Shown here: positions 1-64,000 of the stretch, in pieces
Layout of the letters: every line of letters begins with the position of its first letter
Numbering within the stretch: position 1 is the first letter of the stretch
NCBI GenBank assembly: GCA_963555815.3
Contig: CAUVWX020000001.1
Coordinates: 768,001-832,000 of the forward strand
Source of the DNA: a bacterium
GTDB taxonomy: Bacteria; UBA8248; JACPRG01; G963555815
Direction of reading: 5' to 3'
Length of the DNA: 64,000 bases
The notes under the pieces: model-generated
Seen by the model: only the letters and a program-made list of their open reading frames with translations
Told to the model about the DNA's origin: nothing
Databases searched by the model: none
Position numbers and translations under genes: made by a program

Positions 1-78
1 CGGCCTAAATAAAGGGAATCAGCGTTCTTCGCCAGTATAGCAAACGTACTTTTGGCTTGATAGATAGTAGAGAGGGGG

Positions 79-107
79 TTGACGGCATAGAGCCGGTCGA
101 CTAGAGT
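79..107 (+). promoter_or_regulatory. sigma70-like promoter of the atp operon
   Basis: TTGACG (79-84), 17-nt spacer, TAGAGT (102-107), upstream of the first atp gene. Confidence 0.55.
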
Positions 108-187
108 GAGGGACTTTGAGAATCTCGTTTTCCTGCTTTTAAGGGGTCCTAGAAAGGCCAAAATCCCTCTGTAGGAAGGGCCCTTTT

Positions 188-619
188 GTGATCGATCTGA
201 ACTTCACAGTTTTCATCCAGTTTCTGAATTTCCTCGTCCTCCTCCTACTCCTGAACCGTTTTCTCTACCGGCCTATCCTGAAACGGATGGATGAACGGAG
301 GGAAAAGATTGAGGGAAACCTGGAGAGCGCTGCCGCCGACCGGGAAGCCGCACAAAAGCGCCTTGGGCAGTATGAGGTGGCCATCGCAAAGGTCAAGCGG
401 GAGGGGGTCGACGCCCTCTTTGAGGCCCAGCGACAGGCCGGGGAAGAGGCAAGGCGGATGGTGGAAGGGCAGCGGGAGGAGGCCAATCTCCTTGTCGAGA
501 GGACAAGGAAGCAAATAGAGAAACAGGGGGCCCTCGCCAACGAGGGTCTCGCCAAGGAGGCCCGCGGCCTTGCCGCTCTCATCACGCGCCAGGTGGCGGG
601 AAGGACGATCCGTGTCTAA
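188..619 (+). CDS. atpF: F0F1 ATP synthase subunit b' (b2)
   Basis: N-terminal TM helix (QFLNFLVLLLLLNRFLYRPI) followed by a charged coiled coil; first gene of the atp cluster. Confidence 0.9.
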   Translation: MIDLNFTVFIQFLNFLVLLLLLNRFLYRPILKRMDERREKIEGNLESAAADREAAQKRLGQYEVAIAKVKREGVDALFEAQRQAGEEARRMVEGQREEANLLVERTRKQIEKQGALANEGLAKEARGLAALITRQVAGRTIRV

Positions 620-1199
620 AGGTCTAAGGAAAACAGCGGTGGTCCTTCTCCTTGGGATCGCCCTCCTGGGTATCCCTCTCTTGGCCGCCGCGGCCGAGGA
701 AGGGGTCCACCACCGTGTCTTTGATTTCTGGACAGAGTTCTCTCGAGTCATCAATTTTCTGATCGTGGTGGTCCTGCTCTACTTCCTTCTGAGAAAGCCC
801 CTTCGGCGGGCAATGGCAGACCGTCGCGAGAGGCTCGTCAAGGCCATGGGCGATGCTGAGGAATCGAGGGCAGAGGCAAAAAGACTCCTGGAGGAATACA
901 CCGAGAGGACAGCCCGCCTGGAGCAAGAGCTTTCGGCCCTTCGGGCCACCGCTGAGGAGGAGCGCCGTTCCCTTCAGGGGCGTATCCTGGAGGAGGCCCG
1001 GGAGGTGACCCAGCGGGTGATGGAGCAGGCTCGCTTGACCATCGATCAGGAGGCCAAGAAGGCCGAGCAACGGCTCAAGGAGAAGGCCGCTTCCCTGGCC
1101 CTGGAGTTGGCCGAGGAGGCCCTGAAGAGGGAGCTTGGGCCCGATGATCAGCGGCGCTTTCTTAAAGAGTACGTCTCGAAGCTGGGAGACCTGAATTGA
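612..1199 (+). CDS. atpF: F0F1 ATP synthase subunit b
   Basis: INFLIVVVLLYFLLRKPL TM helix and coiled coil; GTG at 612 chosen because it overlaps the upstream stop. Confidence 0.9.
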   Translation: MSKGLRKTAVVLLLGIALLGIPLLAAAAEEGVHHRVFDFWTEFSRVINFLIVVVLLYFLLRKPLRRAMADRRERLVKAMGDAEESRAEAKRLLEEYTERTARLEQELSALRATAEEERRSLQGRILEEAREVTQRVMEQARLTIDQEAKKAEQRLKEKAASLALELAEEALKRELGPDDQRRFLKEYVSKLGDLN

Positions 1200-1738
1200 T
1201 CGGGCAAAAAGTGGCCCGGCGGTACGCAAAGGCCTTGGTGGAGCTCGCGGAGAAGGAGGGGCGCCTCGATGAGGTGGGCGAGGAGCTTGGACAGATGGTC
1301 TCGGCCCTCTCTGAGAGTGAAGAGCTCCAACACCTCCTTCTGAACCCTGCTGTCGCAAAAAACCTGAAGCGCGGCATCTTGAAAGAGCTCACCTCACATC
1401 TGTCCTTCTCGAGCTTGATGGTGAAGTTCTTGAACATCCTTTTAGACAAAGGGCGGATGGGGAACCTCGAAGGCATCTTTCGCGTCTATCAGGACCTCGC
1501 CGACGGCCTTCGCAACCAGGTCCGGGCCAAGGTCCGGTCTGCCTTCGCTCTCTCGCCCCAGGAGGAGGAGGTCCTTAGGCGGCGTCTTTCTGAGTGCATG
1601 GGGAAGGCGGTTATCCTGGAGGTTGAGACGGACCCAGGCCTCCTCGGGGGGCTTTCGACTCAGGTGGGGAGTTCAGTCTGGGACGGAAGCGTTCGAAAGG
1701 GTCTAGAAAACCTCCGAGGGCGGCTCGTGCGCCGGTAA
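1196..1738 (+). CDS. atpH: ATP synthase F1 subunit delta
   Basis: [10 protein letters not shown]-terminus and DPGLLGG...DGSV C-terminus. Confidence 0.95.
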
Positions 1739-1769
1739 AAGGAAGAAAATCCCTTCACGTGGGGAAATC

Positions 1770-3296
1770 ATGGAAATTCGGGCGGAAGAGATCAGCGAGA
1801 TCATCAAAAAACAGATCGAGGGCTATGAGGCCAGCGTTGAGTTCTCAGAGGTGGGGCAGGTCATCACCGTGGGAGACGGGATCGCCCGGGTCTACGGCCT
1901 TGAGAAGGTGATGTATGGGGAGCTCCTGACCTTCCCCGGCGAAATTCTTGGGATGGCCCTCAACCTGGAGGAGGACAACGTGGGGGCAGTCCTCCTGGGA
2001 GCGGACACCCGGATCAAGGAGGGGGATGAGGTCAAGCGGACGGGCCGGATCATGGAGGTCCCCGTGGGGGACGCCCTGGTGGGCCGGGTGGTAAACCCTG
2101 TGGGCCAACCTCTGGACGGGAAAGGACCCATCGAGACATCGACCTTTGGCCCCATCGAGCGTCTCGCCCCGGGCGTGGTGGACCGTCTACCCGTCAACCA
2201 GCCCTTGCAGACAGGCGTCAAAGCGATTGACTCCATGATCCCCATCGGTCGGGGTCAGCGGGAGCTTATCATCGGAGACCGCGGGACCGGAAAGACCGCC
2301 CTCATCCTGGACACCATCCTGAGCCAGAAGGACACCGGTGTCGTCTGCATTTACGTCGCCATTGGACAGAAACGATCCACCGTGACCCAGGTCGTGAAGA
2401 AGCTGGAGGAGGAGGGGGCGTTGGGCTACACCATCATTGTCTTGGCGACGGCCAGCGAACCCGCTCCTCTCCTCTACATCGCCCCCTTCGCCGGGTGTGC
2501 CATGGGCGAATATTTTCGAGACAACGGCCGCCACGCCGTCGTCTTTTATGACGACCTCTCCAAGCAGGCCGCGGCCTATCGACAGCTCTCCCTCCTTCTC
2601 AGGCGCCCCCCGGGCCGTGAGGCCTATCCTGGGGACGTCTTCTATCTTCACTCGAGGCTCCTGGAGCGGGCCGCAAAGCTGAGCGACAGCTTGGGGGGAG
2701 GCTCCCTCACGGCCATCCCCGTGATTGAGACCCAGGCGGGGGACGTCGCGGCCTATATTCCGACGAACGTCATCTCCATCACGGACGGCCAGATCTATCT
2801 CGAGTCAGACCTCTTCTATTCGGGTATCCGGCCCGCCATCAACGTGGGCCTCTCGGTCTCCCGGGTGGGGGGCGCGGCCCAGAACAAGGCCATGAAGCAG
2901 GTGGCGGGCCGCCTTCGCCTCGACCTCGCCCAGTACCGGGAGATGGCCGCCTTCTCCCAGTTCGGGAGCGAGCTGGACGCGGCGACCCAGGCTCAGCTCG
3001 CCCTGGGAGAACGCTTGGTAGAGATTTTGAAACAGGACCAGTATGTTCCCCAGGCCGTCGAGAAGCAGGTGATGAGCATCTACCTGGGGGTGAACGGACA
3101 TCTCGACGATGTCCCCGTCGAACGCTGCCTAGAGTTTGAAAGGCGCTTTCTAGAATACATAGAGACCTGCCGTGGGGAGGTCGGAAAGGTCATCCGGGAG
3201 GAGAAGGAGATTTCCCCCGAGACGGATCAGGCCCTTCAGCAGGCGATCTCCGACTTTAAGGAAGAGTTCAAGGCTGCCGAGTCGGCAAAGGGTTGA
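1770..3296 (+). CDS. atpA: ATP synthase F1 subunit alpha
   Basis: [11 protein letters not shown]-loop [32 protein letters not shown]. Confidence 0.99.
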
Positions 3297-3312
3297 TTAG
3301 CCAGGAGGCGCA

Positions 3313-4194
3313 ATGGCGACCCTTCGGGTCATCCGACGACGGATCACCAGTGTCAGGAAGACCCAGCAAGTGACCCGGGCCATGAAGTTTGTGGCGGCGA
3401 CGAAGCTCCGCCGGGCCCAACAGCGCATTACCAACGCCCGCCCCCATGCCGACAAGATGGCGGAGGTGGCGGCGAGCCTTGCCCGGCGGACAGATCCCGC
3501 CAGGCACCCCCTCCTTGTGGCCCGGCCCGTGCGGCGCCTTTTGTTGGTCCCGGTGACCTCTGACAAAGGCCTCTGTGGCGCCTATAACGCCAACGTGCTG
3601 AGATCTACCCTCGACCTTATTCAAAGCCGAAGCGAGCAGGCAGAGGTGCTGGCCGTCTCCGTCGTCGCCATCGGGAAAAAAGGGCGGGACCTCTTCGCCT
3701 ATCGCAGGATGGAGATCGAGCGGGAGTTCATCGGGTACTATGGCCACGTGGAGTATGCCCTGGCGACCGAGATCGCAGATTACCTCATCGAGGCCTTTCA
3801 GGAGAGGCGGGCCGACGAGGTGACCTTCATCTATAATAAGTTCCTATCGGCCGTCCAGCAGTGCGTGACCATAGAGCCCATCCTTCCCCTCAGACTCCTG
3901 GCCCCCCAGGAGGAGACCGCTGGCGTCGAGGAGGAGGACTTTCTCTACGAGCCCTCTGTGGACGGTGTCCTCTCGGGTCTCCTCCCTCGCCACCTCTACA
4001 CCCAGGTCTTTCGGATCCTCCTCGATGCCGATGCCAGCGAGCACGGGGCCCGCATGGTGGCTATGGACAACGCGACGAATAACGCCTCGGACATGATCAC
4101 TGACCTCACTCGCCGCTTGAACAGGACTCGTCAGGCCGCCATCACTAGGGAGCTTATCGAGGTAGTCAGCGGGGCGGATGCCCTGCGGGGGTGA
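3313..4194 (+). CDS. atpG: ATP synthase F1 subunit gamma
   Basis: TSDKGLCGAYN, SEHGARMVAMDNAT, RQAAITRELIEVVSGA. Confidence 0.98.
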   Translation: MATLRVIRRRITSVRKTQQVTRAMKFVAATKLRRAQQRITNARPHADKMAEVAASLARRTDPARHPLLVARPVRRLLLVPVTSDKGLCGAYNANVLRSTLDLIQSRSEQAEVLAVSVVAIGKKGRDLFAYRRMEIEREFIGYYGHVEYALATEIADYLIEAFQERRADEVTFIYNKFLSAVQQCVTIEPILPLRLLAPQEETAGVEEEDFLYEPSVDGVLSGLLPRHLYTQVFRILLDADASEHGARMVAMDNATNNASDMITDLTRRLNRTRQAAITRELIEVVSGADALRG

Positions 4195-4206
4195 CACGCA
4201 AGATAG

Positions 4207-5655
<1,449 letters not shown>

Positions 5656-5673
5656 CCCGGGAAAGCGAAGAAG

Positions 5674-6096
5674 ATGACGACCGAGGGACCACAAAAAGTA
5701 CGCCTGGAGGTTGTAACCCCAGAGCGCCTTCTTCTCTCCGAGGAGGTGGACATGGTGAGCGCCCCCGGGGCGCTGGGGGAGTTTGGCGTCCTCCCCTTTC
5801 ACACCCCTCTTCTGACGACCCTGGACATCGGTGAGGTTGTGTATCGAAAGGGAGAGAAGACACACCACCTGGCCCTCAGTTGGGGCTACGCCGAGGTTGG
5901 GCCCGAGAAGGTGACCATCCTGGCGGAGGTGGCTGAGAAGGCGGAGGAGATTGACTTGAAAAGGGCTGAGGTGGCTGAGGGGCGTGCTCTGAAGCGTCTC
6001 AGAGAGCAGCAAGGCCCAGTCGATATCGAAAGGGCTCGGGTGGCCCTGGAAAGGGCGCGCGTGCGCCTTCGGGTTGCGAGAAAGGACTCTAAATGA
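5674..6096 (+). CDS. atpC: ATP synthase F1 subunit epsilon
   Basis: LEVVTPER, GEFGVLPFHTP, C-terminal helical hairpin. Confidence 0.96.
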   Translation: MTTEGPQKVRLEVVTPERLLLSEEVDMVSAPGALGEFGVLPFHTPLLTTLDIGEVVYRKGEKTHHLALSWGYAEVGPEKVTILAEVAEKAEEIDLKRAEVAEGRALKRLREQQGPVDIERARVALERARVRLRVARKDSK

Positions 6097-6193
6097 TTCA
6101 GGCGGCCCATATTCAGCCAAGCGTCGGAGGAGAAAGATCGGGCCGCATTTTTCACGGGAGGAGGGGGGACGGCCCCCTTGGAAGAGCTGGGGA

Positions 6194-7048
6194 ATGAAGG
6201 TCCGAGTCGGGCTCAGCCAGATTAGCCCCACCTTAGGGGACCTGGATCGCAATATTGAGATCTTCCGAAAGGCCGTGGCGCAGGCGCAGGAGAAGGGGCT
6301 AGAGCTCCTCATCTTTCCCGAGCTTGGCCTGACGGGCTATTTCCTCAAGGACATGGTCCCGGCGGTGGCCCAGTTACGGAGCTCCCGTCTCTTGAAGGAG
6401 ATGAAGGCCATCAGTCAAAAACTCTCTCTGGTGGTGGGGCTGGTTGAAGAGTCTCGGGATCATTGTTTCTATAATTCGGCCTTTTATCTTGAAGGAGGGG
6501 AGATCCTTCACATCCACCGAAAGCTCTATCTCCCCACATACGGGATGTTCGACGAGCAACGCTACCTTGCCCGGGGTAAAAAGGTCCGGGCCTTTGAGAC
6601 CCGGTTCGGGCGGGCCTGCATGCTCATTTGCGAGGACGCTTGGCATCCATCTACCGTCTACGTCGCCTCCCAGGACGGGGCGGAACTCCTCTTCATCCCG
6701 TCCTCCAGCCCGGGGCGGGGAGTGGAAGGCGGGCACGATCTCGCCATCACCCGGACCTGGGAAGGCATGAACCGCATCTATGCGCTGCTCTTCTCCCAGT
6801 TCTGCTTCTTCGTCAACCGCGTCGGATATGAGGACGGCGTGAGTTTTTGGGGGGGGTCCGAGGTCGTTGACCCTAAGGGGGAGGTCCAGGCCAAGGGGCC
6901 TTACTTCGATGAGGCCTTCGTCGAGGCCGAGATCGATCTTCAGGAAGTCCGCCGAGCGCGCATCAGCTCTCCTACCCTGAGGGACGAGGACCTTGGCCTG
7001 ACCATCCGGGAGCTTCAGCGAATCAGAAAGGCCCAAGAGGCCACCTGA
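6194..7048 (+). CDS. carbon-nitrogen hydrolase (nitrilase superfamily; resembles a stand-alone NAD synthetase glutaminase domain)
   Basis: E-K-C triad motifs FPELG, HRKLYLPTYGMFDEQRY, ICEDAWH; start set at ATG 6194. Confidence 0.85.
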   Translation: MKVRVGLSQISPTLGDLDRNIEIFRKAVAQAQEKGLELLIFPELGLTGYFLKDMVPAVAQLRSSRLLKEMKAISQKLSLVVGLVEESRDHCFYNSAFYLEGGEILHIHRKLYLPTYGMFDEQRYLARGKKVRAFETRFGRACMLICEDAWHPSTVYVASQDGAELLFIPSSSPGRGVEGGHDLAITRTWEGMNRIYALLFSQFCFFVNRVGYEDGVSFWGGSEVVDPKGEVQAKGPYFDEAFVEAEIDLQEVRRARISSPTLRDEDLGLTIRELQRIRKAQEAT

Positions 7049-7104
7049 GCTTCCCCCCTTGTCGGGACTGTCCGCAAACAGGCGCTCAGTCCTCTGTACA
7101 TTAG

Positions 7105-8415
<1,311 letters not shown>

Positions 8416-8460
8416 GGCCGCGTGAAATACCGCCTTCATCCTTCCGGGTGGAGATAAGTT

Positions 8461-9799
8461 TTGGCCGTTGAAGAGTCCCGCCTTCGCCAGGATCTCCTGG
8501 GAATTTTTCACCATGCCCTTCAGGCCGTTGATTCCCTTCAGCTCATCAAACGCTCGCTGCGCCTTGAAGGCACGAGACTCCTCTTGGGAGGGGAGAGGGA
8601 TCTGGACGTCGGTCATTTCTCGCGCGTCTATGTCGTTGGGGCGGGAAAGGCGGGGGCGAAGATGGCCCTGGGGCTTGAGGAGATTTTGCCCGGCCGGATC
8701 GACCAGGGCTTTATCAACGTCAAGTACGGCCACGCTTTTCCCCTTGAAATCGTTCGGCTTCAAGAGGCGGGACACCCCATCCCAGACGAAAATGGGGTGC
8801 AAGGTGTCAACGAGATGGTTCAGATCCTCGATGGCGCCTCCGAAAAAGATCTTGTTTTCTGTCTCCTCTCAGGGGGAGGCTCGGCCCTTCTCCCCCTTCC
8901 TGCCGCGGGCCTCAACCTGGACCACAAGAAAGAGGCGACTCGTATCCTCCTTGAGTGCGGGGCCGACATTGAGGAGGTGAACACCGTCCGAAAACACCTC
9001 TCGGCCATCAAGGGGGGGCACCTCGCTCGCCGGGCTCAACCCGGCCACCCTCGTCTCTCTCATCCTCTCTGACGTCATCGGAGACCGTCTGGACTCCATC
9101 GCCTCGGGCCCGGCGGTGCCAGACCCAACGACCTTCGCCGACTGTCTCAGCGTGATGAAGCGGTATGGGATCAGACATAAATTCCCGCGGCCCGTGGTTT
9201 CGCATTTGGAAAAAGGGGCCCGGGGAGAGCTACCCGAGACCCCGAAGGTGGGAGACCCTGCTTTCGGGCGGACGACGAATCTCACCGTCGGCAATAATCA
9301 CCTGGCGGTTCAGGCGGCGGCGGAGCAGGCAAAAACTCTTGGCTACCAAGTCCTCACCCTCTCTACTCAGATGGAGGGCGAGGCCCGCGAGGTCGCCAAG
9401 ATGTATGCCGATATTGCCAAGAAGATCCGGGAAAGGGGTCAACCCCTTCGTCCCCCGGCGTGTGTCCTGAGTGGTGGTGAGACGACCGTCACACTTCGCG
9501 GAGGGGGAAAGGGTGGAAGGAATCAGGAGTTGGTCCTGGCGGCGGCGCTAGGGGTGGCGGGACTTGAGGGAGTTGCCCTCCTGAGCGGAGGGACGGATGG
9601 GACGGATGGCCCGACCGACGCCGCCGGCGCCCTCGCGGACGGGAGAACGATCCAAAGATCTGCCGGTGCCGGACTCGACGCCAGGGCGCACCTTCAAAAT
9701 AATGATGCCTATCCCTTCTTTGAACGGCTCGGAGACCTTCTCGTCACAGGCCCCACCCTCACCAATGTCATGGACCTCCATATCTTTCTCGTCGGCTGA
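8461..9799 (+). pseudogene. glycerate 2-kinase (MOFRL family), split by one extra base near 9040-9042
   Basis: GAGKA, AGHPIPD and SGGGSAL in ORF 8461-9072; LSDVIGD..IASGP, GGETTV, GGRNQE, GTDGTDG and TGPTLTNVMD in the next frame; removing one C from CAACCCGG restores RAQPATLVSLILSDV. Confidence 0.85.
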
Positions 9800-9811
9800 C
9801 AAGGGGGTGCA

Positions 9812-9845
9812 GAGGGCCCGAAAGGATAAAACCTTTCGGGCCCTC
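9812..9845. terminator. perfect 14-bp hairpin between convergent genes (bidirectional terminator)
   Basis: GAGGGCCCGAAAGG-ATAAAA-CCTTTCGGGCCCTC. Confidence 0.75.
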
Positions 9846-9860
9846 GTGTGTGTAGGTTGA

Positions 9861-11969
9861 TTATCTCAGGTTGGTAGAGACTGCGTCAGAGCGTGGGTGG
9901 TAGGAGAAGATCATGTTGTCGTGGAAGAGGGGGTCGAACTGGTAGAAGAGTTGTGCCCCCGCTCTGGGTGCCTCTACGTTGGCGGTGATGGAGCTGTTGC
10001 CGTCGACGGGCCTTCCGTGGAAGTAGGTGTAGTCGACCCAGTAGCGTCCGTCGGGCGCCTTCAGGGTTCCGGTCTCTGGGTTCATGGTGAGGAAGGGGGC
10101 CCAGATGCGGGTCGGGGGGATGATGTCCCCGCCCCCGTTTGGGTTCCTCAAGAAGCCCGGGAAGCGAAGCTCGGGGAAGGTGTCGGAGTAGGGGTGGGTG
10201 ATGATGGCCCCTTTGGGCATCTTGGCGACGCCAAAGGCCTCTGCGTCAAAGCTGATGAGGACCCCGTCCTCTCCGTCGGCGTCCCGAAGGGGATCGCCCG
10301 CGGGGATGTTCGCACCCTCTCTGATCTTCGCCGGCGGATTGAAACGCCAGTAACCGCTCACGCGCTTGAAGATGTAGCCCGGGTGAGTCTTACCGAGCTG
10401 ATCAGTGAAGGGGGTCAGGAGTGCCTGGTCCTCTTCCCGTGGGAAGACCCCCGCTTGGGCATTGATCCCGGCGTGGGGGACAAACCCCCAACCGGTTCGC
10501 CACTGCATCTCGGCCACCTTGGGCACCCCATAGGTGGGCTTGGCGTTGAACTTCCCGAAGCTGAAGCTGCCGTTGCCAAAGGTCCTGGCCGCCTCGTTGG
10601 GGAGCTGGTCGCCGAAGTCCACGTTTCGGTAGTAGTGGACCATGTTGTCCAGGTTGATGATCTTGACCTTAAAGGACCCCCCTTGCTCCCAGTCACGGAC
10701 CACGGCGCCCTTGGCCTCGGTCCCGACCTGGGCGTAAGGGGTCACGCCGTAGATCTCGTTGTTTAGGTAGGCCAGGATGATGTCGTAGTCCCCGTATTCG
10801 TCGCGACCTATCCCCTCCTCCTCCTGAAGGACTTCCCATGCCTCAGGGGGCAGCTGACGAAGATCGGCCGCGAGCCGGGTCCACTCCCGAAAGGTCCCAG
10901 AAGGGGCCACGTCGGGGTCCATGAGCATGGCGGCGATCTCGCTGCCGGTGGCGCCCTCCATGGCCGCCGTGGCGACCCGGTAGGCCTTCTTCTCGGGGGC
11001 CGCCTCGCCGATGTTCTCAATGGTCAGATTCTCTCGGGTCCGCGTCGCGAAGGACTCACCCGCCGGGTTCAGCTCGCCGTCAGGGGAATCCTCAAAGACC
11101 GGCTGAAGGAACTGGACCCGAGGCGGGTGCACGCCCCAGCCCCAGGTGTACATGCCCTTGAAGTGGATGAGAGAGGGGTATTTGATCGTCATCTCAGCAA
11201 GGGTCTCTGCCGGAACGCTCGTGAAGGTGCTGTCCAGACCGTGAAAGATCCGGCCAAAGCCGTCGTTGAGAATCGTGGTCGGGGCGATATCCTCCTGAAT
11301 GAGCGAGTATATCCGCCAGTTGATGCGGAACTCGTCGTAGAGTTGAGCCTCATAGGGGACGCGAAGGAGGAAGGTGTCTGAGTCGAAGTTGTGGCCGTAC
11401 CAGAGCATGTTGATGGTCACCTCCCACACCTTGTGGAGCTCACCATCGATCTGGCTGCGAACGGTCTCGCCCGTGTCCACCAGACGCTTCATCTTGTACT
11501 CGTCCGGGACCTGGTCGGCCACAAGGGCGCCCGGGTTATAGTTCAAGAGAGGAAAACCGTCGTAGACCCGGCCCTCGGTCGTGCCAAGGAGGATGGCCAG
11601 CATCTCCTCGGCAGCGCTCAGATCCTCAACCGGCTGGTCACCGGACGCCCGAGCCACCACGAGAAGACGCGTCATGGCCAACTCAATGTCCTGAAGGGGA
11701 TCGCGAAGACCCTCGATTTCCCACCCCGTGGCACTATCCGTCTCCAACAGCGGCGTCATCGTCAGCTCGCTGGCGTGAAGCATGGGCTTCCCTTCATAGG
11801 CCGGCGTCGTGTGAGGGACCCGAATCTCCCTGCCCATCTTGTGACTCAAAACCGGGTCCACTGAGTCCGGCAATAAGGTGGGCGCACAAGCCGTCAGGGT
11901 CAATAACAACAACACCCCCCAGGACTTCCACACCCCGCCACCCTTGAAATGCCCACGCAATGTCCTCAT
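9861..11969 (-). CDS. large putative lipoprotein of unknown function
   Basis: ~700-codon ORF with a hydrophobic stretch and lipobox LLLLTLTAC; Trp/Tyr/His-rich motifs such as YTWGWGVHPPRVQ; start uncertain (11969 or 11987). Confidence 0.75.
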   Translation of the reverse strand: MRTLRGHFKGGGVWKSWGVLLLLTLTACAPTLLPDSVDPVLSHKMGREIRVPHTTPAYEGKPMLHASELTMTPLLETDSATGWEIEGLRDPLQDIELAMTRLLVVARASGDQPVEDLSAAEEMLAILLGTTEGRVYDGFPLLNYNPGALVADQVPDEYKMKRLVDTGETVRSQIDGELHKVWEVTINMLWYGHNFDSDTFLLRVPYEAQLYDEFRINWRIYSLIQEDIAPTTILNDGFGRIFHGLDSTFTSVPAETLAEMTIKYPSLIHFKGMYTWGWGVHPPRVQFLQPVFEDSPDGELNPAGESFATRTRENLTIENIGEAAPEKKAYRVATAAMEGATGSEIAAMLMDPDVAPSGTFREWTRLAADLRQLPPEAWEVLQEEEGIGRDEYGDYDIILAYLNNEIYGVTPYAQVGTEAKGAVVRDWEQGGSFKVKIINLDNMVHYYRNVDFGDQLPNEAARTFGNGSFSFGKFNAKPTYGVPKVAEMQWRTGWGFVPHAGINAQAGVFPREEDQALLTPFTDQLGKTHPGYIFKRVSGYWRFNPPAKIREGANIPAGDPLRDADGEDGVLISFDAEAFGVAKMPKGAIITHPYSDTFPELRFPGFLRNPNGGGDIIPPTRIWAPFLTMNPETGTLKAPDGRYWVDYTYFHGRPVDGNSSITANVEAPRAGAQLFYQFDPLFHDNMIFSYHPRSDAVSTNLR

Positions 11970-12198
11970 TATCGCCCCCTTTGGCACACTCGATGGCGCC
12001 AGTGGATGTCACTCCCTGAATATCGTTATCAGAACTCCAACGGCCCTTTAAGTCAAAAATATACGCCAAAATCCTATCAAGCGCCACTCAGGCGAAACAA
12101 TGGGTTTCTCAGCGGAGCTTTTCTGGGGTCGGGAGTGGCTCAAACGTGCTGTTTTTATGGCGGTTGAGCACCTCGCGGGCCGGCGCGTCTGGTGTCGT

Positions 12199-13569
12199 CT
12201 AACCCGCCGCCAGGATCGTCAGCCCGAGCACCGTGAGGCCGACCATCACGGCCAGCATGGCGTACTGGGTGCGGAAGGCGCGGTCTGGAGGAAACTCGGC
12301 GAGGGCGCGATCGTGGGCGAGGATCACCGCGACCACGTGGCCGGTGACGATGACGGCCACCTGGACGTACCAGATCCCTGTGGGCGGTAGCCAGTAGTTG
12401 ATCTTCCAATTGGCGGTGCCGAACAGGTTCCACCCGAGTGCGAACGGATCGCTGAGCGTGGAGAGCAGCAGCTGACCTTCGAAGATGACCAGCGTGAAGT
12501 AGTGGGCGACGGCGTAGGCCAGGCCGATCGGCACCAGGGTGTGGGCGAAGCTCCGGGCCACATCGGATGGCGAGCGGTCGCTCTCGCCGGAGATCTGAAC
12601 TGCCGCCCACGAGGCCTGCCAGTATCCGGCGCCGATCAACGCCACAGTGCCGATCAGCGCGAGGGTGCCAAGCCACGGCTCGCTGGACGAGAACCCCATG
12701 CCTGCCGCGATGTCCCGCCACCAGGGGGTGCTGGAGAGGCCGTCGTAGGTGACGGTGCCGATCATCAGCACGACGAACATGGTGAGGCCGGACCATTGTG
12801 GCACGGCCGGAAGGGCCCGCAGCCACCCTCGCCAGACCAGCTGGCCCTTCTCCGTCCTTCCGAACGGGGAGATCCCGCTGATTAGACGGTTGTAGGTGGT
12901 GAAGGCATCGCCCACCTGGAGCCCGGTGGTGCGTCCCGCCCAGGTCATCATGGCGAAGATGTAGAGCGTGTACACGAGGGCGGCGACCCCGAGCGTGCGT
13001 GGAGAGCCAGGGTCGGGGTACACAAGTTCTAGCCAGGTGAAGGCTAGGAAGGCCAAGGCCGCTGGCCACACACCCCAGCGAGTCAGTAGATCGTGGCGCT
13101 CGCGGCCACCGATTCTAGACAACTCGCCGATCGTGCGCCAGGGGTTGATCGGCGCCCACAGGTTCCCGACGAGCGCCCCTAAAAAAGGCATCGCAAGCCA
13201 GAAGACCACCCAGACGAGAACGGGTGCTATGTTGCGGGAGATGGTATTGGAGCCGCCCAACCCCGCGAGGATCACCAAGACGAAGACCAGCAAACCAATA
13301 ACCCGAAGCACCCCGGCGAGTGGGCGCAGCCACGAGCCGCCCAGCACCCGTTGCTGGGGGCCGCCCTGTAGCCTGGGCTTGGTCCAAAGTACGCCGATGG
13401 CCACGAAAGACACGACGAGAACGATGCCGGCGCCGTAGAGAAAAAACTCCAAGGGCACTGGCAGGTCGGCCCGGCCGCCGACTATCCCGTGCGCGATAGC
13501 CGGGATGGGGGCAGCCAGCAGCAGGAGGTTCAGCCCCAGCAGCGCGGCTAACCTGGCCCTTGCTCTCAT
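12199..13569 (-). CDS. multi-pass membrane protein, FedB ('fenitrothion hydrolase')-like
   Basis: Signal peptide ending AIA followed by HGIVGGRADLPVP; many TM helices; motifs INPWRT, FAHTLVPIGLAYAVAHY, SDPFALGWNLFGT, GHVVAVILAH. Confidence 0.7.
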   Translation of the reverse strand: MRARARLAALLGLNLLLLAAPIPAIAHGIVGGRADLPVPLEFFLYGAGIVLVVSFVAIGVLWTKPRLQGGPQQRVLGGSWLRPLAGVLRVIGLLVFVLVILAGLGGSNTISRNIAPVLVWVVFWLAMPFLGALVGNLWAPINPWRTIGELSRIGGRERHDLLTRWGVWPAALAFLAFTWLELVYPDPGSPRTLGVAALVYTLYIFAMMTWAGRTTGLQVGDAFTTYNRLISGISPFGRTEKGQLVWRGWLRALPAVPQWSGLTMFVVLMIGTVTYDGLSSTPWWRDIAAGMGFSSSEPWLGTLALIGTVALIGAGYWQASWAAVQISGESDRSPSDVARSFAHTLVPIGLAYAVAHYFTLVIFEGQLLLSTLSDPFALGWNLFGTANWKINYWLPPTGIWYVQVAVIVTGHVVAVILAHDRALAEFPPDRAFRTQYAMLAVMVGLTVLGLTILAAG

Positions 13570-14021
13570 GGACGCACCTCGAGCTCGAGGAGCAACCGGT
13601 GTCCCCCTTCGAGCTCCATTTCGAAGATCCCCGGGATGTCGGCCGTGAACTCGATGATAGACGGAGCCTCCGGGCTCAGCGGGGCGCGGAGGTCGTACCC
13701 GTGAAGATGCACCTCGCCGCTGATGTCAGCGGTCACCGTCAGCCGCACCTCCGAGCCGAGAGGGACCCGGGCCCTCCCGCCACCGGTGACGGTCTCGTTG
13801 GCGATCGCCACGTCAATGGCTACGACATCCTCCCCCAGCGCGATGCGGGTGGTGAAAGTCGTCGCTGAGTCCCGACTCACTGACGCTGTGGAGGGGTTCG
13901 GCTTTGACGACGGACCACCGGCGGCCGCCATGGCGGGGAGTGGGGTGGTCAGCAACAGGTGGCTCACCCCGAGCAGCGCGGCGAGAAGAAAGACCAAAAA
14001 GCCATTTCTCTGTCCAATCAT
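13566..14021 (-). CDS. exported cupredoxin-like small protein
   Basis: Signal peptide; beta-rich domain GSEVRLTVTAD..EVHLHGYD...FTADIPGIFEMELE; 4-bp overlap with the downstream gene. Confidence 0.65.
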   Translation of the reverse strand: MIGQRNGFLVFLLAALLGVSHLLLTTPLPAMAAAGGPSSKPNPSTASVSRDSATTFTTRIALGEDVVAIDVAIANETVTGGGRARVPLGSEVRLTVTADISGEVHLHGYDLRAPLSPEAPSIIEFTADIPGIFEMELEGGHRLLLELEVRP

Positions 14022-14149
14022 GCGACTTCCTTACTCCTGAAGAGACGGATATCGGGAATTCTCGTCATCAAAAAAGTGAAAAGCTATTCTACGGCGATTT
14101 CCCCTCTCATGGAACCTAATCCCGGTCCGCTTCTGCGTTACTTTGGGAT

Positions 14150-14971
14150 TTAAGGGGATTTCGCCGCGACCTTGACCCAACAATGGTCTCCCGCCCGGCG
14201 AAACCCAAGGGTCTCAAAGACCCGAACAGAGGCCGGGTTCTCCCGGACGATGAAACACCAGGGGGTCTTGCCTTGCCGCAGGAGCTCTTCCGTCAGGGCG
14301 GAGACGACGTAGCGGGCAAGGTATCTTCCCCGGTGGGACTCAAGGGTGTGGACCATGCCGATGGAGCCGTCCGGGTGGGTGAGGGCCCAGGAGACGAGCT
14401 GGCCGTCCAGACGCACTCCCCTCGTGGGCCCGGACTGGATCCGGTCCAGGATGTAGGCTTCGTCCTGACTGTAGGTCCAGTTGGCGGCCACCAGGGGGGC
14501 ATCCTCGGGCCGAAGGCCCATGGTCAGGCAGATGGCCGCGAAGATGTCGAGATTGGCGGCCATGAAGGGGGCGTACTCGGGCTGGAGGATTCGGGAGATC
14601 TCCTCCTTGCCGCAGGGCCTAAAATCTTCTTGCGTTGTGACGTACATCGACCAGGGGGTCTCCGAAAGGCTAAGACCTCTTTTTTGAAGGAGGGGCATGA
14701 ACCGGGCCGGGATGCCTGAGAACGCCACTTCCTCCGACCAGTCGATCCCCTCCAGCAAGGCCTCGGCCCCCGCTTCCGTGGCGGCGTAGAGGGCGTAGAA
14801 GCCTCGCTTCCGGCAGAGCGCCCCCCTCGGGTCCGGCCAGCGGTCAAACCACCACCCCTCACAGGACCCCCCCTCTTCCTCTAAGGTCCCGAGGAGTTTC
14901 AGGTTAAAGATGGGCTCTCGGTTCAGCAGGTCCCGAAGGGCCCCCACTTGTGAGGGGGTCACAGGCTCCAT
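14150..14971 (-). CDS. GNAT family N-acetyltransferase
   Basis: VHTLESHRGRYLA acetyl-CoA motif and ENPASVRVFETLGF. Confidence 0.85.
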   Translation of the reverse strand: MEPVTPSQVGALRDLLNREPIFNLKLLGTLEEEGGSCEGWWFDRWPDPRGALCRKRGFYALYAATEAGAEALLEGIDWSEEVAFSGIPARFMPLLQKRGLSLSETPWSMYVTTQEDFRPCGKEEISRILQPEYAPFMAANLDIFAAICLTMGLRPEDAPLVAANWTYSQDEAYILDRIQSGPTRGVRLDGQLVSWALTHPDGSIGMVHTLESHRGRYLARYVVSALTEELLRQGKTPWCFIVRENPASVRVFETLGFRRAGDHCWVKVAAKSP

Positions 14972-15119
14972 CGTTCGCTCTCAAAAGGACGCTCTGGGTG
15001 AATCAGTGTTTCCCTGCGCCATCGAAAATGCGGAAGAGTTCTCCCAGACCCGTCAAAGGGTGCTCTATTATAGTGTCCAGGAAAGTGATTTTTCTCTTGC
15101 CCCCGTCGAGGGGAGATGA

Positions 15120-16127
15120 GTGTTGCGAATTATCATCGCGACGAATGACCAGGCTGATGCGCCGGGGACCGAGTCCATGGGTTACCTTCGGGCCCTCGCC
15201 GCCCTTGGCCATGAGGTGGAATACTTCTACTACCGAAAAAAAGGCTTCTTTTATAGCAATTTCAGAAAAGCCTGGATCCGGAAGATGAACCGGCGTCTCA
15301 TCGAGCGGGTCAAGGGGTGGGGGGCAGACCTCCTCCTCGTCGTCCGCGGGGGCTACATCTTCGGGGAGACAATTCGGGCCATCCACCGGATGACATCCTG
15401 TCGGATGGTCATTTTTTACCCCGACAACCCCTTCGGATCTCCGGTCACACCCGCGTTAGATCTCGACGCCCTTCGGAGTTACCAGCTCTTCCTCACCCGC
15501 GACCGATATTATGAAGATGAGCTGCGGGCCCAGGGGGTCACAACCGTCAAATTTCTCCCCCACGGCTACGACCCTGAGTTTTACCGAACCGTCCCCCTGG
15601 CTCCTGAAGAGGAGCGCCGCCTGGGGGCGGACGTGAGCTTCGTCGGGGCCCCTTATCCTTTTCGGGTCACCTTCTTCCACGAGCTGGTCGGCCCCGAGGT
15701 GGATTTCAAGATTTGGGGCCGACAGGACTGGAGACAGGTCAAGAACCCGTGGCTTCGCCAGCGCTACTCCGGTGGTCCTCTCTCCCAAGAAGAGAAGGTG
15801 AAGGTTTATAACGCGAGCACCGTCAACCTGAACCTGCAGCACCCGAGCGGGGCCGTCCTGGGCCTGGACGAGCGCTCTTTCGGGATTGTGGGAAGCGGTG
15901 GGCTCCTCCTCGTGAACCACAAAAGAGGAGTCGAAGAGTTTTTTCGCCCGGGCGAAGAGATCGTCACCTTCTCCAGTCGGGAAGAACTTCGGGGCCGCAT
16001 CCAGGAACTCTTGAAACGCCCCGAGGAGGCAAAGGCCATCGCACAGCGGGGTCAGCTCCGGGCCCAGGCCGAGCATACGCACCACCACCGCGCCAAGACC
16101 ATCCTGGAGTGGCTTTCGGGGAGTTAG
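15120..16127 (+). CDS. CgeB-like glycosyltransferase
   Basis: DVSFVGA.YPFR, KVYNASTVNLN, ERSFGIVGSGG, EHTHHHRA C-terminus. Confidence 0.8.
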   Translation: MLRIIIATNDQADAPGTESMGYLRALAALGHEVEYFYYRKKGFFYSNFRKAWIRKMNRRLIERVKGWGADLLLVVRGGYIFGETIRAIHRMTSCRMVIFYPDNPFGSPVTPALDLDALRSYQLFLTRDRYYEDELRAQGVTTVKFLPHGYDPEFYRTVPLAPEEERRLGADVSFVGAPYPFRVTFFHELVGPEVDFKIWGRQDWRQVKNPWLRQRYSGGPLSQEEKVKVYNASTVNLNLQHPSGAVLGLDERSFGIVGSGGLLLVNHKRGVEEFFRPGEEIVTFSSREELRGRIQELLKRPEEAKAIAQRGQLRAQAEHTHHHRAKTILEWLSGS

Positions 16128-16150
16128 CCCGAAGCCCGCTTTCCTTGGCG

Positions 16151-16957
16151 CTATGGGTGGAGAAGTCGGCGGCCGAAGAGTGAGAGCAAAAAGATGAGGG
16201 ACAGGGTGAGGACGATGCTCGGCCCCGAGGCGATGTTGAGATAAAAGGAGCCGGCGAGACCCACGATGACGCTGAGAAGACTAAAGATGAGGGCCAGCAA
16301 AAAGAGCTGGCGGAGGTTTTGACCCAGATTCTTTGCCGCGGCGGAGGGCAGGATGAGGAGGGCGGCGACGAGAAGGGCGCCTAAAACCTTCATGCTGATG
16401 GCGACCGTTAGAGAGATGAGGACCATAAAGAGATAGTCATAGGCCTCCACCCGAAGCCCCTCGGCCTTCGCGAGGTCCCGGTTGAGGGCGATCTTGACAA
16501 ACCGGCCCAGAAATCCCACCAGGACCCCGACCACCACAGCCCCAAGGACCCCCTGCCAGATGAGGTCTTCCCGCGCGACCCCCAGGATGTCTCCAAAGAG
16601 ATAGGCGAAGAAGTCCGCCCGATAACCCGTTTGGAGACCGATCAAAACCACGCCCAGGGCCATCGTCCCGGTGAAGAAGACCCCGATGACGGAATCCGGC
16701 GAAAGGTCCGTCCGGTTGTGTACCCATCCCATCCCAAGGGCCACCAGGACCAAGAAGGCTATCAGGCTTAAGTCCGGGTCGAGGCCGAGGATGAGCCCGA
16801 TGGCGATCCCCGCCAGGGCCGCGTGGGAGAGGGCGGCGCTGAAGAAGGCCATCTTTCGAAGGACGATAAAGATCCCTAGAAAGGAGCAGACAGTCCCCGC
16901 CACGAGACCCGCGGCAAGGGCCCGCCACATGAAGGGGTATGAGAGGAACTCAGGCAT
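16151..16957 (-). CDS. znuB: metal (Zn/Mn) ABC transporter permease
   Basis: LRKMAFFSAALSHAALAG, YLFGDIL, MKVLGALLVAALLILP; ATG 16957 overlaps the upstream gene. Confidence 0.9.
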   Translation of the reverse strand: MPEFLSYPFMWRALAAGLVAGTVCSFLGIFIVLRKMAFFSAALSHAALAGIAIGLILGLDPDLSLIAFLVLVALGMGWVHNRTDLSPDSVIGVFFTGTMALGVVLIGLQTGYRADFFAYLFGDILGVAREDLIWQGVLGAVVVGVLVGFLGRFVKIALNRDLAKAEGLRVEAYDYLFMVLISLTVAISMKVLGALLVAALLILPSAAAKNLGQNLRQLFLLALIFSLLSVIVGLAGSFYLNIASGPSIVLTLSLIFLLSLFGRRLLHP

Positions 16958-17723
16958 CGGATCCGTGAGCGTGGTGGTGATAGGTGCTGATGGCCTCCCC
17001 GTAAGCCTTTTTGAGATTCTCGCTGGTGAGGATCTCATCGGGGGGCCCCTGACAACAAAGGTGCCGGTTGAGGCAGAGCACCTGGTCCGCGTCTCGGTAC
17101 ACCATGTGGAGGTCGTGAGAGACAAGGAGGAGGGTGATGCCCATCTCCTCGTGGAGGTGGTGTAAGCGCTCGGCGAGAGCGGATTCGCCCACCAGGTCCA
17201 CCCCCGCGAGGGGCTCGTCCAGGAGGAGGATGTCTGGCTTTTGGGACAGGGCGTAGGCCATGAGGACGCGCTGAAATTCTCCTCCCGAAAGGTCCCCCAG
17301 GCGTTGGTCCAGGAGGTGAGAGCCACCCACGCCGTCCAGATCCTTGAGGATCTTCTGTCGGCGGATCCCTCGCTTAAAGCCCCACCATGCCCCTTCCTCT
17401 CCCATACCGAGAAGAAGGAATTCCAGGACCGTCAAGGGGAAACTTCGGTCCAGGTCGAACCTTTGGGGGACATAGCCGATGCGAGCATGGGCCCCTCCCA
17501 ACTCCCGCCGGTTTCGACCCTGGATCCGGATCTCGCCTTCATAGGGCACGATCCCCAGGAGGGCCTTCAGAAGCGTCGTCTTTCCTGACCCATTGGGCCC
17601 GATGACGGCGACCGCCTCTCCCGCCCGGACCGTGAAGTTCAGGTCCGAGAGGGCTTCCCGGTTTTTGAATCGGACGGTGAGGTGAGCCACTTCGATGATC
17701 GGTATCCCGCTAGGGCCTGGCAT
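16950..17723 (-). CDS. znuC: metal ABC transporter ATP-binding protein
   Basis: GPNGSGKT, LSGGEFQR, LLLDEP, His-rich tail YHHHAH. Confidence 0.9.
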   Translation of the reverse strand: MPGPSGIPIIEVAHLTVRFKNREALSDLNFTVRAGEAVAVIGPNGSGKTTLLKALLGIVPYEGEIRIQGRNRRELGGAHARIGYVPQRFDLDRSFPLTVLEFLLLGMGEEGAWWGFKRGIRRQKILKDLDGVGGSHLLDQRLGDLSGGEFQRVLMAYALSQKPDILLLDEPLAGVDLVGESALAERLHHLHEEMGITLLLVSHDLHMVYRDADQVLCLNRHLCCQGPPDEILTSENLKKAYGEAISTYHHHAHGSDA

Positions 17724-17733
17724 TTGCAGATCC

Positions 17734-18666
17734 TTAGAGGTTTAAGGCTTCGGCAATCACGCGAAGATTAGTCCGCATGATGCGCTCATAGCCCTCTGGG
17801 TGAAGGGGTCCAGTCTCCATGGGGTCCAGCGTGTAGACCTGAAGGTCCAGGTCGTTTGCGAAGGAGCGCACGACCCTCGGCACCGGCTTCACCTGAGAAA
17901 AGATGGCACGGACCCCGCGGGTTCGAACGAGGTCCGAAAGCCGGGCAAGGTGTCTCGGGGCGGGGTCCTGGCCCGCCACTTCCTCAATGGCGCCCAGGAG
18001 GTTCAGGTTATAGCGGTCTGAGAAATAGATAAAGGCGTCGTGAAAGGTCACATAGAGGTGTGTCTTGACCTCTTTCAGGCCGTCTCGGATCTCTGCGTCC
18101 AGCAGGCGAAGCCTTCGGGCATAGGACTCGTAGTTGGCCTGATAGGCCGCCCGTCCCACGGGGTCAGCCCTGGAGAGGGCTTCCCGGATATTGTCGGCTT
18201 GGTGCAGGGCCCGGAGGGGGTCGAGCCAGATGTGGGGATCTTGGCCCTTCGGTCCCCGGCCGGGAGTTGCCCTGTTTTTACGAAGTGAGTCCTCCTTCTT
18301 CAAGGGTTCGACCCCAAGGCTGGTGTCGACCAGTTGGTCGGGTGAGAGGCTGGCGTTCTTCAGCAACCCCGTCAGCCAACCTTCCAGACCCAGCCCGTTG
18401 ACGAAGAGGAGGCGGGACTGGGAGAGGCGGCGAAGGTCTCGAGGGGTGGCGGCGAAGTCGTGAGGGTCAACATGGGAGGGGAGGAGGAGTTCGACGTCCG
18501 CACGATCGCCCGCCACATTGACCGCGAGATAGTAGAGGGGGAGGATGGTGACCATCACCTTGAGTTTTCCCTGGGCCTGGGCGACCGGCAGGGGCAGGAG
18601 GAGGGCCGAGACCAGCAAAAGCAGGGCCTTCAACGCCGGGCTACGAGTTGGGGGTCGTCTTCTCAT
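17734..18666 (-). CDS. znuA: metal ABC transporter substrate-binding protein
   Basis: DPHD, NGLGLEGW, DPHIWLDP, TFHDAF, LDP ligand motifs; signal peptide; start uncertain. Confidence 0.88.
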   Translation of the reverse strand: MRRRPPTRSPALKALLLLVSALLLPLPVAQAQGKLKVMVTILPLYYLAVNVAGDRADVELLLPSHVDPHDFAATPRDLRRLSQSRLLFVNGLGLEGWLTGLLKNASLSPDQLVDTSLGVEPLKKEDSLRKNRATPGRGPKGQDPHIWLDPLRALHQADNIREALSRADPVGRAAYQANYESYARRLRLLDAEIRDGLKEVKTHLYVTFHDAFIYFSDRYNLNLLGAIEEVAGQDPAPRHLARLSDLVRTRGVRAIFSQVKPVPRVVRSFANDLDLQVYTLDPMETGPLHPEGYERIMRTNLRVIAEALNL

Positions 18667-18879
18667 GGGTCTCCTGGTCGAGAACGCCGCGGCGAGACAA
18701 AAAAGACCCTTCCTTGGGCTCGGTCGCCTTGGACGAGGGGCGTTGCTATTGCAAACCATTCTGCCGGGCTACCTAGCATCTCCCTCTTTCTCTGTCAAGA
18801 CAGCCGTGGTTGCAAAAAGAGCTGCGAGGGGATAGATTGGCCCGAATTGCCGGGGAATGGGGTCTAAACACCGCTTGAG

Positions 18880-19815
18880 GTGGACTTTAAAGGAGTGGTC
18901 GAGTTGGAGCCTGTGAAAAAAATATGGATGGACGGCTCCCTCGTCGGATGGGACGAGGCCAAGGTCCACATTCTGACCCATAGCCTTCATTATGGCCTCG
19001 GGGTCTTTGAAGGCATCCGGTGCTATGAGACCGAACGGGCCCCGGCCGTTTTCCGGTTGCCGGAGCACCTGGACCGGCTCTTCCGTTCCGCCCATATCGT
19101 GGGTCTGAAACCCTCCTGCAGCCGGGAGGAGGTCTCCGAGGCGATCCGGCTCCTGATCCAAACCAACGCTCTTCAGGCCTGCTACATCCGACCCATCATC
19201 TACCTCGGCTATGGAGACATGGGAATAAATCACGCCCGCTGTCCGGTGAGGGTGTCGGTGGTCGTGTGGCGGTGGGGGACCTATCTGGGCGATGAGGCGC
19301 TGACCCGCGGAGTGCGGGTCAAGATCAGTTCCTACACGAGCCATCACGTCAACACCAACATGACCAAGGCCAAGGTGTGCGGTAATTACGCCCTCTCCCA
19401 GCTCGCCAAGATGGAGGCCGTTCGCCTGGGATATGACGAGGCCCTCCTGTTGGATCTCTCCGGGATGGTGGCCCAGGGCTCAGGCGAGAATATATTTATC
19501 GTCCGAGATGGAGTCCTGAAGACCCCGCCCCCGCCGGGGGTCCTGGAGGGGATCACCCGGGACAGTGTCATCCGGCTGGCCGAGCGGGCAGGCCTGCGAG
19601 TCTTGGAGGAGCCCTTCGCCCGGGACGAACTCTATATTGCGGACGAGGCCTTCTTCACCGGGACCGCCGCGGAGGTGACCCCTATCCGCGAGGTGGATGA
19701 GCGGCCCATCGGGGACGGCAAGCCGGGCCCTGTGACGCACCAGCTACAAAAAACCTTCTTCGAGGTGGTGAAGGGAAAGAACGGGGAATTCGAGCGGTGG
19801 CTCACCTATCTATAA
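18880..19815 (+). CDS. ilvE: branched-chain amino acid aminotransferase
   Basis: LHYGLGVFEGIRCY, KAKVCGNY, LEGITRDSV, FFTGTAAEVTP. Confidence 0.96.
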   Translation: MDFKGVVELEPVKKIWMDGSLVGWDEAKVHILTHSLHYGLGVFEGIRCYETERAPAVFRLPEHLDRLFRSAHIVGLKPSCSREEVSEAIRLLIQTNALQACYIRPIIYLGYGDMGINHARCPVRVSVVVWRWGTYLGDEALTRGVRVKISSYTSHHVNTNMTKAKVCGNYALSQLAKMEAVRLGYDEALLLDLSGMVAQGSGENIFIVRDGVLKTPPPPGVLEGITRDSVIRLAERAGLRVLEEPFARDELYIADEAFFTGTAAEVTPIREVDERPIGDGKPGPVTHQLQKTFFEVVKGKNGEFERWLTYL

Positions 19816-19874
19816 CAGAGCGTCCCGCGATCCGAGGGGCTGGGAAAACTGAAGGAGGAGGTTGAATCGCCATT

Positions 19875-20219
19875 ATGCCCATCCATGAATATCTCTGTGA
19901 CGCCTGCAACCACAGCTTTGAGAAGATTCAAAGGGTCACGGACTCCCCCGTGAAGAAATGTCCCGCCTGCGGGCGCCTGAAGATAAGACGCCTCATCTCT
20001 CAGAGCGCCTTTGTCCTGAAGGGAAGCGGGTGGTATGTCACCGACTATCCTTCCAAAGACAGAAAGAAGTCCATGGAGGCCGAGAAGAAGGGTGAGGGCG
20101 TGAAGGTGGGAGAAGGGGCCAAAAACGCTTCAGGGGATAAAAAAGGGAAGGCCGAGAAAAAAGAGTCCGTTAAATCAAACAAATCGAAAGAATCAACTAA
20201 ATCGAAAGAATCAACTTAA
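19875..20219 (+). CDS. FmdB family zinc-ribbon protein
   Basis: MPIHEYLCDAC..CPAC..KGSGWYVTDY followed by a Lys-rich tail. Confidence 0.9.
   Translation: MPIHEYLCDACNHSFEKIQRVTDSPVKKCPACGRLKIRRLISQSAFVLKGSGWYVTDYPSKDRKKSMEAEKKGEGVKVGEGAKNASGDKKGKAEKKESVKSNKSKESTKSKEST
20181..20216 (+). repeat. 18-bp tandem duplication in the FmdB tail
   Basis: AAATCGAAAGAATCAACT x2, encoding KSKEST x2. Confidence 0.9.
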
Positions 20220-20309
20220 CGCGATTCGTTACACCCGCCTGGATTCGAATTCAATTTCGTCCCCGGATACTTTCCAGACCCTAGAATCAAATGGGTCACA
20301 GAAAAATGC

Positions 20310-20341
20310 GAAGGGGCTGCGGCAATCGCCGCAGCCCCTTC
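20310..20341 (-). terminator. hairpin downstream of the tRNA pair
   Basis: GAAGGGGCTGCGGC-AATC-GCCGCAGCCCCTTC, with a T-tract following on the minus strand. Confidence 0.75.
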
Positions 20342-20348
20342 ATGAGTC

Positions 20349-20425
20349 TGGCGGGGTTGACGGGACTCGAACCCGCGACCTCTGGCTTGACAGGCCAGCG
20401 TTCTAACCAACTGAACTACAACCCC
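20349..20425 (-). tRNA. tRNA-Asp (GTC)
   Basis: Cloverleaf GGGGTTG...CTGGC-CT-GTC-AA-GCCAG...GGTTCGAGTCC...CAACCCC-G-CCA. Confidence 0.97.
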
Positions 20426-20508
20426 GACTGAACTCTTTGCCTCTTAACCGCCGCCTCTGAAGCCCCAAAACCCCTGGGGCAAAAAGGTCCTTTTGATTCC
20501 TTGCTGGG

Positions 20509-20581
20509 TGGGCGGAACAGGGATCGAACCTGTGACCCTCGGTTTGTAGGACCGATGCTCTCCCAGCTGAGCTATCCGCCC
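20509..20581 (-). tRNA. tRNA-Val (TAC), CCA not encoded, C at position 33
   Basis: GGGCGGA...TCGGT-CC-TAC-AA-ACCGA...GGTTCGATCCC...TCCGCCC-A. Confidence 0.92.
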
Positions 20582-20624
20582 CGACCGAAAAACTAAAACT
20601 TTATTTCTCTGATTCCCTGTCTCT

Positions 20625-20652
20625 TTTATAGGTCTTCAGGACTCAGGGTCAA
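20625..20652 (-). promoter_or_regulatory. sigma70-like promoter for the tRNA-Val/tRNA-Asp operon
   Basis: TTGACC-N16-TATAAA on the minus strand, upstream of tRNA-Val. Confidence 0.55.
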
Positions 20653-20806
20653 GATGATTTTCCCAACAGGCTGACGGGGCTCGGCCTCGTTGACATCCTC
20701 TTCTTCATCTTGTATGGGGAAGGGGTTATAAAGCCTTGATGGCCGTGGTGAAGAGTCAATTGGTGGGTCTCTCTACAGGGCCTCCGCGCTTTTCAGGGGA
20801 CGCATC

Positions 20807-21943
20807 CTGAGGACCATCCCCCTCGTCGATCTCCAAACCCAACACAAGGCCCTCTGGCCCGAGATGGAGGCCGCCATCCGCCGGGTGGTGGATGGGGGTC
20901 AGTTCATCCTAGGGGAAGAGGTGGAGGCCTTTGAAGGGGAATTCGCCTCTTATCTGGGGTGCAGCCACGCCATTGGCGTCGGGAACGGGACCGAGGCGCT
21001 CTATATAGCCCTTCGCGCCCTTGGCATCGGTCCGGGCGACGAGGTCATCACGGTCCCCTTCACTTACATCGCCACGACTGAGGCCATTTCCTTGACAGGG
21101 GCCCGATTCGTCTTCGCCGACGTGAACCCCGAGACCTACACCCTTGATCCCGACGGGTTGGAGGATCGCCTCACGCCGCGGACGAAGGCCATCCTGGCCG
21201 TTCACCTCTTCGGCCACCCGGCCGACGTCGGGGCCTTAAGCGCCCTGGCGAAGGAACATCGCCTTCGGCTCGTTGAGGACGCCGCGCAGGCCCACGGGGC
21301 CCGCTACCAGGGTTGTGCAGTCGGGACGCTTGGGGATGTGGGGGCCTTTAGTTTCTATCCAGGGAAAAACCTGGGGGCCCTGGGTGACGCCGGAGCCATG
21401 GTCACCGACGACTCCGATCTGGCCGACCGAGCCCGCCTCCTTCGAAACCACGGGCGCAAGAGCCGTTATGAGCATGTCCTGGAGGGGACCAATAGCCGTC
21501 TTGACGCCCTTCAAGCCGCCCTCCTTCGGGTGAAGCTTCCTCGTCTGAACGACTGGAATGAGAGGCGCCGCCTCCTCGCCTCCAGATATCAAAGGCGTCT
21601 TTCGGGCCTTTCGGGTCTCATCTGTCCTCCCGAACCGGCCCCGGGGGTGGAGCCCGTCCACCATCAGTTCGTCATCCAGGTGACGGGGCGGGATGCCTTG
21701 AAGGCCAGGCTGAAGTTGGCCCAGATTGAGACTGCCGTCCACTATGCCCGGCCCCTCCACCTTCAGCCCGCCTATGCCGGACTCGGGTTTCGCCAAGGGG
21801 ACTTCCCGGTCTCCGAAACCCTTTCAGAGAGGGTCCTCTCGCTCCCCATCTATCCCGAGCTCACCGAGCAGGACCAGGACCGGATCTGTGATGTCATCGA
21901 GTCTCACCTGACCGCCTCCCCGGTTGCACTGAGCCCGCTTTGA
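20807..21943 (+). CDS. DegT/DnrJ/EryC1/StrS PLP-dependent sugar aminotransferase
   Basis: GNGTEAL, EDAAQAHG, FSFYPGKNLGALGDAG; the conserved N-terminus IPLVDL lies upstream of ATG 20864, implying a CTG start at 20807. Confidence 0.92.
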   Translation: MRTIPLVDLQTQHKALWPEMEAAIRRVVDGGQFILGEEVEAFEGEFASYLGCSHAIGVGNGTEALYIALRALGIGPGDEVITVPFTYIATTEAISLTGARFVFADVNPETYTLDPDGLEDRLTPRTKAILAVHLFGHPADVGALSALAKEHRLRLVEDAAQAHGARYQGCAVGTLGDVGAFSFYPGKNLGALGDAGAMVTDDSDLADRARLLRNHGRKSRYEHVLEGTNSRLDALQAALLRVKLPRLNDWNERRRLLASRYQRRLSGLSGLICPPEPAPGVEPVHHQFVIQVTGRDALKARLKLAQIETAVHYARPLHLQPAYAGLGFRQGDFPVSETLSERVLSLPIYPELTEQDQDRICDVIESHLTASPVALSPL

Positions 21944-22053
21944 GGTCCCTTCCCCGACATAGTCGTCCCCGGAACACCGGTTTCCTTTTGAGAGAAGGAT
22001 AGGGCAGGAAGTCTGGGGGCGCTCCGCTCAGAGATCGTATTCAGCAGGGGAGA

Positions 22054-22446
22054 TCAGCGGGTTTCTCGGCGATGTCTTCTCAGCCAGTCCCACAAGGCCA
22101 GAAGGGTGATGGCCACATAGATGAGGAGGAAGGGACGGCCGGGGATGGAATACCGGCCCTCGGGGTGGAAGGGGGCGTGGACGAAAGAGAGATAGAGGAT
22201 AGGGACTGCCAGGAGGAAGTGAGTGCGCCAAGTCTTGATCTTGATGAGAAATCCGGCCAGGGCCAGAAGGAGCAGGGCGATCGAGAAGACCCGAAGGAGT
22301 GAGTAGGAGAGGGAACCGCCTGGAACTGAATAGGTCTGTCCCGTATCGCCCTGTCCCACAGTAAGCCAGAGGCGCGGGATGCGCGTTAGACTGGCTTTGA
22401 TATAGCCCCCAGGGTCTTCCCCGAGGTTTTTCCAAGTCAGGGCCAT
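22054..22446 (-). pseudogene. 3' remnant of a membrane-bound glycosyltransferase-like (ArnT/GT39-like) gene
   Basis: Three hydrophobic helices and a ..HAPFHPEGRYSIP.. motif typical of such C-termini; no intact 5' part. Confidence 0.45.
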
Positions 22447-22841
22447 GTAGGAGCAGTTTGTCCGGAGTTTTTGTTGGACCCCTGATAGGCCAATCTGAAG
22501 GATGCAGGGCACAAACCCACGGGCGTCTTGAAGAAGGTTCGTTGCCACAGAGGTCTCGCAGATATTGAATTCACTGAATATATGGGGGTAGTTCGCATTC
22601 CATCCACAGTGACTGCCCTCTACGGGGCGCCACCGGCCTACAACCTGGACATGGTTGGCATCCAGATGAGCGAAGAGCTGGCGAGACCCTCACTGACCAG
22701 GACCGCGTTGACCATCTGTCCGTCTTCAAGAAACACATAACGAAGAAGACGGCCGAACCGATCCCGGTCGGACGCGCCTCGTTGAAGCCAGACCATCTTT
22801 CCAAGCACCCTATCCTGAAAGGATTGTACAACTATACGAAC

Positions 22842-23994
22842 CTACTCCCCCTCCAGGGAAAACAGGGACAAAAATTCCAGGTAAATGGCCTCGGCCAAAA
22901 GCTCGTTTCCCTCATTTGATAGATGAACTACGTCTGGCAAGATTTCAGGATGGGGGTCCGCGACGGGAATAAAATCCACGAACGCCAACGACATCTGGCG
23001 CGATATCCTGCGTTGTATTTCCATTAAACTCCCATGAATCATGAATGAGGTCTCGAAATTCCAAACCCAACCCTGAGACGCAAGCCTCTTCCGAAAGACC
23101 CTTTGTCTCTCTCCATATAGCCGTTCTGAAGGAACATAATCGGAGACTCCAAGCCCAAACCGCTTCCGATATTCATACTGAATGTCCAAATTTACAGGTT
23201 GTGTCACCAGCATCACCTTGGTTCCCTTCGTAGCGGCAAGCCTTATAATGCTCCGAAGTTTGGCCTCATACCTGCCAAGAATTTTTTATTCGATTGATTC
23301 GTATTCCCTTGAAGAAACCTTAAATGTCGGCCGGTAAACAATATCGAGATTCTTTCCCATGAGACTCGCGATTTTCTCCCGGAGAGTGAAAAACAGGACA
23401 CTCTTTTTCATCAACCGGTTTTTCACGCGAACCATCAGAGAGGTTGTGATTCTGTTGCTGTCGTTGAACCCCGAATATATGATTATCCAGTCTGGCGAGT
23501 AAGCCATAACTTCACGTTTAATCATCGAAACGATCTCTGACAGAGTGAAGCTCGGGATCCCGGCGTTGATAACCTCGAACAATGTGGGGGATCGTGTCCC
23601 TAAATTAAGACGACTCTCCAATAGACGGGGATACGTATGGGAATCTGGGTTAAGAACCCCGGTGGTGGTCGAGCCCCCAAGTGCGATGATGCGATTTGTC
23701 CCAGGGGGCTTTTCTGGGATAAAATCTGGTCCTCTAAAGCCTCGGGAGTTTGTCTTCGTTATTATCTGGAGTCCTTCGAGCTGTCCGAGGGTGACGTTGC
23801 TCGAAGAATCGTATTTATAATACCCCTTATAGTTCTTATGCTGTGTCTTCCCTCCCCAATAGAGCCACAGTAGGATTCCTTCCGTGACTGTAATAAAGCC
23901 GGATTCGTTGTGTTCCCTCAAGAGCCAGGAAAAGAATAATTGTAGGTAGGGATATAAAGACAATGTATTTGGCAGATTTTCTTAAAATTATCAC
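22842..23994 (-). pseudogene. SGNH/GDSL hydrolase, disrupted
   Basis: SD AAGGAG then GTG 23994 (VIILRKSAKYIVFISLPTIILFLALEG); frameshift near 23870; NSRGFRG, ALGGSTT, INAG, YSGFND; in-frame TAA at 23286-23288; DVVHLSNEGN C-terminal motif. Confidence 0.8.
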
Positions 23995-24362
23995 AATTTT
24001 CTCCTTTCTCCTTAGCTCGGAATCCTCTGCAAGGGGTCAAGGACTCATCTATGGAAGAGCCCTGAGAAATTGGATTACTCCTCTTGCTGCTATTGCAACC
24101 GATGCAATGCTTACCAACCATACCAAAAGAAAGGAGATACACTATCGCCCAAAAGCTTTTAGAACCCCCTTAACTCCTGACGCTGTTTTGTAATGGAGAC
24201 GACAAAGAAGACTTGCGCCTGCTGCCAGCGCAATCTACCCCAGACTGAAACGAAGGAATGGATGAACAGAAAGGGCTAAAAGTAGGGCACCTAACAAAAG
24301 TCCTATTTTCAATAAATCCATCCAATAGCCCTTGCTGTTCATCCATTCGCCACCAGTTCCGC

Positions 24363-24444
24363 AATCGCGTTAGACCCTCGGTGGCAATAAGTTTGGGGGG
24401 GGGGGGGGGGGGCTTTGTCAAACTCTTGAAGCGTTTTGAGCCAG
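24363..24444. repeat. direct repeat copy 1, containing a G18 tract (24395-24412)
   Basis: AATCGCGT(T)AGACCCTCGGTGGCAATAA...CTTTGTCAAACTCTT..GCGTTTTGAGCCAG, shared with 25807-25877. Confidence 0.9.
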
Positions 24445-24458
24445 AGGGTATGATCCAC

Positions 24459-25541
24459 CTACCGTTCATCATCCGGTCCCTTTGGTCGCCAATAGAAATC
24501 CTCCAAGTCGTTTGACACCTGAAAATCGTTGCTCGGCTGGCTCTCCAGACTTCCACTCCAGTAAAGATAATTCCACATGTGCTTGTAATTTCTAAGATGC
24601 CAAACCGGGTATTGGTGGACCAGGTGGTCGCTCCGCAATCCAATGCCATAAGTCGCAAAAGCGGACGGCGTCAAATCTCCAACAGGCGTGCCGAAGAGAC
24701 TTTCCAGTGAATTCTGGGGGAGGCCCTTAGGACCACCTTTTAAGGTGACGCCCTTCTTCGCATATACTTCTCTAATCACCGCTAGCACTTTTTTGAACAC
24801 CTGCTCGGGAGGTCCTAATTTACCTAAATTTCCCAGGGCAAACCTGGGACGATAAGTCATGGGGTCCGGTTGTCCGGACGAATAGAAGATTTCCATCAGC
24901 TCTACAAAGTTAAGGGGAGTACCATCTTTCTCGTAATGCGTATTGTACAATGCGTCCATAATGACCCATTTTTGGTGTTTGGAGGACCACACCTCGGCAG
25001 TTACGTGCCCATTTGCTATTACTTCACGCCCAATAAGTCCAACAGAGCCCAAGGCTTGCGCATAGAGGTCGGCGGCTTGACCACAAAGCAACTGAGAGCC
25101 ATTCCCGGCGTATTCCAATAGGTTAAAGCCATTTTTGGTGTCTCCTCCGGGGAGTGGTGACAGTACAAGAGGCCATATTTTTGAATGTACCCATTCCCGA
25201 AGTCGCATGGCTTTATCAAACTCGGTCTGAGCTCCCTCCAGCACAGAGTCGAGCCGCGCCGACTTTCGGAACTCAACAGCCTTTGGATCTGTCGGATCAA
25301 CGATATCGATCCCCACACGGCCACCGGATTGGGAAAGCCGGATTCCTTTGGTCCAGTCATAAAGATAGCTTTTGACTATATTTTTCTTAAAGGCGAGAAA
25401 TTGCTTTACCGTCGAAAAGGAACTGAACGAAACATACGGATAGTTAGAACGGTAGTCGAGGACAAAAAGCAGGACGAGAGAAAAAAGGACGAGCCCAGAG
25501 GCCAGGAAAGCACCGATCTTCAGTGGGCGACGTGTCGTCAT
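24459..25541 (-). CDS. membrane-anchored transglutaminase-like protein
   Basis: N-terminal TM helix; Cys-His-Asp triad motifs LLCGQAA, GHVTAEVW, WVIMDA; start uncertain. Confidence 0.75.
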   Translation of the reverse strand: MTTRRPLKIGAFLASGLVLFSLVLLFVLDYRSNYPYVSFSSFSTVKQFLAFKKNIVKSYLYDWTKGIRLSQSGGRVGIDIVDPTDPKAVEFRKSARLDSVLEGAQTEFDKAMRLREWVHSKIWPLVLSPLPGGDTKNGFNLLEYAGNGSQLLCGQAADLYAQALGSVGLIGREVIANGHVTAEVWSSKHQKWVIMDALYNTHYEKDGTPLNFVELMEIFYSSGQPDPMTYRPRFALGNLGKLGPPEQVFKKVLAVIREVYAKKGVTLKGGPKGLPQNSLESLFGTPVGDLTPSAFATYGIGLRSDHLVHQYPVWHLRNYKHMWNYLYWSGSLESQPSNDFQVSNDLEDFYWRPKGPDDER

Positions 25542-25806
25542 CACTCTAAAGTGGAAGGGCCGACAATGCTCTGCTTTCTTGCTAGACTGTTCATCTGAGG
25601 CTTTTTCCACTTGACCCTCGGGGGCAACCATTAACCCCGTCCCCCCATGGCCGTCAAACAGTTTTGCAACCCCTTTAACCGAAGCAGAGCCTCTATCCAC
25701 TGGTCGGTTGTGCCCAACCCCCCATTGCAGATTTCCTTTCACGAAACTCTGGTTTGATGTAATCGTGGGAGCACCCTAATTTTCAGGGCAAACTAGGGCT
25801 TATACT

Positions 25807-25877
25807 AATCGCGTCAGACCCTCGGTGGCAATAATTTTCGGGGGTCTTTGTCAAACTCTTAGAGCGTTTTGAGCCAG
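25807..25877. repeat. direct repeat copy 2
   Basis: Near-identical to 24363-24444 but with TTTTCGGGGGT in place of GTTT-G18. Confidence 0.9.
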
Positions 25878-25942
25878 TCCGTGTATTGCTAGAAGTCCAG
25901 AGAGGCCCTGGTGGGCATCTCGGGGTATTTAAAAACAAGCTC

Positions 25943-27898
25943 ATGTGCGGAATCTGCGGAAAAATTGCCCACGGGGCCCGGGCCAACGAGCGGGTCAGTC
26001 CCGAGCTCCTTGGGGCCATGACCTCCCAGATGGTCCACCGAGGTCCAGACGACGGCGGGACCTTGCTGCGACATTATCCCGACTATTCCGTCGGCCTCGG
26101 ACACCGTCGCCTCAGCATCATTGACCTCTCGACTGCCGGCCGCCAGCCCCTCTCCAATGAAACGGGGACAGTTTGGGTTCTTCTGAACGGCGAGATCTAT
26201 AATTTTGCAGAGCTTCGATCGCAGTTGGAGGGAAAGGGACACCAATTCTCCTCTCGCACGGACAGCGAGGTCATCGTCCATCTTTATGAGGATTATGGAG
26301 AGGGGGCCGTCAAGAAGCTTCGGGGGATGTTCGCCTTGGCCATCTGGGACGAGGAGCGTGGGCGTCTCCTCTTGGCCCGGGATCGCCTGGGGAAAAAACC
26401 GCTGTTCTACTCGGAGGGCCCCGGCCATTTCCTCTTCGCCTCAGAGTTGAACGCCCTGATGGAGGACCCCTCCATTTCTTCAGAGTTGGACTGGGCGAGC
26501 CTGGCTGACTACCTGGCCCTCAGTTATATCCCCATCCCTCGCTCTATCTTCCGGTCTGTGCGAAAGCTCCCGCCAGCCCACTTCCTCCTTTGGGAGAAGG
26601 GCCGGGTATCGCTCCAGCGTTATTGGACCGTCGATAATTCTCCTAAGTGGATCGCCTCCGAAGAGGAATATATCGAGGGGATCCTGGAGGCTCTCCGGGA
26701 GTCGACGCGGCTGCGGCTTGTCAGCGATGTCCCCCTCGGGGCCCTGTTGAGCGGAGGGATCGATTCGAGCGCCGTCGTGGCTACGATGGCGGGGCTCATG
26801 GATCGACCCGTGAAGACTTTTTCCATCGGTTTCGAAGTGGATGTCTTTAACGAGCTTCCCCACGCGAGGCGGATTGCTGAACGGTTTGGGACCGATCACC
26901 ATGAGTTTGTGGTTCGGCCGGATGCTGTTGAAGTCCTCCCCCAGATCGTGCGGCATTTCGGCGAGCCCTTCGCCGACTCCTCGGCTCTGCCCACCTACTA
27001 TCTGGCGAAGATGACCCGCGAGCACGTGACCGTCGCCCTCAACGGAGATGCCGGGGATGAGACCTTCGGGGGCTATGAACGGTACGTGGCCCTGGGGCTC
27101 GCTCACAGGTTCGACAGGCTGCCGCTCTCGGTGAGGCAAGGGCTTTGCCTGGCCCTTCGCCCGGTCCTGGGGAATTCCCTCAAGGAGAAGGGACTTCGCC
27201 GGAGGCTTCGGCGCTTCTTAGATGCCCTGCCCCTTTCCAGCGCCGGTCGCTACCTGCGGTGGATGAGCATCGCTCAGGAGGAATTGAGGCCCCACCTCTA
27301 CTCTCCCTCCCTGCTGGGGGCCTGGGAGAGTGAGGGGAGGGGGCACCCTTTGGCCGATGGCTACGAGAGCCTCGTCGAAGCCCCCGAGATCGAGAACCTC
27401 GCCGAGGGGGCCATGCGCCTCGATTTGGTGACCTATCTTCCGAACGACCTTCTCGTCAAGATGGATATCATGACCATGGCCCACGCCCTGGAGGCTCGCT
27501 CCCCTTTCCTTGACCACAAGTTCGTGGAACTGGCCGCCTCTATCCCCTCTCGTTTTAAGGTCCGAGGCAGGCAGACGAAATACATCCTGAAGCGGGCCCT
27601 GGCGTCTCTGCTCCCACCCGACATCATCCATCGGGGGAAGATGGGGTTCGGGGTGCCCTTGGCTCGGTGGTTTCGATCCGAGCTGAAGGAGTACGCCCGT
27701 GAGGTCCTGCTTGACCCAGCCAGCCTGCGGCGAGGATACTTTCAGCCGAGCGCTGTGGAAGCCCTCCTGCGCCAGCACGCCCTGGAGGAAGAGGACCACG
27801 GCTACCTTATCTGGAGCCTGCTCGTCCTGGAGCTCTGGCACCGGGAGGTCCTCGAGGGGAGGGTCCGGGGGGTTCCCCAGAAGGGCAAGATGGCCTAA
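25943..27898 (+). CDS. asnB: asparagine synthase-like amidotransferase (glutamine-hydrolysing), probably polysaccharide-modifying
   Basis: MCGI N-terminus, HRGPD, GHRRLSIID, NGEIYN, LSGGIDSS. Confidence 0.93.
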   Translation: MCGICGKIAHGARANERVSPELLGAMTSQMVHRGPDDGGTLLRHYPDYSVGLGHRRLSIIDLSTAGRQPLSNETGTVWVLLNGEIYNFAELRSQLEGKGHQFSSRTDSEVIVHLYEDYGEGAVKKLRGMFALAIWDEERGRLLLARDRLGKKPLFYSEGPGHFLFASELNALMEDPSISSELDWASLADYLALSYIPIPRSIFRSVRKLPPAHFLLWEKGRVSLQRYWTVDNSPKWIASEEEYIEGILEALRESTRLRLVSDVPLGALLSGGIDSSAVVATMAGLMDRPVKTFSIGFEVDVFNELPHARRIAERFGTDHHEFVVRPDAVEVLPQIVRHFGEPFADSSALPTYYLAKMTREHVTVALNGDAGDETFGGYERYVALGLAHRFDRLPLSVRQGLCLALRPVLGNSLKEKGLRRRLRRFLDALPLSSAGRYLRWMSIAQEELRPHLYSPSLLGAWESEGRGHPLADGYESLVEAPEIENLAEGAMRLDLVTYLPNDLLVKMDIMTMAHALEARSPFLDHKFVELAASIPSRFKVRGRQTKYILKRALASLLPPDIIHRGKMGFGVPLARWFRSELKEYAREVLLDPASLRRGYFQPSAVEALLRQHALEEEDHGYLIWSLLVLELWHREVLEGRVRGVPQKGKMA

Positions 27899-27951
27899 GA
27901 TATAAGCTTGTGGCCTGAAAGGGGAGGCCCTGCGGCCGAGGTGATGAAGAG

Positions 27952-29733
27952 ATGATCTATGCGGGGCCATTTCTATTGGCCTTTGCAGTTTCGTTGGCTC
28001 TGACCCCGGGGGTTCGGGCGGTCGCCCTTTGGCGAGGGTGGGTCTCCACTCCCAGACCCGATCGGTGGCATCAGCGCGAGACGGCCCTCTTCGGTGGGGT
28101 GGCCATCTATGCGGCCACCCTCGTGGCCTTCCTCCAATTCGTCCCCATCCAGAACGACCAGACCTTCATTGGCATCCTCATCGGTGGAAGCTTCATGTTT
28201 TTGGTGGGACTCATCGACGACATCAAGAAAACCCCCCCCTACGCAAAGCTGCTGGGACAGATCGTGGCGGCCTGCACCGCCGTTTACTCGGGCATCACTT
28301 TTGAGATGCTCCCCACGGTCCTGGCCATTCCCGTGACCATTCTCTGGATTGTTGGCGTCACCAACGCCTTCAACCTCATCGACAACATGGACGGCCTTGC
28401 CGCTGGGATCGCCGTCATCGCCGGCGGGATCCTCTTTGTCTACTCTTTTCTCAACGGCGTACTGTTTGTGGCCCTGGTATCTCTGGCGCTGGCGGGCGCC
28501 TCCCTGGGATTCCTCATTTTCAACTTCCATCCCGCCCGGATCTTTATGGGGGACAGTGGAAGTATGTTCATCGGGTATCTTGTCTCAGTGGTGGCCATCA
28601 TGGGGACGGCCAACCACGTGTCCAACCTGCTGGCCACCCTCATTGTTCCCATCGCGGTGCTGGGGGTCCCCATATTCGACACCGCCTTTGTGACCCTCCT
28701 TCGCCGGCTTCGAGGAAGTGCCATCACCCAGGGGGGGCGAGACCATGCCTCCCACCGCCTGGTCACCCTCGGCCTCAGCGAGCGAAAGGCAGTTCTCCTC
28801 ATTTATGCCATCAGTGTCTTTTTCGGCGCAGTCGCCTTCTTCTACGCGCGGGTCGACATCTCTCTGGCGGTCATCATGACCGTCCTGACCGCCATCCTCT
28901 TGCTGGTCGTTGGCCGCTTCCTCAGCGAGGTCAAGATCGAAGAGAAGCCCCCGGGTGCTTCTGCCGGGACGACAACGAGGCCGGTCCTCATCAACGCCAT
29001 GCTCGTCTACAAACGGCAGTTCCTGGAGGTCCTCATCGATTTCGCCCTGATCTGCATTGCCTATTACTCCGCCTACCTCGTTCGCTTCGAGGGGGTTTCC
29101 TCCGAGTGGTACCTGCCCCTCTTCATTGAGTCCTTGCCCATCGTGATCGTCCTTCAGCTTGGCACCTTCTTCCTTTTCGGTCTTTATCGCAACGTCTGGC
29201 GCTACGTCAGCATCCAAGATTTCACCGCCATTACCAAGGCCGTTACCCTGGGAAGCGTCTTGCTCCTCTTTCTCTTCACCTATCTAGGCCAGTTCCAGGG
29301 TTACTCCCGATCCGTGTTCATTGTGTACTGGTTGATCCTGCTCTGCTTGGTGGCGGCCACTCGACTCTTCTTCCGCGCTCTGCGAGAGTATTTCCTGCGC
29401 TCCTGGCGAGGAGGCAAGAAGGTCCTCATCGTCGGCGCCGGAGATGCTGGCGAGATGCTGCTTCGAGAGATCCACAATAACCGAAAGCTCAACTATGAGC
29501 CGGTCGGGTTCCTGGATGACGACACGGAGAAAGTGGGCCGCGAGATCCACGGCCTGCCCATCCTGGGGACCCGGTACGCCTTGAAGAAAGAGATCCGGGA
29601 CCGGGGCATCGAAGAGGTCCTGGTGGCCATCCCCTCGGCACAGCGCGCGGACTTGAGTGAGATCTACCGCCTTTGCGAAGAATCCGGGATCCCCTTTCGG
29701 GAGACCTCGGGCTTTTTCCTCAAGAGTCGCTAG
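27952..29733 (+). CDS. WecA/MraY-family (glycos_transf_4) phosphoglycosyltransferase fused to a CapD/PglF-type N-terminal membrane and Rossmann-like domain
   Basis: GLIDD, NAFNLIDNMDG, FMGDSG, DHASHRL; then FGLYRNVWRYVS, VLIVGAGDAG, GFLDDD. Confidence 0.85.
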   Translation: MIYAGPFLLAFAVSLALTPGVRAVALWRGWVSTPRPDRWHQRETALFGGVAIYAATLVAFLQFVPIQNDQTFIGILIGGSFMFLVGLIDDIKKTPPYAKLLGQIVAACTAVYSGITFEMLPTVLAIPVTILWIVGVTNAFNLIDNMDGLAAGIAVIAGGILFVYSFLNGVLFVALVSLALAGASLGFLIFNFHPARIFMGDSGSMFIGYLVSVVAIMGTANHVSNLLATLIVPIAVLGVPIFDTAFVTLLRRLRGSAITQGGRDHASHRLVTLGLSERKAVLLIYAISVFFGAVAFFYARVDISLAVIMTVLTAILLLVVGRFLSEVKIEEKPPGASAGTTTRPVLINAMLVYKRQFLEVLIDFALICIAYYSAYLVRFEGVSSEWYLPLFIESLPIVIVLQLGTFFLFGLYRNVWRYVSIQDFTAITKAVTLGSVLLLFLFTYLGQFQGYSRSVFIVYWLILLCLVAATRLFFRALREYFLRSWRGGKKVLIVGAGDAGEMLLREIHNNRKLNYEPVGFLDDDTEKVGREIHGLPILGTRYALKKEIRDRGIEEVLVAIPSAQRADLSEIYRLCEESGIPFRETSGFFLKSR

Positions 29734-31215
29734 ATGGCTGGGACTCTTGTGGACAGGGCGATGAGCCCTCCCAGGGCTGGGAGCCCTCCAGGCAGGCAGA
29801 AGGCTGTCCTGCCGTTGGCCCTGGCGGCGGTGACGGCCTTGGGTCTGGGCATCTGGGCCCCGAGGCTCTTGGGGCTTCCCCCCGTTCCCGCCTTCCTGAT
29901 GATCTTCCCCCTGGGTCTCGCTTCCGGGCTCATGCTCTGGCGTCCCGCGGTGGCCATGCCGGTGGCGCTCTTCTTTCTCCCTCTCATCAATGTCCATTTT
30001 GAGCTGGGTCTGGCCGAAAAGACCCTCTCCTTTGACAAGCTCCTCCTCCCCCTCATGATAGTGACCTGGGGGGCGAACCGCTTGGCGCGCGGGGAGTACC
30101 GGATCCCCCGAGATCCCCTCCTCTCTCTCTGGGTGGCCTGGCTTCTGGTTCAGTCCATTACACTGGCCCTGGTCCAGACTTCCCTGTTGGACCAGGCCTG
30201 GTATCTGACAGAGCAGATCACTTACCTCCTCTTCTTCTTGCTGGCGTTAGATGTCTTGAAGGCCCCCGGCACAGCCCTTAGGGTCTTGAAAGTCCTCATG
30301 ATAGGCGGTTGGATTGTCGCGTCCCTCGGCCTCGCTCAGGAGTTTCTTATTCGGATGGGAGGGCCTACCATTGACCTCACCTACCCCTCGACGGGGCGCT
30401 ATGCCACGGAATCTGGGTCCACCATCGGCCAGCCCAACTTCTTTTCCGCTTTCCAGATCCTGACCCTTCCCCTGACGGCCTGGGCGTGGTGGCAAGCGTC
30501 GGGCTGGCGACGGGGGGCCCTCTCGTTCCTGGGTCTGATCCAGGCGGGCGGGATCTTCATGGCCAAGAGCATCGGTGGGGTGGTGGGCCTGGCGGCGGCA
30601 GGGCTGGTGGTCGTGTGGTGGAAGGGGAGTCGTCGTTGGCGTCTGGCGGGCCCGATCTTCGCGGCCGTGGGGGTGGTGGCGATCTTGTGGCTCGTTCAGG
30701 CCCGAGACCCCCGGGGCCTCGATCGCTCCATCGCCATCCGCGCCCACATCCTGGGGGTGACTCGCCAAATGTTTTTGGACTCCCCACTGTTTGGCCACGG
30801 GCTCGGTCGTTTCACCTCCCTCTTTCCCGAATATGAGCAGGTCTATGCCCGGGAGGACCTGGAAGGGGAGATAAAAGATTTTCGGGCCTTCCCTCTGAGC
30901 GTCTCGTCCCACAACTGGTATCTGCGCCTGGCTATCGAGGGGGGCCTTACCAGCCTGATTGTCTTTTTAGGTCTTATCGGGTGGGTCCTGGCGACCCGCT
31001 GGTATGCCTTGAGGGCCCCTCCCCCATTGCTTCCCCCCTTCATCAAGAACCCCGGGGCCCTTCGCCTGGCCCTGCTGGTGGCCCTGGTGGGTTTTGTCCT
31101 CCAGGCGTTGACTGATGAGCTCTTTGCCTACTCGAAGATTGTCATCGTTTTCTGGACCCTCGTGGCGATCGGCGTGAATTTGGACGGAGGCCCCAGGATG
31201 GAGAGGGCGGGTTGA
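29734..31215 (+). CDS. O-antigen ligase/polymerase family membrane protein
   Basis: Multi-TM; STIGQPNFF, PLFGHGLGRF, SSHNWYLRLAIEGG. Confidence 0.85.
   Translation: MAGTLVDRAMSPPRAGSPPGRQKAVLPLALAAVTALGLGIWAPRLLGLPPVPAFLMIFPLGLASGLMLWRPAVAMPVALFFLPLINVHFELGLAEKTLSFDKLLLPLMIVTWGANRLARGEYRIPRDPLLSLWVAWLLVQSITLALVQTSLLDQAWYLTEQITYLLFFLLALDVLKAPGTALRVLKVLMIGGWIVASLGLAQEFLIRMGGPTIDLTYPSTGRYATESGSTIGQPNFFSAFQILTLPLTAWAWWQASGWRRGALSFLGLIQAGGIFMAKSIGGVVGLAAAGLVVVWWKGSRRWRLAGPIFAAVGVVAILWLVQARDPRGLDRSIAIRAHILGVTRQMFLDSPLFGHGLGRFTSLFPEYEQVYAREDLEGEIKDFRAFPLSVSSHNWYLRLAIEGGLTSLIVFLGLIGWVLATRWYALRAPPPLLPPFIKNPGALRLALLVALVGFVLQALTDELFAYSKIVIVFWTLVAIGVNLDGGPRMERAG
29763..29790 (+). repeat. 18-bp palindromic unit GAGCCCTCCCAGGGCTGG (1.5 copies)
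   Basis: The same unit occurs at 33191-33214 and, reverse-complemented, at 35957-36000. Confidence 0.85.
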
Positions 31216-31264
31216 GCCTCCCCCGCCCCTTGGGATAGAGTCCATCCACTCCGGGGAGCTTCAT

Positions 31265-31984
31265 ATGCAGGAGCCGATGGCCCATCGGGTCCTTGTCATC
31301 GTCCCCACTTATAACGAGCGGGAAAATCTGCCCCGGTTCTTGGAAGAACTTCTGGCCCTTCCCCTCCACCTTCAGGTGCTCGTCGTAGATGACAATTCCC
31401 CAGACGGGACCGGCCGCCTGGCCGAAGAGCTCTCCCGCAAGGAGCCGCGCCTTCAAGTTCTGCACCGACCCAGGAAGATGGGGCTCGGCTCGGCCTATCG
31501 AGAGGGTTTCGCCTGGGCCCTTCAGAGAGATTTTGATCGGGTCGTGGAGATGGACGCGGATTTTTCCCATGACCCTCGCGCCCTCCCTAAGCTCATCGCC
31601 GCCTCGGACGAGGTGGACCTCGTCATCGGGTCTCGATATGTGAGTGGGGGAGGGACAGTCGGCTGGGGGGCCCTTCGTCGGTTCATCAGCCAGGGGGGGT
31701 GCCTTTACGCCCGGCTCATCTTGGGGACACCCATCCGGGACCTGACGGGGGGATTCAAATGCTTTCGGCGAAGAGTCCTTGAGGCCATCGACCTTGGAGA
31801 GGTCGCCTCAGAGGGTTACTCCTTTCAAATCGAAATGAATTACCGAGTCCTCAAGGGGGGATTTTCTGTGAAGGAGATTCCCATCCTCTTCACCGACCGC
31901 CGGGTCGGGAAATCCAAGATGTCCTGGAGGATCTTCTGGGAGGGCATTCGAAGGGTCTGGTGGATGCGTCGGGCGATCGGTTAA
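31265..31984 (+). CDS. polyprenol-phosphate mannosyltransferase-like GT2
   Basis: VPTYNE, VVDDNSPDGT, EMDADFSH, DLTGGFKCF, FQIEM. Confidence 0.92.
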   Translation: MQEPMAHRVLVIVPTYNERENLPRFLEELLALPLHLQVLVVDDNSPDGTGRLAEELSRKEPRLQVLHRPRKMGLGSAYREGFAWALQRDFDRVVEMDADFSHDPRALPKLIAASDEVDLVIGSRYVSGGGTVGWGALRRFISQGGCLYARLILGTPIRDLTGGFKCFRRRVLEAIDLGEVASEGYSFQIEMNYRVLKGGFSVKEIPILFTDRRVGKSKMSWRIFWEGIRRVWWMRRAIG

Positions 31985-31992
31985 GGGGGAGA

Positions 31993-33192
31993 GTGGAGCT
32001 TTTCGACCGTCGAGTCCGCTTGGGGGCAAAGGGGGCTCTTTCGACCCTCTGGGCGTTTGTGTATCGACCGCCTTACCGCCCTCGTGGAGAGATTCGCCGC
32101 ATCCTCATCATCGTCTATCCCCCGGGCCTGGGCGACTATGTGGTGGCCACTTCTTTCTTAACAGCCGTGGGTGCCGCTTTCGATGGCGCCTCCTTGGAGG
32201 TTCTGGCCGGAGGCCCTCACGCCGAGGTTCTGGGGAGTCACCCCTCGATCTCGGATGCGATCCTTTACGAGGACAGCTGGATTTCCAAGGACGACAAGGG
32301 AGCTTCGCTTCGCCCTTGGCGGGAGCGAAAAATCCTTTGGGATCACCTGAGGGAGAAGAGGTACGATCTCGTCTTTGACCTCCTTGGAAACTTCGCCTCT
32401 GCGCAACTGACCTATCAGACCGGGGCCCCTCTTCGAGTGGGTTTCTCGAGTGGAGTGGATGCTTTTCTCACCCATCCCGTTCCAGACCTTCGTTTCACCT
32501 CTCCCTCCAAACCCATGACCGAGCACCAGGGGGACCTGCTTCGACGGCTCGGTATAGAGCCCATCCCAAGCGGGCCCTCGGTCCATCCATCGCCCAAGGA
32601 TGAGGCCTTCGCCGAATCCTTGATCAGCGAGACGGGCCTGGGCGGGGACTCCGTCCTCCTCGGCCTTGCTCCGGCCGCGGACCACCCCTCCCGACGGTGG
32701 GAAGAAGAGGCCTTTGCCGCCCTGGGGGATCGCCTGGCCCAGGGGTGGGGAGGGAGGTGTCTGCTGTTTGGTGGAGAGAAGGACCGGGACTATCTGGGGT
32801 CCATCTCCCGTAGGATGGCCTCGAGACCCGCCAACTTCACCGGCCGGGCGAACGCCTTGCAAACGGCGTCCCTCCTTCGGCGATGCCGGATGCTGGTGAG
32901 CGTCAATACAGGGCTCATGCATCTTGGGGCCGCCGTGGGCCTGCCGGTGGTGGCCCTCTATGGGGACGGCCCGCCCCTTTGGCATCCCTGGGGGGAGGGG
33001 CATCAGATCTTGACCAGGCCCCTGAGAAGGCGCGGGGCCGGCGAGGGAGAACCCTTGAGCGTTGAAGAGGTGCTCCAGGCGGCAAGACGCATCTTGGGGC
33101 CCCCTCTGCGGGAGGTCTCCTCGGACCTGGCAAAATACCCGGCAGCGAAAGAATCCAGTCGGACGGATGGGGTCCGAGAGGAGGGGCGGTGA
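31993..33192 (+). CDS. glycosyltransferase family 9 (heptosyltransferase-like)
   Basis: GLGDYV, SRRW, VNTGLMHLGAAVGLPVVALYG. Confidence 0.85.
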   Translation: MELFDRRVRLGAKGALSTLWAFVYRPPYRPRGEIRRILIIVYPPGLGDYVVATSFLTAVGAAFDGASLEVLAGGPHAEVLGSHPSISDAILYEDSWISKDDKGASLRPWRERKILWDHLREKRYDLVFDLLGNFASAQLTYQTGAPLRVGFSSGVDAFLTHPVPDLRFTSPSKPMTEHQGDLLRRLGIEPIPSGPSVHPSPKDEAFAESLISETGLGGDSVLLGLAPAADHPSRRWEEEAFAALGDRLAQGWGGRCLLFGGEKDRDYLGSISRRMASRPANFTGRANALQTASLLRRCRMLVSVNTGLMHLGAAVGLPVVALYGDGPPLWHPWGEGHQILTRPLRRRGAGEGEPLSVEEVLQAARRILGPPLREVSSDLAKYPAAKESSRTDGVREEGR

Positions 33193-34367
33193 GCCCTCCC
33201 AGGGCTGGGAGCCCCCTTCGAGTCCTCATCATCTCCCACGCCTATGTCACCCCCTTCAACCGGGCCAAGGTGGAGGCCATCTCTGCCACGGGGGAGGTGG
33301 ATCTCATCCTTCTCGTCCCTGGCCGCTGGGAGGGCTCCCAGCCCTGGGAGGGCCCGGTTCCGGACTCATGGCCGGGGGCTCCATATCGTTTGGTGAGGGG
33401 ATCTATCGCCTTTCCGGGACATGGAGGAGGGTACTGGTTCTTGAGAGGTCTTGGGACTATCCTTCGGGAGTTTCGCCCCGAGATCGTCCATGTGGAGGAG
33501 GAGCCATGGTCGGTGGTGGCCTACCAAGTGGCATTCTGGAAAAAGCGGTTTCCGTTTCACTACCTCCTCTTTTCCTGGGAGAACCTGCCAAAGAATTTTG
33601 GCGGGCCTCGCGGTTGGATGGAGCGGCGGAGTTTAGGGGCCCTTGACTTCGCCTTGGCTGGAAACGAGGGGGCCGCGGCGGAGCTTCAACGCAAGGGTTT
33701 CAGCCCTGAGCGGGTTGCCATCCTGCCACAGCTCGGTGTGGACCCCGAACAGTTCAAGCCGCGAGAGGGGTCTTCTTCCCCCTGGACGATTGGCTACGTG
33801 GGACGCCTGGTGCCCGAAAAGGGGATCGATGTTCTCCTTGGTGCGGCTTCCAAACTGGAGGGGGAGTTCCGCCTGAAACTCCTTGGGGCGGGACCTCTCG
33901 CCGATGATCTAAAAGCCCTCGCACGGCGCCTGGGGGTGGAGGGGCGCACAGAATTTTTGGGGGCCGTCCCTCACGGCGAGGTGGCCGGCTTCCTTCAGAC
34001 CCTGGATGTCCTCGTCCTCCCTTCGGTGACGACCCGTCAGTGGGCCGAGCAGTTTGGCCACGTTCTCATCGAGGCCATGGCCTGCGCTCTTCCGGTGGTG
34101 GGCTCCCGATCCGGGGCCATCCCGGAAGTGGTGGGGGAGACGGGCCTCCTCTTTCCCGAGGGAGACGTCGCTGCGCTGCGGGACTGCCTGAGGCGGCTTC
34201 GAGACGATCCGGGGCTCTCTCGAGATCTGGGGGAGAGGGGGAGGCAGAGGGTTCTTGAACGATACACGTGGGATCAGATCGCACGCTCCACCCTTGACGT
34301 CTACCGGCGACTGTCCGATCCGGACAGGCGGTCTCTTCCCGCGCCGGACCCCTTGAGGTCGCCATGA
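33189..34367 (+). CDS. glycosyltransferase family 4
   Basis: GYVGRLVPEKG, EQFGHVLIEAMA. Confidence 0.9.
   Translation: MSPPRAGSPLRVLIISHAYVTPFNRAKVEAISATGEVDLILLVPGRWEGSQPWEGPVPDSWPGAPYRLVRGSIAFPGHGGGYWFLRGLGTILREFRPEIVHVEEEPWSVVAYQVAFWKKRFPFHYLLFSWENLPKNFGGPRGWMERRSLGALDFALAGNEGAAAELQRKGFSPERVAILPQLGVDPEQFKPREGSSSPWTIGYVGRLVPEKGIDVLLGAASKLEGEFRLKLLGAGPLADDLKALARRLGVEGRTEFLGAVPHGEVAGFLQTLDVLVLPSVTTRQWAEQFGHVLIEAMACALPVVGSRSGAIPEVVGETGLLFPEGDVAALRDCLRRLRDDPGLSRDLGERGRQRVLERYTWDQIARSTLDVYRRLSDPDRRSLPAPDPLRSP
33191..33214 (+). repeat. 18-bp palindromic unit copy at a gene start
   Basis: GAGCCCTCCCAGGGCTGGGAGCCC, identical to 29763-29786. Confidence 0.85.
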
Positions 34368-35809
34368 GCCTGGCCGCCAGGGTCCTTCGAAACTCGGGCT
34401 TTCTCCTGGGCGGCCAGGTGACGGACCGCATCCTCAGGATCGTCGTCATCGCCTTTCTCGCCCGCTATCTGGGGGAAAGTGACTTTGGCCTCTATGCTTT
34501 TGTTTTCACCTATGTCGAGTTTTTCAACCTCCTGACAGATTTGGGGCTTCACACCATCCTGGTGCGCGAGGTGTCCCGCTCCCCTGAGCGAACAGAGGAG
34601 TACCTGGGAGGGGCCCTCAGCCTGAAACTCTTGGCGTCTCTTGGGGGCACCGGGCTTGCTCTTCTCGTCGTCCGGGCGATGGGATACCCGACCTCCACGT
34701 TGGTGTTGGTGGGATGGGCTTGTCTTGGCCTCTTCTTGTCATTCCGCATGAGCTCCTTGCGACAGATCTACGACGTCACCTTCCAGACGAAGCTCGAGAT
34801 GAGGACCCCTGTCCTCCTCGGCATCCTGAGCGAGGTCCTCTCGGCCCTTTTCGTCATCGGGGCGATTGCCCTGGAAATGAGCCTCGCCTCGATCATCCTC
34901 TTGCAGAACCTGGCCTATCTTCCCGGGGCTCTTTCGGTGGCGTGGCTGGCCAGGCGGCGCATCAGGCACCCCCTTCGGTGGGCCCCTGGTCTCTGGAAGG
35001 GGCTTCTTCGGGAGTCCTTCCCCCTGGCCCTGGCGAACCTCTTTACGCTCGCCTACGTCAAGATAGATATCCTGATGCTTTCACTCATGCGGGGGAATGC
35101 CGACGTAGGATTCTATGCGGCAGCCTACAAGTTGGCGGGCTCTCTTTCCATCTTCCCCACGGCCCTCTTGATATCCCTCTTTCCCCTGATGTCCCAGTAC
35201 GCCCGATCCTCTCCCGAGGCCCTGGCCTCACTTTTTCAAAGGAGCCTGAAGGCCATCTTGCTGGTCTCCCTCCCCCTCACCGTGGGAGGCATGGTCCTGG
35301 CTCCAGACCTCATCGGCCTCATCTACGGCCAGGGCTATCAACCTTCGGTTGCGGCCCTTCAGATCCTGATCTGGGCCGTCTCCTTCAGCTTCTTGAGCTA
35401 CCTCTTCACCTCGGCATTAAACGCCATGGATCGTCAGCGCCTCTATCTGGGGCTGACGGCCGCCATGGCGTTCCTCAACATTGGCCTGAACGCCCTTCTC
35501 ATCCCGCGCCATGGCTTCATCGGGGCCGCCGCTGCAACGGTCGTGACCGAGGTGGCCCTGACGGGTCTGTGCCTCTGGGTTCTGGCGGGCCACCTTCGGG
35601 GTCTTGACCTTACGTCTATTCTTAAGTTCGCCTTGGGGGCCGCAGTCATGGGGATCGTGATCTACTTTGCACCCTTTCCCTTTGTCCTAAAATTCCTGGT
35701 GGGCGTGGCCCTTTATCTGGCCTGGGTCCTTCTCTTCCGTGGGGTGAGCCGGGAGGAATGGGGGATTTACCGCTCCGCCCTTCGCCCCGGAACCCGGGCT
35801 TCAGGATGA
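34364..35809 (+). CDS. wzx: polysaccharide flippase (Wzx)
   Basis: Many TM helices; LARYLG..DFG, DLGL, VGFYAAAY, LIP..GFIGAA. Confidence 0.88.
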   Translation: MSLAARVLRNSGFLLGGQVTDRILRIVVIAFLARYLGESDFGLYAFVFTYVEFFNLLTDLGLHTILVREVSRSPERTEEYLGGALSLKLLASLGGTGLALLVVRAMGYPTSTLVLVGWACLGLFLSFRMSSLRQIYDVTFQTKLEMRTPVLLGILSEVLSALFVIGAIALEMSLASIILLQNLAYLPGALSVAWLARRRIRHPLRWAPGLWKGLLRESFPLALANLFTLAYVKIDILMLSLMRGNADVGFYAAAYKLAGSLSIFPTALLISLFPLMSQYARSSPEALASLFQRSLKAILLVSLPLTVGGMVLAPDLIGLIYGQGYQPSVAALQILIWAVSFSFLSYLFTSALNAMDRQRLYLGLTAAMAFLNIGLNALLIPRHGFIGAAAATVVTEVALTGLCLWVLAGHLRGLDLTSILKFALGAAVMGIVIYFAPFPFVLKFLVGVALYLAWVLLFRGVSREEWGIYRSALRPGTRASG

Positions 35810-35881
35810 AGAAAGAAAGAGCTATGGTGAGCCCTTACTTTGCCTCGCCTTTGGGTCGCCTCGCAGAGGAGGACGCCTGAG

Positions 35882-37093
35882 ATGAGACGTCCCTCCTATC
35901 CCTATCGAGCGGGGTGGAAGAGGGCCATCGCCCTGGCCTTCGACACTTTGGGCGATGCCCTTGGAGGGCTCACAGCCCTTGGAGGGCTCACAGCCCTTGG
36001 GGGGAAGAAGTCCAGGCCTGGGGGGGTACCTCCTGCAGGCGACGACGCCTTGGGTCAGGGTCTGGACGGAGGAGCGGTGAAGCGGGTCCTGGTCATCCGA
36101 CTGGACCACGTGGGAGACGTCCTCTTCTCCACGGTTGTCTTTCAGCCCCTTCGCCAGCTCTATCCGAAGGCCCACATCACCGCCCTGACGGGGCCGTGGG
36201 CGGCTCCCCTTCTCCTCCATCATCCTGATGTGGACCGGGTCGTCTCTTTCCGTAGCCCCTGGTTTGACCGAGGGGGGATTTCGGGATGGACCGACACGCT
36301 GGGGGCTTTTCAGTTTCTTCGTCGAAGCCGCTTTGACGTGGGACTCGACCTTCGAGGCGACCCTCGCGTCATTGGTCTCATGACGGCCGGGAAGGTCCGC
36401 TACCGGGCGGGCTATGGCTGGGGCGGGGGCGGCGTCCTTCTCTCTCGGGAGCTCGACCACCCCCCCGGTCTTCACCAGGTGGACCGAAATATTCGTTTGG
36501 TGCAGGCCCTCGGGTGGAAGGGGGAAGGCGAGAACTTTCGAAGGCCTCAGCTCTTTGTGTCGAAGGCCGAGGAAGAAGAGGCCAGGGCACGGCTCCTGGC
36601 CCTCGGTGTGGCGGCGGAAGAGCGTCTGATCGCACTTCACCCTGGGGCGAGTGTGTCGGAGAAGCGATGGCCGGCCGAGCGCTACGCCTCCCTGATGTCA
36701 TGGCTTTCCCGACGGCCAGGCCTAAAACTCCTTCTTCTGGGGGGTCCTGAGGAGCGGGATCTTGCCGCTAGGGTGGCAGCCCTCTCTGGGGTCTCGTCCC
36801 TGAACCTGGCCGGGGCACTCTCCCTGAGGGGGTTGATGGGGGTCCTGAGCCGGTGCTTTCTGATGATCGGAAACGACTCCGGTCCCACACACATTGCCGC
36901 CGCCCTCGGGGTCCCGACGGTGGCCCTCTTCAGCGGGAAGAATGAACCGTCGGAATGGGGCCCCATCGGGGTCCGGGCCCACCTCATTCAACCGCCTTCG
37001 CGCCATGCCGCGGACATCGAGCGAGGGGAAGTTTCGGTGGGAGAGATCCAGGTCGAGGATGTGGAGAAGGTGATCGAATGCGAATTGGCCTAG
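35882..37093 (+). CDS. glycosyltransferase family 9 (heptosyltransferase-like)
   Basis: LDHVGDV, HPGAS..KRWP, GNDSGPTHIAAALG. Confidence 0.88.
   Translation: MRRPSYPYRAGWKRAIALAFDTLGDALGGLTALGGLTALGGKKSRPGGVPPAGDDALGQGLDGGAVKRVLVIRLDHVGDVLFSTVVFQPLRQLYPKAHITALTGPWAAPLLLHHPDVDRVVSFRSPWFDRGGISGWTDTLGAFQFLRRSRFDVGLDLRGDPRVIGLMTAGKVRYRAGYGWGGGGVLLSRELDHPPGLHQVDRNIRLVQALGWKGEGENFRRPQLFVSKAEEEEARARLLALGVAAEERLIALHPGASVSEKRWPAERYASLMSWLSRRPGLKLLLLGGPEERDLAARVAALSGVSSLNLAGALSLRGLMGVLSRCFLMIGNDSGPTHIAAALGVPTVALFSGKNEPSEWGPIGVRAHLIQPPSRHAADIERGEVSVGEIQVEDVEKVIECELA
35957..36000 (+). repeat. tandem 18-bp repeat (2.4 copies) inside the GT9 coding sequence
   Basis: GCCCTTGGAGGGCTCACA x2 + GCCCTTGG, encoding ALGGLT-ALGGLT-ALG. 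Confidence 0.9.
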
Positions 37094-38187
37094 ATGCCCG
37101 GATGTACAGCTGGTCCGGGATCGGGACCTATCTCAAGGCGCTCATCCACGGTATTGCGCGCCTCGACTCTCGGGATAATTTTGTTTGTTTTTTCCTTCCC
37201 GAAGATTTGCGCCATTTTAGCCCCCCGGCCCCGAACTTCAGCGCCGAGCCCTGCCCCGTCCCCGTCTATTCTCTTCGAGAGATGACGGCCCTTCCCGGTC
37301 TCCTTCGGTCTCACCAGCTCGACCTCATCCATTTCCCCCATTATGTGTATCCCTTCTGGGCGAACCTCCCCGCTGTCATCACCATCCACGACCTCATCCA
37401 CCTCCTTTTTCCTCACCACCATCGAACCCCCTTCCACCGCTGGTATGCCAGGGTGGTCATGCGTCAGGGTGCCCGAAGGGCGCGTCGGATTATCACCGTT
37501 TCGGAATACTCCAAGGGGGATATCGTCCGCCATCTCGGGGTCTCTCCCGACAAGGTCAATGTGATCTACAACGGGCTTCTCGGAACTTTTTCCCCCGATT
37601 TGGACGGAGGGGCGGAAGGGAGAGTGCGACGCCGCTTTGGCCTCGATCCTCCCTATTTCCTCTACGTTGGAAACGCCAAGGAGCACAAGAACCTCCGGGG
37701 CCTTTTTGAGGCTTACAGGCGACTTCGGGCTCGCCTGGGCCCTGAGGGGCTTCGTCCGTCCCTGGTCCTCACGATTAGAAGAGAAGATCTGAGGGGGGAA
37801 GAGGCCGCTGATCCTCCGGAGGACGTGAAATTCCTTGGACGCGTCGAGGATCCCTATCTCGTGGACCTCTATCGCGGGGCCACTCTGCTCGCCTTCCCCT
37901 CTCTCTACGAGGGTTTTGGGTATCCGCCGCTCGAGGCCATGGCCTGCGGGACGCCGGTCGTGGCCTCGGACGCGGCCTCTCTGCCAGAGGTGGCGGGGGA
38001 GGCCGCCCTCCTCGTCCCCGCGGGCAACCTTGACCGCCTCTCAGACGCCTTATATGATGTGCTGACGAAGGAGGAGCTTCGCACGGAGCTTCGCCGCCGG
38101 GGGGTGGAGCGGGCCGAGCACTTTAGCACCCTGACCATGGCGGACGCGACCCTTCGTGTCTATGAGGAGGCCCTGGCCTCGCTTTGA
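37078..38187 (+). CDS. glycosyltransferase family 4 (mannosyltransferase-like)
   Basis: MRIGLDAR, TIHDL, FPSLYEGFGYPPLEAMACG. Confidence 0.9.
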   Translation: MRIGLDARMYSWSGIGTYLKALIHGIARLDSRDNFVCFFLPEDLRHFSPPAPNFSAEPCPVPVYSLREMTALPGLLRSHQLDLIHFPHYVYPFWANLPAVITIHDLIHLLFPHHHRTPFHRWYARVVMRQGARRARRIITVSEYSKGDIVRHLGVSPDKVNVIYNGLLGTFSPDLDGGAEGRVRRRFGLDPPYFLYVGNAKEHKNLRGLFEAYRRLRARLGPEGLRPSLVLTIRREDLRGEEAADPPEDVKFLGRVEDPYLVDLYRGATLLAFPSLYEGFGYPPLEAMACGTPVVASDAASLPEVAGEAALLVPAGNLDRLSDALYDVLTKEELRTELRRRGVERAEHFSTLTMADATLRVYEEALASL

Positions 38188-39323
38188 AGGTCGCCATTGT
38201 CCATGACTGGCTCACGGGGATGCGGGGGGGGGAAAAGACCCTTGAGGTCTTTCTGGACCTCCTGCCAGACGCCCACCTCTTCACCCTGGTCCACGACCGG
38301 GGGAAGCTTTCTGCCCGGATCGAGTCCACCCCGATTCACACCTCTTTCATTCAGCGGCTCCCCTTCGGTGTCAGCAGGTATCGCTACTATCTCCCCCTGA
38401 TGCCGGCGGCCATAGAGCGGTTTGACCTGACTCCTTTTGACCTCGTTCTCAGTCTCAGCCACTGTGTTGCAAAGGGAGTCATCACGCGACCCGACGCGGT
38501 CCACATTTGCTACTGCTTCACGCCTATGCGCTACGCCTGGGAGAGCTACTACCGCTACTTCGGGGATCATCGGGTCGGATGGATGGGGAGATTTTTGCTT
38601 CCTCCCCTCTTTACCTACCTGAGGATGTGGGATGTCGCCTCGGCCCACCGGGTGGACCACTTTGTCGCCGTCTCCGAAGCCGTGGCACGCCGGATCAAGA
38701 AGTACTACGGCCGGGATTCTACGGTCCTCCCCTGCCCGGTCGAGACAGGGCATTTTCGGGCTTCTGCCGGCGGAGACTACTATCTCATCGTCTCGGCCTT
38801 CGCCCCCTATAAGCGGATCGACCTGGCGATTGAGGCCTTCAACACCCTTGGCTATCCTCTTCGGATCGTCGGCGGAGGGCAGGATGAGACGCGCCTTCAG
38901 GCCCTTGCGGGCAAAAATGTCGAGTTCCTGGGGTGGCTCACAGGGCGGGACCTGGTGGAGCAGTACGAGGGGTGCAAGGCCTTCCTCCTGCCGGGGGAGG
39001 AGGATTTCGGCATTGCCCCTGTGGAGGCCATGGCCGCCGGGAGGCCGGTCATCGCCTTGGGGAAAGGCGGGGCCCTGGAGACGGTCGTCCCCTTCGATGA
39101 CCCCGAGGGGAGAGACCCGACCGGTGTCCACTTCTCTGAAGAGTCAGCAGAGAGCCTGGCGGAAGCCGTTCGGAGATTTGAGAGAATTGCCCACCTCTTC
39201 GAGCCAGCCCGGGTCCGCGCTCACGCTCAGAGGTATGACGCCCTGGCTTTCCGCAGGGCCGCGGAGGACATCCTGCGTGGGGTGGTCCCATCGCCCGAGA
39301 GAGAGAGCCCGCTTCGGGTCTAG
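38184..39323 (+). CDS. glycosyltransferase family 4
   Basis: KVAIVHDWLTGMRGGE, YKRID, EEDFGIAPVEAMA. Confidence 0.9.
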   Translation: MKVAIVHDWLTGMRGGEKTLEVFLDLLPDAHLFTLVHDRGKLSARIESTPIHTSFIQRLPFGVSRYRYYLPLMPAAIERFDLTPFDLVLSLSHCVAKGVITRPDAVHICYCFTPMRYAWESYYRYFGDHRVGWMGRFLLPPLFTYLRMWDVASAHRVDHFVAVSEAVARRIKKYYGRDSTVLPCPVETGHFRASAGGDYYLIVSAFAPYKRIDLAIEAFNTLGYPLRIVGGGQDETRLQALAGKNVEFLGWLTGRDLVEQYEGCKAFLLPGEEDFGIAPVEAMAAGRPVIALGKGGALETVVPFDDPEGRDPTGVHFSEESAESLAEAVRRFERIAHLFEPARVRAHAQRYDALAFRRAAEDILRGVVPSPERESPLRV

Positions 39324-39341
39324 AGGAACCCGCTTGCGCCC

Positions 39342-40751
39342 ATGAAGCGTTACACCCACTTCGCCGCCACCTTGCTCGCCATTACCGATCTCGTCTCGGT
39401 CACGGCGGCCTGGGCGGCGGCCTTTTTTCTCCGGTTCTTTGTGGAGATTATTCCCGTCGTCAAGACCTACCCCACCTTTCCCAGCTATCTGAAATTTGTC
39501 CCTATCGTGTGGGCCGCATGGTTCTTCTCGGCCCGATTGGTGGGTCTTTACCGGCCCGAGATGGGCCGCCCCTTTGGGCTATGGACGAAGCAACACCTTC
39601 AGGCGGCGACGGTCGCCGTTATCCTCCTTACGGCCCTGACCTTCTTTTATCGAGAGTTCGCCTTTGCCCGGTTCTCCCGAGTGGTGATGGCCTACTTCTG
39701 GGTCCTGGTCATCGTCTTCTCGGGGCCCGCCCGGGGGGTGGCCCTGGTGATCCTGAGGCGGATGCGGCGGCGCGGCTACGAGGTCCGCCGTATCCTTATT
39801 GCGGGAACTGGGGAAGTGGGTCGGGACTTGTGCCGGAGGATGCAGGAGCGGGGCGAGTTCGGCCTGGAGGTGATGGGGTTCCTGTCCGACCGCAGGGAGG
39901 ATGTGGGGATGACGCTGGACGGGGTCCCCATTGTCGGGCAAATCGAGGATGTCCGGGAGGCCATCCGAAAGAGTCTGGCGGACCAGCTCTTCATCGCCCT
40001 GCCTCTTGACGCCTCTGATCGCCTAAAACGTGTCCTAGAGAGCCTTGGGGAAGAGACCATTGATATCAAGGTGGTCCCGGACTTCCTCCGCTACATGAAG
40101 CTCAACGCTGGGATTGAGGATTTCGACGGGCTTCCTGTCATCCGTCTCAGGGAGGGTCCCCTCTACGGCTGGAACAACCTTGTGAAACGGGCAATGGATG
40201 TCGTTCTATCGGGTCTCGCCCTCATTTTCCTCTCCCCCCTCATGTTCGTCATCTCTCTTGCGATCAAGTTCACCTCAAAAGGGCCCGTCTTCTACCGGCA
40301 GGAGCGGATGGGCCTCGACCGGGTCCCCTTTCAGATGATCAAGTTTCGGTCTATGCAGGACGGGGCTGAGAACGAGACGGGGGCCGTCTGGGCCAGTGCC
40401 GACGACCCCAGGCGGACCCGGACGGGAAGCCTGTTGCGGAAGATGAGTCTCGACGAGCTCCCGCAGCTCTTCAACGTCCTTAAAGGTGAGATGAGCCTGG
40501 TCGGCCCTCGGCCTGAGCGCCCCGTCTTTGTGGAGCAGTTCCAACGCTCTGTCCCCGGCTATGTGCTCCGGCACAAGGTCAAGGCGGGGATCACCGGCTG
40601 GGCCCAGGTGAACGGCTGGCGGGGGCAGACCTCCCTGGAGAAGCGGATCGAGTGCGACCTCTACTATATGGAGCACTGGTCACTCTGGTTTGATCTCAAG
40701 ATCATTTGGCTCACACTCCGCAGGGGCGTCCTTAACCGGCATGCGTATTGA
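39342..40751 (+). CDS. undecaprenyl-phosphate glucose phosphotransferase (WcaJ-like)
   Basis: KRAMD, KFRSM, DELPQLFNVLKGEMSLVGPRPE, GITGWAQVNG. Confidence 0.92.
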   Translation: MKRYTHFAATLLAITDLVSVTAAWAAAFFLRFFVEIIPVVKTYPTFPSYLKFVPIVWAAWFFSARLVGLYRPEMGRPFGLWTKQHLQAATVAVILLTALTFFYREFAFARFSRVVMAYFWVLVIVFSGPARGVALVILRRMRRRGYEVRRILIAGTGEVGRDLCRRMQERGEFGLEVMGFLSDRREDVGMTLDGVPIVGQIEDVREAIRKSLADQLFIALPLDASDRLKRVLESLGEETIDIKVVPDFLRYMKLNAGIEDFDGLPVIRLREGPLYGWNNLVKRAMDVVLSGLALIFLSPLMFVISLAIKFTSKGPVFYRQERMGLDRVPFQMIKFRSMQDGAENETGAVWASADDPRRTRTGSLLRKMSLDELPQLFNVLKGEMSLVGPRPERPVFVEQFQRSVPGYVLRHKVKAGITGWAQVNGWRGQTSLEKRIECDLYYMEHWSLWFDLKIIWLTLRRGVLNRHAY

Positions 40752-41538
40752 GAGAGAGGGGTCCCTCGTCCCCTCCGTCGTCGCCGTCATCCCGGCCCGG
40801 TATCATTCCGAGAGGTTTCCCGGAAAGCCCCTCGCGAAGATTGCTGGAAAGCCCATGATCCAGCACGTCTTCGAACGGGCGAAAGAGGCGAGGCACGTGG
40901 AAAGGGTCCTGGTGGCGACAGACGATGAGCGAATCCAGGAGGCGGTGCAGGCCTTTGACGGGGAGGCCGTCCTCACCTCGAAAGACTGCGCCTCCGGGAT
41001 GGACCGCGTGGCGGAGGCCGTGCGGGACTTTTCGGCCGACCTCGTCGTGAACGTCCAGGGGGATGAGCCCCTCATCTCCCCCCAGAGCATCGACGCCGCT
41101 CTTCTTCCCCTTATCGAAGATTCTGGACTTTCCCTCAGCACCCTTGCCAGTCGGATCCAGGCGGAACATGAATTTCTTGACCCAAATGTCGTCAAGGTCG
41201 TCTTCGACCAGAACCACATCGCCCTCTACTTCTCCCGGTCCCCTCTTCCCTATCATCGCAAGGCCGGGGAGTCGGAGGGTTCGGGCGAGACCCTTCGGGG
41301 GGGTGGGCATGAAGCGGGGCCGGCCTTCAAACACATCGGCCTCTATGTCTATCGCAAGGAGGTTTTAATGGCCCTCTGCCGGACCCCGCCGACCCCCCTT
41401 GAGAAGATTGAGGGGCTAGAACAGTTGCGAGCCCTCGAGTCGGGATACAAAATGAGGGTGGTGGAGACGGACCGGGAAGCAGTGGGCGTGGATGTCCCCG
41501 GGGACATCGCCCGCGTGGAGGCTGCCCTCAGGCGCTAG
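40741..41538 (+). CDS. kdsB: 3-deoxy-manno-octulosonate cytidylyltransferase
   Basis: IPARYHSERFPGKPL, NVQGDEP, LEQLRAL. Confidence 0.95.
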   Translation: MRIEREGSLVPSVVAVIPARYHSERFPGKPLAKIAGKPMIQHVFERAKEARHVERVLVATDDERIQEAVQAFDGEAVLTSKDCASGMDRVAEAVRDFSADLVVNVQGDEPLISPQSIDAALLPLIEDSGLSLSTLASRIQAEHEFLDPNVVKVVFDQNHIALYFSRSPLPYHRKAGESEGSGETLRGGGHEAGPAFKHIGLYVYRKEVLMALCRTPPTPLEKIEGLEQLRALESGYKMRVVETDREAVGVDVPGDIARVEAALRR

Positions 41539-41552
41539 GTGAAGATGGATAA

Positions 41553-43235
<1,683 letters not shown>

Positions 43236-43236
43236 A

Positions 43237-44058
43237 ATGGGGGAGGTGACGGTCGGAGGGGTGAAACTAGGTAATGGGCAACCCCTCGTCCTTATTGCGG
43301 GCCCCTGTGTCATCGAAGGGGAGAAGGAGGCCCTCAAGGCCGCCCGAAAGCTGAAGGAGATCTGTCAGAAGGCTGGGATGCCCCTCATCTACAAGTCCTC
43401 CTACGACAAGGCCAACCGGTCCTCCGGGGCCTCTTTCCGGGGGCCAGGACGTGAGCGGGGCCTCGCCATCCTCGCCCGGGTCAAGGAGGAGCTGGGGCTT
43501 TCGGTCCTTTCGGACATTCACTCCGAGGCCGAGGCTGAGCCGGCCGCCGAGATCCTGGACGCCCTTCAGATCCCGGCCTTTCTGTGTCGTCAGACAGATC
43601 TCCTGGTCGCTGCCGCCAAGACAGGAAAACCTCTCAACGTCAAGAAGGGACCTTTTCTAGCCCCTTGGGATATTAAAAATGTCGTGGAGAAGATCAAGGG
43701 AGCGGGGGGGCGGTCCATCCTGTTGACGGAGCGGGGGACCACCTTTGGCTACAACAACCTGGTGGCCGACATGAGATCCCTGATCTTCCTTCGGGAGTTT
43801 GGCTATCCTGTCATCTTCGATGTGACGCACAGCCTTCAGCTCCCCGGGGGCCTCGGGAACGCCTCGGGGGGACAGCGGGATTTTGTGCCCCCGCTCGCCC
43901 GGGCCGCCACCGCCGTTGGGATAGACGGCCTGTTCATCGAGTGTCACGAAGACCCCGATTCCGCCCCCAGCGACGGTCCCAGCATGCTCCCCATGGATCG
44001 TCTCCCCTCCCTCCTGGAACAGGTGAGACGGATTCATCCGCTGGTGGGCCCCCGCTGA
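43237..44058 (+). CDS. kdsA: KDO8P synthase (metal-dependent type)
   Basis: IAGPCVIE, DKANRSS, IPAFLCRQTD, DVTHS. Confidence 0.96.
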   Translation: MGEVTVGGVKLGNGQPLVLIAGPCVIEGEKEALKAARKLKEICQKAGMPLIYKSSYDKANRSSGASFRGPGRERGLAILARVKEELGLSVLSDIHSEAEAEPAAEILDALQIPAFLCRQTDLLVAAAKTGKPLNVKKGPFLAPWDIKNVVEKIKGAGGRSILLTERGTTFGYNNLVADMRSLIFLREFGYPVIFDVTHSLQLPGGLGNASGGQRDFVPPLARAATAVGIDGLFIECHEDPDSAPSDGPSMLPMDRLPSLLEQVRRIHPLVGPR

Positions 44059-44122
44059 CCTGGAAAATCCGGTTTTTTTGCAGGATGCCGAGAGCGACAG
44101 GAATCGGTCGTGGGTTCCGACG

Positions 44123-44437
44123 TCAGCCCACGATCTCGCTGATCTGTATCTGGGGCTGAATGTCTGTGTAGTTCGGCATGTCGCCCACGACCTCTTTGCC
44201 GTGCGCCTCGCCCGCCTTGTGGAAGTCGGCGACGGAGTTGAAGTAGAGCTGGCCGATGCAGGCAAAGGGTGGGGCCTCGCCCGGCGCCCCTCCCGAAACG
44301 CCTTCATCGACCTCAGTGCGCACGAGGCCGAACTCTCCATATTGCTTGTGCACCAATGCCATGTGCTTCTTCACGTAGTACTTTACGTCAAACTTCTTGC
44401 CCTCTCCGCTCGGATACAGCACCGATACGCGAATCAT
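44123..44437 (-). CDS. EthD family protein
   Basis: MIRVSVLYP..FD..YY..KHM, C-terminal NYTDIQPQIQISE. Confidence 0.85.
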   Translation of the reverse strand: MIRVSVLYPSGEGKKFDVKYYVKKHMALVHKQYGEFGLVRTEVDEGVSGGAPGEAPPFACIGQLYFNSVADFHKAGEAHGKEVVGDMPNYTDIQPQIQISEIVG

Positions 44438-44546
44438 GAGAGACCTCCCGCTGTGGATGGAGCGACAAGGCTACACAAGAAGCTTTTGGTGACATTTTAC
44501 CCTAGGAACCCTGGCCGTGCCTGAAATTTCATCTGAGGTGTCCGCA

Positions 44547-45275
44547 TCAAGACCTCCGCTTTCCCCTTAGCCGAGGCGCGCTTTTCTCTCCGGGCAGGTT
44601 TTTTAAGGGATAGACGCATTCTTTCATAAGAGGGCATTCCCAACAGTGGGGTTTTCTCGCCTGGCAGATATATTTGCCGAACTTCCACATGTGGATGTGG
44701 GTGGAGTAGGCCTTTCCCGGCGGAAGGAGGGCGGCCATCTCAAAGTGGGCTTTTGCGGCCGAGCAATTTTCGGGGATGAGGCCGAGCCGCAGGCAAACCC
44801 GGTGGACGTGCGTGTCCACGGGAAACGCGTCCTTCTCGAAGGTGAACATCAGGACGACGCTCAGAGTTTTTGGGCCGATCCCTTTGAGGTGCCCAATAAC
44901 CTTCTGAGCCCCCTTCAGATCTAGATCTTTCAGGAAGTCGGCGGAAAGCTCCCCGTGGGTCTTTTTTAGCCAGCGCAAAAGATCCCGAATGCGGCGGCTT
45001 TTTTGCCCCGCCAGGCCCCCCGGTCGGATGGCTTTTTCGATGGCCCGGGGGGAGGCGCGCATAACGTCTTCCCAGCTGGAAAAACGCTCCCGTAGGCGCC
45101 CGTAGGCCAGGTCGCGGTTCGCGTCCGTCGTATTTTGGGAGAGCATGGTGAGGATGAGGGAGCTCAGGGGGTCTCGCCCGTCCGGCCGCCACCTGACCGG
45201 CCTAAAGAGCGAGGACAGGACAGAGATGACCCGCCGGGTCTTTCTCTTCAGTTCAGGACGGGTAGGGGTCGCCAT
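44547..45275 (-). CDS. nth: endonuclease III-like HhH-GPD DNA glycosylase
   Basis: LSQNTTD, GIGPKT, FPVDTHV, 4Fe-4S motif C-x6-C-x2-C-x5-C. Confidence 0.9.
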   Translation of the reverse strand: MATPTRPELKRKTRRVISVLSSLFRPVRWRPDGRDPLSSLILTMLSQNTTDANRDLAYGRLRERFSSWEDVMRASPRAIEKAIRPGGLAGQKSRRIRDLLRWLKKTHGELSADFLKDLDLKGAQKVIGHLKGIGPKTLSVVLMFTFEKDAFPVDTHVHRVCLRLGLIPENCSAAKAHFEMAALLPPGKAYSTHIHMWKFGKYICQARKPHCWECPLMKECVYPLKNLPGEKSAPRLRGKRRS

Positions 45276-45336
45276 GGCGATTATATAGTTAACAAACCCA
45301 CTATTAGTTTAAAGCATTGAATGCATTTATAATTAC

Positions 45337-45486
45337 TCATTTCTTCTTACGCCCTTTCCCGCCCTTTTTCGGCTTGTTTGGTGGTGGCTTCGCCTTCAAG
45401 AGGTCGCTGACCACCTCCTCAAAGGGCAAGCCCTCAAAGGAAAGAGGCCCCTTATCCCCCCTTTTGGATCTTTTCGTCTGAGCCAT
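45337..45486 (-). CDS. 49-aa basic passenger protein (not in the ORF track)
   Basis: MAQTKRSKRGDKGPLSFEGLPFEEVVSDLLKAKPPPNKPKKGGKGRKKK; GGGGA SD-like sequence upstream. Confidence 0.6.
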   Translation of the reverse strand: MAQTKRSKRGDKGPLSFEGLPFEEVVSDLLKAKPPPNKPKKGGKGRKKK

Positions 45487-45581
45487 CACACATCCCCCAA
45501 AAAAGCTATCAGTTTTTTCTTAACACAGGTTGATTAGACTACTAGTATTAGACTAGCCTTACAGTTCTGAAAGGGGGAACC

Positions 45582-46031
45582 ATGATTAGACTTTGGATAG
45601 GTGATGTGAAAGTTGAGTGCGACACCCCTGCGGAGGCCTCCGAAATTGTCCGGCTGGTGGGGTCTCAGAGGCAGAGGCGCTCTTCTCAGAGGTTTCCATC
45701 CGAACTTCTTCAGAATTTAGCAGCCGGGCTTTCATCTGCCCCTCCACATGGGCTTGAGGTTCCGTTTCTCCAGACAATCACAGCGTCTGGGAAAGGGGTC
45801 TCTTCGAAAGACCTCGCCTCAACGCTGGGAGTAAAAAAAACGACCGCTTTGGGCCCCATTTCCAGAGCCACAGAAAAGACGTTGAGGAGCATAGGGGAAG
45901 AGCCCCGGGATGTCTATGGGATTGACAGAGAAGGACAAGTCCCTTTATGGGTTCCTGGCCCTAGAGCAAAAGAGGCTTTGAGAAAGATGGAAGGATCTGA
46001 AGGAGATCAAATGCACAGACCCCAAAAGTAA
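45582..46031 (+). CDS. hypothetical IS passenger protein, possible helix-turn-helix
   Basis: 149-aa ORF with SD AAGGGGG; GVSSKDLASTLGV..TALGP is HTH-like. Confidence 0.6.
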   Translation: MIRLWIGDVKVECDTPAEASEIVRLVGSQRQRRSSQRFPSELLQNLAAGLSSAPPHGLEVPFLQTITASGKGVSSKDLASTLGVKKTTALGPISRATEKTLRSIGEEPRDVYGIDREGQVPLWVPGPRAKEALRKMEGSEGDQMHRPQK

Positions 46032-46102
46032 AACAGCCCCCGCCAGCTGATACTGGCGAGGGCTATTATACAGGAGAACCCCGGAGGGCCTCTCCCTTAC
46101 AC
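46030..46102 (-). ncRNA. putative small RNA 1 (promoter-hairpin-terminator unit)
   Basis: TTGACA (46137-46132)-N17-TAAAGT (46114-46109); terminator AGCCCTCGCCAG/CTGGCGGGGGCT-GTTTT pairs fully (one U-G) only on the minus strand. Confidence 0.55.
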
Positions 46103-46216
46103 ATATTCACTTTAGGCCCTCTCGGTCCTCCTGTCAAGGAGGCAATCGTGAGGGCCTTTCTGTTTATGTGGCCCGGACCCATCCGTGCACCAACCCTTTC
46201 CTAAAAACGGGTCGGT

Positions 46217-46305
46217 GCGCCAGTGGTGGAATCGGTAGACACGGCGGGTCTGGGACCCGCCATTTAGCGAGGATATGTTGGTTCGAATCCGGCCTAGCGC
46301 TCCCA
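46217..46305 (+). tRNA. non-canonical class II-like tRNA with anticodon TGG
   Basis: Acceptor GCGCCAG/CTAGCGC, D arm GTG-GAATCGGTAGA-CAC, anticodon arm GCGGG-TCTGGGA-CCCGC, 16-nt variable region, T arm GTTGG-TTCGAAT-CCGGC, then TCCCA. Confidence 0.7.
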
Positions 46306-46361
46306 CTCTATTTTTTCACTGGTCTTTTAGATAGTCAAATACATCAAGAGAGGTGGATGTT

Positions 46362-47279
46362 ATGGAAACCGACATCACCAAATTGGCCGAGTATTTCTCG
46401 GATGAGAAAAAGGCCATTGAGCTAATCGAAAGGCTCCGCTGGCCTGGGGGCCCTGTCTGCCCCCATTGTGAGTCGAAAAAAGCCTATCGGCTTCGAGTAA
46501 AGAGCTTAAGGCGGAAACTGTGGAAATGTGCCAAGTGCCGAAAACAGTTTTCGGTGATGGTGGGAACCATCTTTGAGGATTCCCATATACCCCTTAAAAA
46601 GTGGCTGGTGGCAATCTATCTTATGTGTTCCTCGAAGAAGGGCATTAGTGCTAATCAGCTTCATCGGAGCCTCAAGCTAACTTACAAATCTACCTGGTTC
46701 ATGTGCCATCGAATCAGATATGCCATGAGTCAGCCACTACTAGCAGACAAACTCAAAGGAATCATAGAGGCCGATGAGACCTACATTGGCGGAAAAGCGA
46801 GGGGGACGGTCGGACGAGGGGCAGACAAAAAGGTTCCGGTCCTGGCCCTAATTGAACGTGGCGGTAGGGCAAGGTCTTTTCTATTGCCTAATGTGGGCGG
46901 GGGGACAATCCGTTCCTTAATCAAAGGTCATGTAGAAATCGAGGCGGAGATTATGACAGACCAGTTTCCCTCCTACAAAGGGCTAGGCAAGCATTTTGCG
47001 GGCCACCATGTTGTTGAACACGGAAAGCAATATGTCCGAGGCATTGTGCACACCAACTTCGCTGAGAGCTATTTTAGCCTCCTCAAGCGGGGCATTATGG
47101 GCACCTTTCACCATGTCAGCGAAAAGCATCTGCCTTTCTACCTGGCCGAGTTTGACTTTAGGTGGAATGAGCGAGAACTTTTAGATGGAGACAGAACCGC
47201 AGAGGCCATCAAATGTATCGAGGGAAAAAGGTTGACCTATAAACAGCCAAGGAAAAGACAAAACAGGAAATCTTGGTAG
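46362..47279 (+). CDS. IS1595-family (ISXO2-like) DDE transposase
   Basis: Zn ribbon CPHC/CAKC, GTIFEDSHIPL, EADETYIGG, MTD, HTNFAESYFSLLKRG, YLAEFDFRWN. Confidence 0.95.
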   Translation: METDITKLAEYFSDEKKAIELIERLRWPGGPVCPHCESKKAYRLRVKSLRRKLWKCAKCRKQFSVMVGTIFEDSHIPLKKWLVAIYLMCSSKKGISANQLHRSLKLTYKSTWFMCHRIRYAMSQPLLADKLKGIIEADETYIGGKARGTVGRGADKKVPVLALIERGGRARSFLLPNVGGGTIRSLIKGHVEIEAEIMTDQFPSYKGLGKHFAGHHVVEHGKQYVRGIVHTNFAESYFSLLKRGIMGTFHHVSEKHLPFYLAEFDFRWNERELLDGDRTAEAIKCIEGKRLTYKQPRKRQNRKSW

Positions 47280-47314
47280 TGGGTCGTTTTGAGAGGTTCT
47301 AAGGACCAGGTGGG

Positions 47315-47350
47315 GCTTGCGAAATGTCAATTAATTGACATTTCGCAAGC
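47315..47350. repeat. perfect 36-bp palindrome
   Basis: GCTTGCGAAATGTCAATT|AATTGACATTTCGCAAGC. Confidence 0.95.
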
Positions 47351-47359
47351 TGGATGGGG

Positions 47360-47610
47360 TTATTTGAGGGACAGAAGGTGTTTTTTGGCGCAGTTTAAGT
47401 CAATTTAGAGATAGTTGATCATCTGTTTAATATGACCAATCTCAATTTCCGGATTTTCACTATTTCGTGGTCCCATTGGGAAACTCCGATATATTTTTCC
47501 ACCATAGCTTATCCAAATTCTATGCTCCTTTACCTGTCAGGTGTGTTCTGGCGCACATTCCTTTAGCATTTTTTGATTTTTCTTATACGAGCCGTGCCCC
47601 TGGTAGTCAC
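47360..47610 (-). pseudogene. decayed HicA-like toxin gene
   Basis: Reconstruction MTTRGTARIRKIKK/MLKECAPEHT*QVKEHRIWISYGGKIYRSFPMGPRNSENPEIEIGHIKQMINYL*IDLNCAKKHLLSLK; frameshift in the A-run 47569-47574, stops at 47537-47539 and 47405-47407; starts 3 nt after the stop of the upstream gene. Confidence 0.55.
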
Positions 47611-47613
47611 GGC

Positions 47614-48090
47614 TCAAGCAGCTAATGCTTTCTCTAGGTCTAAGATGTTGTTTTTTGCCGCCAGCTTTCCGACCCTTCTAATTTCAGGATAAGCAGATAA
47701 TTCAGCCTTCCGTCTAATCATTCCTTCGACCTGAATATCGCCGCTTCTAACCCTCTCGACAGCCTTCCACCATTTCTTGTCTGCATCCTTGGAGGTTTCC
47801 CCAACAAACCTGTGGACCTCTCTTTTAAAAGCGGAAAAATCTGCTGAACCCGCTGAAATATCAAACAAAACGGCTTTGAACGTTTGGAGGATTTGAAGAT
47901 AAGCCTCTCCCTCGTTCTTACCACTACCAGCGATGTCTCCTGGCTGAACGCCATACATCCAAACGTCTTCTTTTCCTTCCTGCACGGCAAGAACTCGCCC
48001 GCGAATATATACATCAACTAAAAACCCATTTCCTTCCACTTTTTCTCTAAAAGTCAAGAATAGTGGCAAATGGCCTCTGGCTGCAGCCAT
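47614..48090 (-). CDS. hypothetical protein, possible HicB-like antitoxin
   Basis: SD AGGAGG; beta-beta-beta-alpha pattern VWMYGVQPGDIAGSGKNEGEAY resembling HicB N-domains; coupled to the HicA-like remnant. Confidence 0.55.
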   Translation of the reverse strand: MAAARGHLPLFLTFREKVEGNGFLVDVYIRGRVLAVQEGKEDVWMYGVQPGDIAGSGKNEGEAYLQILQTFKAVLFDISAGSADFSAFKREVHRFVGETSKDADKKWWKAVERVRSGDIQVEGMIRRKAELSAYPEIRRVGKLAAKNNILDLEKALAA

Positions 48091-48223
48091 ACGCTACCTC
48101 CTTTTGGGTATTCTCGAATTTCCCAGAATAGCAATGAGTATATCTCTACCAACTATGGCTGTCAATGGTGCTTTTGTGGAGGGAATTTCATGGGGGCATG
48201 GCGGATTTCCTCCAAGTGGGGTC

Positions 48224-48322
48224 TTGACAAACCAACCCCTTTTCCGTAAATTCCCCTACGGTGAAGGAAATCTCTTAGTCTTTTGTGGCCGGAAACCGCT
48301 GGCGGGCGGTTCCGGCCTTTTT
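48224..48322 (+). ncRNA. putative small RNA 2 with its own promoter and intrinsic terminator
   Basis: TTGACA (48224-48229)-N17-TAAATT (48247-48252); ~60 nt later GGCCGGAAACCGC-loop-GCGGTTCCGGCC-TTTTT. Confidence 0.55.
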
Positions 48323-48535
48323 GCTATTAGGGCCGGATCCTCTGCTTCCTTCTACAACTCCTCGTTCACCAAATAAAATATAGCCTAGAATGGTGCGCCC
48401 GTCAATGGTTGTCCTTTTGGGTTTGTGAAAGGGATAATCGCCGTCGCCATAGGCGAAAATGTCACAAAAGTAAGGGTTTAGGCCCATATTGTGTGTTTCT
48501 CCACAGGGTTTTCCACAAGATGTGGAAATAACCCC

Positions 48536-50389
48536 CTACTGGCGCTTTTTAGGGGCCGGGGTTGTAGAGACTGGCCCGCGCTCTTTGGGCAGGGCTGGTT
48601 CCTGGCCTTTGTATTGTAGGTTATACAGACGGGCGTAGATCCCGCCCATCCGAAGAAGCTCCTCATGGGCCCCCACCTCTCGGACCTCCCCTCGGTGGAG
48701 GACGATGATCCGGTCGGACCGCTTGACCGTCGAAAGGCGGTGGGCGATGACCAGGGTGGTGGTCTTTCCAAAGAAACGACTAAGGGCCCTTTGGACATAA
48801 AATTCCGTAGAGGCGTCCAGGTTGGAGGTGGCCTCGTCGATGAGGAGGATCTGGGGCGAGCGAGCGACGGCCCGGGCCAGGGACAGGAGCTGTCGCTCAC
48901 CGGCCGAGAGGTTATAGCCGCGCTCACGGATGGGTTCCCCGTAGCCACCCGGAAACCTTCGGATGAATTCATCGACTCCGACGGCGGCGCCGACCGCCTC
49001 AAGATCCTCATCGGAGATGGACTCATCCCCCAGGCGGATGTTCCGGGCTACGTCCCCCGAAAAGAGAAAGATATCTTGCATGGCAAGGCCGATTTGCCGG
49101 CGGAGTTTTTGGGCGGGGATCTCCCGGATGTCTACCCCATCGAGGAGGATGCGGCCCCGCTGGATCTCGTAGAGACGGCTGAGAAGCTTGAAGAGGGTCG
49201 ATTTCCCAGCCCCCGTGGCCCCCACCAGTGCCACCGTCTCACCGGGTCCCACATGGAACGAAACGTCCCGAAGGACATCTTCCTTCCCGTCGTAAGAGAA
49301 CCAGACTCCCTCGAAGGAAATCCCGCTTTTGCCGTCCAAAGTCTGAACCTTCTTTGTGTCTCCCACCAGCGCGGGGTCAGAGGGTTCGTCGAGGAGCCCA
49401 AAAATCCGCTCCAGGGCCGCCATGGCGGCCTGCATGATGGTGTACTTCGCGCTCAGGTCCATCAGGGGGGCGAAGAATTTTGCGATATACTCGATGAAAG
49501 CCACGAGGACGCCGAAGGTGACAACCCCCCGGACGATCTCCCCTCCCCCGTAGAAGAGGATGACGGCCACCATGATGGCCCCAGTGACCTCGACGAGGGC
49601 GAAGAGGCCGCCGTCGAAGATAATCGACCGAAGGCACTGGCTTCGATAGCCCCGGTTGAGGCCCCGAAAATCCCGATAGGTTTCCTGTTCCTTTCGAAAG
49701 AGCTGGACCACATCGACCCCGCAGATCTGATCCTGAAAGAAGGCGTTCAACTGCGAGAGCCTGGCCCTTATCGCCCGGAAGGTGTCCCGCACCTTGGGGC
49801 GAAGCCAAAGGGTCACCGCCAGGATCACCGGGATAGCCGAAAAGGTGATGAGGGCGATACGAGGTTCCAGCCAGAGCATGGCCCCCATGATCCCCAGGAG
49901 GAGAAAGAGATCTCCCAAGATGGAGATGACTCCGGAGTTGAACATCTCCTCGACCCCTTCCACGTCCGACGTCACGCGAGTCAACAAACGGCCGACGGGG
50001 TTTCGGTCAAAGAAGGCCTGGGGGAGGTCCTGAATGTGTCCGAAGAGGGAGGATCTAAGGCGATGGGTCACCCGCTGCCCTAAGAGCTGGAGCCAGTAGG
50101 TCTGAGCGAAGCGGACCCCCGCCACGGCCACGATCGCCAACAGATAAATGAGCGCGAGAGGGCCGAGGCCGGCTCCGCGGCCCGGCGTGATGTGGTCATC
50201 AATGACAACCTTGAGGAGATAGGGAGGGACCAGCTGCACGAATGCCGCGACGGGGATGATAGCGAGGATGAGGGCCAGCAGGGGGCGGTGCCGCCACACG
50301 TATTCCTTGACCAGACGTTTTATCAGGTGGCCGTCGTAGGCGCGCCCATCCTGCTCCTCCTGTGAGATTTTCTCCCAGAGTCGAGCCAT
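48536..50389 (-). CDS. ABC exporter, TM+ATPase subunit (consensus site)
   Basis: 6 TM helices, GATGAGKS, LSAGERQ, LLIDEAT, IAHRLST. Confidence 0.93.
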   Translation of the reverse strand: MARLWEKISQEEQDGRAYDGHLIKRLVKEYVWRHRPLLALILAIIPVAAFVQLVPPYLLKVVIDDHITPGRGAGLGPLALIYLLAIVAVAGVRFAQTYWLQLLGQRVTHRLRSSLFGHIQDLPQAFFDRNPVGRLLTRVTSDVEGVEEMFNSGVISILGDLFLLLGIMGAMLWLEPRIALITFSAIPVILAVTLWLRPKVRDTFRAIRARLSQLNAFFQDQICGVDVVQLFRKEQETYRDFRGLNRGYRSQCLRSIIFDGGLFALVEVTGAIMVAVILFYGGGEIVRGVVTFGVLVAFIEYIAKFFAPLMDLSAKYTIMQAAMAALERIFGLLDEPSDPALVGDTKKVQTLDGKSGISFEGVWFSYDGKEDVLRDVSFHVGPGETVALVGATGAGKSTLFKLLSRLYEIQRGRILLDGVDIREIPAQKLRRQIGLAMQDIFLFSGDVARNIRLGDESISDEDLEAVGAAVGVDEFIRRFPGGYGEPIRERGYNLSAGERQLLSLARAVARSPQILLIDEATSNLDASTEFYVQRALSRFFGKTTTLVIAHRLSTVKRSDRIIVLHRGEVREVGAHEELLRMGGIYARLYNLQYKGQEPALPKERGPVSTTPAPKKRQ

Positions 50390-52129
50390 TCAGAGGACCT
50401 CCAACTCCGCCAGCAGACGCTGACGCTCAAAGAGTTCAGCGTAGAGTCCCCCTTTGGCCAAGAGGACGTCGTGAGTCCCTTCCTCCTCCACTCTTCCGTC
50501 TTTGAGGACGATGATTCGGTCCATCTCCCGCATGGCCGTGAGGTTGTGGGAGATGAAGAGGGTGGTCAGGCCCCGGCCATGGCGCCGAAGCTCGGCAAGG
50601 AGGCCGACGGCGGTGCTGGAGTCCAGGTTGGAGAGGCCGTCGTCCATGATGAGAATGCTGTGGCGGCCAATGATTCCCCGGGCGATGGTGGTCCGCTGCC
50701 GTTGTCCAGTGGAGAGTGTGATCCCCCGCTCACCCAGTATTGTGTCGAATCCCTGCGGGAATCGTTCAACCTCTCTGGCGAAATAGGCTTGGTCGGCCGC
50801 TTCCCGAATGTCGGAAAAGGGGGGGTCCTCATCCCCGAAAGCGATGTTCTGAGAAATGGTCCTCGAGAAGAGAAATGTCTCCTGGGGGATGAAGCCGATC
50901 CCCTCCCGAAGCACCCTGAGGGGGATCTGGTGGATCTCAATCCCGTCGAGGAAGATGTGGTCCTTGGGAACTGCAAGGAGGCGGGGAAGAAGACGAACCA
51001 GTGTGGACTTCCCAGAGCCCACCGGCCCCACGAGGGCAACCCATTCGCCCGGCCGGATGTGAAGGTTGACCCCCTTCAGGATCGGTCCTGCGCCGTCATA
51101 GGCGTAGTGCAGGTCTCGAATCTCGATCTCCCCCTTGAGGTGCCGGGCGGGGGCAGAGGCGAGAGACCCACTCGCATCGGAGACGTCGGGCATTTCGCCG
51201 AGGATCCCCTGGAGGCGCCTCCAGGCCGTCAGACCTCTCTGAAAGAGGTTCAAGATCCAGCCAAGGGCTGTGGTGGGCCAAAGGAGCATGGCGAGATAGC
51301 TGTTGAAGGCGACAAAGGCTCCAAGGGTCATCTCGCCCGAAATGACCTTGAGTCCCCCGGCCCACAGGACGATGAGGCCCCCGATCCCTCCCATCAGGGA
51401 CATGAGGCCAAAGAGGTAGCTCCTCCCACGGGCGTGGATGGAGTTGATGCGAAGGTAGCGGTCATTGAGTTGGTCGAACTGACGCCTTTCGGCCTCTTCC
51501 TGGACAAAGGCCTTGACCACCATCATCCCGCTCAGGTTCTCTTGGACCTGTGTGCTGATAGCGCCGAGGGTCTCCTGGGTTTTCTGGGAGAGAGTGTGAA
51601 GTCGGGCAAAGAGTCCCCGCATCCCCACGAACCAAAGGGGATAGAGGATCAGGGCGTAGAGGGTCAGGCGGGGGCTCAGAAGGACCATGGCCGAGACGAC
51701 AAAGGCAAAGACGACGACGGTATTGAGGCCGTTGGTCAGCCCCGGGCCCAGGAGCATCCGGACGTCATTCAGGTCGTGCGTCGCCCGGGACATGATCTCC
51801 CCCGTCGGCGTCCGAAGATAAAAAGTTCTGGAGAGACCCTGGAGATGGCGAAAGAGGAGGTTTCGAAGGTCATACTCCACGCGGCGGCTCGTCCCCAGGA
51901 GGAGCCAGCGCGAATAGATCCTGGTGAGCCCGCGACCCAGGGCGGCGGCGGCCATGAGCCCTGCTGGGAGGAGAAGATGTGCCGCCCCAGGGGACTCCTT
52001 TAGGGCTTCAATGGCCCCTTTGAGGAGCCATGGGATGAGGATTCCAAGAGCGCTGGAGACAAGGAGGAGAAAGAACCCTGCCGAGAGATTTAGGCGGTAC
52101 TTCCACAGAAAGGGCCAGAGCTTTCGCAT
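50390..52129 (-). CDS. ABC exporter, TM+ATPase subunit (degenerate site; heterodimer partner)
   Basis: GPVGSGKS, LSTGQRQ, Walker B ILIMDD lacking the catalytic Glu. Confidence 0.92.
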   Translation of the reverse strand: MRKLWPFLWKYRLNLSAGFFLLLVSSALGILIPWLLKGAIEALKESPGAAHLLLPAGLMAAAALGRGLTRIYSRWLLLGTSRRVEYDLRNLLFRHLQGLSRTFYLRTPTGEIMSRATHDLNDVRMLLGPGLTNGLNTVVVFAFVVSAMVLLSPRLTLYALILYPLWFVGMRGLFARLHTLSQKTQETLGAISTQVQENLSGMMVVKAFVQEEAERRQFDQLNDRYLRINSIHARGRSYLFGLMSLMGGIGGLIVLWAGGLKVISGEMTLGAFVAFNSYLAMLLWPTTALGWILNLFQRGLTAWRRLQGILGEMPDVSDASGSLASAPARHLKGEIEIRDLHYAYDGAGPILKGVNLHIRPGEWVALVGPVGSGKSTLVRLLPRLLAVPKDHIFLDGIEIHQIPLRVLREGIGFIPQETFLFSRTISQNIAFGDEDPPFSDIREAADQAYFAREVERFPQGFDTILGERGITLSTGQRQRTTIARGIIGRHSILIMDDGLSNLDSSTAVGLLAELRRHGRGLTTLFISHNLTAMREMDRIIVLKDGRVEEEGTHDVLLAKGGLYAELFERQRLLAELEVL

Positions 52130-52194
52130 CTCAGTCCAGAGTTTTGAGGGGCTGTCACCGGGGCAAAAGAATAACCGATCCCCGGAACCCCTGC

Positions 52195-52893
52195 CTATTT
52201 GGGGGACGTCCAGTGTTTGACGGCGTCCAGCACTTCACGGGTTTTTTCCTCCGGGTCTCTAGAGCTTAAGATAAAAGAGATCAACGCGACACCGTAGGCC
52301 CCGACGTCGAGGGCCCCCGCTGCATTTCCTGCTGTCACGCCTCCAAGGGCGAAAACTGGGATTTCTATCTTTTTGCACACCCCCTCGAGTCCTTCCAAGC
52401 CAAGGAGGTTCGGAGACGAAACTGTCTCTGGGGGAGAGGTGGTCCCCTGTGGCGGAGGGTTTTTGCCGTACTTCCGGCCCGGGAAGATGGGGCTCAGGGT
52501 CACGAAGTCCGCCCCCATGGCCTGGACCATTCGAGCCTCCTCGACACTGTGGGCAGAGTAGCCGATGAGCGCCCTGTTGCCCAGGATGGCCCGGGCGTTT
52601 TGAACGGGGAGCCCGGCCTTTCCCAGATGGACCCCCGCCGCCCCAACAGCGGTCGCCGCATCTACACAGTCGTTGATGAGAAGACGGCCCTGATAGCTGT
52701 CGACCAAGGCCTTGACGGACTCTGCAAGCCGGTAGATCTCTCCTCCCAAAAGATCCTTCTCCCGGAGCTGGATGAGGTCTGCCCCTCCTCGAAGGGCCCC
52801 CTCCAGGGCCGAAAGCAGGTCCCCCCCGGGGACAAGAGCCCGCTCCGTGATGAGATAAAGTCGGCCCAGGGGTTTCTTTTTCTTTCGCATCAA
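52195..52893 (-). CDS. thiE: thiamine phosphate synthase
   Basis: QLREKD, LLIND, GVHLG, GYSAHS, ALGG; downstream of thiG. Confidence 0.88.
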   Translation of the reverse strand: MMRKKKKPLGRLYLITERALVPGGDLLSALEGALRGGADLIQLREKDLLGGEIYRLAESVKALVDSYQGRLLINDCVDAATAVGAAGVHLGKAGLPVQNARAILGNRALIGYSAHSVEEARMVQAMGADFVTLSPIFPGRKYGKNPPPQGTTSPPETVSSPNLLGLEGLEGVCKKIEIPVFALGGVTAGNAAGALDVGAYGVALISFILSSRDPEEKTREVLDAVKHWTSPK

Positions 52894-53030
52894 GGTGCCT
52901 TGGAAGACAGGAAAGGAGGCTTAAATGAAAAATGTTCTTTGAAGATCTGCCCGCAGACTTACATGACGCTTATCGCCCTGGGGTAACCCTTTAGACTTTA
53001 AAGAAAGAGGGCCGACGGCTTCTTTCGGGC

Positions 53031-53816
53031 CTAGGAATTGGAGGCCCCAATAACGCCCTCGAGCGGGCTTGAGGCGGAGGCGTAAAGCTTTTTGGGGATC
53101 CGGCCCGCTTCGTAGGCCAGCCGGCCCGCCTCAACAGCAAGTCGCATGGCTCTTGCCATCTTGAGGGGGTCCTTGGCCCCTGCGATGCCGGTGTTCATCA
53201 GGACGGCGGTAGCGCCCATCTCGATGGCGATGGCGGCATCCGAGGCGGTCCCGACTCCGGCGTCCACGATGACGGGGACATGGGCCTGCTCCAGGATGAT
53301 TTGGAGGTTGTAGGGGTTTTGGAGCCCAAGGCCAGAGCCGATGGGGGCGGCAAGCGGCATGACGGCCGGGCAGCCCATCTCTTCTAGCTTCTTGCAGGTG
53401 ATTGGGTCATCGTTCGTGTAGGGGAGAACGACAAAGCCTTCGTCCACTAGGGTTTTTGTGGCCCGAAGGAGTCCTTCATTATCGGGGAAGAGGGTCTTTT
53501 CGTCGCCGATGACCTCAAGCTTGATGAGGTCTGTCCCGAGGGCCTCTCGGGCGAGACGGCTGGTCAGGATGGCCTCCTCGGCGGTGTAACAGCCGGCCGT
53601 ATTGGGAAGGAGTGTGATGCGATCCCGGTCGATGTAGTCCAGAAGAGATTCCTTTCCCGGGTCGTTCAGGCTGATCCGGCGGATGGCCACGGTCACGATC
53701 TCAGCCCCACTCTCCTCAATAGCCCGCCGGGTCTCTTCAAAGGAAGAATATTTGCCTGTCCCCACGATGAGTCTCGAGGTAAAGGTCCTGCCGCCAAGCT
53801 CATAGGTGGAACTCAT
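53031..53816 (-). CDS. thiG: thiazole synthase
   Basis: [38 protein letters not shown]. Confidence 0.97.
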
Positions 53817-53909
53817 GATTTGCTCCTTCCGGGGACTTCCCGCAGAGTGGCGAGCCGGTTCTGCCCCCAAAACCGCCGGGCCTTTTCGGCGGACGCCAGC
53901 GCGTCATGC

Positions 53910-54143
53910 TCAGCTGGCCCCCCCCCCGACCGCGTGTATGATCTCAATCTGGTCCCCCTCCTCAAGGGTTGCCGAGGAGTAGTCAGAACGCGGAATGATG
54001 GCCTGATTACGAGCGACGGCCACACTAGATCCCTTCACACCGAGAAGATCAAGAAGCTCCTCTACGGAGAGATCTGACACTACGCGCCGTTCTTCCCCGT
54101 TCACCGAGACCGTGATTTTCCGCTCACTTTTCACCGCGCACAT
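53910..54143 (-). CDS. thiS: sulfur carrier protein ThiS
   Basis: VSVNGE, VAVARNQAIIPR, IEIIHAVGGG; start approximate. Confidence 0.9.
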   Translation of the reverse strand: MCAVKSERKITVSVNGEERRVVSDLSVEELLDLLGVKGSSVAVARNQAIIPRSDYSSATLEEGDQIEIIHAVGGGAS

Positions 54144-54180
54144 AAAAAAAACCGCCTGTTCAGATTTGGAACAAGCGGTT
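54144..54180 (-). terminator. riboswitch-controlled intrinsic terminator
   Basis: AACCGCTTGTTC-loop-GAACAGGCGGTT followed by a T-run. Confidence 0.85.
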
Positions 54181-54237
54181 GAAGGATCTGGCCCCCTTGA
54201 AGCCCTCGAAAGGGCCCCGGCTCGGCCAGCCGATTTC

Positions 54238-54321
54238 AACCGCTTCCCTACGCTGGCATTGCCCAGGTCAGGTTCAAAGGGTTGTCGGGAACCGACTCTC
54301 AGTCAGCCACCCCTAGCGGTT
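54238..54321 (-). promoter_or_regulatory. TPP riboswitch aptamer
   Basis: AGGGGTG..CTGAGA..ACCCTTTGAACCTGA..GG.AATGCC.GCGTAGGGAA upstream of thiSGE. Confidence 0.95.
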
Positions 54322-54330
54322 CTTTTAAAT

Positions 54331-54359
54331 AATATAGCCGCCACCTAGGCGATAGGCAA
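54331..54359 (-). promoter_or_regulatory. sigma70-like promoter of the thi leader
   Basis: TTGCCT-N17-TATATT just upstream of the aptamer. Confidence 0.55.
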
Positions 54360-54489
54360 GACCTTTCATGACACGAGAAGGTGCCTGGGATAGCCCCCCC
54401 ACTACCCACGCGGCAAATCTGTAAGGCCAGAGGCTTGGAGTTCGGTGCGCGTTAGGATGAAGGAGAAGGGAATGGTTTGGGAGGGAGAA

Positions 54490-57310
54490 TCAACCCTCAC
54501 TCTCGCACAGGTAGATGTGGTTGGACTCAGTCTCATCCACCCATTCCGTAAAGAAGTTCGGCATCACGCCGTTCGCTACGCTGCGAAGCTCATCCAGGAC
54601 TGCGCCGTCGGTCTTGCCCCCCAACGCCAGGGCTCGTGCATTCGCGGTGCAAGAAAACCCCTCCGAAACGTTCCCCAGACTCGGGTCATAGCCGAGACTG
54701 CGAAGTTCGGAGAGCAGCTCTTGCAGCTTTGCCTCGAAACGATTCTCATAAACAATCAAGATATTAATGGCCCCTCGGACCTCCGGATCAACGGACCCGA
54801 GCCGCTGGAACCCCTCGCCCACCCTACTCAGGATCATGTTGCCACCGCCGAGAAAGTCCGACCACTCCCAGTCCAGGGTGATGGAGCCACCATCCGAGGA
54901 AAGTTCCCCGTTAAAAGTCCCCGTGTCCAAGAGACGGTCCGGCCCATGCTTTCGAAGGAGGCTGCAGTCGTCCACGACACTCTCACCAGAGGATGTCGTG
55001 AACGTCACCGACCCATCTTCGTGGACAGTCCCCTCCAGGGGTTGACGGCCCTCTGCGTGCCTGACCCGGCCGTCCGGCGCCCCGCCACAACGCTCACTGG
55101 TAATTTCGTCGACCCAATGGTTTTCAGACGGTAGGGTGCCTACCGAATGGGTCGTCATGGATCCGCGAAGAGTGCTCCCGTCTGCTTGGAGCACCAGAGT
55201 GAGGGTCCTTTCCGAAGGGAAGGGAGTCCCACCGTCGGTCTTGTCCTGGCCAGTCCTGACTGTCGTCCACACCCCTTCTACCCTCGAAACCGTCCTCTCG
55301 GGCCGCAGGCTGACCCTACGCTCGGACTCCACGGCACTCAGGATTATGCTGTCGCCGCCGAGGAATTCCACCCACGTCCAATTTAGAGTGAGAGAGAGAT
55401 CGTCTGGAGAAAGCTCCCCACTATAGGTCCCTGTGGGTTGAATGGAATCTACCCCCCCTGAGCGCAGAAGACCGCACTCGTCCGAGAGGATTGCACCAGA
55501 GACCGTCGTGAACGTCACTGACCCATCTTCGTGGACGGTCCCCTCCAGGGGTTGACGGCTCTCTGCGGTCCTGACTCGACCGTCCGGCCCCACGCCACAA
55601 CGCTCACTGGTGACCTGGTCGACCCAATAGTTGTCTAAGGGAAGTGTGTCCACCTCACCTGCCACCAGGGCTCCTTGGACAGTCTGTCCCTCCACTTGAA
55701 GCGTCAGGGTAAGGGTCCTCTGCGTCGGGTAGGAAACGCCTTGATCGGTCTGCCACTCGCCCGTCCTCTCCGTCGTCCACACCCCTTCTACCCTCGAAAA
55801 CCCCCTCTCGCGCCGCAGGCGGGTATCCAGAGTCTCCTGCTCCTCAGGCCTTTCTCGTTCGATTCTGGCCAGGCGCCGTCGCTCGGCCTCCGCCCGTTCA
55901 GCGGTGTCGACAGCTGCCAGGCGGTCTATGGCCTCGCGGTCCTCGGGGAAGATGGTGAGTATCTTGTTGTAGTTCTGCCGAGCCCGCTCAAAATTGCCCC
56001 GCTCAAAGTCCTGCTCGCCCCACCCACGATAAATCTCCGCCATCTCCTGAAGCTTATCGAGCGCCCGAATGTTGCTCGGGTCCAGCCTCAGGGCCTCCTG
56101 AAGCGTCTCATGCGCATTGTCCCCAGCGGGCGTCGTGTAGCGCCGGCGTGAAAACTGAGAATCCGCCCGGTTCAAGAGCGCAACAAGCTTGTCGCCCTCG
56201 TCCCTTCGGGGAGGGCCCGGCCTCAGATCGGTCCGGCTCGCCAAAACCCCGTCTCGAGCAAGACGATACACAGGGGGGGGCCAGACGACCGTCGGCCAGC
56301 TGGCGCGCCAGGGGAAGAAGCCCCCGCTCACGGTCCGACCGAAACGCACCCTCCAAAACCCGCTTCGCCTCCTCATACTCATGCCCCGTGATGTTCCCCC
56401 CCTCAAGCAGCTCAGCCAAACGCCCCACCCGATCCCGGTCGGACGGGTCAGCGTGCTGCCGCCTCTCGACAGGCCCGGGCACGGAAAAGACAAACTGCCC
56501 CACACCCTGCATGGTCCCAAAGAAGGGCGTCTGTCGGCCTTGAGAGGCGGCCGTCACCCGACCCTGCACAAAGGCCGCAAGCTCCTCGGCCGTCAGGACG
56601 CCGTCCCGGGGGCTCACGTCCGCCTCACCATCCAGCCCCTCAAGAAGCCTTCGGGTAAAGAGCCCGTGACCCGCCTCCTCCCCCACCGGCTGGTCACGCT
56701 CACCAGCCGTCAGGATCTGACGAAGCCGACCCCGCGTGAGATGGTCCACGTCCACCCCCACCCCAGGCCTCTGCGTGACCACCACGCTCCGAGCCGCCAT
56801 CAAACCAGAGTAGCAAGCGTCCACCGCAAAGAAGACGTGCTTGGCAGGAAGCTCAAGCGAGAGGCTCTGGACCTCGCGCATCGGAATCCCGGTCTCGACA
56901 ATCCGATCCTTGTCCCCGTCCACAGGAAGGAGATAGCCCATCTCCCCTCCTCCCGGGAGGTCCCTCGTCAACCCATGACCAGCATAAAAGACAAAGACTC
57001 GGTCCTCTTCCTTCGTCTTACGAGACAGCTTCCCAAAGGCCGCCCGAATGGCCTGGGCCGTCGCCTCCTCATCCAAAAGTAAAATGATCTCAGAAAAACC
57101 AAGCTTAAGAAGGGACTCCTTCATGCTGTTGGCATCGTTCACGGCATAGTTGAGCCTCGGGGCACCGCCCTTATAAGCGTTAATCCCAACCACGATCGCA
57201 TAGGAGTCGCCATACGGGCTTGACACCTGCGCTCGGGCCACCCCGGACATAGAAAACAAGAAGGTGAAAATGAAAGACGCCACCCAGACGAAAGTTCGAG
57301 TAGCTTTCAT
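54490..57310 (-). pseudogene. secreted caspase-like (peptidase C14) protein with TPR and duplicated beta-rich domains, frameshifted at a C8 tract
   Basis: Signal peptide; His-Cys dyad FYAGHG / DACYSG; TPR-like ALRLDPSN and ILTIFPED; C8 (G8 at 56273-56280) to C7 fuses ORFs 56108-57310 and 54490-56520. Confidence 0.8.
54781..55800 (-). repeat. 510-bp (170-aa) internal tandem duplication
   Basis: SRVEGVWTT, SERCG..PDGRVR.AE.RQPLEGTVHEDGSVTFTT and GG..IILS each occur twice; identical DNA blocks start at 55262 and 55772. Confidence 0.9.
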
Positions 57311-57531
57311 GACGTCTATTTCCCCTTAAAAGGAGTCTCCCTAAAGTGAAATCTCTGTGAAGAAAATTTAAGAGAAAATGTCAATTAAATCAAGCCTCCC
57401 TTAGCCTTCCAGGGGCCCCGCAGCACAAGGAAACCCCTTTTTTCTCTATCCCCTGAGTAGGTCAACAGGACCCATGGGAGAATAATTCCCTTGATACCCC
57501 AATATCGCCACGCGTCAAGACAAGGTGTGGA

Positions 57532-58086
57532 TCACATCCTCGGCAGGGTCACCCCCTTCTGCGACTGGTATTTCCCTTTTTTGTCCTGATAGGAGACCAT
57601 GCACTCCTCGTCGCTCTCAAAGAAGAGGACCTGTGCAATACCCTCATTGGCATAGATTTTCGCCGGGAGGGGCGTTGTGTTTGAAACCTCGAGCGTCGCA
57701 TAGCCCTCCCATTCGGGCTCAAATGGGGTCACATTCACAATGATGCCGCAGCGGGCGTAAGTGGATTTCCCAACGCAAATCGTCAATACCATTCTTGGAA
57801 TTCGAAAGTATTCGACGGTTCGCCCAAGGCAGAAAGAATTCGGGGGGATGATGCAGGAATCTCCCGTGCGTTCTATCAGAGAGCCCTCATCAAAGGCTTT
57901 TGGGTCCACAATGGCGCTATTGACGTTAGTGAAGATCTTGAATTCGTTGGCAATCCGGATATCGTACCCATAGGAGGAAAGACCGAAGGAGACGACCCCT
58001 TCTCGGATTTGCTTCTCCTCAAATGGCTCTATCATCCGGTGCTTAAGAGCCATCTCCTTGATCCAGCGGTCACTTTTGATGCTCAT
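57532..58086 (-). CDS. dcd: dCTP deaminase
   Basis: [34 protein letters not shown]. Confidence 0.96.
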
Positions 58087-59461
58087 AAGAAACTCCTCTT
58101 TTGATCTCTCCCGCCAATCGGGCCTCATCCCCCAGAGCCAGCTCCGCCGCGTGTCGGCCGCTCTGGACGGCACCCTCAATGGTGGCCGGAAGGCCCGTGT
58201 CTGTCCAGTCACCGGCTAGGTAGAGGTTTGCAACGGCGGTGCGCGCCCCCGGCCGCCTCTTCTCCACTTCGAGCCGAGGGGAGAAGGTGGCGTGCTTCTC
58301 TTTGACGACGACGGCGTGGCTAAGCCCGGCCTTCCGCGCCGCGGGAACGACCCGGCGAAGGTCCCGGAGGCCCATCTCGATAAGCTCCTCCTTGTTCTTC
58401 TCCACGTGGGCCGACGCCCCGCTCATGACGAGGGCAAGATATTGGCCGGGCCGGTCATAACCCTGAAAGAGCAAGCTCTTATTAAAGAGCCATTGCCACT
58501 CAGTGTCTAGCAGAGCCGCAAAGGGTCGGTCGGTGACGGGGCGGTCGAGCCAGAGATTGACGGAGATGATGGGTGAGGAAGGAATCCCTCGGCAAGGCTG
58601 AAGGGAAGGAACCTTCTTCAGAAGTTCATCGTCCAGGAGGGCCTCCAGGGAATGGTGGTCCACCGCCAGAATGAAGATTTCCGCTGAGAGTTTTTCGCCG
58701 TGGGCCAGCTCGACCGCTTTCACTCGGTCCCCCTGGAAATGAAAGCTCCTGATCCGGCTTCCCAGACGGACCTCTCCCTGATGGCCCTCGATGAATCTCC
58801 TCGCGTTCTCGACATAAAGTTGGCTCAATCCCACCCTGGAGATCCCGATTCGCGAGCCTTTCCTTGGGCCAAAGAAGCCCCGGCGAAGGACGGCCTCCAG
58901 GAGCTTGGCCGAAGCCAACCGGGGGACCTCGTTGAGGGCGGAGATGGCGATGACGTTCCAAAAATTCCTCTGCGCTCGCTCCGTCTGGCCGAGGGTTTTT
59001 AGCCACTCTTCCACCGTGAGCCCTTCGCTCGAATGTCTTTGTCCATCCCGGCCCCAAGCGAGGCTCCGGGCGAGTCGCCACATCCTCGCCTTATCCCCAA
59101 GACCCAGGCTCTTTAGCCTGAACGCCCCGGCGAAAAGGTGCCAGGGGCTCGGCAACCTCGGACACCGAAGCGAGGTATGTCCTTCTTGTTCCCCAAAAAA
59201 GTCTACCCGGAGGTCATCCTGAAAGGAGAGCTTTTCGAAGCTTCCGATCTGTCTTAGGAAGCGGAAGGTCTCGGTGAAGGTGCCCATAAAGAGGTGCTGC
59301 CCATTGTCCACCACGTCCTCGGTCTTCGGATCTGTGTAGGAGTATGCCCTTCCGCCCAACCTGCCTCGGCCCTCCACCAAGAGGATTTTTGCCCCTTGAG
59401 AGGCCAGCTCGCAGGCACAGGAGAGACCGGCGAAGCCGCCTCCGATAACGATGGCCCTCAT
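58070..59461 (-). CDS. hpnE: hydroxysqualene dehydroxylase
   Basis: FAD motif [43 protein letters not shown]; follows hpnCD. Confidence 0.92.
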
Positions 59462-60366
59462 CGTTTGACGCGGCGAAGAGGGCCCTTCCCTAGAGGCACC
59501 CGGGGTCCTGCTGACAATCGGTAGTCCTTCCAGACCTTCAGGGCGATGTAGAGCTTTTGATATCTCGGGAGGGCGATCGGGCGGTTGAAGACGTCATAAT
59601 GCAGTCCTTCAATCCTCCCCAAGAGGGCGCGGTAGATGGCGCACATGATCTGGGCGGCGATGAGGTTTGGCCGATCCTCTGACGCGATGGCCGCCGAGGC
59701 CATGCGATAGTAGCCCTGGGCCCGCTGGGACTCAAAGGCCATGAGGGAAATGAAGCGGTCATCGTACTGGCCCCGAAGGAGCTCTTGCTCCGAATAACCG
59801 AAGCGGTCGAGATCATCCAGGGGGAGATAGATCCTCCCCCGCTCGGCATCTGTCTTGAGGTCCCGCAAGATATTGGTGAGTTGAAGCGCCACCCCCAGCT
59901 TCTCGGCGTACACCTTAGCCTGGGGGGTTTGGTAGCCGAAGACCTCGATGCACATCAGGCCGACGACAGAGGCCACGTGGTAGCAGTAGGTGTAAAGCTC
60001 CTCGAAGGTGCGGTAGCGCGTCTTGTGGAGGTCCATCTCGACCCCGTCGATGAGGGCGTCCAGGTACTCGCGGGGGATCGAGAACCGATGGACGCACTCT
60101 GAAAGCTTGACCGAGATGGGGTGGCGGGGGCCGCCGTTGAAGATTCGGTCCACCTCCTCGCGCCAGTCGCCAAGGCGCTCGGCGCTGCTGTGGGGGTCTG
60201 GCTCCTGGTCTGCAATGTCGTCCACGGCCCGACAAAAGGCGTAGACCGAATAGATGGCCTCGCGTTGCTCTTTGGGCAGAAAGAGGAAGGAGTAATAAAA
60301 GTTCGAGCGGCTCCGCTTGGCGATCCCCTTGCAATATTTAAGTGAGGTAGAGCGTCTGGGAATCAT
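59458..60366 (-). CDS. hpnD: presqualene diphosphate synthase
   Basis: SNFYYSF, YAFCRAVDDIAD, LQLTNILRD, RIYLP. Confidence 0.9.
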   Translation of the reverse strand: MIPRRSTSLKYCKGIAKRSRSNFYYSFLFLPKEQREAIYSVYAFCRAVDDIADQEPDPHSSAERLGDWREEVDRIFNGGPRHPISVKLSECVHRFSIPREYLDALIDGVEMDLHKTRYRTFEELYTYCYHVASVVGLMCIEVFGYQTPQAKVYAEKLGVALQLTNILRDLKTDAERGRIYLPLDDLDRFGYSEQELLRGQYDDRFISLMAFESQRAQGYYRMASAAIASEDRPNLIAAQIMCAIYRALLGRIEGLHYDVFNRPIALPRYQKLYIALKVWKDYRLSAGPRVPLGKGPLRRVKR

Positions 60367-60367
60367 C

Positions 60368-61336
60368 TCAGCGGAATTTCGGCCCGAAGGCCGAACGGGC
60401 CAGAACGGAAATTTTATCCCAAAGGTTCAACGTGGGCCGGTGCCCGAAGACGTCAAACTGGCAAGTCTCCACGCGACGGAGGATCCGGGTCCCCCCCAGC
60501 CAGGTGAGGCGCATCTCAAACCGAAGGTTTTTAGACACCCGGCTCAAGAGGGGACGGCCCCGCTCAAAGAGGTCCCAGGTCCGCTCCGCCTCAAGACCCA
60601 TCAGCTTCACGAAGGCGCTGTTGTAGGTCCTTGAGAAAAGGTCCTGCTCTGAGTAGTCAAATTGGGCCATATCCACCTGAGGCAGATAGATCCGGTTTTT
60701 TTTCCGGTCCACGTCCACGTCCTGCCAGAAGTTGGTGAGTTGGAGGGCCGTGCAGATGGAGTCGGAGAGGGTGTGGAGCTCCGGGTCGCGACAGTTGAAG
60801 ATATAGAGGACCAGCTGGCCCACGGGGTTGGCCGAGTGGCGGCAATAGAAGAGGAGGTCCTCGAAGGTTTTATGGCGGTTTTGGGTCGCATCCATACGGT
60901 AGGCCTGAAGGAGGGCCCGAAGTGGCTCGATGGGGATGCCAAACTTGACCACGGTCTCCCGAAGGGCGATGAAGACGGGATGGCTTACCTCCCCCTGATA
61001 GCACTTCCCCAGGAGCTCGTCCCATTCGTCCAGGAGCGGCAGGCGGGCCTCTTTGAACCTGGCCTCGTCGGCGAAGTCGTCGGCCGTCCTTGCGAAACCG
61101 TAGATGGCGTGGACATAGGGCCGTTTCTCCCGGGCGATGAAACGGGAGCCCACGGGAAAGTTTTCATAGTGGGTGGTGGCCATAGCGGTGCAATAGGCGA
61201 ACGAGGACTCCAGGTCCCAGGCTTTTTGCGGTCCGGCCGGCGAGGGCGGAGGAGTCACCGCGGCTCGGCGGATCTCCACCAAGGTTTCGGGGGCAGGGGG
61301 GGCGGTTTCGATGGGAGGCACCGCCTTAGCGTTCAT
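60368..61336 (-). CDS. hpnC: hydroxysqualene synthase
   Basis: HYENFPVGS, ARTADDFADE, YCRHSANPVG, LQLTNFWQD. Confidence 0.93.
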   Translation of the reverse strand: MNAKAVPPIETAPPAPETLVEIRRAAVTPPPSPAGPQKAWDLESSFAYCTAMATTHYENFPVGSRFIAREKRPYVHAIYGFARTADDFADEARFKEARLPLLDEWDELLGKCYQGEVSHPVFIALRETVVKFGIPIEPLRALLQAYRMDATQNRHKTFEDLLFYCRHSANPVGQLVLYIFNCRDPELHTLSDSICTALQLTNFWQDVDVDRKKNRIYLPQVDMAQFDYSEQDLFSRTYNSAFVKLMGLEAERTWDLFERGRPLLSRVSKNLRFEMRLTWLGGTRILRRVETCQFDVFGHRPTLNLWDKISVLARSAFGPKFR

Positions 61337-61393
61337 AGGGGGAGTTTTGATAATCTCCAGAGCTTTAACCCTTAAAGTACCTGGCGTCTCTTG

Positions 61394-61923
61394 TCACCAG
61401 CTCATCTGGTGCAAGAGGTACTGATAGAAGGGGTCGGTCAGGAACTCTCGTTCGACGTTGAGTCCCCTGACACAGTCCTCAAAGACGTCCGAGAGCTTTC
61501 GAAAGAGGGAGGCAGGGGGGCGAAGGGCGTCCATCTCAGACACCTTATGGTAGGCCCTTTTGTCCTGGCTCACGAAGAACCGAGCCCCGCCCAAACGCTG
61601 CTCTCTCTCCAGGCCATCCGGATAGAGGCCGGTGAAGAAGAGGCAGTAGTCCCCGATATGCTTTCGGACCTCCCGGGGGTTTAGATGTGCCATCTCTTCC
61701 GCTTCCATGAGCATAGAGAGGGATTTTTTGATCTCTTGGCCCGCCTCGTCCCGGAGACAATAGAGGTTGTTAACATGGGCGAAATCCACCAGGATGTCCG
61801 AGACATAGGCCACAATTCTCTGGTTTTCAAGCCCACCATGTCAAAACTGGAGGTCGTCAAACGCCGCAGAAGGCGACAGAGAGGGTGGTCGCGGGGGATC
61901 CCCTTCTTTCGGGAGATGAGCAT
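61394..61923 (-). pseudogene. conserved-looking hypothetical protein, frameshifted near 61832
   Basis: IPRDHPLCRLLRRLT in one frame continues as ENQRIVAYVSDILVDF...KHIGDYCLFFTGLYP in another; adding one G to GTGGGC joins them. Confidence 0.6.
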
Positions 61924-62008
61924 CGACCTCTCTTTCCCAATGGATGCAGAACTTAAAAATCGTCCCACACCCGGTCTATGCTGTCAACCTCCACAGCGGC
62001 AGCACTGC

Positions 62009-62017
62009 TGGTATAAT
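62009..62017 (+). promoter_or_regulatory. extended -10 promoter TGnTATAAT
   Basis: TGGTATAAT ending 9 nt before ATG 62027. Confidence 0.55.
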
Positions 62018-62026
62018 AAGAACCAT

Positions 62027-62998
62027 ATGCTGACGCGTCGTTTTTGCCTTCAGGCCCTTTTTATCCTCCTTTCCGCCCTCTTTGCGGCGTCGCTCACCTT
62101 CTCCCAAGAAATTCGGGTCCTTCAGGGAGACGGATTCGACGTCAAGTCCGTCGCCTTTTCGCCGGACGGGCGCATCCTCGCGTCGGGGTTAACTTCCGGG
62201 ACCATTCTCCTCTGGGAGGCCTCGTCAGGAAAAGAGATCAGGCGCCTTGAGGGGCATACGGGCTATGTCTTCTCCATCTCCTTTTCGCCCGATGGCCATC
62301 TCTTGGCCTCGGGGTCATCGATAGACAACACCATCCGCCTCTGGGACGTGTCATCGGGGGAAGAACTGAAACGCCTTGAGGGGCATGGAAGCTATATCAG
62401 GTCCGTCTCTTTTTCCCCGGATGGTCGCTTGCTGGCCTCAGGGTCTGATGACAGGACAGTCCGCCTCTGGGACGTTTCGTCTGGGAGGGAGCTGGCGCGC
62501 CTAGTGGGGCACGGAAATGTGGTCGGCTCGGTCGCCTTCTCGCCCGATGGGCGCCTCCTGGCGTCGGGGGCATGGGACCGCACGATTCGCTTCTGGGATG
62601 TCTCCTCAACAAAAGCGTTAAGGCGCCTTGAGGGGCTTGCGGACTTCGTGGTGTCCATCTCCTTCTCGTCTGACGGTGGCCTTCTGGCATCAGGATTGGC
62701 TGATGGGACGATCCATATTTGGGAGGTCTCCTCAGGGAGAGAGCTGAGGCGCCTTGAGGGGCATCGCTTTGCGGTCAACTCCGTGTCCTTTTCGCCCGAT
62801 GGCCGCCTTGTCGCCTCAGCGTCAGATGACCAGACCGTCCGACTCTGGGAGGTCTCCTCAGGGAAAGAACTAAGGAGATTCAAGGGACATGGCGGCTCTG
62901 CCAACTCCGTCGCTTTTTCGCCCGATGGCCGTCTCCTGGCGTCGGGGTTAGATGACAAAACGGTCCGCCTCTGGGAAGTTCCCGCAAAACCACCCTGA
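62027..62998 (+). CDS. secreted 7-bladed WD40 repeat protein
   Basis: Signal peptide, then seven GH..V.SV.FSPDG..LASGS.D.T.RLW repeats. Confidence 0.92.
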   Translation: MLTRRFCLQALFILLSALFAASLTFSQEIRVLQGDGFDVKSVAFSPDGRILASGLTSGTILLWEASSGKEIRRLEGHTGYVFSISFSPDGHLLASGSSIDNTIRLWDVSSGEELKRLEGHGSYIRSVSFSPDGRLLASGSDDRTVRLWDVSSGRELARLVGHGNVVGSVAFSPDGRLLASGAWDRTIRFWDVSSTKALRRLEGLADFVVSISFSSDGGLLASGLADGTIHIWEVSSGRELRRLEGHRFAVNSVSFSPDGRLVASASDDQTVRLWEVSSGKELRRFKGHGGSANSVAFSPDGRLLASGLDDKTVRLWEVPAKPP

Positions 62999-63086
62999 TC
63001 CTGCAAAAGACCTTCGTCAAAGAAGAGAAAGAAAAGGCCTGAGAGATCTTTTGTTGGTATGATTAAGGTCACAGGGAGGTTGACTC

Positions 63087-63542
63087 ATGCACAGATGGTC
63101 CCTTCGGGCCTTGACCGCCCTTCTGTTTGCCCTTCTGACCGCACCTCCCGCCCTTTCCCAGGCAGTTCGGGTCCTGGAGGGGGGAGGCTGGGTCTCCTCT
63201 GTCGCCTTTTCCCCCGATGGCCGCCTCTTCGTCTCTGGGTCAAACGACGAAACTATCCGTCTTTGGGACGTGTCCTCAGGAAAGGAAGTAAGGCGTCTGG
63301 AGGGACATGAAAAGACGGTCTTCTCCGTCGCCTTTTCCCCTGACGGCCGCCTCCTCGCTTCTGGGTCGGTGGACCCCACCATCCGGCTTTGGGATGTCAC
63401 CACAGGGATAGAATTGAGACGTCTGGAGGGGCATGAATCCTTTGTCCTCTCTGTCGCCTTTTCCCCTGACGGCCGTTTTCTTGCCTCTGGGTCAGCAGAT
63501 CTCACCGTCCGTCTTTGGGAATTTTCAGCCAAACCACCCTAA
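63087..63542 (+). CDS. secreted 3-repeat WD40 protein, paralog of the upstream gene
   Basis: Signal peptide, three WD40 repeats, same C-terminus AKPP. Confidence 0.88.
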   Translation: MHRWSLRALTALLFALLTAPPALSQAVRVLEGGGWVSSVAFSPDGRLFVSGSNDETIRLWDVSSGKEVRRLEGHEKTVFSVAFSPDGRLLASGSVDPTIRLWDVTTGIELRRLEGHESFVLSVAFSPDGRFLASGSADLTVRLWEFSAKPP

Positions 63543-63572
63543 TCCCGCCGAAGGCCCTGAGGAGAACGCACA

Positions 63573-63953
63573 ATGCCTCAGATCTGGGTAGAGGTGGAAG
63601 AGAGCCGCAACTGCCCATACAGCCCACAGCAGGTGTTCGAGACGTTGGGCGAGGTGAAGACGGCCGCCGAGATCCGTGTGGCGGACGTGGCGGGGAACGA
63701 GGTGTCAGAAATCATTGCCGGGTGGTCAAGCGTGGACGGGGGGAGCCCCTGTCCCGTCCGGTATGTGAAGGTGACGGACTCGGGATCGGGCGTCTCTCTC
63801 CTGGTGTGCGGAGGAGATTTTGGGATTCGGGTCCGGCCGGCAGACCGCCCAGGACCCTGGAACCTGGCGGACAGCGCTCAGAGGGGCGAGGCTTACCTGC
63901 TGCTGGATTCCCAAGCAACGGTGACGCCGTTAGACAACCCCAACAGTTCTTGA
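63573..63953 (+). CDS. hypothetical protein
   Basis: 126-aa ORF with SD GAGGAG and host-like codon usage. Confidence 0.65.
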   Translation: MPQIWVEVEESRNCPYSPQQVFETLGEVKTAAEIRVADVAGNEVSEIIAGWSSVDGGSPCPVRYVKVTDSGSGVSLLVCGGDFGIRVRPADRPGPWNLADSAQRGEAYLLLDSQATVTPLDNPNSS

Positions 63954-64000
63954 GTAGCATGGAGCCAAAGAAAAAGAAAAGGCGCCCTAAAATCCGCTGA

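Follow-up and report, generated by a model that had tools for sequence, protein, structure and literature searches.

An IS1595-family insertion sequence carries a recurring leucine-type tRNA(UGG) that may tune translation of its own transposase

The window, a 64,000-nucleotide stretch of a bacterial contig, contains at 45276..48442 a complete IS1595-family insertion sequence, as the initial annotation had proposed. The element is 3,167 bp long and is flanked on both sides by the 8-bp target duplication GTCGCCAT (45268..45275 and 48443..48450), the left copy of which contains the start codon of a flanking HhH-GPD glycosylase (endonuclease III-like) gene. Its 25-bp terminal inverted repeats, GGCGATTATATAGTTAACAAACCCA on the left (45276..45300, forward strand) and, as the reverse complement, GGCGATTATCCCTTTCACAAACCCA on the right (48418..48442, reverse strand), are imperfect (20/25 identical) and start with GG, a feature of the IS1595 family (family features are given in an excerpt of PMC8101967). 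The transposase gene is an open frame (46353..47279, forward strand) encoding a Zn ribbon and a DDE domain (PF12762, E 2e-38; PF12760, E 6e-16; NF033547, 215 bits, cut-off 75), and it fills 927 of the 3,167 bp (29%), less than one third as annotated. The empty site that the annotation had suggested looking for was found in a genome of the same genus (G001), where both flanks are joined with an 8-bp overlap and a single copy of the duplication. The element is present once in its genome and lies at the same site in sister runs X7 and X11, which are about 1% apart. In four runs of contigs, no joint spanning the whole element was found.

The remainder of the element holds small ORFs, promoter-like sites and a tRNA gene. 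A divergent ORF pair is present, as annotated. On the reverse strand, 45337..45489 encodes a tiny basic protein of 49-50 aa that has no Pfam or NCBIfam match and was the sole match to itself in a protein search; look-alikes occur beside other IS1595 transposases. A strict motif for this protein was dropped, having matched 3/16 of the loci that carry the tRNA (hereafter carriers) and missed the window's own copy. On the forward strand, a promoter-like site (45520..45548, 9/12) could drive ORF149, the tRNA and the transposase. ORF149 (45582..46031, forward strand, 149 aa) has a weak HTH match (E 0.002), and in carrier L147 a homologue (E 7.5e-4) lies upstream of the tRNA. Apart from the transposase, the element has no ORF of synthetase size.

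Two promoter-terminator units had been annotated, and both promoters are present. Unit 1 (46025..46137, reverse strand) is a candidate source of a ~78-nt RNA, with a promoter at 46137-46109 (10/12) and a terminator hairpin at 46067-46032, both listed by the scans, and a fold z of -6.4. Unit 2 (48224..48326, forward strand; promoter 48224-48252, 10/12) could yield a ~65-nt RNA; its hairpin is not listed by the terminator scan and its fold z is -2.1. A further weak promoter-like site (46310..46338, reverse strand, 9/12) points antisense into the 3' end of the tRNA. Overall, promoter-like sites in the element exceed those in shuffles (11 vs 2.7 +/- 1.7), while terminator-like sites are not above chance (6 vs 4.5 +/- 2.4). 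Between convergent genes lies a 36-bp palindrome (47315..47350, 18+18) that is perfect in the window, as annotated, and imperfect in sister runs X7 and X13, where three adjacent bases differ.

A pair of genes resembling HicBA occupies the right part of the element behind a strong promoter-like site (48137..48165, reverse strand, 11/12). The HicA-like gene (47360..47610, reverse strand) is a pseudogene with one frameshift and two stops, a break that the initial annotation had overlooked, and its frame is open in sister run X7. Its partner (47614..48090, reverse strand, 158 aa) is HicB-like by position. The pair resembles type II HicAB systems in its two-gene arrangement and in the fold of an intact HicA-like homologue from G030, the top Foldseek match of which is E. 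coli HicA (6hpb; probability 0.98, TM 0.75, E 0.17). It differs from them in that neither protein has a Pfam or NCBIfam match and in that the toxin gene is broken in the window. The KGxH histidine of HicA-like homologues, which we take to be catalytic, is missing from the window's gene, and none of the listed X7 differences restores it. The partner aligns to the N-domain of B. pseudomallei HicB (Z 5.5, rmsd 4.6, 80 aligned) at a level tied with unrelated folds, and had no Foldseek match, no PDB sequence match and no viral relative.

Do these parts form one system? The initial annotation had proposed that the tRNA, the two sRNAs, the palindrome and the toxin-antitoxin pair make up a single RNA-based maintenance or defence module. 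All of the parts are present, and the excess of promoter-like sites and the fold of unit 1 are in its favor. In the 234 loci that we fetched, the parts did not co-occur: the sRNA units and the palindrome had no counterpart except a 37-nt promoter match between unit 2 and L072, and HicB-like genes were found in 6 loci, none of them a tRNA(UGG) carrier. Pairing of the sRNAs with seven candidate targets gave nothing convincing (best 1/100 shuffles in 14 tests), and the palindrome is not perfect in the sisters. The proposal is thus largely refuted, and we regard it as extremely unlikely. The HicBA-like pair, the sRNA units and the palindrome are likely exchangeable passengers. The broader claim that the cargo is not random holds for the tRNA, which recurs with a conserved fold in IS1595 and IS1-like elements.

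The gene annotated as tRNA-like (46217..46303, forward strand) is a class II tRNA with a UGG (Pro) anticodon and a leucine-type body, the latter not recognized in the annotation. It was found by ARAGORN and scores 40.2 bits in Rfam (cut-off 29); nothing else in the element passes Rfam, with His leader, sroE and sR30 below their cut-offs. The leucine features are a long variable arm, a Leu-type D loop (A15, G18G19, A20a) and U48. Of the tRNA-Pro identity set (G72 with G35, G36 and G37), the anticodon alone fits, as all 11 aligned family tRNAs have G1-C72. All 11 also have a 7/5 acceptor branch rather than 8/4 or 9/3. The fold is well maintained across the 11 sequences, with 97.5% of cells paired and two-sided changes in 14/22 pairs, and none of 500 shuffles was equally conserved. 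The window copy has C33, G1-C72, an acceptor mismatch and U73, unlike sister runs X7 and X11, which have A73; A73 occurs in 10/11 of the aligned tRNAs. The absence of this tRNA-Leu discriminator from the window's own tRNA is an observation that counts against the reading developed below as a whole. We rejected C33 as a hallmark of the family: its presence in 11/11 pattern-found tRNAs was imposed by the search pattern, and six independently found carriers have U33. A genome-wide search with the tRNA model mostly matched host tRNA-Leu genes; at E<=1e-12 there were 7 matches in the window's genome, which has 5 host tRNA-Leu genes and 2 IS tRNAs.

The tRNA is a recurring cargo tied to IS1595 and IS1-like transposases. 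Among metagenome matches to the tRNA, 9/12 had an IS1595 transposase on the contig, compared with 0/17 of the non-tRNA matches. The tRNA(UGG) was present in 5/80 viral loci chosen by the transposase alone, with L078 an additional carrier, and a second such tRNA in the window's genome lies within an IS1-like element. One locus (L015) has, inside IS1595 ends, an 8/4 tRNA(GUC) with the look of an allo-tRNA. The tRNA usually sits behind an ORF of 150-185 aa or opposite a tiny basic protein. We rejected a role for it as a cis leader, because among the 9 metagenome carriers the transposase lies downstream on the same strand in just 1, with 6 convergent and 2 upstream. Scans with the tRNA pattern gave one match in viral contigs, not a tRNA; 1/51 genomes in the host's phylum, which was the window's own (the U33 carrier L078 in genome G027 escaped the pattern); and, around G051, 0/5 and, in 401 genomes, 2 matches that did not look like tRNAs. 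Most relatives lack the tRNA, and the UGG form was in 0/19 genome loci. This rarity, together with the degenerate window copy, would fit a captured tRNA-Leu that drifted in its anticodon and has no function. The same anticodon is found on very different bodies with compensated stems and matched codons, which is hard to reach by drift, and we consider a neutral passenger very unlikely.

What might this tRNA act on? The evidence favors the transposase gene as its partner. Carrier transposases keep CCA, the rarest Pro codon of the host, at three fixed linker sites, which we call N, M and C and which lie at the start of the transposase, in the linker that follows the DNA-binding part, and at the end of the protein. 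The window transposase has only two CCA codons, both at carrier sites: M (46734..46736, forward strand; aa 128, in the linker before the DDE domain) and C (47247..47249, forward strand; aa 299, in KRLxYxxP). CCA makes up 39/129 Pro codons in 15 carriers and 107/945 in 95 non-carriers, at equal GC3 (0.67). In the six independently found carriers, CCA accounts for 11/13 Pro codons at the three sites vs 7/40 elsewhere; the corresponding values in non-carriers are 8/52 and 99/893. The transposase of L091, whose tRNA has an AGG anticodon, uses CCT for 2/16 Pro codons, and these two are at M and C. Because the rare codon that matches the tRNA is retained at fixed positions of carrier transposases, the likely role of the tRNA is to tune translation of the element itself.

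Several results count against this reading. Carriers cluster on the tree (7 changes), and a test on 5 independent sister pairs, which is underpowered, gave 2-3 in the same direction and 0 opposite (p 0.25-0.5). CCA also stands at one of the sites in 6/92 non-carriers, including the complete elements L118 and L140, in which no tRNA was found even with filters off. At site C, codons ending in T or A are preferred among non-carriers as well, so a constraint on the DNA itself may play a part. The tRNA of L095 has a GGA anticodon, and TCC is absent from the L095 transposase. In IS1-like elements, 4/6 other tRNA-codon pairs showed no clustering, and three carriers of a UUA anticodon have no in-frame TAA.

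Shared ancestry could account for the CCA pattern if the tRNA instead mistranslates as a toxin toward host or phage, in addiction or abortive defence. Three points would suit a toxin: the sister-pair test falls short of significance, antisense RNA over the tRNA could arise from promoter-like sites or from convergent transposase genes, and both the tRNA and the HicA-like gene have decayed in the window's lineage. We nevertheless think it unlikely, since it leaves unexplained why carriers in several parts of the tree have CCA at the same sites and why the AGG carrier has CCT at sites M and C, and no dedicated antitoxin recurs.

If the transposase is the partner, does the tRNA restrain it? Bacterial LeuRS recognizes its tRNA by A73, the D/T corner and the long arm and pays no attention to the anticodon (identity rules, PMC9976931). 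The tRNA, with its leucine-type body, would be charged with leucine by LeuRS and would then misread CCA in competition with host tRNA-Pro. Leucine in place of proline at the fixed linker sites would cause a dose-dependent loss of active transposase, and such damping would act in trans on all copies of the element. We tentatively favor this reading, in which a likely leucylated tRNA(UGG) likely damps the element's own transposase. In support, no alignment column pairs a carrier CCA with a conserved Leu in non-carriers, and in the IS1-like carrier one CCA codes a Pro kept in 72/73 relatives. Against it, carriers have no CCA in those Pro columns of the Zn ribbon that are most conserved, and three carriers (L037, L054 and L147) have CCA at window position S181, a strand position where 0/95 non-carriers have Pro.

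The S181 codons would rather suit an activating private code, in which the transposase needs Leu at CCA sites and is active only if the element expresses its own tRNA. Leu is also coded outright at site C in 9/95 non-carriers and in carrier L065. Set against such a code, the three S181 cases look like one lineage, as L054 and L147 are sisters; site M is Pro in 16/16 and Leu in 0/16 listed rows from this part of the tree, which were chosen by hand; and no in-frame stop was found in 74 IS1-like transposases, UUA-anticodon carriers included. We consider activation distinctly unlikely. The tRNA could also act on timing. IS transposases can bind in cis as they are translated, and a change in ribosome speed at CCA codons on domain borders could tune the folding or cis-binding of the nascent protein. 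The positions of the three sites are consistent with this, as is the clustering of cognate codons in one loop in T2 (a tRNA of the window's genome), L169 and L165. C33 may lower decoding, and odd bases at 33 curb mistranslating tRNAs according to an excerpt of PMC11415595; the search pattern that imposed C33 and the six U33 carriers weaken that point, and timing appears to us quite improbable.

More widely, IS1595 and IS1-like elements may run a codon-addressed circuit in which their tRNAs, charged independently of their anticodons, match a codon at fixed sites of the element's own transposase (UGG-CCA, AGG-CCT, UAU-ATA). Such a private, swappable code would control transposition and also cause some missense or ochre readthrough in host proteins; we find this generalization possible but doubtful. 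The window copy is likely decaying, given U73, the acceptor mismatch, the broken HicA-like gene, the single copy, and the shared site in strains about 1% apart. Frameshifting, antisense RNA and weak promoters are known means by which insertion sequences hold themselves in check. If our reading is true, an element's own mistranslating tRNA, matched to its transposase codons, is a further mode of self-control, odd tRNAs such as allo-tRNAs gain a home and a job, and small transposons become a source of missense and ochre suppressors. One small element, a reporter and a handful of synonymous changes would suffice for a direct test of such control.

How does this element compare with known systems? 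IS1595-family elements with passenger genes (transporter IS) were reportedly described by Siguier et al. in 2009. The window element shares with them a single transposase with Zn ribbon and DDE domain, ends starting with GG, an 8-bp duplication and passenger ORFs, and differs in its recurring chimeric tRNA matched to transposase codons, of which no description was found in the literature searched. Allo-tRNAs, as presented in excerpts of Mukai et al. 2017 (PMC5389517) and Krahn et al. 2020 (PMC7609411), are class II tRNAs with a disagreement between body and anticodon; they have been reported close to toxin-antitoxin genes and, in one case, overlapping a transposon-related ORF. The window tRNA resembles them in this disagreement and in its toxin-antitoxin or transposon neighbors, and differs in its 7/5 branch, its Leu rather than Ser/Ala identity and its Pro anticodon; those excerpts name no IS family and describe no codon match. 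The tRNA-ProX of Streptomyces are natural bacterial tRNAs of dual identity that mistranslate, have an unusual base at 33, and combine a Pro body (C1:G72) and other anticodons with their own ProRS gene, ProRSx (PMC10404621). The window tRNA, which has C33, resembles them in its unusual base at 33 and probably in a dual identity that would lead to mistranslation. In its parts it is the reverse: it joins a Leu body (G1-C72) to a Pro anticodon, requires no synthetase gene of its own, and is carried by transposons.

The element at 45276-48442 (3,167 bp) is a genuine insertion. Its 25-bp ends are identical at 20 positions, the 8-bp duplication GTCGCCAT flanks it on both sides, and in G001, a same-genus genome, the two flanks are joined with an 8-bp overlap, an empty site that marks the element as a true insertion. 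The transposase is assigned to IS1595 by both Pfam and NCBIfam; PMC8101967 gives an 8-bp duplication and a Zn ribbon as traits of this family. The initial annotation had described an IS1595 element with imperfect 25-bp ends, an 8-bp duplication and a transposase, all of which we verified, and the empty site it proposed to look for exists. The target was the ATG of a gene for an endonuclease III-like glycosylase, and the reading frame of this gene is intact. The element is single-copy in the genome, which holds three further IS1595 transposases (37-39% identity).

Both ends contain outward-facing -10-like hexamers (TATAAT, GATAAT; window 45276-45290, 48428-48442), and the left-end hexamer, 4 nt ahead of the glycosylase ATG, might sustain glycosylase expression as a leaderless mRNA. 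Upstream of the glycosylase gene (window 48500-48530) are two DnaA-box-like 9-mers; they occur also in G001 and in the same-family genome G003. In the latter, an intact HicBA-like pair (contig C7; L027:2430-3130) occupies a different point of the same intergenic region, in the same orientation and without a transposase. This region may be a hot spot for insertions. Two other IS1595 elements of the window's genome (L021:5312-7923, L023:5050-8021) and one tRNA carrier (L065) share a passenger that we labeled by eye as DNA methyltransferase-like.

ARAGORN labels the tRNA of the element Pro(TGG), but the gene has a long variable arm, a D loop like those of host tRNA-Leu genes, G1-C72 and C33. The host also encodes an ordinary tRNA-Pro(TGG). 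We found a second Leu-bodied tRNA(TGG), intact with A73 and a CCA end, in T2, an IS1-like element of 1,968 bp that lies in the same genome and has an 8-bp duplication (C1:980285-982252 = L020:4286-6253). T2 has the same order of ORF, hairpin, tRNA and transposase as the window element, with a promoter-like site directed antisense in the gap between the last two. Scanning metagenome contigs with a pattern returned 29 matches, 12 of which, representing about eight distinct elements, fold as class II tRNA(TGG). An IS1595 transposase lies on the contig of 9 of these 12 versus 0 of the remaining 17; the three tRNA contigs without one are each shorter than 1.8 kb, and two are near-copies of carriers. 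One locus, L039, has a second tRNA-like fragment just upstream of its tRNA at 2086 (minus strand), with a T loop and no clear anticodon arm.

Across 11 sequences, 97.5% of cells in the tRNA fold are paired, two-sided changes occur in 14 of 22 pairs, and A73 is present in 10. PMC9976931 assigns bacterial Leu identity to A73 and A20a together with the tertiary corner and long arm, and to no anticodon base; it assigns Pro identity to G72. From this body and these anticodon-independent rules, we infer that the tRNA is likely charged with leucine.

Since the scan pattern imposed C33, loci were also collected by transposase alone. None of 19 genome loci picked in this way had the UGG form, and one of them, L015, had an 8/4 tRNA(GUC) within its element ends. 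From viral contigs we took the best 80 of 562 loci. There, Leu-bodied tRNAs adjoin the transposase with anticodons TGG (five), AGG (one) and GGA (one), ordinary tRNAs of phage clusters being excluded from the count. A sixth TGG carrier, L078, comes from the same-class genome G027 (transposase identity 53-56%). All six independently found TGG carriers have U33. Identified ends enclose the tRNA in L078, L083 and L102; for L092, L135 and L147 a search for ends found none.

The transposases of carriers are enriched in the codon that this anticodon matches. With four duplicates and three other-anticodon carriers left out, CCA accounts for 39 of the 129 Pro codons found in 15 carriers versus 107 of the 945 found in 95 non-carriers, the mean GC3 being equal; the host background is 10% (1,240 long ORFs). 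No codon is more enriched than CCA, and for the other A-ending four-box codons the differences are far smaller or absent. Carriers keep CCA at three sites that we selected from the pattern set by eye. Site N precedes the first helix, M comprises four columns in the linker ahead of the DDE domain, and C lies in KRLxYxxP (window 47247-47249). The six independent carriers have 13 Pro codons at the three sites, 11 of them CCA, versus 7 of 40 elsewhere; for non-carriers the figures are 8 of 52 and 99 of 893. At least one site has CCA in 6/6 independent carriers versus 6/92 full-length non-carriers. The window transposase has two CCA among 10 Pro codons, placed at M and C. The AGG carrier L091 has 16 Pro codons, of which only two are CCT, and these two sit at M and C, although CCT at site C is common regardless (20 of 26 Pro). 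In non-carriers, the site C codon is mostly T-ending (CCT, ACT, ATT, GTT) even at high GC3.

Several observations weigh against a codon match. The carriers are partly kin (seven changes on a FastTree tree), and of five independent sister pairs two to three agree and none disagree, which is not significant. Four of six CCA-positive non-carriers neighbor carriers on the tree, no tRNA was found in two complete CCA-positive elements (L118, L140), and the transposase of the GGA carrier L095 has no TCC.

Diverse tRNAs, none of them TGG, are found 130-400 nt upstream of the transposase among 80 viral IS1-like loci. All three transposase CCA codons of T2 fall in one loop, a clustering that is circular because the loop was defined from T2 itself. 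Cognate codons cluster in that loop in L169 (ATA, p 0.001) and L165 (GTA, p 0.05; the anticodon is our own reading) and not in L172, L181, L204 or L227; in a null control, p≤0.012 occurred in 2 of 3,776 pairs. The tRNAs of these six loci are odd and varied, with three in tandem in L204 and a G3-U70 body with a CAC anticodon in L227. TTA-anticodon tRNAs, with a Leu-type body in L182 and L206, lie just ahead of other IS1-like transposases (L182:2652-2739; L206:2781-2866, also L207, L208 and L210; L196:2621-2692) that terminate with TGA or TAG. These tRNAs would read the ochre stop, and no in-frame TAA occurs in the transposases of UUA-anticodon IS1-like carriers.

On balance, we consider it probable that the tRNA is coupled in some way to the transposase gene. 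ORF149, the tRNA and the transposase would most likely be co-expressed, and the leucylated tRNA would then compete at CCA codons. Leu for Pro at linker sites would reduce active transposase in step with element dose. Such damping is our tentative choice, somewhat short of an even chance, because no column sets carrier CCA against a conserved Leu and because one T2 CCA encodes a Pro that 72 of 73 relatives share. That the transposase instead needs Leu at CCA sites for activity is less probable in our judgment, and that the tRNA alters ribosome speed at CCA codons is equally so.

Among the rest of the cargo, a same-strand 150-230-aa ORF precedes the tRNA in 9 of 19 carriers, T2 being a tenth, and a divergent tiny basic protein does so in 5 of 19; the window element has both. 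The end of ORF149 (window 46000-46031) contains a ribosome-binding-like GGAG and an ATG opening a six-codon frame, MHRPQK; GGAG(G) motifs likewise occur at the ends of pre-tRNA ORFs in L037, L044, L050, L054 and L065. In 234 loci (1.63 Mb), nothing resembling the sRNA units or the palindrome turned up except one 37-nt promoter match. Intact HicBA-like pairs occur in G030, where the toxin is predicted to fold like E. coli HicA, in G023, in G003 (twice) and in an IS1-like locus, and L082 has the partner gene alone; none of these loci is a tRNA(UGG) carrier. The partner protein matches the HicB fold no better than it matches unrelated folds. All cargo parts that the initial annotation named are present, and its interpretation finds partial support in that the tRNA recurs. 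Its suggestion that they may form a coordinated RNA-based maintenance or defence module is not supported: in the 234 loci the sRNAs and palindrome do not recur, and the HicBA-like pair occurs in no tRNA(UGG) carrier.

Contigs of four public runs, single contigs of depth 3-8, were aligned to the region and two realigned to its middle part. X2 differs at one base and could be the sample of origin. X7 spans the entire element at the identical site, with 47 other letters and nine gap bases. The toxin-like (HicA-like) gene, disrupted in the window by one frameshift and two stops, is open in X7, where, read codon-wise, there is no frameshift and both stops are sense codons. The X7 tRNA has A73, where the window has U73, and G-C at three pairs that are G-U in the window, along with a second acceptor-stem mismatch of its own; the X7 palindrome departs from perfect symmetry at three adjacent bases. 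X11 shares the X7 tRNA alleles and lacks 759 bp (window 46665-47423: transposase end, palindrome, toxin end). These differences suggest that the insertion predates the compared strains and is decaying, and that the perfect palindrome of the window may be a recent templated correction.

A search of literature that covered few subscription journals found no description of tRNAs that insertion sequences carry and that match codons of the transposase; the allo-tRNA paper PMC5389517 might show IS genes beside allo-tRNAs in its Fig. 4 or supplements. The tRNA(GUC) of L015 (5641-5724, between IS1595 ends 4482-8265) is of the allo type and has C33; insertion sequences may carry allo-tRNAs more generally. 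The window copy reads as a decaying member of an apparently undescribed IS group with a codon-matched chimeric tRNA.

Follow-up and report, generated by a model that had tools for sequence, protein, structure and literature searches.

An IS1595-family element with cargo genes

The locus described here lies in the window, the 64,000-nt stretch of bacterial DNA that was analysed, and forms part of an IS1595-family element with cargo. The element is 3167 bp long (positions 45276 to 48442, no strand assigned). It combines a transposase matching family model NF033547 (215 bits against a cut-off of 75) with imperfect terminal inverted repeats and a flanking 8-bp target duplication (45268-45275 and 48443-48450), and is present in a single copy genome-wide. 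Read along the plus strand, it presents a promoter-like site, ORF149, a candidate switch region, a tRNA-like gene and the transposase gene.

The sense promoter (45520..45548, plus strand) scores 9/12 and is the sole consensus plus-strand promoter in the 45000-47500 interval. No further one was found between it and the transposase gene, including the 130 nt directly 5' of the latter; a consensus sense promoter is present in 38 of 61 other IS1595 loci, the window being without one. A transcript covering ORF149, the switch region, the tRNA-like gene and the transposase is predicted to begin at 45520-45548, where overlapping TAGACTA direct repeats are a possible operator.

ORF149 (45582..46031, plus strand; 149 aa) has the predicted fold of a winged-helix regulator of the MarR/ArsR type. 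Twenty-six remote homologues were found; the structure model, built from 26 sequences, has a pLDDT of 88, and the Foldseek matches listed consist almost entirely of winged-helix regulators (best E value 1.3e-3, none at or below 0.001). Because of this predicted fold a toxin role was dropped, and the model points to ORF149 as a likely regulator. Homologues with DNA context numbered none in 50 other genomes of the phylum and none in plasmids. DUF6416 is the Atlas lead for this protein.

The transposase gene (46362..47279, plus strand) matches the family model; its frame is open from 46353, with the ATG at 46362 as the likely start. A second, weaker minus-strand promoter-like site (46310..46338; 9/12, extended -10) sits in the 5' arm of a weak hairpin covering the transposase ribosome-binding site. 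Two cargo ORFs are found on the minus strand. One, basic and 50 aa long (45337..45489), matches nothing in Pfam; small basic ORFs judged by eye to resemble it occur in L042, L044, L046 and L055. The other (47614..48090, 158 aa) reaches the cut-off of no family and has a 32% paralogue elsewhere in the genome. Directly past the transposase lies a perfect 36-bp palindrome (47315-47350) with TTGACA on both strands, three central-right bases of which are changed in strain runs X7 and X13. Outside the element, an ordinary TPP riboswitch (54228-54324) precedes thiamine genes.

A predicted antisense RNA on the minus strand

The interval following ORF149 carries TTGACA-17-TAAAGT on the minus strand (46109..46137). 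This promoter, which the sequence-only reading of the locus had pointed out, scores 10/12 and ranks best of six promoter-like sites between 45000 and 47500 (shuffles, 1.8 ± 1.3). Its -35 box lies within a perfect 6-bp palindrome. Transcription is predicted to start at 46102-46104 and to yield an RNA of about 73 nt with two hairpins (46030..46102, minus strand), as judged from sequence signals only. At its 3' end is hairpin A (46028..46067, stem 46032-46067), a terminator-like stem of 16 pairs with the tail GUUUUAC. Hairpin A folds at -29.7 kcal/mol on the minus strand versus -21.1 on the plus strand (z -7.8), where it has two pairs fewer and a U-poor tail; the short hairpin likewise folds better on the minus strand (-15.5 versus -10.7). 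Thus, the short hairpin, the stem that pairs fully on one strand only and the self-contained unit of about 70 nt that had been proposed all withstood scrutiny, promoter and terminator delimiting the predicted 73-nt species. The folding energy of a 76-nt unit, -47.2 (z -6.25), was equalled in none of 200 shuffles. Terminator-like sites as such are no more numerous here than expected (3, versus 3.2 by chance).

A search of Rfam with this RNA matched no family at its gathering score; His-leader and sroE scored far below their cut-offs, on account of the terminator stem. A 12-codon leaderless ORF within the RNA was considered and rejected: its third codon (46098) is a stop in 5 of 5 variant runs covering it. 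The antisense unit is real and well formed in sequence, the RNA and its effect being predicted, and is best read as encoding a small antisense RNA with a repressor role.

Two alternative folds on the plus strand

The plus strand of this region can form two helices, built from three segments of a candidate switch that measures about 140 nt. Segment 1, the pre-emptor (46070..46092), lies entirely beneath the antisense RNA and forms a 19-bp helix with segment 2 (46114..46134), which includes the anti-Shine-Dalgarno CCUCCU and doubles as the antisense promoter's spacer. The partner of segment 2 is either segment 1 or segment 3 (46136..46166), never both. Segment 3 comprises AAGGAGG (46136-46142), the 46150-46160 site discussed below and a U-rich tail. 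Pairing of segments 2 and 3 produces hairpin C (46114-46157, -31.1 kcal/mol), which hides AAGGAGG and is followed by the U-rich tail. An inverted repeat around the antisense -10 had been noted before; it exists but is longer than claimed, 19 bp joining 46070-46092 to 46114-46134, and the three GAGGGCC/GGCCCTC copies are parts of this larger plus-strand two-state arrangement.

When successively longer transcripts were folded, the 1:2 helix (-30.2 kcal/mol) formed with a probability of about 1.0 in those ending between 46126 and 46149, and yielded to the 2:3 helix (P 1.0) at 46158. As an isolated duplex, 1:2 reaches -32.7, compared with -16.5 ± 3.2 for shuffled sequences; none of 2000 shuffles was as good, and 4 of 5000 random genomic 46-mers attained this energy, both null sets having been chosen post hoc. 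The margin for 1:2 is smaller when the whole prefix is folded (35 of 2000 shuffles; 108 of 3000 with the entire region shuffled). The Shine-Dalgarno sequence is unpaired with probabilities of 0.59-0.96 in the free leader versus 0.00-0.13 (six of seven positions) when the part covered by the antisense RNA is blocked. At equilibrium the terminator state is favoured without the RNA as well (-41.8 for 46068-46158; -45.4 for 46068-46168, versus -35.2 when 1:2 is forced), so that read-through would require a kinetic trap.

When 52 loci were screened for promoter, terminator and both helices with a detector tuned on this locus, the window alone was returned. A second detector, also tuned here, placed the window first of 717 promoter-like genome sites for both helices (weaker helix -30.9, next -22.5) and first among 329 sites in 87 loci.

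The antisense RNA forms a duplex of -87 kcal/mol with its perfect complement in cis. The sequence-only reading had nevertheless placed its target in trans, at plus-strand 46150-46160, based on an 11-nt complement with one G-U pair. This match is genuine (-20.1 as an isolated duplex) and not due to chance, 68 such sites in the genome corresponding to 0.004 expected per 250-nt leader. It is explained by the architecture: as the complement of segment 1, the RNA resembles segment 2 and hence matches segment 3. As a target, however, the site was rejected. Co-folding of the RNA with the folded leader gains 0.0 kcal/mol, versus -87 in cis; the site is already paired in cis, in the 3' arm of hairpin C, and the 11-mer lies mostly within the RNA's own stem. 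Hence, of the proposed trans-acting antisense repressor, the antisense repressor remains the preferred reading, with its predicted action moved to the complement in cis.

The 18-codon ORF and the tRNA-like gene

Five nucleotides past AAGGAGG, a GTG opens an 18-codon ORF (46148..46204, plus strand), whose translation is putative. The peptide has three prolines, a hydrophobic first half and a mean hydropathy of 0.47; the frame stays open in the strain variants seen. In the 46176-46226 interval, base pairing is possible between the 3' part of this ORF and the 5' acceptor-stem strand of the tRNA-like gene, and translation might govern folding of the tRNA.

The tRNA-like gene (about 46217..46305, plus strand) has a leucine-type body, a UGG anticodon and C33. 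Its destabilising alleles are absent from other strains: those of runs X7, X11 and X13 restore pairing of the variable arm and the T stem, and X7 and X11 have A73, with one acceptor-stem change of their own (46299). Since the alleles of other strains pair better, the window copy looks decayed.

Similar leucine-body UGG tRNA-like genes are seen in IS1595 and IS1-like elements (window 46217-46305, G000 C1 981508-981595, L042, L044-L049 and L055). They mostly have C33 (U33 in L055), G1:C72 and A73, usually with a hairpin just before the 5' end. The C33-UGG pattern occurs in nine metagenome loci and, among 51 genomes, in this genome alone; none was found in viral contigs or in four sets of other genomes (0/5, 0/5, 0/401 and 0/401). 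Loci L041 and L043 have a leucine-body tRNA with a GGG anticodon and, some 55 nt past it, a promoter-like site plus 13 nt exactly complementary to its own anticodon arm. By eye, a Shine-Dalgarno-like site with a proline-containing frame of 4-6 codons is discernible at the end of the upstream ORF in the window (46011-46031) and in L044, L045 and L047. At G000 C1 981503-982075 (L035 4004-4576), an IS1-like cargo ORF spans the whole tRNA-like gene and stops just after it. Locus L001, whose transposase is a 56% relative with the same terminal repeats, has, close to the right end, a 94-nt tRNA-Leu(UAA)-like gene (5642-5735). Recoding of proline codons as leucine in the transposase was considered and rejected: one of ten columns was suggestive, yet proline is found there in five transposases of loci in which no tRNA was detected.

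Allo-tRNAs are linked to transposon proteins, and the portion of the source examined contains no 'UGG' (PMC5389517). We consider quite unlikely, as a whole, a scheme in which the antisense attenuator senses element copies and rations both the transposase and a leucine-body tRNA with a proline anticodon, translation of the 18-codon leader freeing the tRNA 5' strand and Pro-to-Leu misreading occurring when the antisense RNA is scarce, for example after entry into a new cell.

Variation among strains

Strains were compared using contigs of 6 of 20 runs (X2, X7, X11, X13, X16 and X17), X16 and X17 covering the region partially at a depth under 3. Run X2 has no change in the switch region. The other five show at least seven variable sites within 46064-46112 (19 of the 22 X11 differences being listed), one of which, 46065, is changed in X17 alone; among the strain differences listed, no change falls in 46030-46063 or 46113-46170. 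Variable positions amount to 4 of 22 in the switch loop, versus one in the 73 that make up segments 1-3 plus the tail (Fisher p 0.01, computed post hoc on related strains).

At 46064 and 46086, two well-supported changes leave the minus-strand hairpins paired through G-U and disrupt pairs on the plus strand. That pairing is kept only on the minus strand supports the antisense RNA. The 46086 variant (X7 and X11) also breaks one 1:2 pair, bringing this helix from -30.2 to -24.4 (P 0.65 at 46149), which counts against helix 1:2. The element occupies the same site in strains whose contigs reach its ends. In X11, 759 nt of the transposase are deleted. Given the single copy, the fixed site, the decayed tRNA and this deletion, the switch may be a relic; it is possibly decaying in the window's copy.

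A similar module in IS1-like elements

Conservation in related insertion sequences, which had been put forward as a check, was found in close strains only. A homologue of the unit was seen in none of 60 relatives, nor in plasmids, phages, viral contigs or 51 genomes of the phylum; one viral-contig search gave seven matches, all without the unit's layout. The three closest transposase relatives (L055, L056 and L001) have an ordinary sense promoter. The nearest that shares the tRNA type, L055, has a leucine-body UGG tRNA but lacks the switch.

The same genome harbours a second element, IS1-like (below the NCBIfam cut-off), also with a leucine-body UGG tRNA. It shows the same geometry directly before its transposase, with a similar antisense promoter. 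A 17-bp helix hides the ribosome-binding site (0 of 2000 shuffles). With a wide arm, its pre-emptor was matched by 13 of 2000 shuffles; with the automatic, narrower arm it is not significant (174 of 500). Of 100 other TTGAC-17-TA...T sites in the genome, the L091 promoter is the closest (26/41, versus 17.9 ± 2.6; next 25).

An antisense module precedes the transposase in 9 of 23 IS1-like loci (L091-L096, L100, L101 and L106). It sits about 170 nt before the transposase, with promoters scoring 8-10 of 12, L093 having been placed by eye. These nine loci have identities of 52-100%, and the 14 without the module 42-49%, several of the latter being truncated or poorly anchored. The predicted RNAs (75-85 nt, two hairpins) fold better on the antisense strand in all nine cases, and the pre-emptor is significant in seven. 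In the antisense hairpins, 8 of 24 pairs show two-sided changes, a level reached in none of 500 shuffles; this covariation comes from eight sequences (L091 was omitted for poor alignment), with the structure derived from the same, related sequences. No Rfam family matched the module in 16 loci. Just upstream of it, tRNA-like genes with other anticodons were observed in L092, L095, L096, L100 and L101.

A covariance model built from the eight IS1-like RNAs (R1) picked out the window RNA at its correct position and on its correct strand, ranking it 8 of 45 with 10.3 bits (E 0.78). Training members scored 52-86 bits and a held-out L035 copy 12.9 bits (E 1.2). This score is within noise, and the window unit is best taken as an analogue of the IS1-like module.

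A model for the switch and its alternatives

We regard it as reasonably probable that the unit is a cis-encoded countertranscript controlling a two-state leader of the pT181/pSK41 type inside the IS1595 element, the RNA and its effect being predicted from sequence. A transcript from 45520 would run through ORF149 and the plus-strand form of hairpin A. In the absence of antisense RNA, segment 1 would seize segment 2 as it emerges, by kinetic capture, and the terminator would close too late; polymerase would go on to transcribe the 18-codon ORF, the tRNA-like gene and the transposase gene. With the antisense RNA bound to 46030-46102, segment 2 would pair with segment 3, transcription would stop near 46160 and the ribosome-binding site would be hidden. 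If stable and driven by a strong promoter, the RNA would make the off state the default and would act on further copies of the element as well. The switch thus likely gates the 18-codon ORF, the leucine-body UGG tRNA gene and the transposase.

An alternative that we find unlikely is that no RNA switching takes place at present. The locus would be the relic of an antisense switch that a tRNA cassette displaced from the transposase, or its inverted repeats would be operators for the winged-helix protein, placed about the antisense promoter. In the IS1-like elements, the hidden ribosome-binding site is that of the transposase; here it leads to the 18-codon ORF. This, together with the single copy, the decayed tRNA, the transposase deletion in one strain and the -35 box set in a perfect 6-bp palindrome, fits such a view. 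However, segments 2 and 3, the -35 box and the tail are unchanged in the covering runs while the loop varies, and both hairpins are better formed on the minus strand, a feature that a DNA operator does not need.

Hairpin C could also be the plain terminator of ORF149, the small RNA pairing with the 3' UTR and causing RNase III decay, with the tRNA and transposase expressed otherwise or hardly at all. That hairpin C with its U-tail is the equilibrium fold, that the RNA overlaps 73 nt perfectly (-87) and that 23 of 61 other IS1595 loci likewise have no consensus sense promoter would all agree with this. We nonetheless deem it improbable, as it leaves unexplained both the 19-bp 1:2 helix (0 of 2000 shuffles) and the hidden AAGGAGG-GTG.

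The proposal that the small RNA is an RNA antitoxin lost its upstream partner with the predicted winged helix of ORF149 and survives as a minor option through the 18-codon ORF. In this very improbable scenario, akin to type I toxin-antitoxin systems, the ORF would encode a toxic peptide, the antisense RNA would shut its ribosome-binding site and the pair would stabilise the element. Toxins of the Ibs type are of similar length, and the perfect AAGGAGG, placed 5 nt before the GTG and sequestered in one state, the hydrophobic first half and the frame kept open in the variants seen are in line with it. Against it, three prolines in 18 residues and a hydropathy of 0.47 disfavour a membrane helix, the peptide is too short to search and its conservation is known within strains only, and the same motif geometry serves the transposase in IS1-like loci.

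Least probable of all is a trans repressor invading 46150-46160 in the way phage C4/CI RNAs bind separate sites: although the 11-mer is improbable by chance (0.004 expected per 250-nt leader), the bare duplex with 46146-46165 reaches -27.5 and the read-through state leaves segment 3 exposed, the net gain on the folded leader is 0.0, the 11-mer sits in a stem of the RNA and in no loop, the match stems from the resemblance of the RNA to segment 2, and Rfam C4 is unmatched.

Comparison with known antisense systems

In the cis-acting reading that we favour, the layout recalls that of pT181 (RNAI/repC) and pIP501 (RNAIII/repR), where a short countertranscript covers the leader and a pre-emptor competes for the terminator 5' arm (PMC5703833, in part). 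As in pT181, which has a pre-emptor and a terminator hairpin containing the ribosome-binding site, hairpin C holds such a site; as in pIP501, where CopR is encoded upstream, a helix-turn-helix gene precedes the unit (PMC5703833, in part). Sequence signals are present for an antisense RNA gene with its own promoter and terminator, for a pre-emptor and for a U-tract hairpin with a ribosome-binding site. Unlike in the plasmids, the host is an insertion sequence with no rep gene, an 18-codon ORF, a tRNA-like gene and a transposase lie downstream, and co-transcription of the regulator gene is predicted; the likeness is of layout alone, with no sequence likeness claimed. The window unit works like the plasmid systems without being a member of them, a replication initiator being absent. 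In pSK41 (RNAI/rep), the translational version of this design, an RNA of about 80 nt with two stem-loops pairs upstream and thereby brings about a hairpin in which the ribosome-binding site is hidden, as envisaged here; control there is of translation only (PMC5703833, in part), whereas the U-tail after hairpin C predicts termination as well.

Among insertion sequences, IS10 RNA-OUT and IS200 art200 pair with the 5' region of the transposase message; they are, as the window RNA would be, cis-encoded antisense RNAs able to reach all copies and limiting transposase (PMC4513863, in part). By contrast, the window RNA (46030-46102) is encoded far upstream of the transposase (46362), about 260 nt separating the 3' end of its interval from the transposase start, and would act by refolding. 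The IS1-like module shares with the window an antisense promoter, a two-hairpin RNA, a pre-emptor, a hidden ribosome-binding site and, in several loci, an odd tRNA gene nearby; it differs in that the hidden site is the transposase's own and no U-tail follows.

The CI RNA of phage P4 is grouped with the C4 RNAs of P1 and P7, being a repressor of about 75 nt on a mobile element. C4 RNA is released from a longer transcript by RNase P cleavage, comprises three stem-loops and binds separate sites through its loops (PMC5320573, in part); the window RNA resembles it in size (about 75 nt), location on a mobile element and predicted repressor role. It has two hairpins instead, its own promoter and a complementary 11-mer held mostly in a stem. 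The earlier likening to C4/CI could not be upheld given these features and the lack of any Rfam match at gathering score or at E<=10, and what the insertion sequence carries is probably a pre-emptor switch of the plasmid type and no trans repressor of the C4 kind.

No paper on a comparable switch in IS1595 or IS1 elements turned up in searches of an open-access library. Known antisense control of transposons consists in a direct block of the transposase start region (IS10, IS200). If the model is correct, insertion sequences would have a second route of copy-number control, a pre-emptor switch like those of plasmids that includes a predicted termination step. Such a switch would also account for the way in which elements with cargo keep a possibly harmful mis-decoding tRNA silent. 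With covariation support and no Rfam family, the IS1-like module is a ready candidate family. At a further IS1595 locus (L016, 1040-1230), unusually long, near-perfect hairpins surround a promoter-like site 3' of the transposase.

Follow-up and report, generated by a model that had tools for sequence, protein, structure and literature searches.

An apparently decaying leucine-type tRNA gene with a proline (UGG) anticodon in an IS1595-family element, and its possible role as mobile mistranslating cargo

Introduction

Insertion sequences of the IS1595 family that carry passenger genes, termed transporter IS, were reportedly described by Siguier, Gagnevin and Chandler in 2009. The element considered here, which lies in a 64,000-nucleotide stretch of a bacterial genome (the window), shares with them an IS1595 DDE transposase, terminal inverted repeats (TIRs) of about 25 bp, an 8-bp target-site duplication (TSD), and passenger ORFs. 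It differs in that its passengers include a chimeric tRNA gene, and no paper on an IS1595 transporter IS with such a passenger was found in the literature searched.

The nearest described tRNAs are the allo-tRNAs, which combine a long variable arm with an anticodon mismatched to the body and occur near toxin-antitoxin (TA) systems; according to the available portion of the report by Mukai et al., some of them mistranslate and kill E. coli (PMC5389517). The same portion records an allo-tRNA pseudogene overlapping a transposon ORF, irregular 7/5 and 8/4 tRNAs near TA systems (restated in PMC7609411), and allo-tRNA(UAU) species near transposons that did not translate (PMC5389517). As far as that text goes, the window tRNA resembles the allo-tRNAs in pairing a non-cognate anticodon with a location near TA and transposon genes. 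In contrast to their 8/4 or 9/3 folds, tRNA-Sec-like tetraloop D arms, and Ser or Ala identity, however, it has a 7/5 fold in which the T stem is 5 bp long and the D loop Leu-type. True 8/4 allo-type genes are found in elements related to the window's, at loci L177 and L380, the latter in the same genome. In the text available from Mukai et al., IS elements are not delimited, unlike the TIR-bounded element of the window, and their supplementary file makes no mention of UGG, transposons or IS1 (PMC5389517).

Natural tRNAs dedicated to mistranslation are also known as tRNAProX in Streptomycetaceae; they are toxic in E. coli, and selection against the more toxic forms has been proposed (PMC10404621, available part). 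As described there, the direction is the reverse of that seen here, with a Pro body and Ala, Asn or Thr anticodons, and a dedicated synthetase (ProRSx) accompanies the tRNA, whereas the window element has none; transposons and mobile elements go unmentioned in the part of that paper available (PMC10404621). In the openly accessible literature searched, no description was found of a TIR-bounded IS carrying a Leu-body tRNA with a non-Leu anticodon, only of allo-tRNAs near transposons and TA genes.

The IS1595 element and its cargo

The element spans positions 45276-48442 of the window (3,167 bp), and the tRNA gene lies within its TIRs and TSD, as expected from the preliminary description, which had called the tRNA IS-borne. 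The features of the element are as follows.

45268..45275, no strand: left 8-bp target-site duplication GTCGCCAT; it holds the start codon of the nth-like gene (minus strand)
45276..45300, plus strand: left terminal inverted repeat of the IS1595 element, matching the right repeat at 17 of 22 bases
45520..45548, plus strand: sigma-70-like promoter match ahead of the passenger ORF, tRNA and transposase (consensus match only)
45582..46031, plus strand: passenger ORF P0002, 149 aa, with a weak helix-turn-helix (HTH) signal (Pfam HTH_10, E 0.002, below the cut-off)
46032..46137, minus strand: predicted small antisense RNA unit, with a promoter match at 46137-46109 and a 16-pair terminator hairpin at 46067-46032 (fold z = -6.6)
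46217..46305, plus strand: Leu-type class II tRNA gene with UGG anticodon, C33, C5-A68 mismatch, U73 (46301) and 3' CCCA (ARAGORN, Rfam and parse of the sequence)
46310..46338, minus strand: promoter match directed antisense across the tRNA (consensus match only)
46362..47279, plus strand: IS1595-family DDE transposase, 305 aa (NF033547, 215 bits against a cut-off of 75; PF12762, PF12760)
47315..47350, no strand: perfect 18-bp palindrome in the gap where the transposase and hicA-like genes converge
47360..47610, minus strand: broken HicA-like gene with two in-frame stops and a frameshift, 42% identical to the intact 85-aa P0009
47614..48090, minus strand: passenger ORF P0003, 158 aa, which likely encodes the HicB-like partner to the HicA-like gene; in L024, L099 and L364, the 85-aa gene comes after a P0003 homologue
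48418..48442, minus strand: right terminal inverted repeat
48443..48450, no strand: right 8-bp target-site duplication GTCGCCAT

An empty site was found in the genome of a sister species of the same genus (G001), where the flanks join with an 8-bp overlap. With its zinc-ribbon DDE transposase, TIRs, 8-bp TSD, and this empty site, the element displays every feature by which membership of the IS1595 family was judged. It is present as a single copy in the host genome (G000). The transposase follows the tRNA directly, as had been noted, its ATG at 46362 lying 56 nt past the tRNA end at 46305. The insertion falls right at the start codon of an endonuclease III-like (nth-like) gene (44547-45275, minus strand) and separates it from its upstream ABC-transporter neighbours. 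Elsewhere in the window, a TPP riboswitch (54228-54324, minus strand) lies upstream of thiS/thiG/thiE-like ORFs.

For the passenger P0002, the search found no homologues; its Atlas similarity to a DUF6416 cluster is 0.92, and its single-sequence structure model is unusable (pLDDT 40). The Atlas similarity of P0003 to HicB clusters reaches only 0.76-0.78. Elsewhere in the host genome, the intact 85-aa gene P0009 follows a homologue of P0003 (L024), an order repeated in L099 and L364. The P0009 family comprises 156 relatives, with a Pfam HicA match in one of 92 members, and no sequence match to a solved structure was found for it. The fold was examined on this intact homologue, looking for the alpha-beta3-alpha dsRBD-like fold of HicA: the model (pLDDT 87) has as its best, though weak, Foldseek match the E. 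coli HicAB chain 6hpb_A (prob 1.00, E 0.056), and VIA returned weak Z scores of 7.3-4.7 (rmsd 2.1-2.7), with HicA-type chains, by title, in four of the top six. On these model comparisons, P0003 and the broken gene of the 85-aa type probably form a HicBA-like module. Such pairs (window 47360-48090, minus strand; L024 4704-5461; L099; L364) are unannotated and have the antitoxin-like gene first. PADLOC gave only weak matches, to two of 16 passenger proteins, and nothing convincing; nor was any avoidance of CCA or CCG codons seen in the window element's own genes.

Structure and identity of the tRNA gene

ARAGORN reports a tRNA-Pro(tgg) at 46217-46303, and the Rfam match to RF00005 (40.2 bits against a gathering score of 29, E 5e-05) places the gene among tRNA cloverleaves. 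Together with a parse of the sequence, they bear out in full the cloverleaf first described: an acceptor stem GCGCCAG/CTAGCGC with C5-A68 as its single mismatch, the anticodon loop TC-TGG-GA (C33), a variable region of 16 nt, the T loop TTCGAAT, and a T-C-CCA end, that is, U73 followed by CCCA. The D arm is identical to that of the host tRNA-Leu(GAG) at 19 of 20 bases. Contigs X1 and X2, from two studies (one of which may be the source of the assembly), have no difference listed within the tRNA, which rules out assembly error for both the T-C-CCA end and C33; the same contigs exclude a sequencing error in the C run of the 3' end. The minimum-energy fold is a structure other than the cloverleaf (z = -1.14), and the anticodon arm can close as an 8-bp hairpin around UGG; this hairpin is not diagnostic, because the anticodon arm of the host's normal tRNA-Pro also folds to a 3-nt loop.

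LeuRS ignores the anticodon, and bacterial ProRS needs G72. The host ProRS is of the bacterial type, and the host has three normal tRNA-Pro genes. The host also encodes TrmD, and m1G37 is expected to stop C33 from pairing with G37.

Among the identity elements given in the available part of PMC9976931, LeuRS relies on A73 (the key determinant), A15-U48, G18G19 and A20a, and ProRS on C1-G72, A73 and G15-C48, with G35, G36 and then G37 in the tRNA-Pro anticodon loop; C2-G71 is listed as an antideterminant for SerRS. Like canonical tRNA-Leu, the window tRNA has a Leu-type D arm, A15-U48, G18G19, A20a, and a long variable region, with two unpaired bases after the variable stem, but this allele has neither the discriminator A73 (it has U73) nor A35, and C33 replaces U33. 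With canonical tRNA-Pro it shares the anticodon bases G35 and G36 and the adjoining G37, whereas the class I body with C1-G72, A73, G15-C48 and a short variable loop is replaced by G1-C72, U73, A15-U48 and a 16-nt variable region. The determinants of ProRS are thus missing at C72 and U73, as first claimed. The body had been called Leu- or Ser-type; the Leu half of that assignment stands, and the Ser half falls, as G73, the variable arm with one unpaired base, and G15-C48 as in host Ser tRNAs are all absent.

The fold had likewise been left as either 7/5 or a tRNA-Sec-like 8/5, and only the former survives. Instead of a paired 8-bp acceptor and a 6-bp D stem, the 8/5 reading would have a U-U first pair and a D stem of 3-4 bp, and the best Rfam clan match is RF00005 rather than RF01852. 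The 7/5 fold is preferred because the host's sole Leu(CAG) gene likewise ends in A-CCCA and because sister alleles have A at 46301, the 7/5 discriminator. The U-U pair, the A at 46301, and the out-of-register CCA in Leu(CAG) also led to rejection of the 8/5 and His-like (G-1:C73) readings. A CCA end is encoded in 45 of the 50 tRNA genes found by ARAGORN. A Gly-like acceptor end (G1-C72, C2-G71, G3-C70, U73) is confined to this allele, and glycylation was judged unlikely, as C35 and C36 are missing. Judged by its sequence, the body is Leu-type, neither Ser, Pro nor 8/5, and, joined to a UGG anticodon, it makes the tRNA the chimera that it had been taken for.

Sister alleles and decay of this copy

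Contigs from two further studies, X7 and X11, carry the element at the same site as the window. X7 differs from the window at 47 of 3,701 positions, with at least five differences in the tRNA among the differences listed. Both sister contigs have A at 46301 (A73) and C at 46264, 46265 and 46279; the first two of these C residues make the variable stem fully Watson-Crick, and the third does the same for the T stem. At 46299, the sister G>A change would unpair 2-71, unless it is compensated by a change in 46217-46247 beyond the differences listed. A73 and a paired variable arm are shared by all eight other Leu-type IS-linked tRNAs that were parsed, so that, of the five states in the window, four appear derived. 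The HicA-like gene points in this direction too, as X7 is different at each of its three breaks (two stops and the frameshift). In X11, a deletion of 759 nt has removed most of the transposase.

Between alleles, the tRNA has 5 differences in 85 nt (5.9%) versus 25 in 1,029 nt (2.4%) in other non-coding DNA (P = 0.056), and coding DNA has 9 in 1,845 nt (0.5%), of which eight are non-synonymous; there is no sign of purifying selection on this tRNA copy. The window copy thus appears to be a decaying allele that has lost the A73 and the variable-arm pairing of sister strains, and it is probably weak or dead. Its decay may have been neutral or selected. The loss of A73 and of variable-arm pairing relative to sister strains had been overlooked in the preliminary description.

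Related IS-linked tRNAs

A tree of transposases, built by a quick method from 46 of 75 rows, groups the window with L331, L094 (the same as L333) and L093 (SH-aLRT 90), and a Leu-body UGG tRNA accompanies three of these four transposases, L093 being the exception. In L331 (transposase 63% identical), the tRNA lies inside the repeats, 630 nt downstream on the opposite strand, with the loop UU-UGG-AA (U33) and without an encoded CCA. In L333 (54% identical), it lies about 1 kb downstream on the same strand, again with UU-UGG-AA, and retains A15-U48, A73, U33 and CCA. The host genome holds two further odd tRNA genes.

L020 8009-8096 (= G000:C1:981508-981595), minus strand: second Leu-body UGG tRNA of the host, with loop CC-TGG-GA (C33), U15, A73 and CCA
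L380 ~4052-4137 (= G000:C1 ~678550-678640), plus strand: third odd host tRNA, of 8/4 allo-type, with UAA anticodon and A73, missed by ARAGORN

The tRNA of L020 lies in a 1,968-bp IS1-like element bounded by TIRs and a TSD, 158 nt upstream of the transposase, and forms the 3' end of a passenger ORF, encoding its last 30 residues in frame. That of L380 belongs to a different IS1-like element, which also carries Fic and HARE-HTH passengers and whose transposase has a rare TTA codon at an invariant Leu. All three non-canonical tRNA-like genes found in the host genome are thus inside TIR-bounded elements, which make up 0.8% of it. Three of the four UGG copies are imperfect, namely those of the window, L020 (U15, C33) and L331 (no encoded CCA).

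The preliminary description had proposed looking for covariation and variable anticodons in relatives, and both were seen. Among eight aligned Leu-type tRNAs, 96.8% of 190 cells hold standard pairs, and 17 of 24 pairs change on both sides; the anticodons of the Leu-type copies (UGG, GUC, UGU and GAA) are non-Leu, and the stems are still paired. Covariation is a weak discriminator here, because it is expected in any tRNA set of separate origin, and the IS-linked Leu-type bodies share 53-60% identity with one another, which does not exceed their identity to Leu tRNAs of the host. Compared at the sequence level, the eight copies show that structure has been maintained, though the bodies may have separate origins. 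The case of a randomly decayed, isolated capture, which had been named as the refutation of a functional tRNA, does not fit the relatives, which carry the same Leu-body UGG design with paired stems.

Across IS-linked loci, the scaffolds and anticodons include Leu-GUC (whose copies lie downstream of the transposase, antisense), Leu-UGU, Leu-GAA, Ser-UAU, Tyr-like UGA, short-arm U73 bodies with GGA or GGC, and an 8/4 allo-UAU. An odd tRNA occupies a slot 158-181 nt upstream of the transposase in six of the eight closest IS1-like elements, and in four of these six it directly follows or overlaps a coiled-coil/HARE-HTH-like ORF. L364 has a coiled-coil/HTH ORF and no tRNA, and L331 has no HTH or TA gene; there is no fixed partner gene for the IS-borne tRNAs. 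Genes of TA type abound in the nearby cargo (Gp49+HTH, Fic, Panacea, PemK and PIN, and the HicA-like gene in the window element), and not every such element has a tRNA.

ARAGORN tallies, which count any tRNA, canonical neighbours included, were 1/19 for GTDB IS1595 loci, 4/67 for metagenome loci, 4/30 for IS1595 loci of the phylum (plus L333 by Rfam; the tRNA-Pro of L337 is canonical and was excluded from the odd count), 8/20 for IS1-like loci of the phylum (plus L322 by Rfam; L325 is an ordinary Glu gene), 2/8 for viral loci, and 6/28 for Acidobacteriota loci (L396 looks ordinary). Relaxed ARAGORN thresholds yielded noise only. No TIR pair was found on the contigs of L333, L234, L175 and L033, so their tRNAs were not placed inside repeats.

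C33 was rejected as a family marker: the C33 class II pattern occurred only in the host genome among 51 genomes of the phylum and in none of 401 Acidobacteriota, and L331 and L333 have U33. Its matches at 65 viral loci, many of them phage Leu tRNAs, had no transposase match. A looser pattern gave 10 matches in nine of 351 Alphaproteobacteria, of which five came from reading ordinary Leu(TAG) genes out of register.

Several further observations concern other tRNA-like genes. IS-linked short-arm tRNAs with mismatched bodies are present at L369, L370, L371, L391, L393, L407, L411 and L417, as U73 bodies with GGA, GGC or UGA or as a Glu-like body with UAG; L369 and L370 have two tRNAs each. Many phage contigs among viral loci L187-L294 carry Leu-type bodies with Gly, Asn, Ala, Glu, Pro or Ser anticodons, such as the Leu-body UGG of L204, and show no IS1595 or IS1-like transposase match. 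Small phage contigs among viral loci L101-L164 carry a recurring degenerate tRNA-like family, mostly missed by ARAGORN, with the acceptor AGTCAGG...CCTGACT and the loop CCCRYAA. Finally, an int-alpA RNA (RF02996; L176, 1090-1169) lies just inside the left end of an IS1-like element.

Possible roles of the tRNA

The reading that we favour, and to which we give about an even chance, is that the window tRNA is a decaying copy of a mobile tRNA that likely inserts Leu for Pro and acts as toxic cargo. The tRNA would be transcribed from the left-end promoter together with the HTH-like ORF, processed by RNase P, and subjected to CCA repair; alleles with A73 would, by the identity rules, be leucylated by LeuRS, and the charged tRNA would read CCA and CCG, leading to misincorporation of Leu for Pro. 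Among the public runs listed as containing the sequence, none was of RNA, which counts neither for nor against expression. An active copy would be harmful, because CCA and CCG make up about 36% of the Pro codons in long ORFs of the host. Beside the TA modules, its role could be a selfish one, in addiction or abortive defence, with C33 and the antisense promoters restraining it; in mistranslating tRNAs found in nature, U33 is often exchanged for another base, and decoding is curtailed by G33 (PMC11415595). A73, the variable-arm pairs, and the HicA-like toxin would have been lost in the window lineage after the element became stuck. That the Leu-body UGG design recurs in the closest related elements, and once more in another IS within the host genome, argues for mistranslation, although the window allele itself may do nothing, because it is without A73, the key Leu determinant.

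Much of the same evidence bears on a decoy that never enters the ribosome, a tRNA-like RNA that would absorb an anticodon nuclease, a TA RNase or a synthetase and so protect the host tRNA-Pro or counter a toxin. Anticodons that vary widely across elements (UGG, GUC, UGU, GAA, UAU, UAA, UAG, GGA and GGC), C33 in both UGG copies of the host, and an RNase-type HicA-like gene in the same element would all suit it, as would the transposon- and TA-linked tRNAs that, in the available text of Mukai et al., were charged but unused in translation, or inactive (PMC5389517). A decoy has no need of LeuRS determinants, however, yet A73 is present in all eight other Leu-type copies, and L331 and L020 are without a HicA-like gene; we consider the decoy rather unlikely. 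Distinctly less expected is a functionless passenger, a captured host or phage tRNA-Leu that gained A35G and drifts neutrally. UGG is indeed one change from Leu UAG, alleles diverge at or above the non-coding rate with eight of nine coding differences non-synonymous, and odd-anticodon Leu-type bodies also occur in phage contigs without a transposase match. Drift sits poorly, though, with a UGG design found again, its stems intact, both in a second IS family and alongside transposases of lineages that share only 54-63% identity, and with the fixed slot 158-181 nt upstream of the transposase in six of the eight closest IS1-like elements.

Two further explanations turn on the transposase. Regulation in trans, by which the tRNA would tune or poison its own transposase through matched codons at key residues, could account for some codon choices: the C-terminal Pro (window residue 296) is encoded by CCA in all three Leu-UGG IS1595 carriers versus six of the 18 others that have Pro at this site, CCA encodes an invariant Pro in the transposase of L020, and at column 230 of the IS1-like transposase alignment the codon of an invariant Leu matches the UAA or UAG anticodon in four of four carriers (L388, L382, L311 and L315) versus CTA or TTA in six of 19 others, these comparisons being post hoc. 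Two of the four anticodon loops among L388, L382, L311 and L315 are imperfect. Over 16 carriers, however, anticodon-matched codons at conserved columns numbered 12 against 9.9 +/- 2.2 expected, which is no overall excess (window 0/1), and codons read by the tRNA were not at Leu- or Ser-dominated columns, save for one of eight in L175; self-regulation is, to us, as improbable as neutral passage. A search for a recoding key, with Pro codons at Leu columns of the transposase, found none. The preliminary description had also suggested a cis-acting RNase P or RNase Z processing signal controlling the transposase mRNA, in keeping with the tRNA's place on the same strand, 56 nt upstream here and 158-181 nt upstream in several IS1-like elements. 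This suggestion fared worst and is very improbable, because position and strand vary: tRNAs of the same type lie 630 nt downstream on the opposite strand in L331 and about 1 kb downstream in L333, and Leu-GUC lies downstream and antisense. Such a signal would, moreover, need neither A73 nor an anticodon loop.

Implications

Returning to mistranslation as the favoured reading, we can tentatively extend it beyond this locus: IS1 and IS1595 elements may spread code-breaking tRNAs, with a Leu, Ser, Tyr, Cys or Glu scaffold and a swappable anticodon, as an RNA toxin. Restraint would come from a winged-helix protein encoded upstream, from antisense RNAs, and from changes in the anticodon loop; its release would mistranslate the proteome (here, Leu for Pro) for addiction or abortive infection, and hosts would silence it by mutation, of which the window allele and its dead HicA-like toxin would be an example.

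ARAGORN names such genes tRNA-Pro, tRNA-Asp or tRNA-Ile by the anticodon alone, so that tRNA counts are inflated and possible mistranslators are hidden. Leu-for-Pro tRNAs might, in addition, be put to use as tools for mistranslation. Since 2017, metagenomes have yielded orphan tRNAs whose anticodons do not match their bodies, with no clear home or role; here, they are found inside delimited, recently mobile elements. To this the locus adds a genome with three carriers, a Leu-UGG cargo shared at the level of a clade, and polarised alleles in which the tRNA and a toxin decay together. One relative is intact and another attenuated, and the insertion itself exists as two natural alleles, so that whether, and why, mobile elements deliberately mistranslate the host code becomes directly testable.
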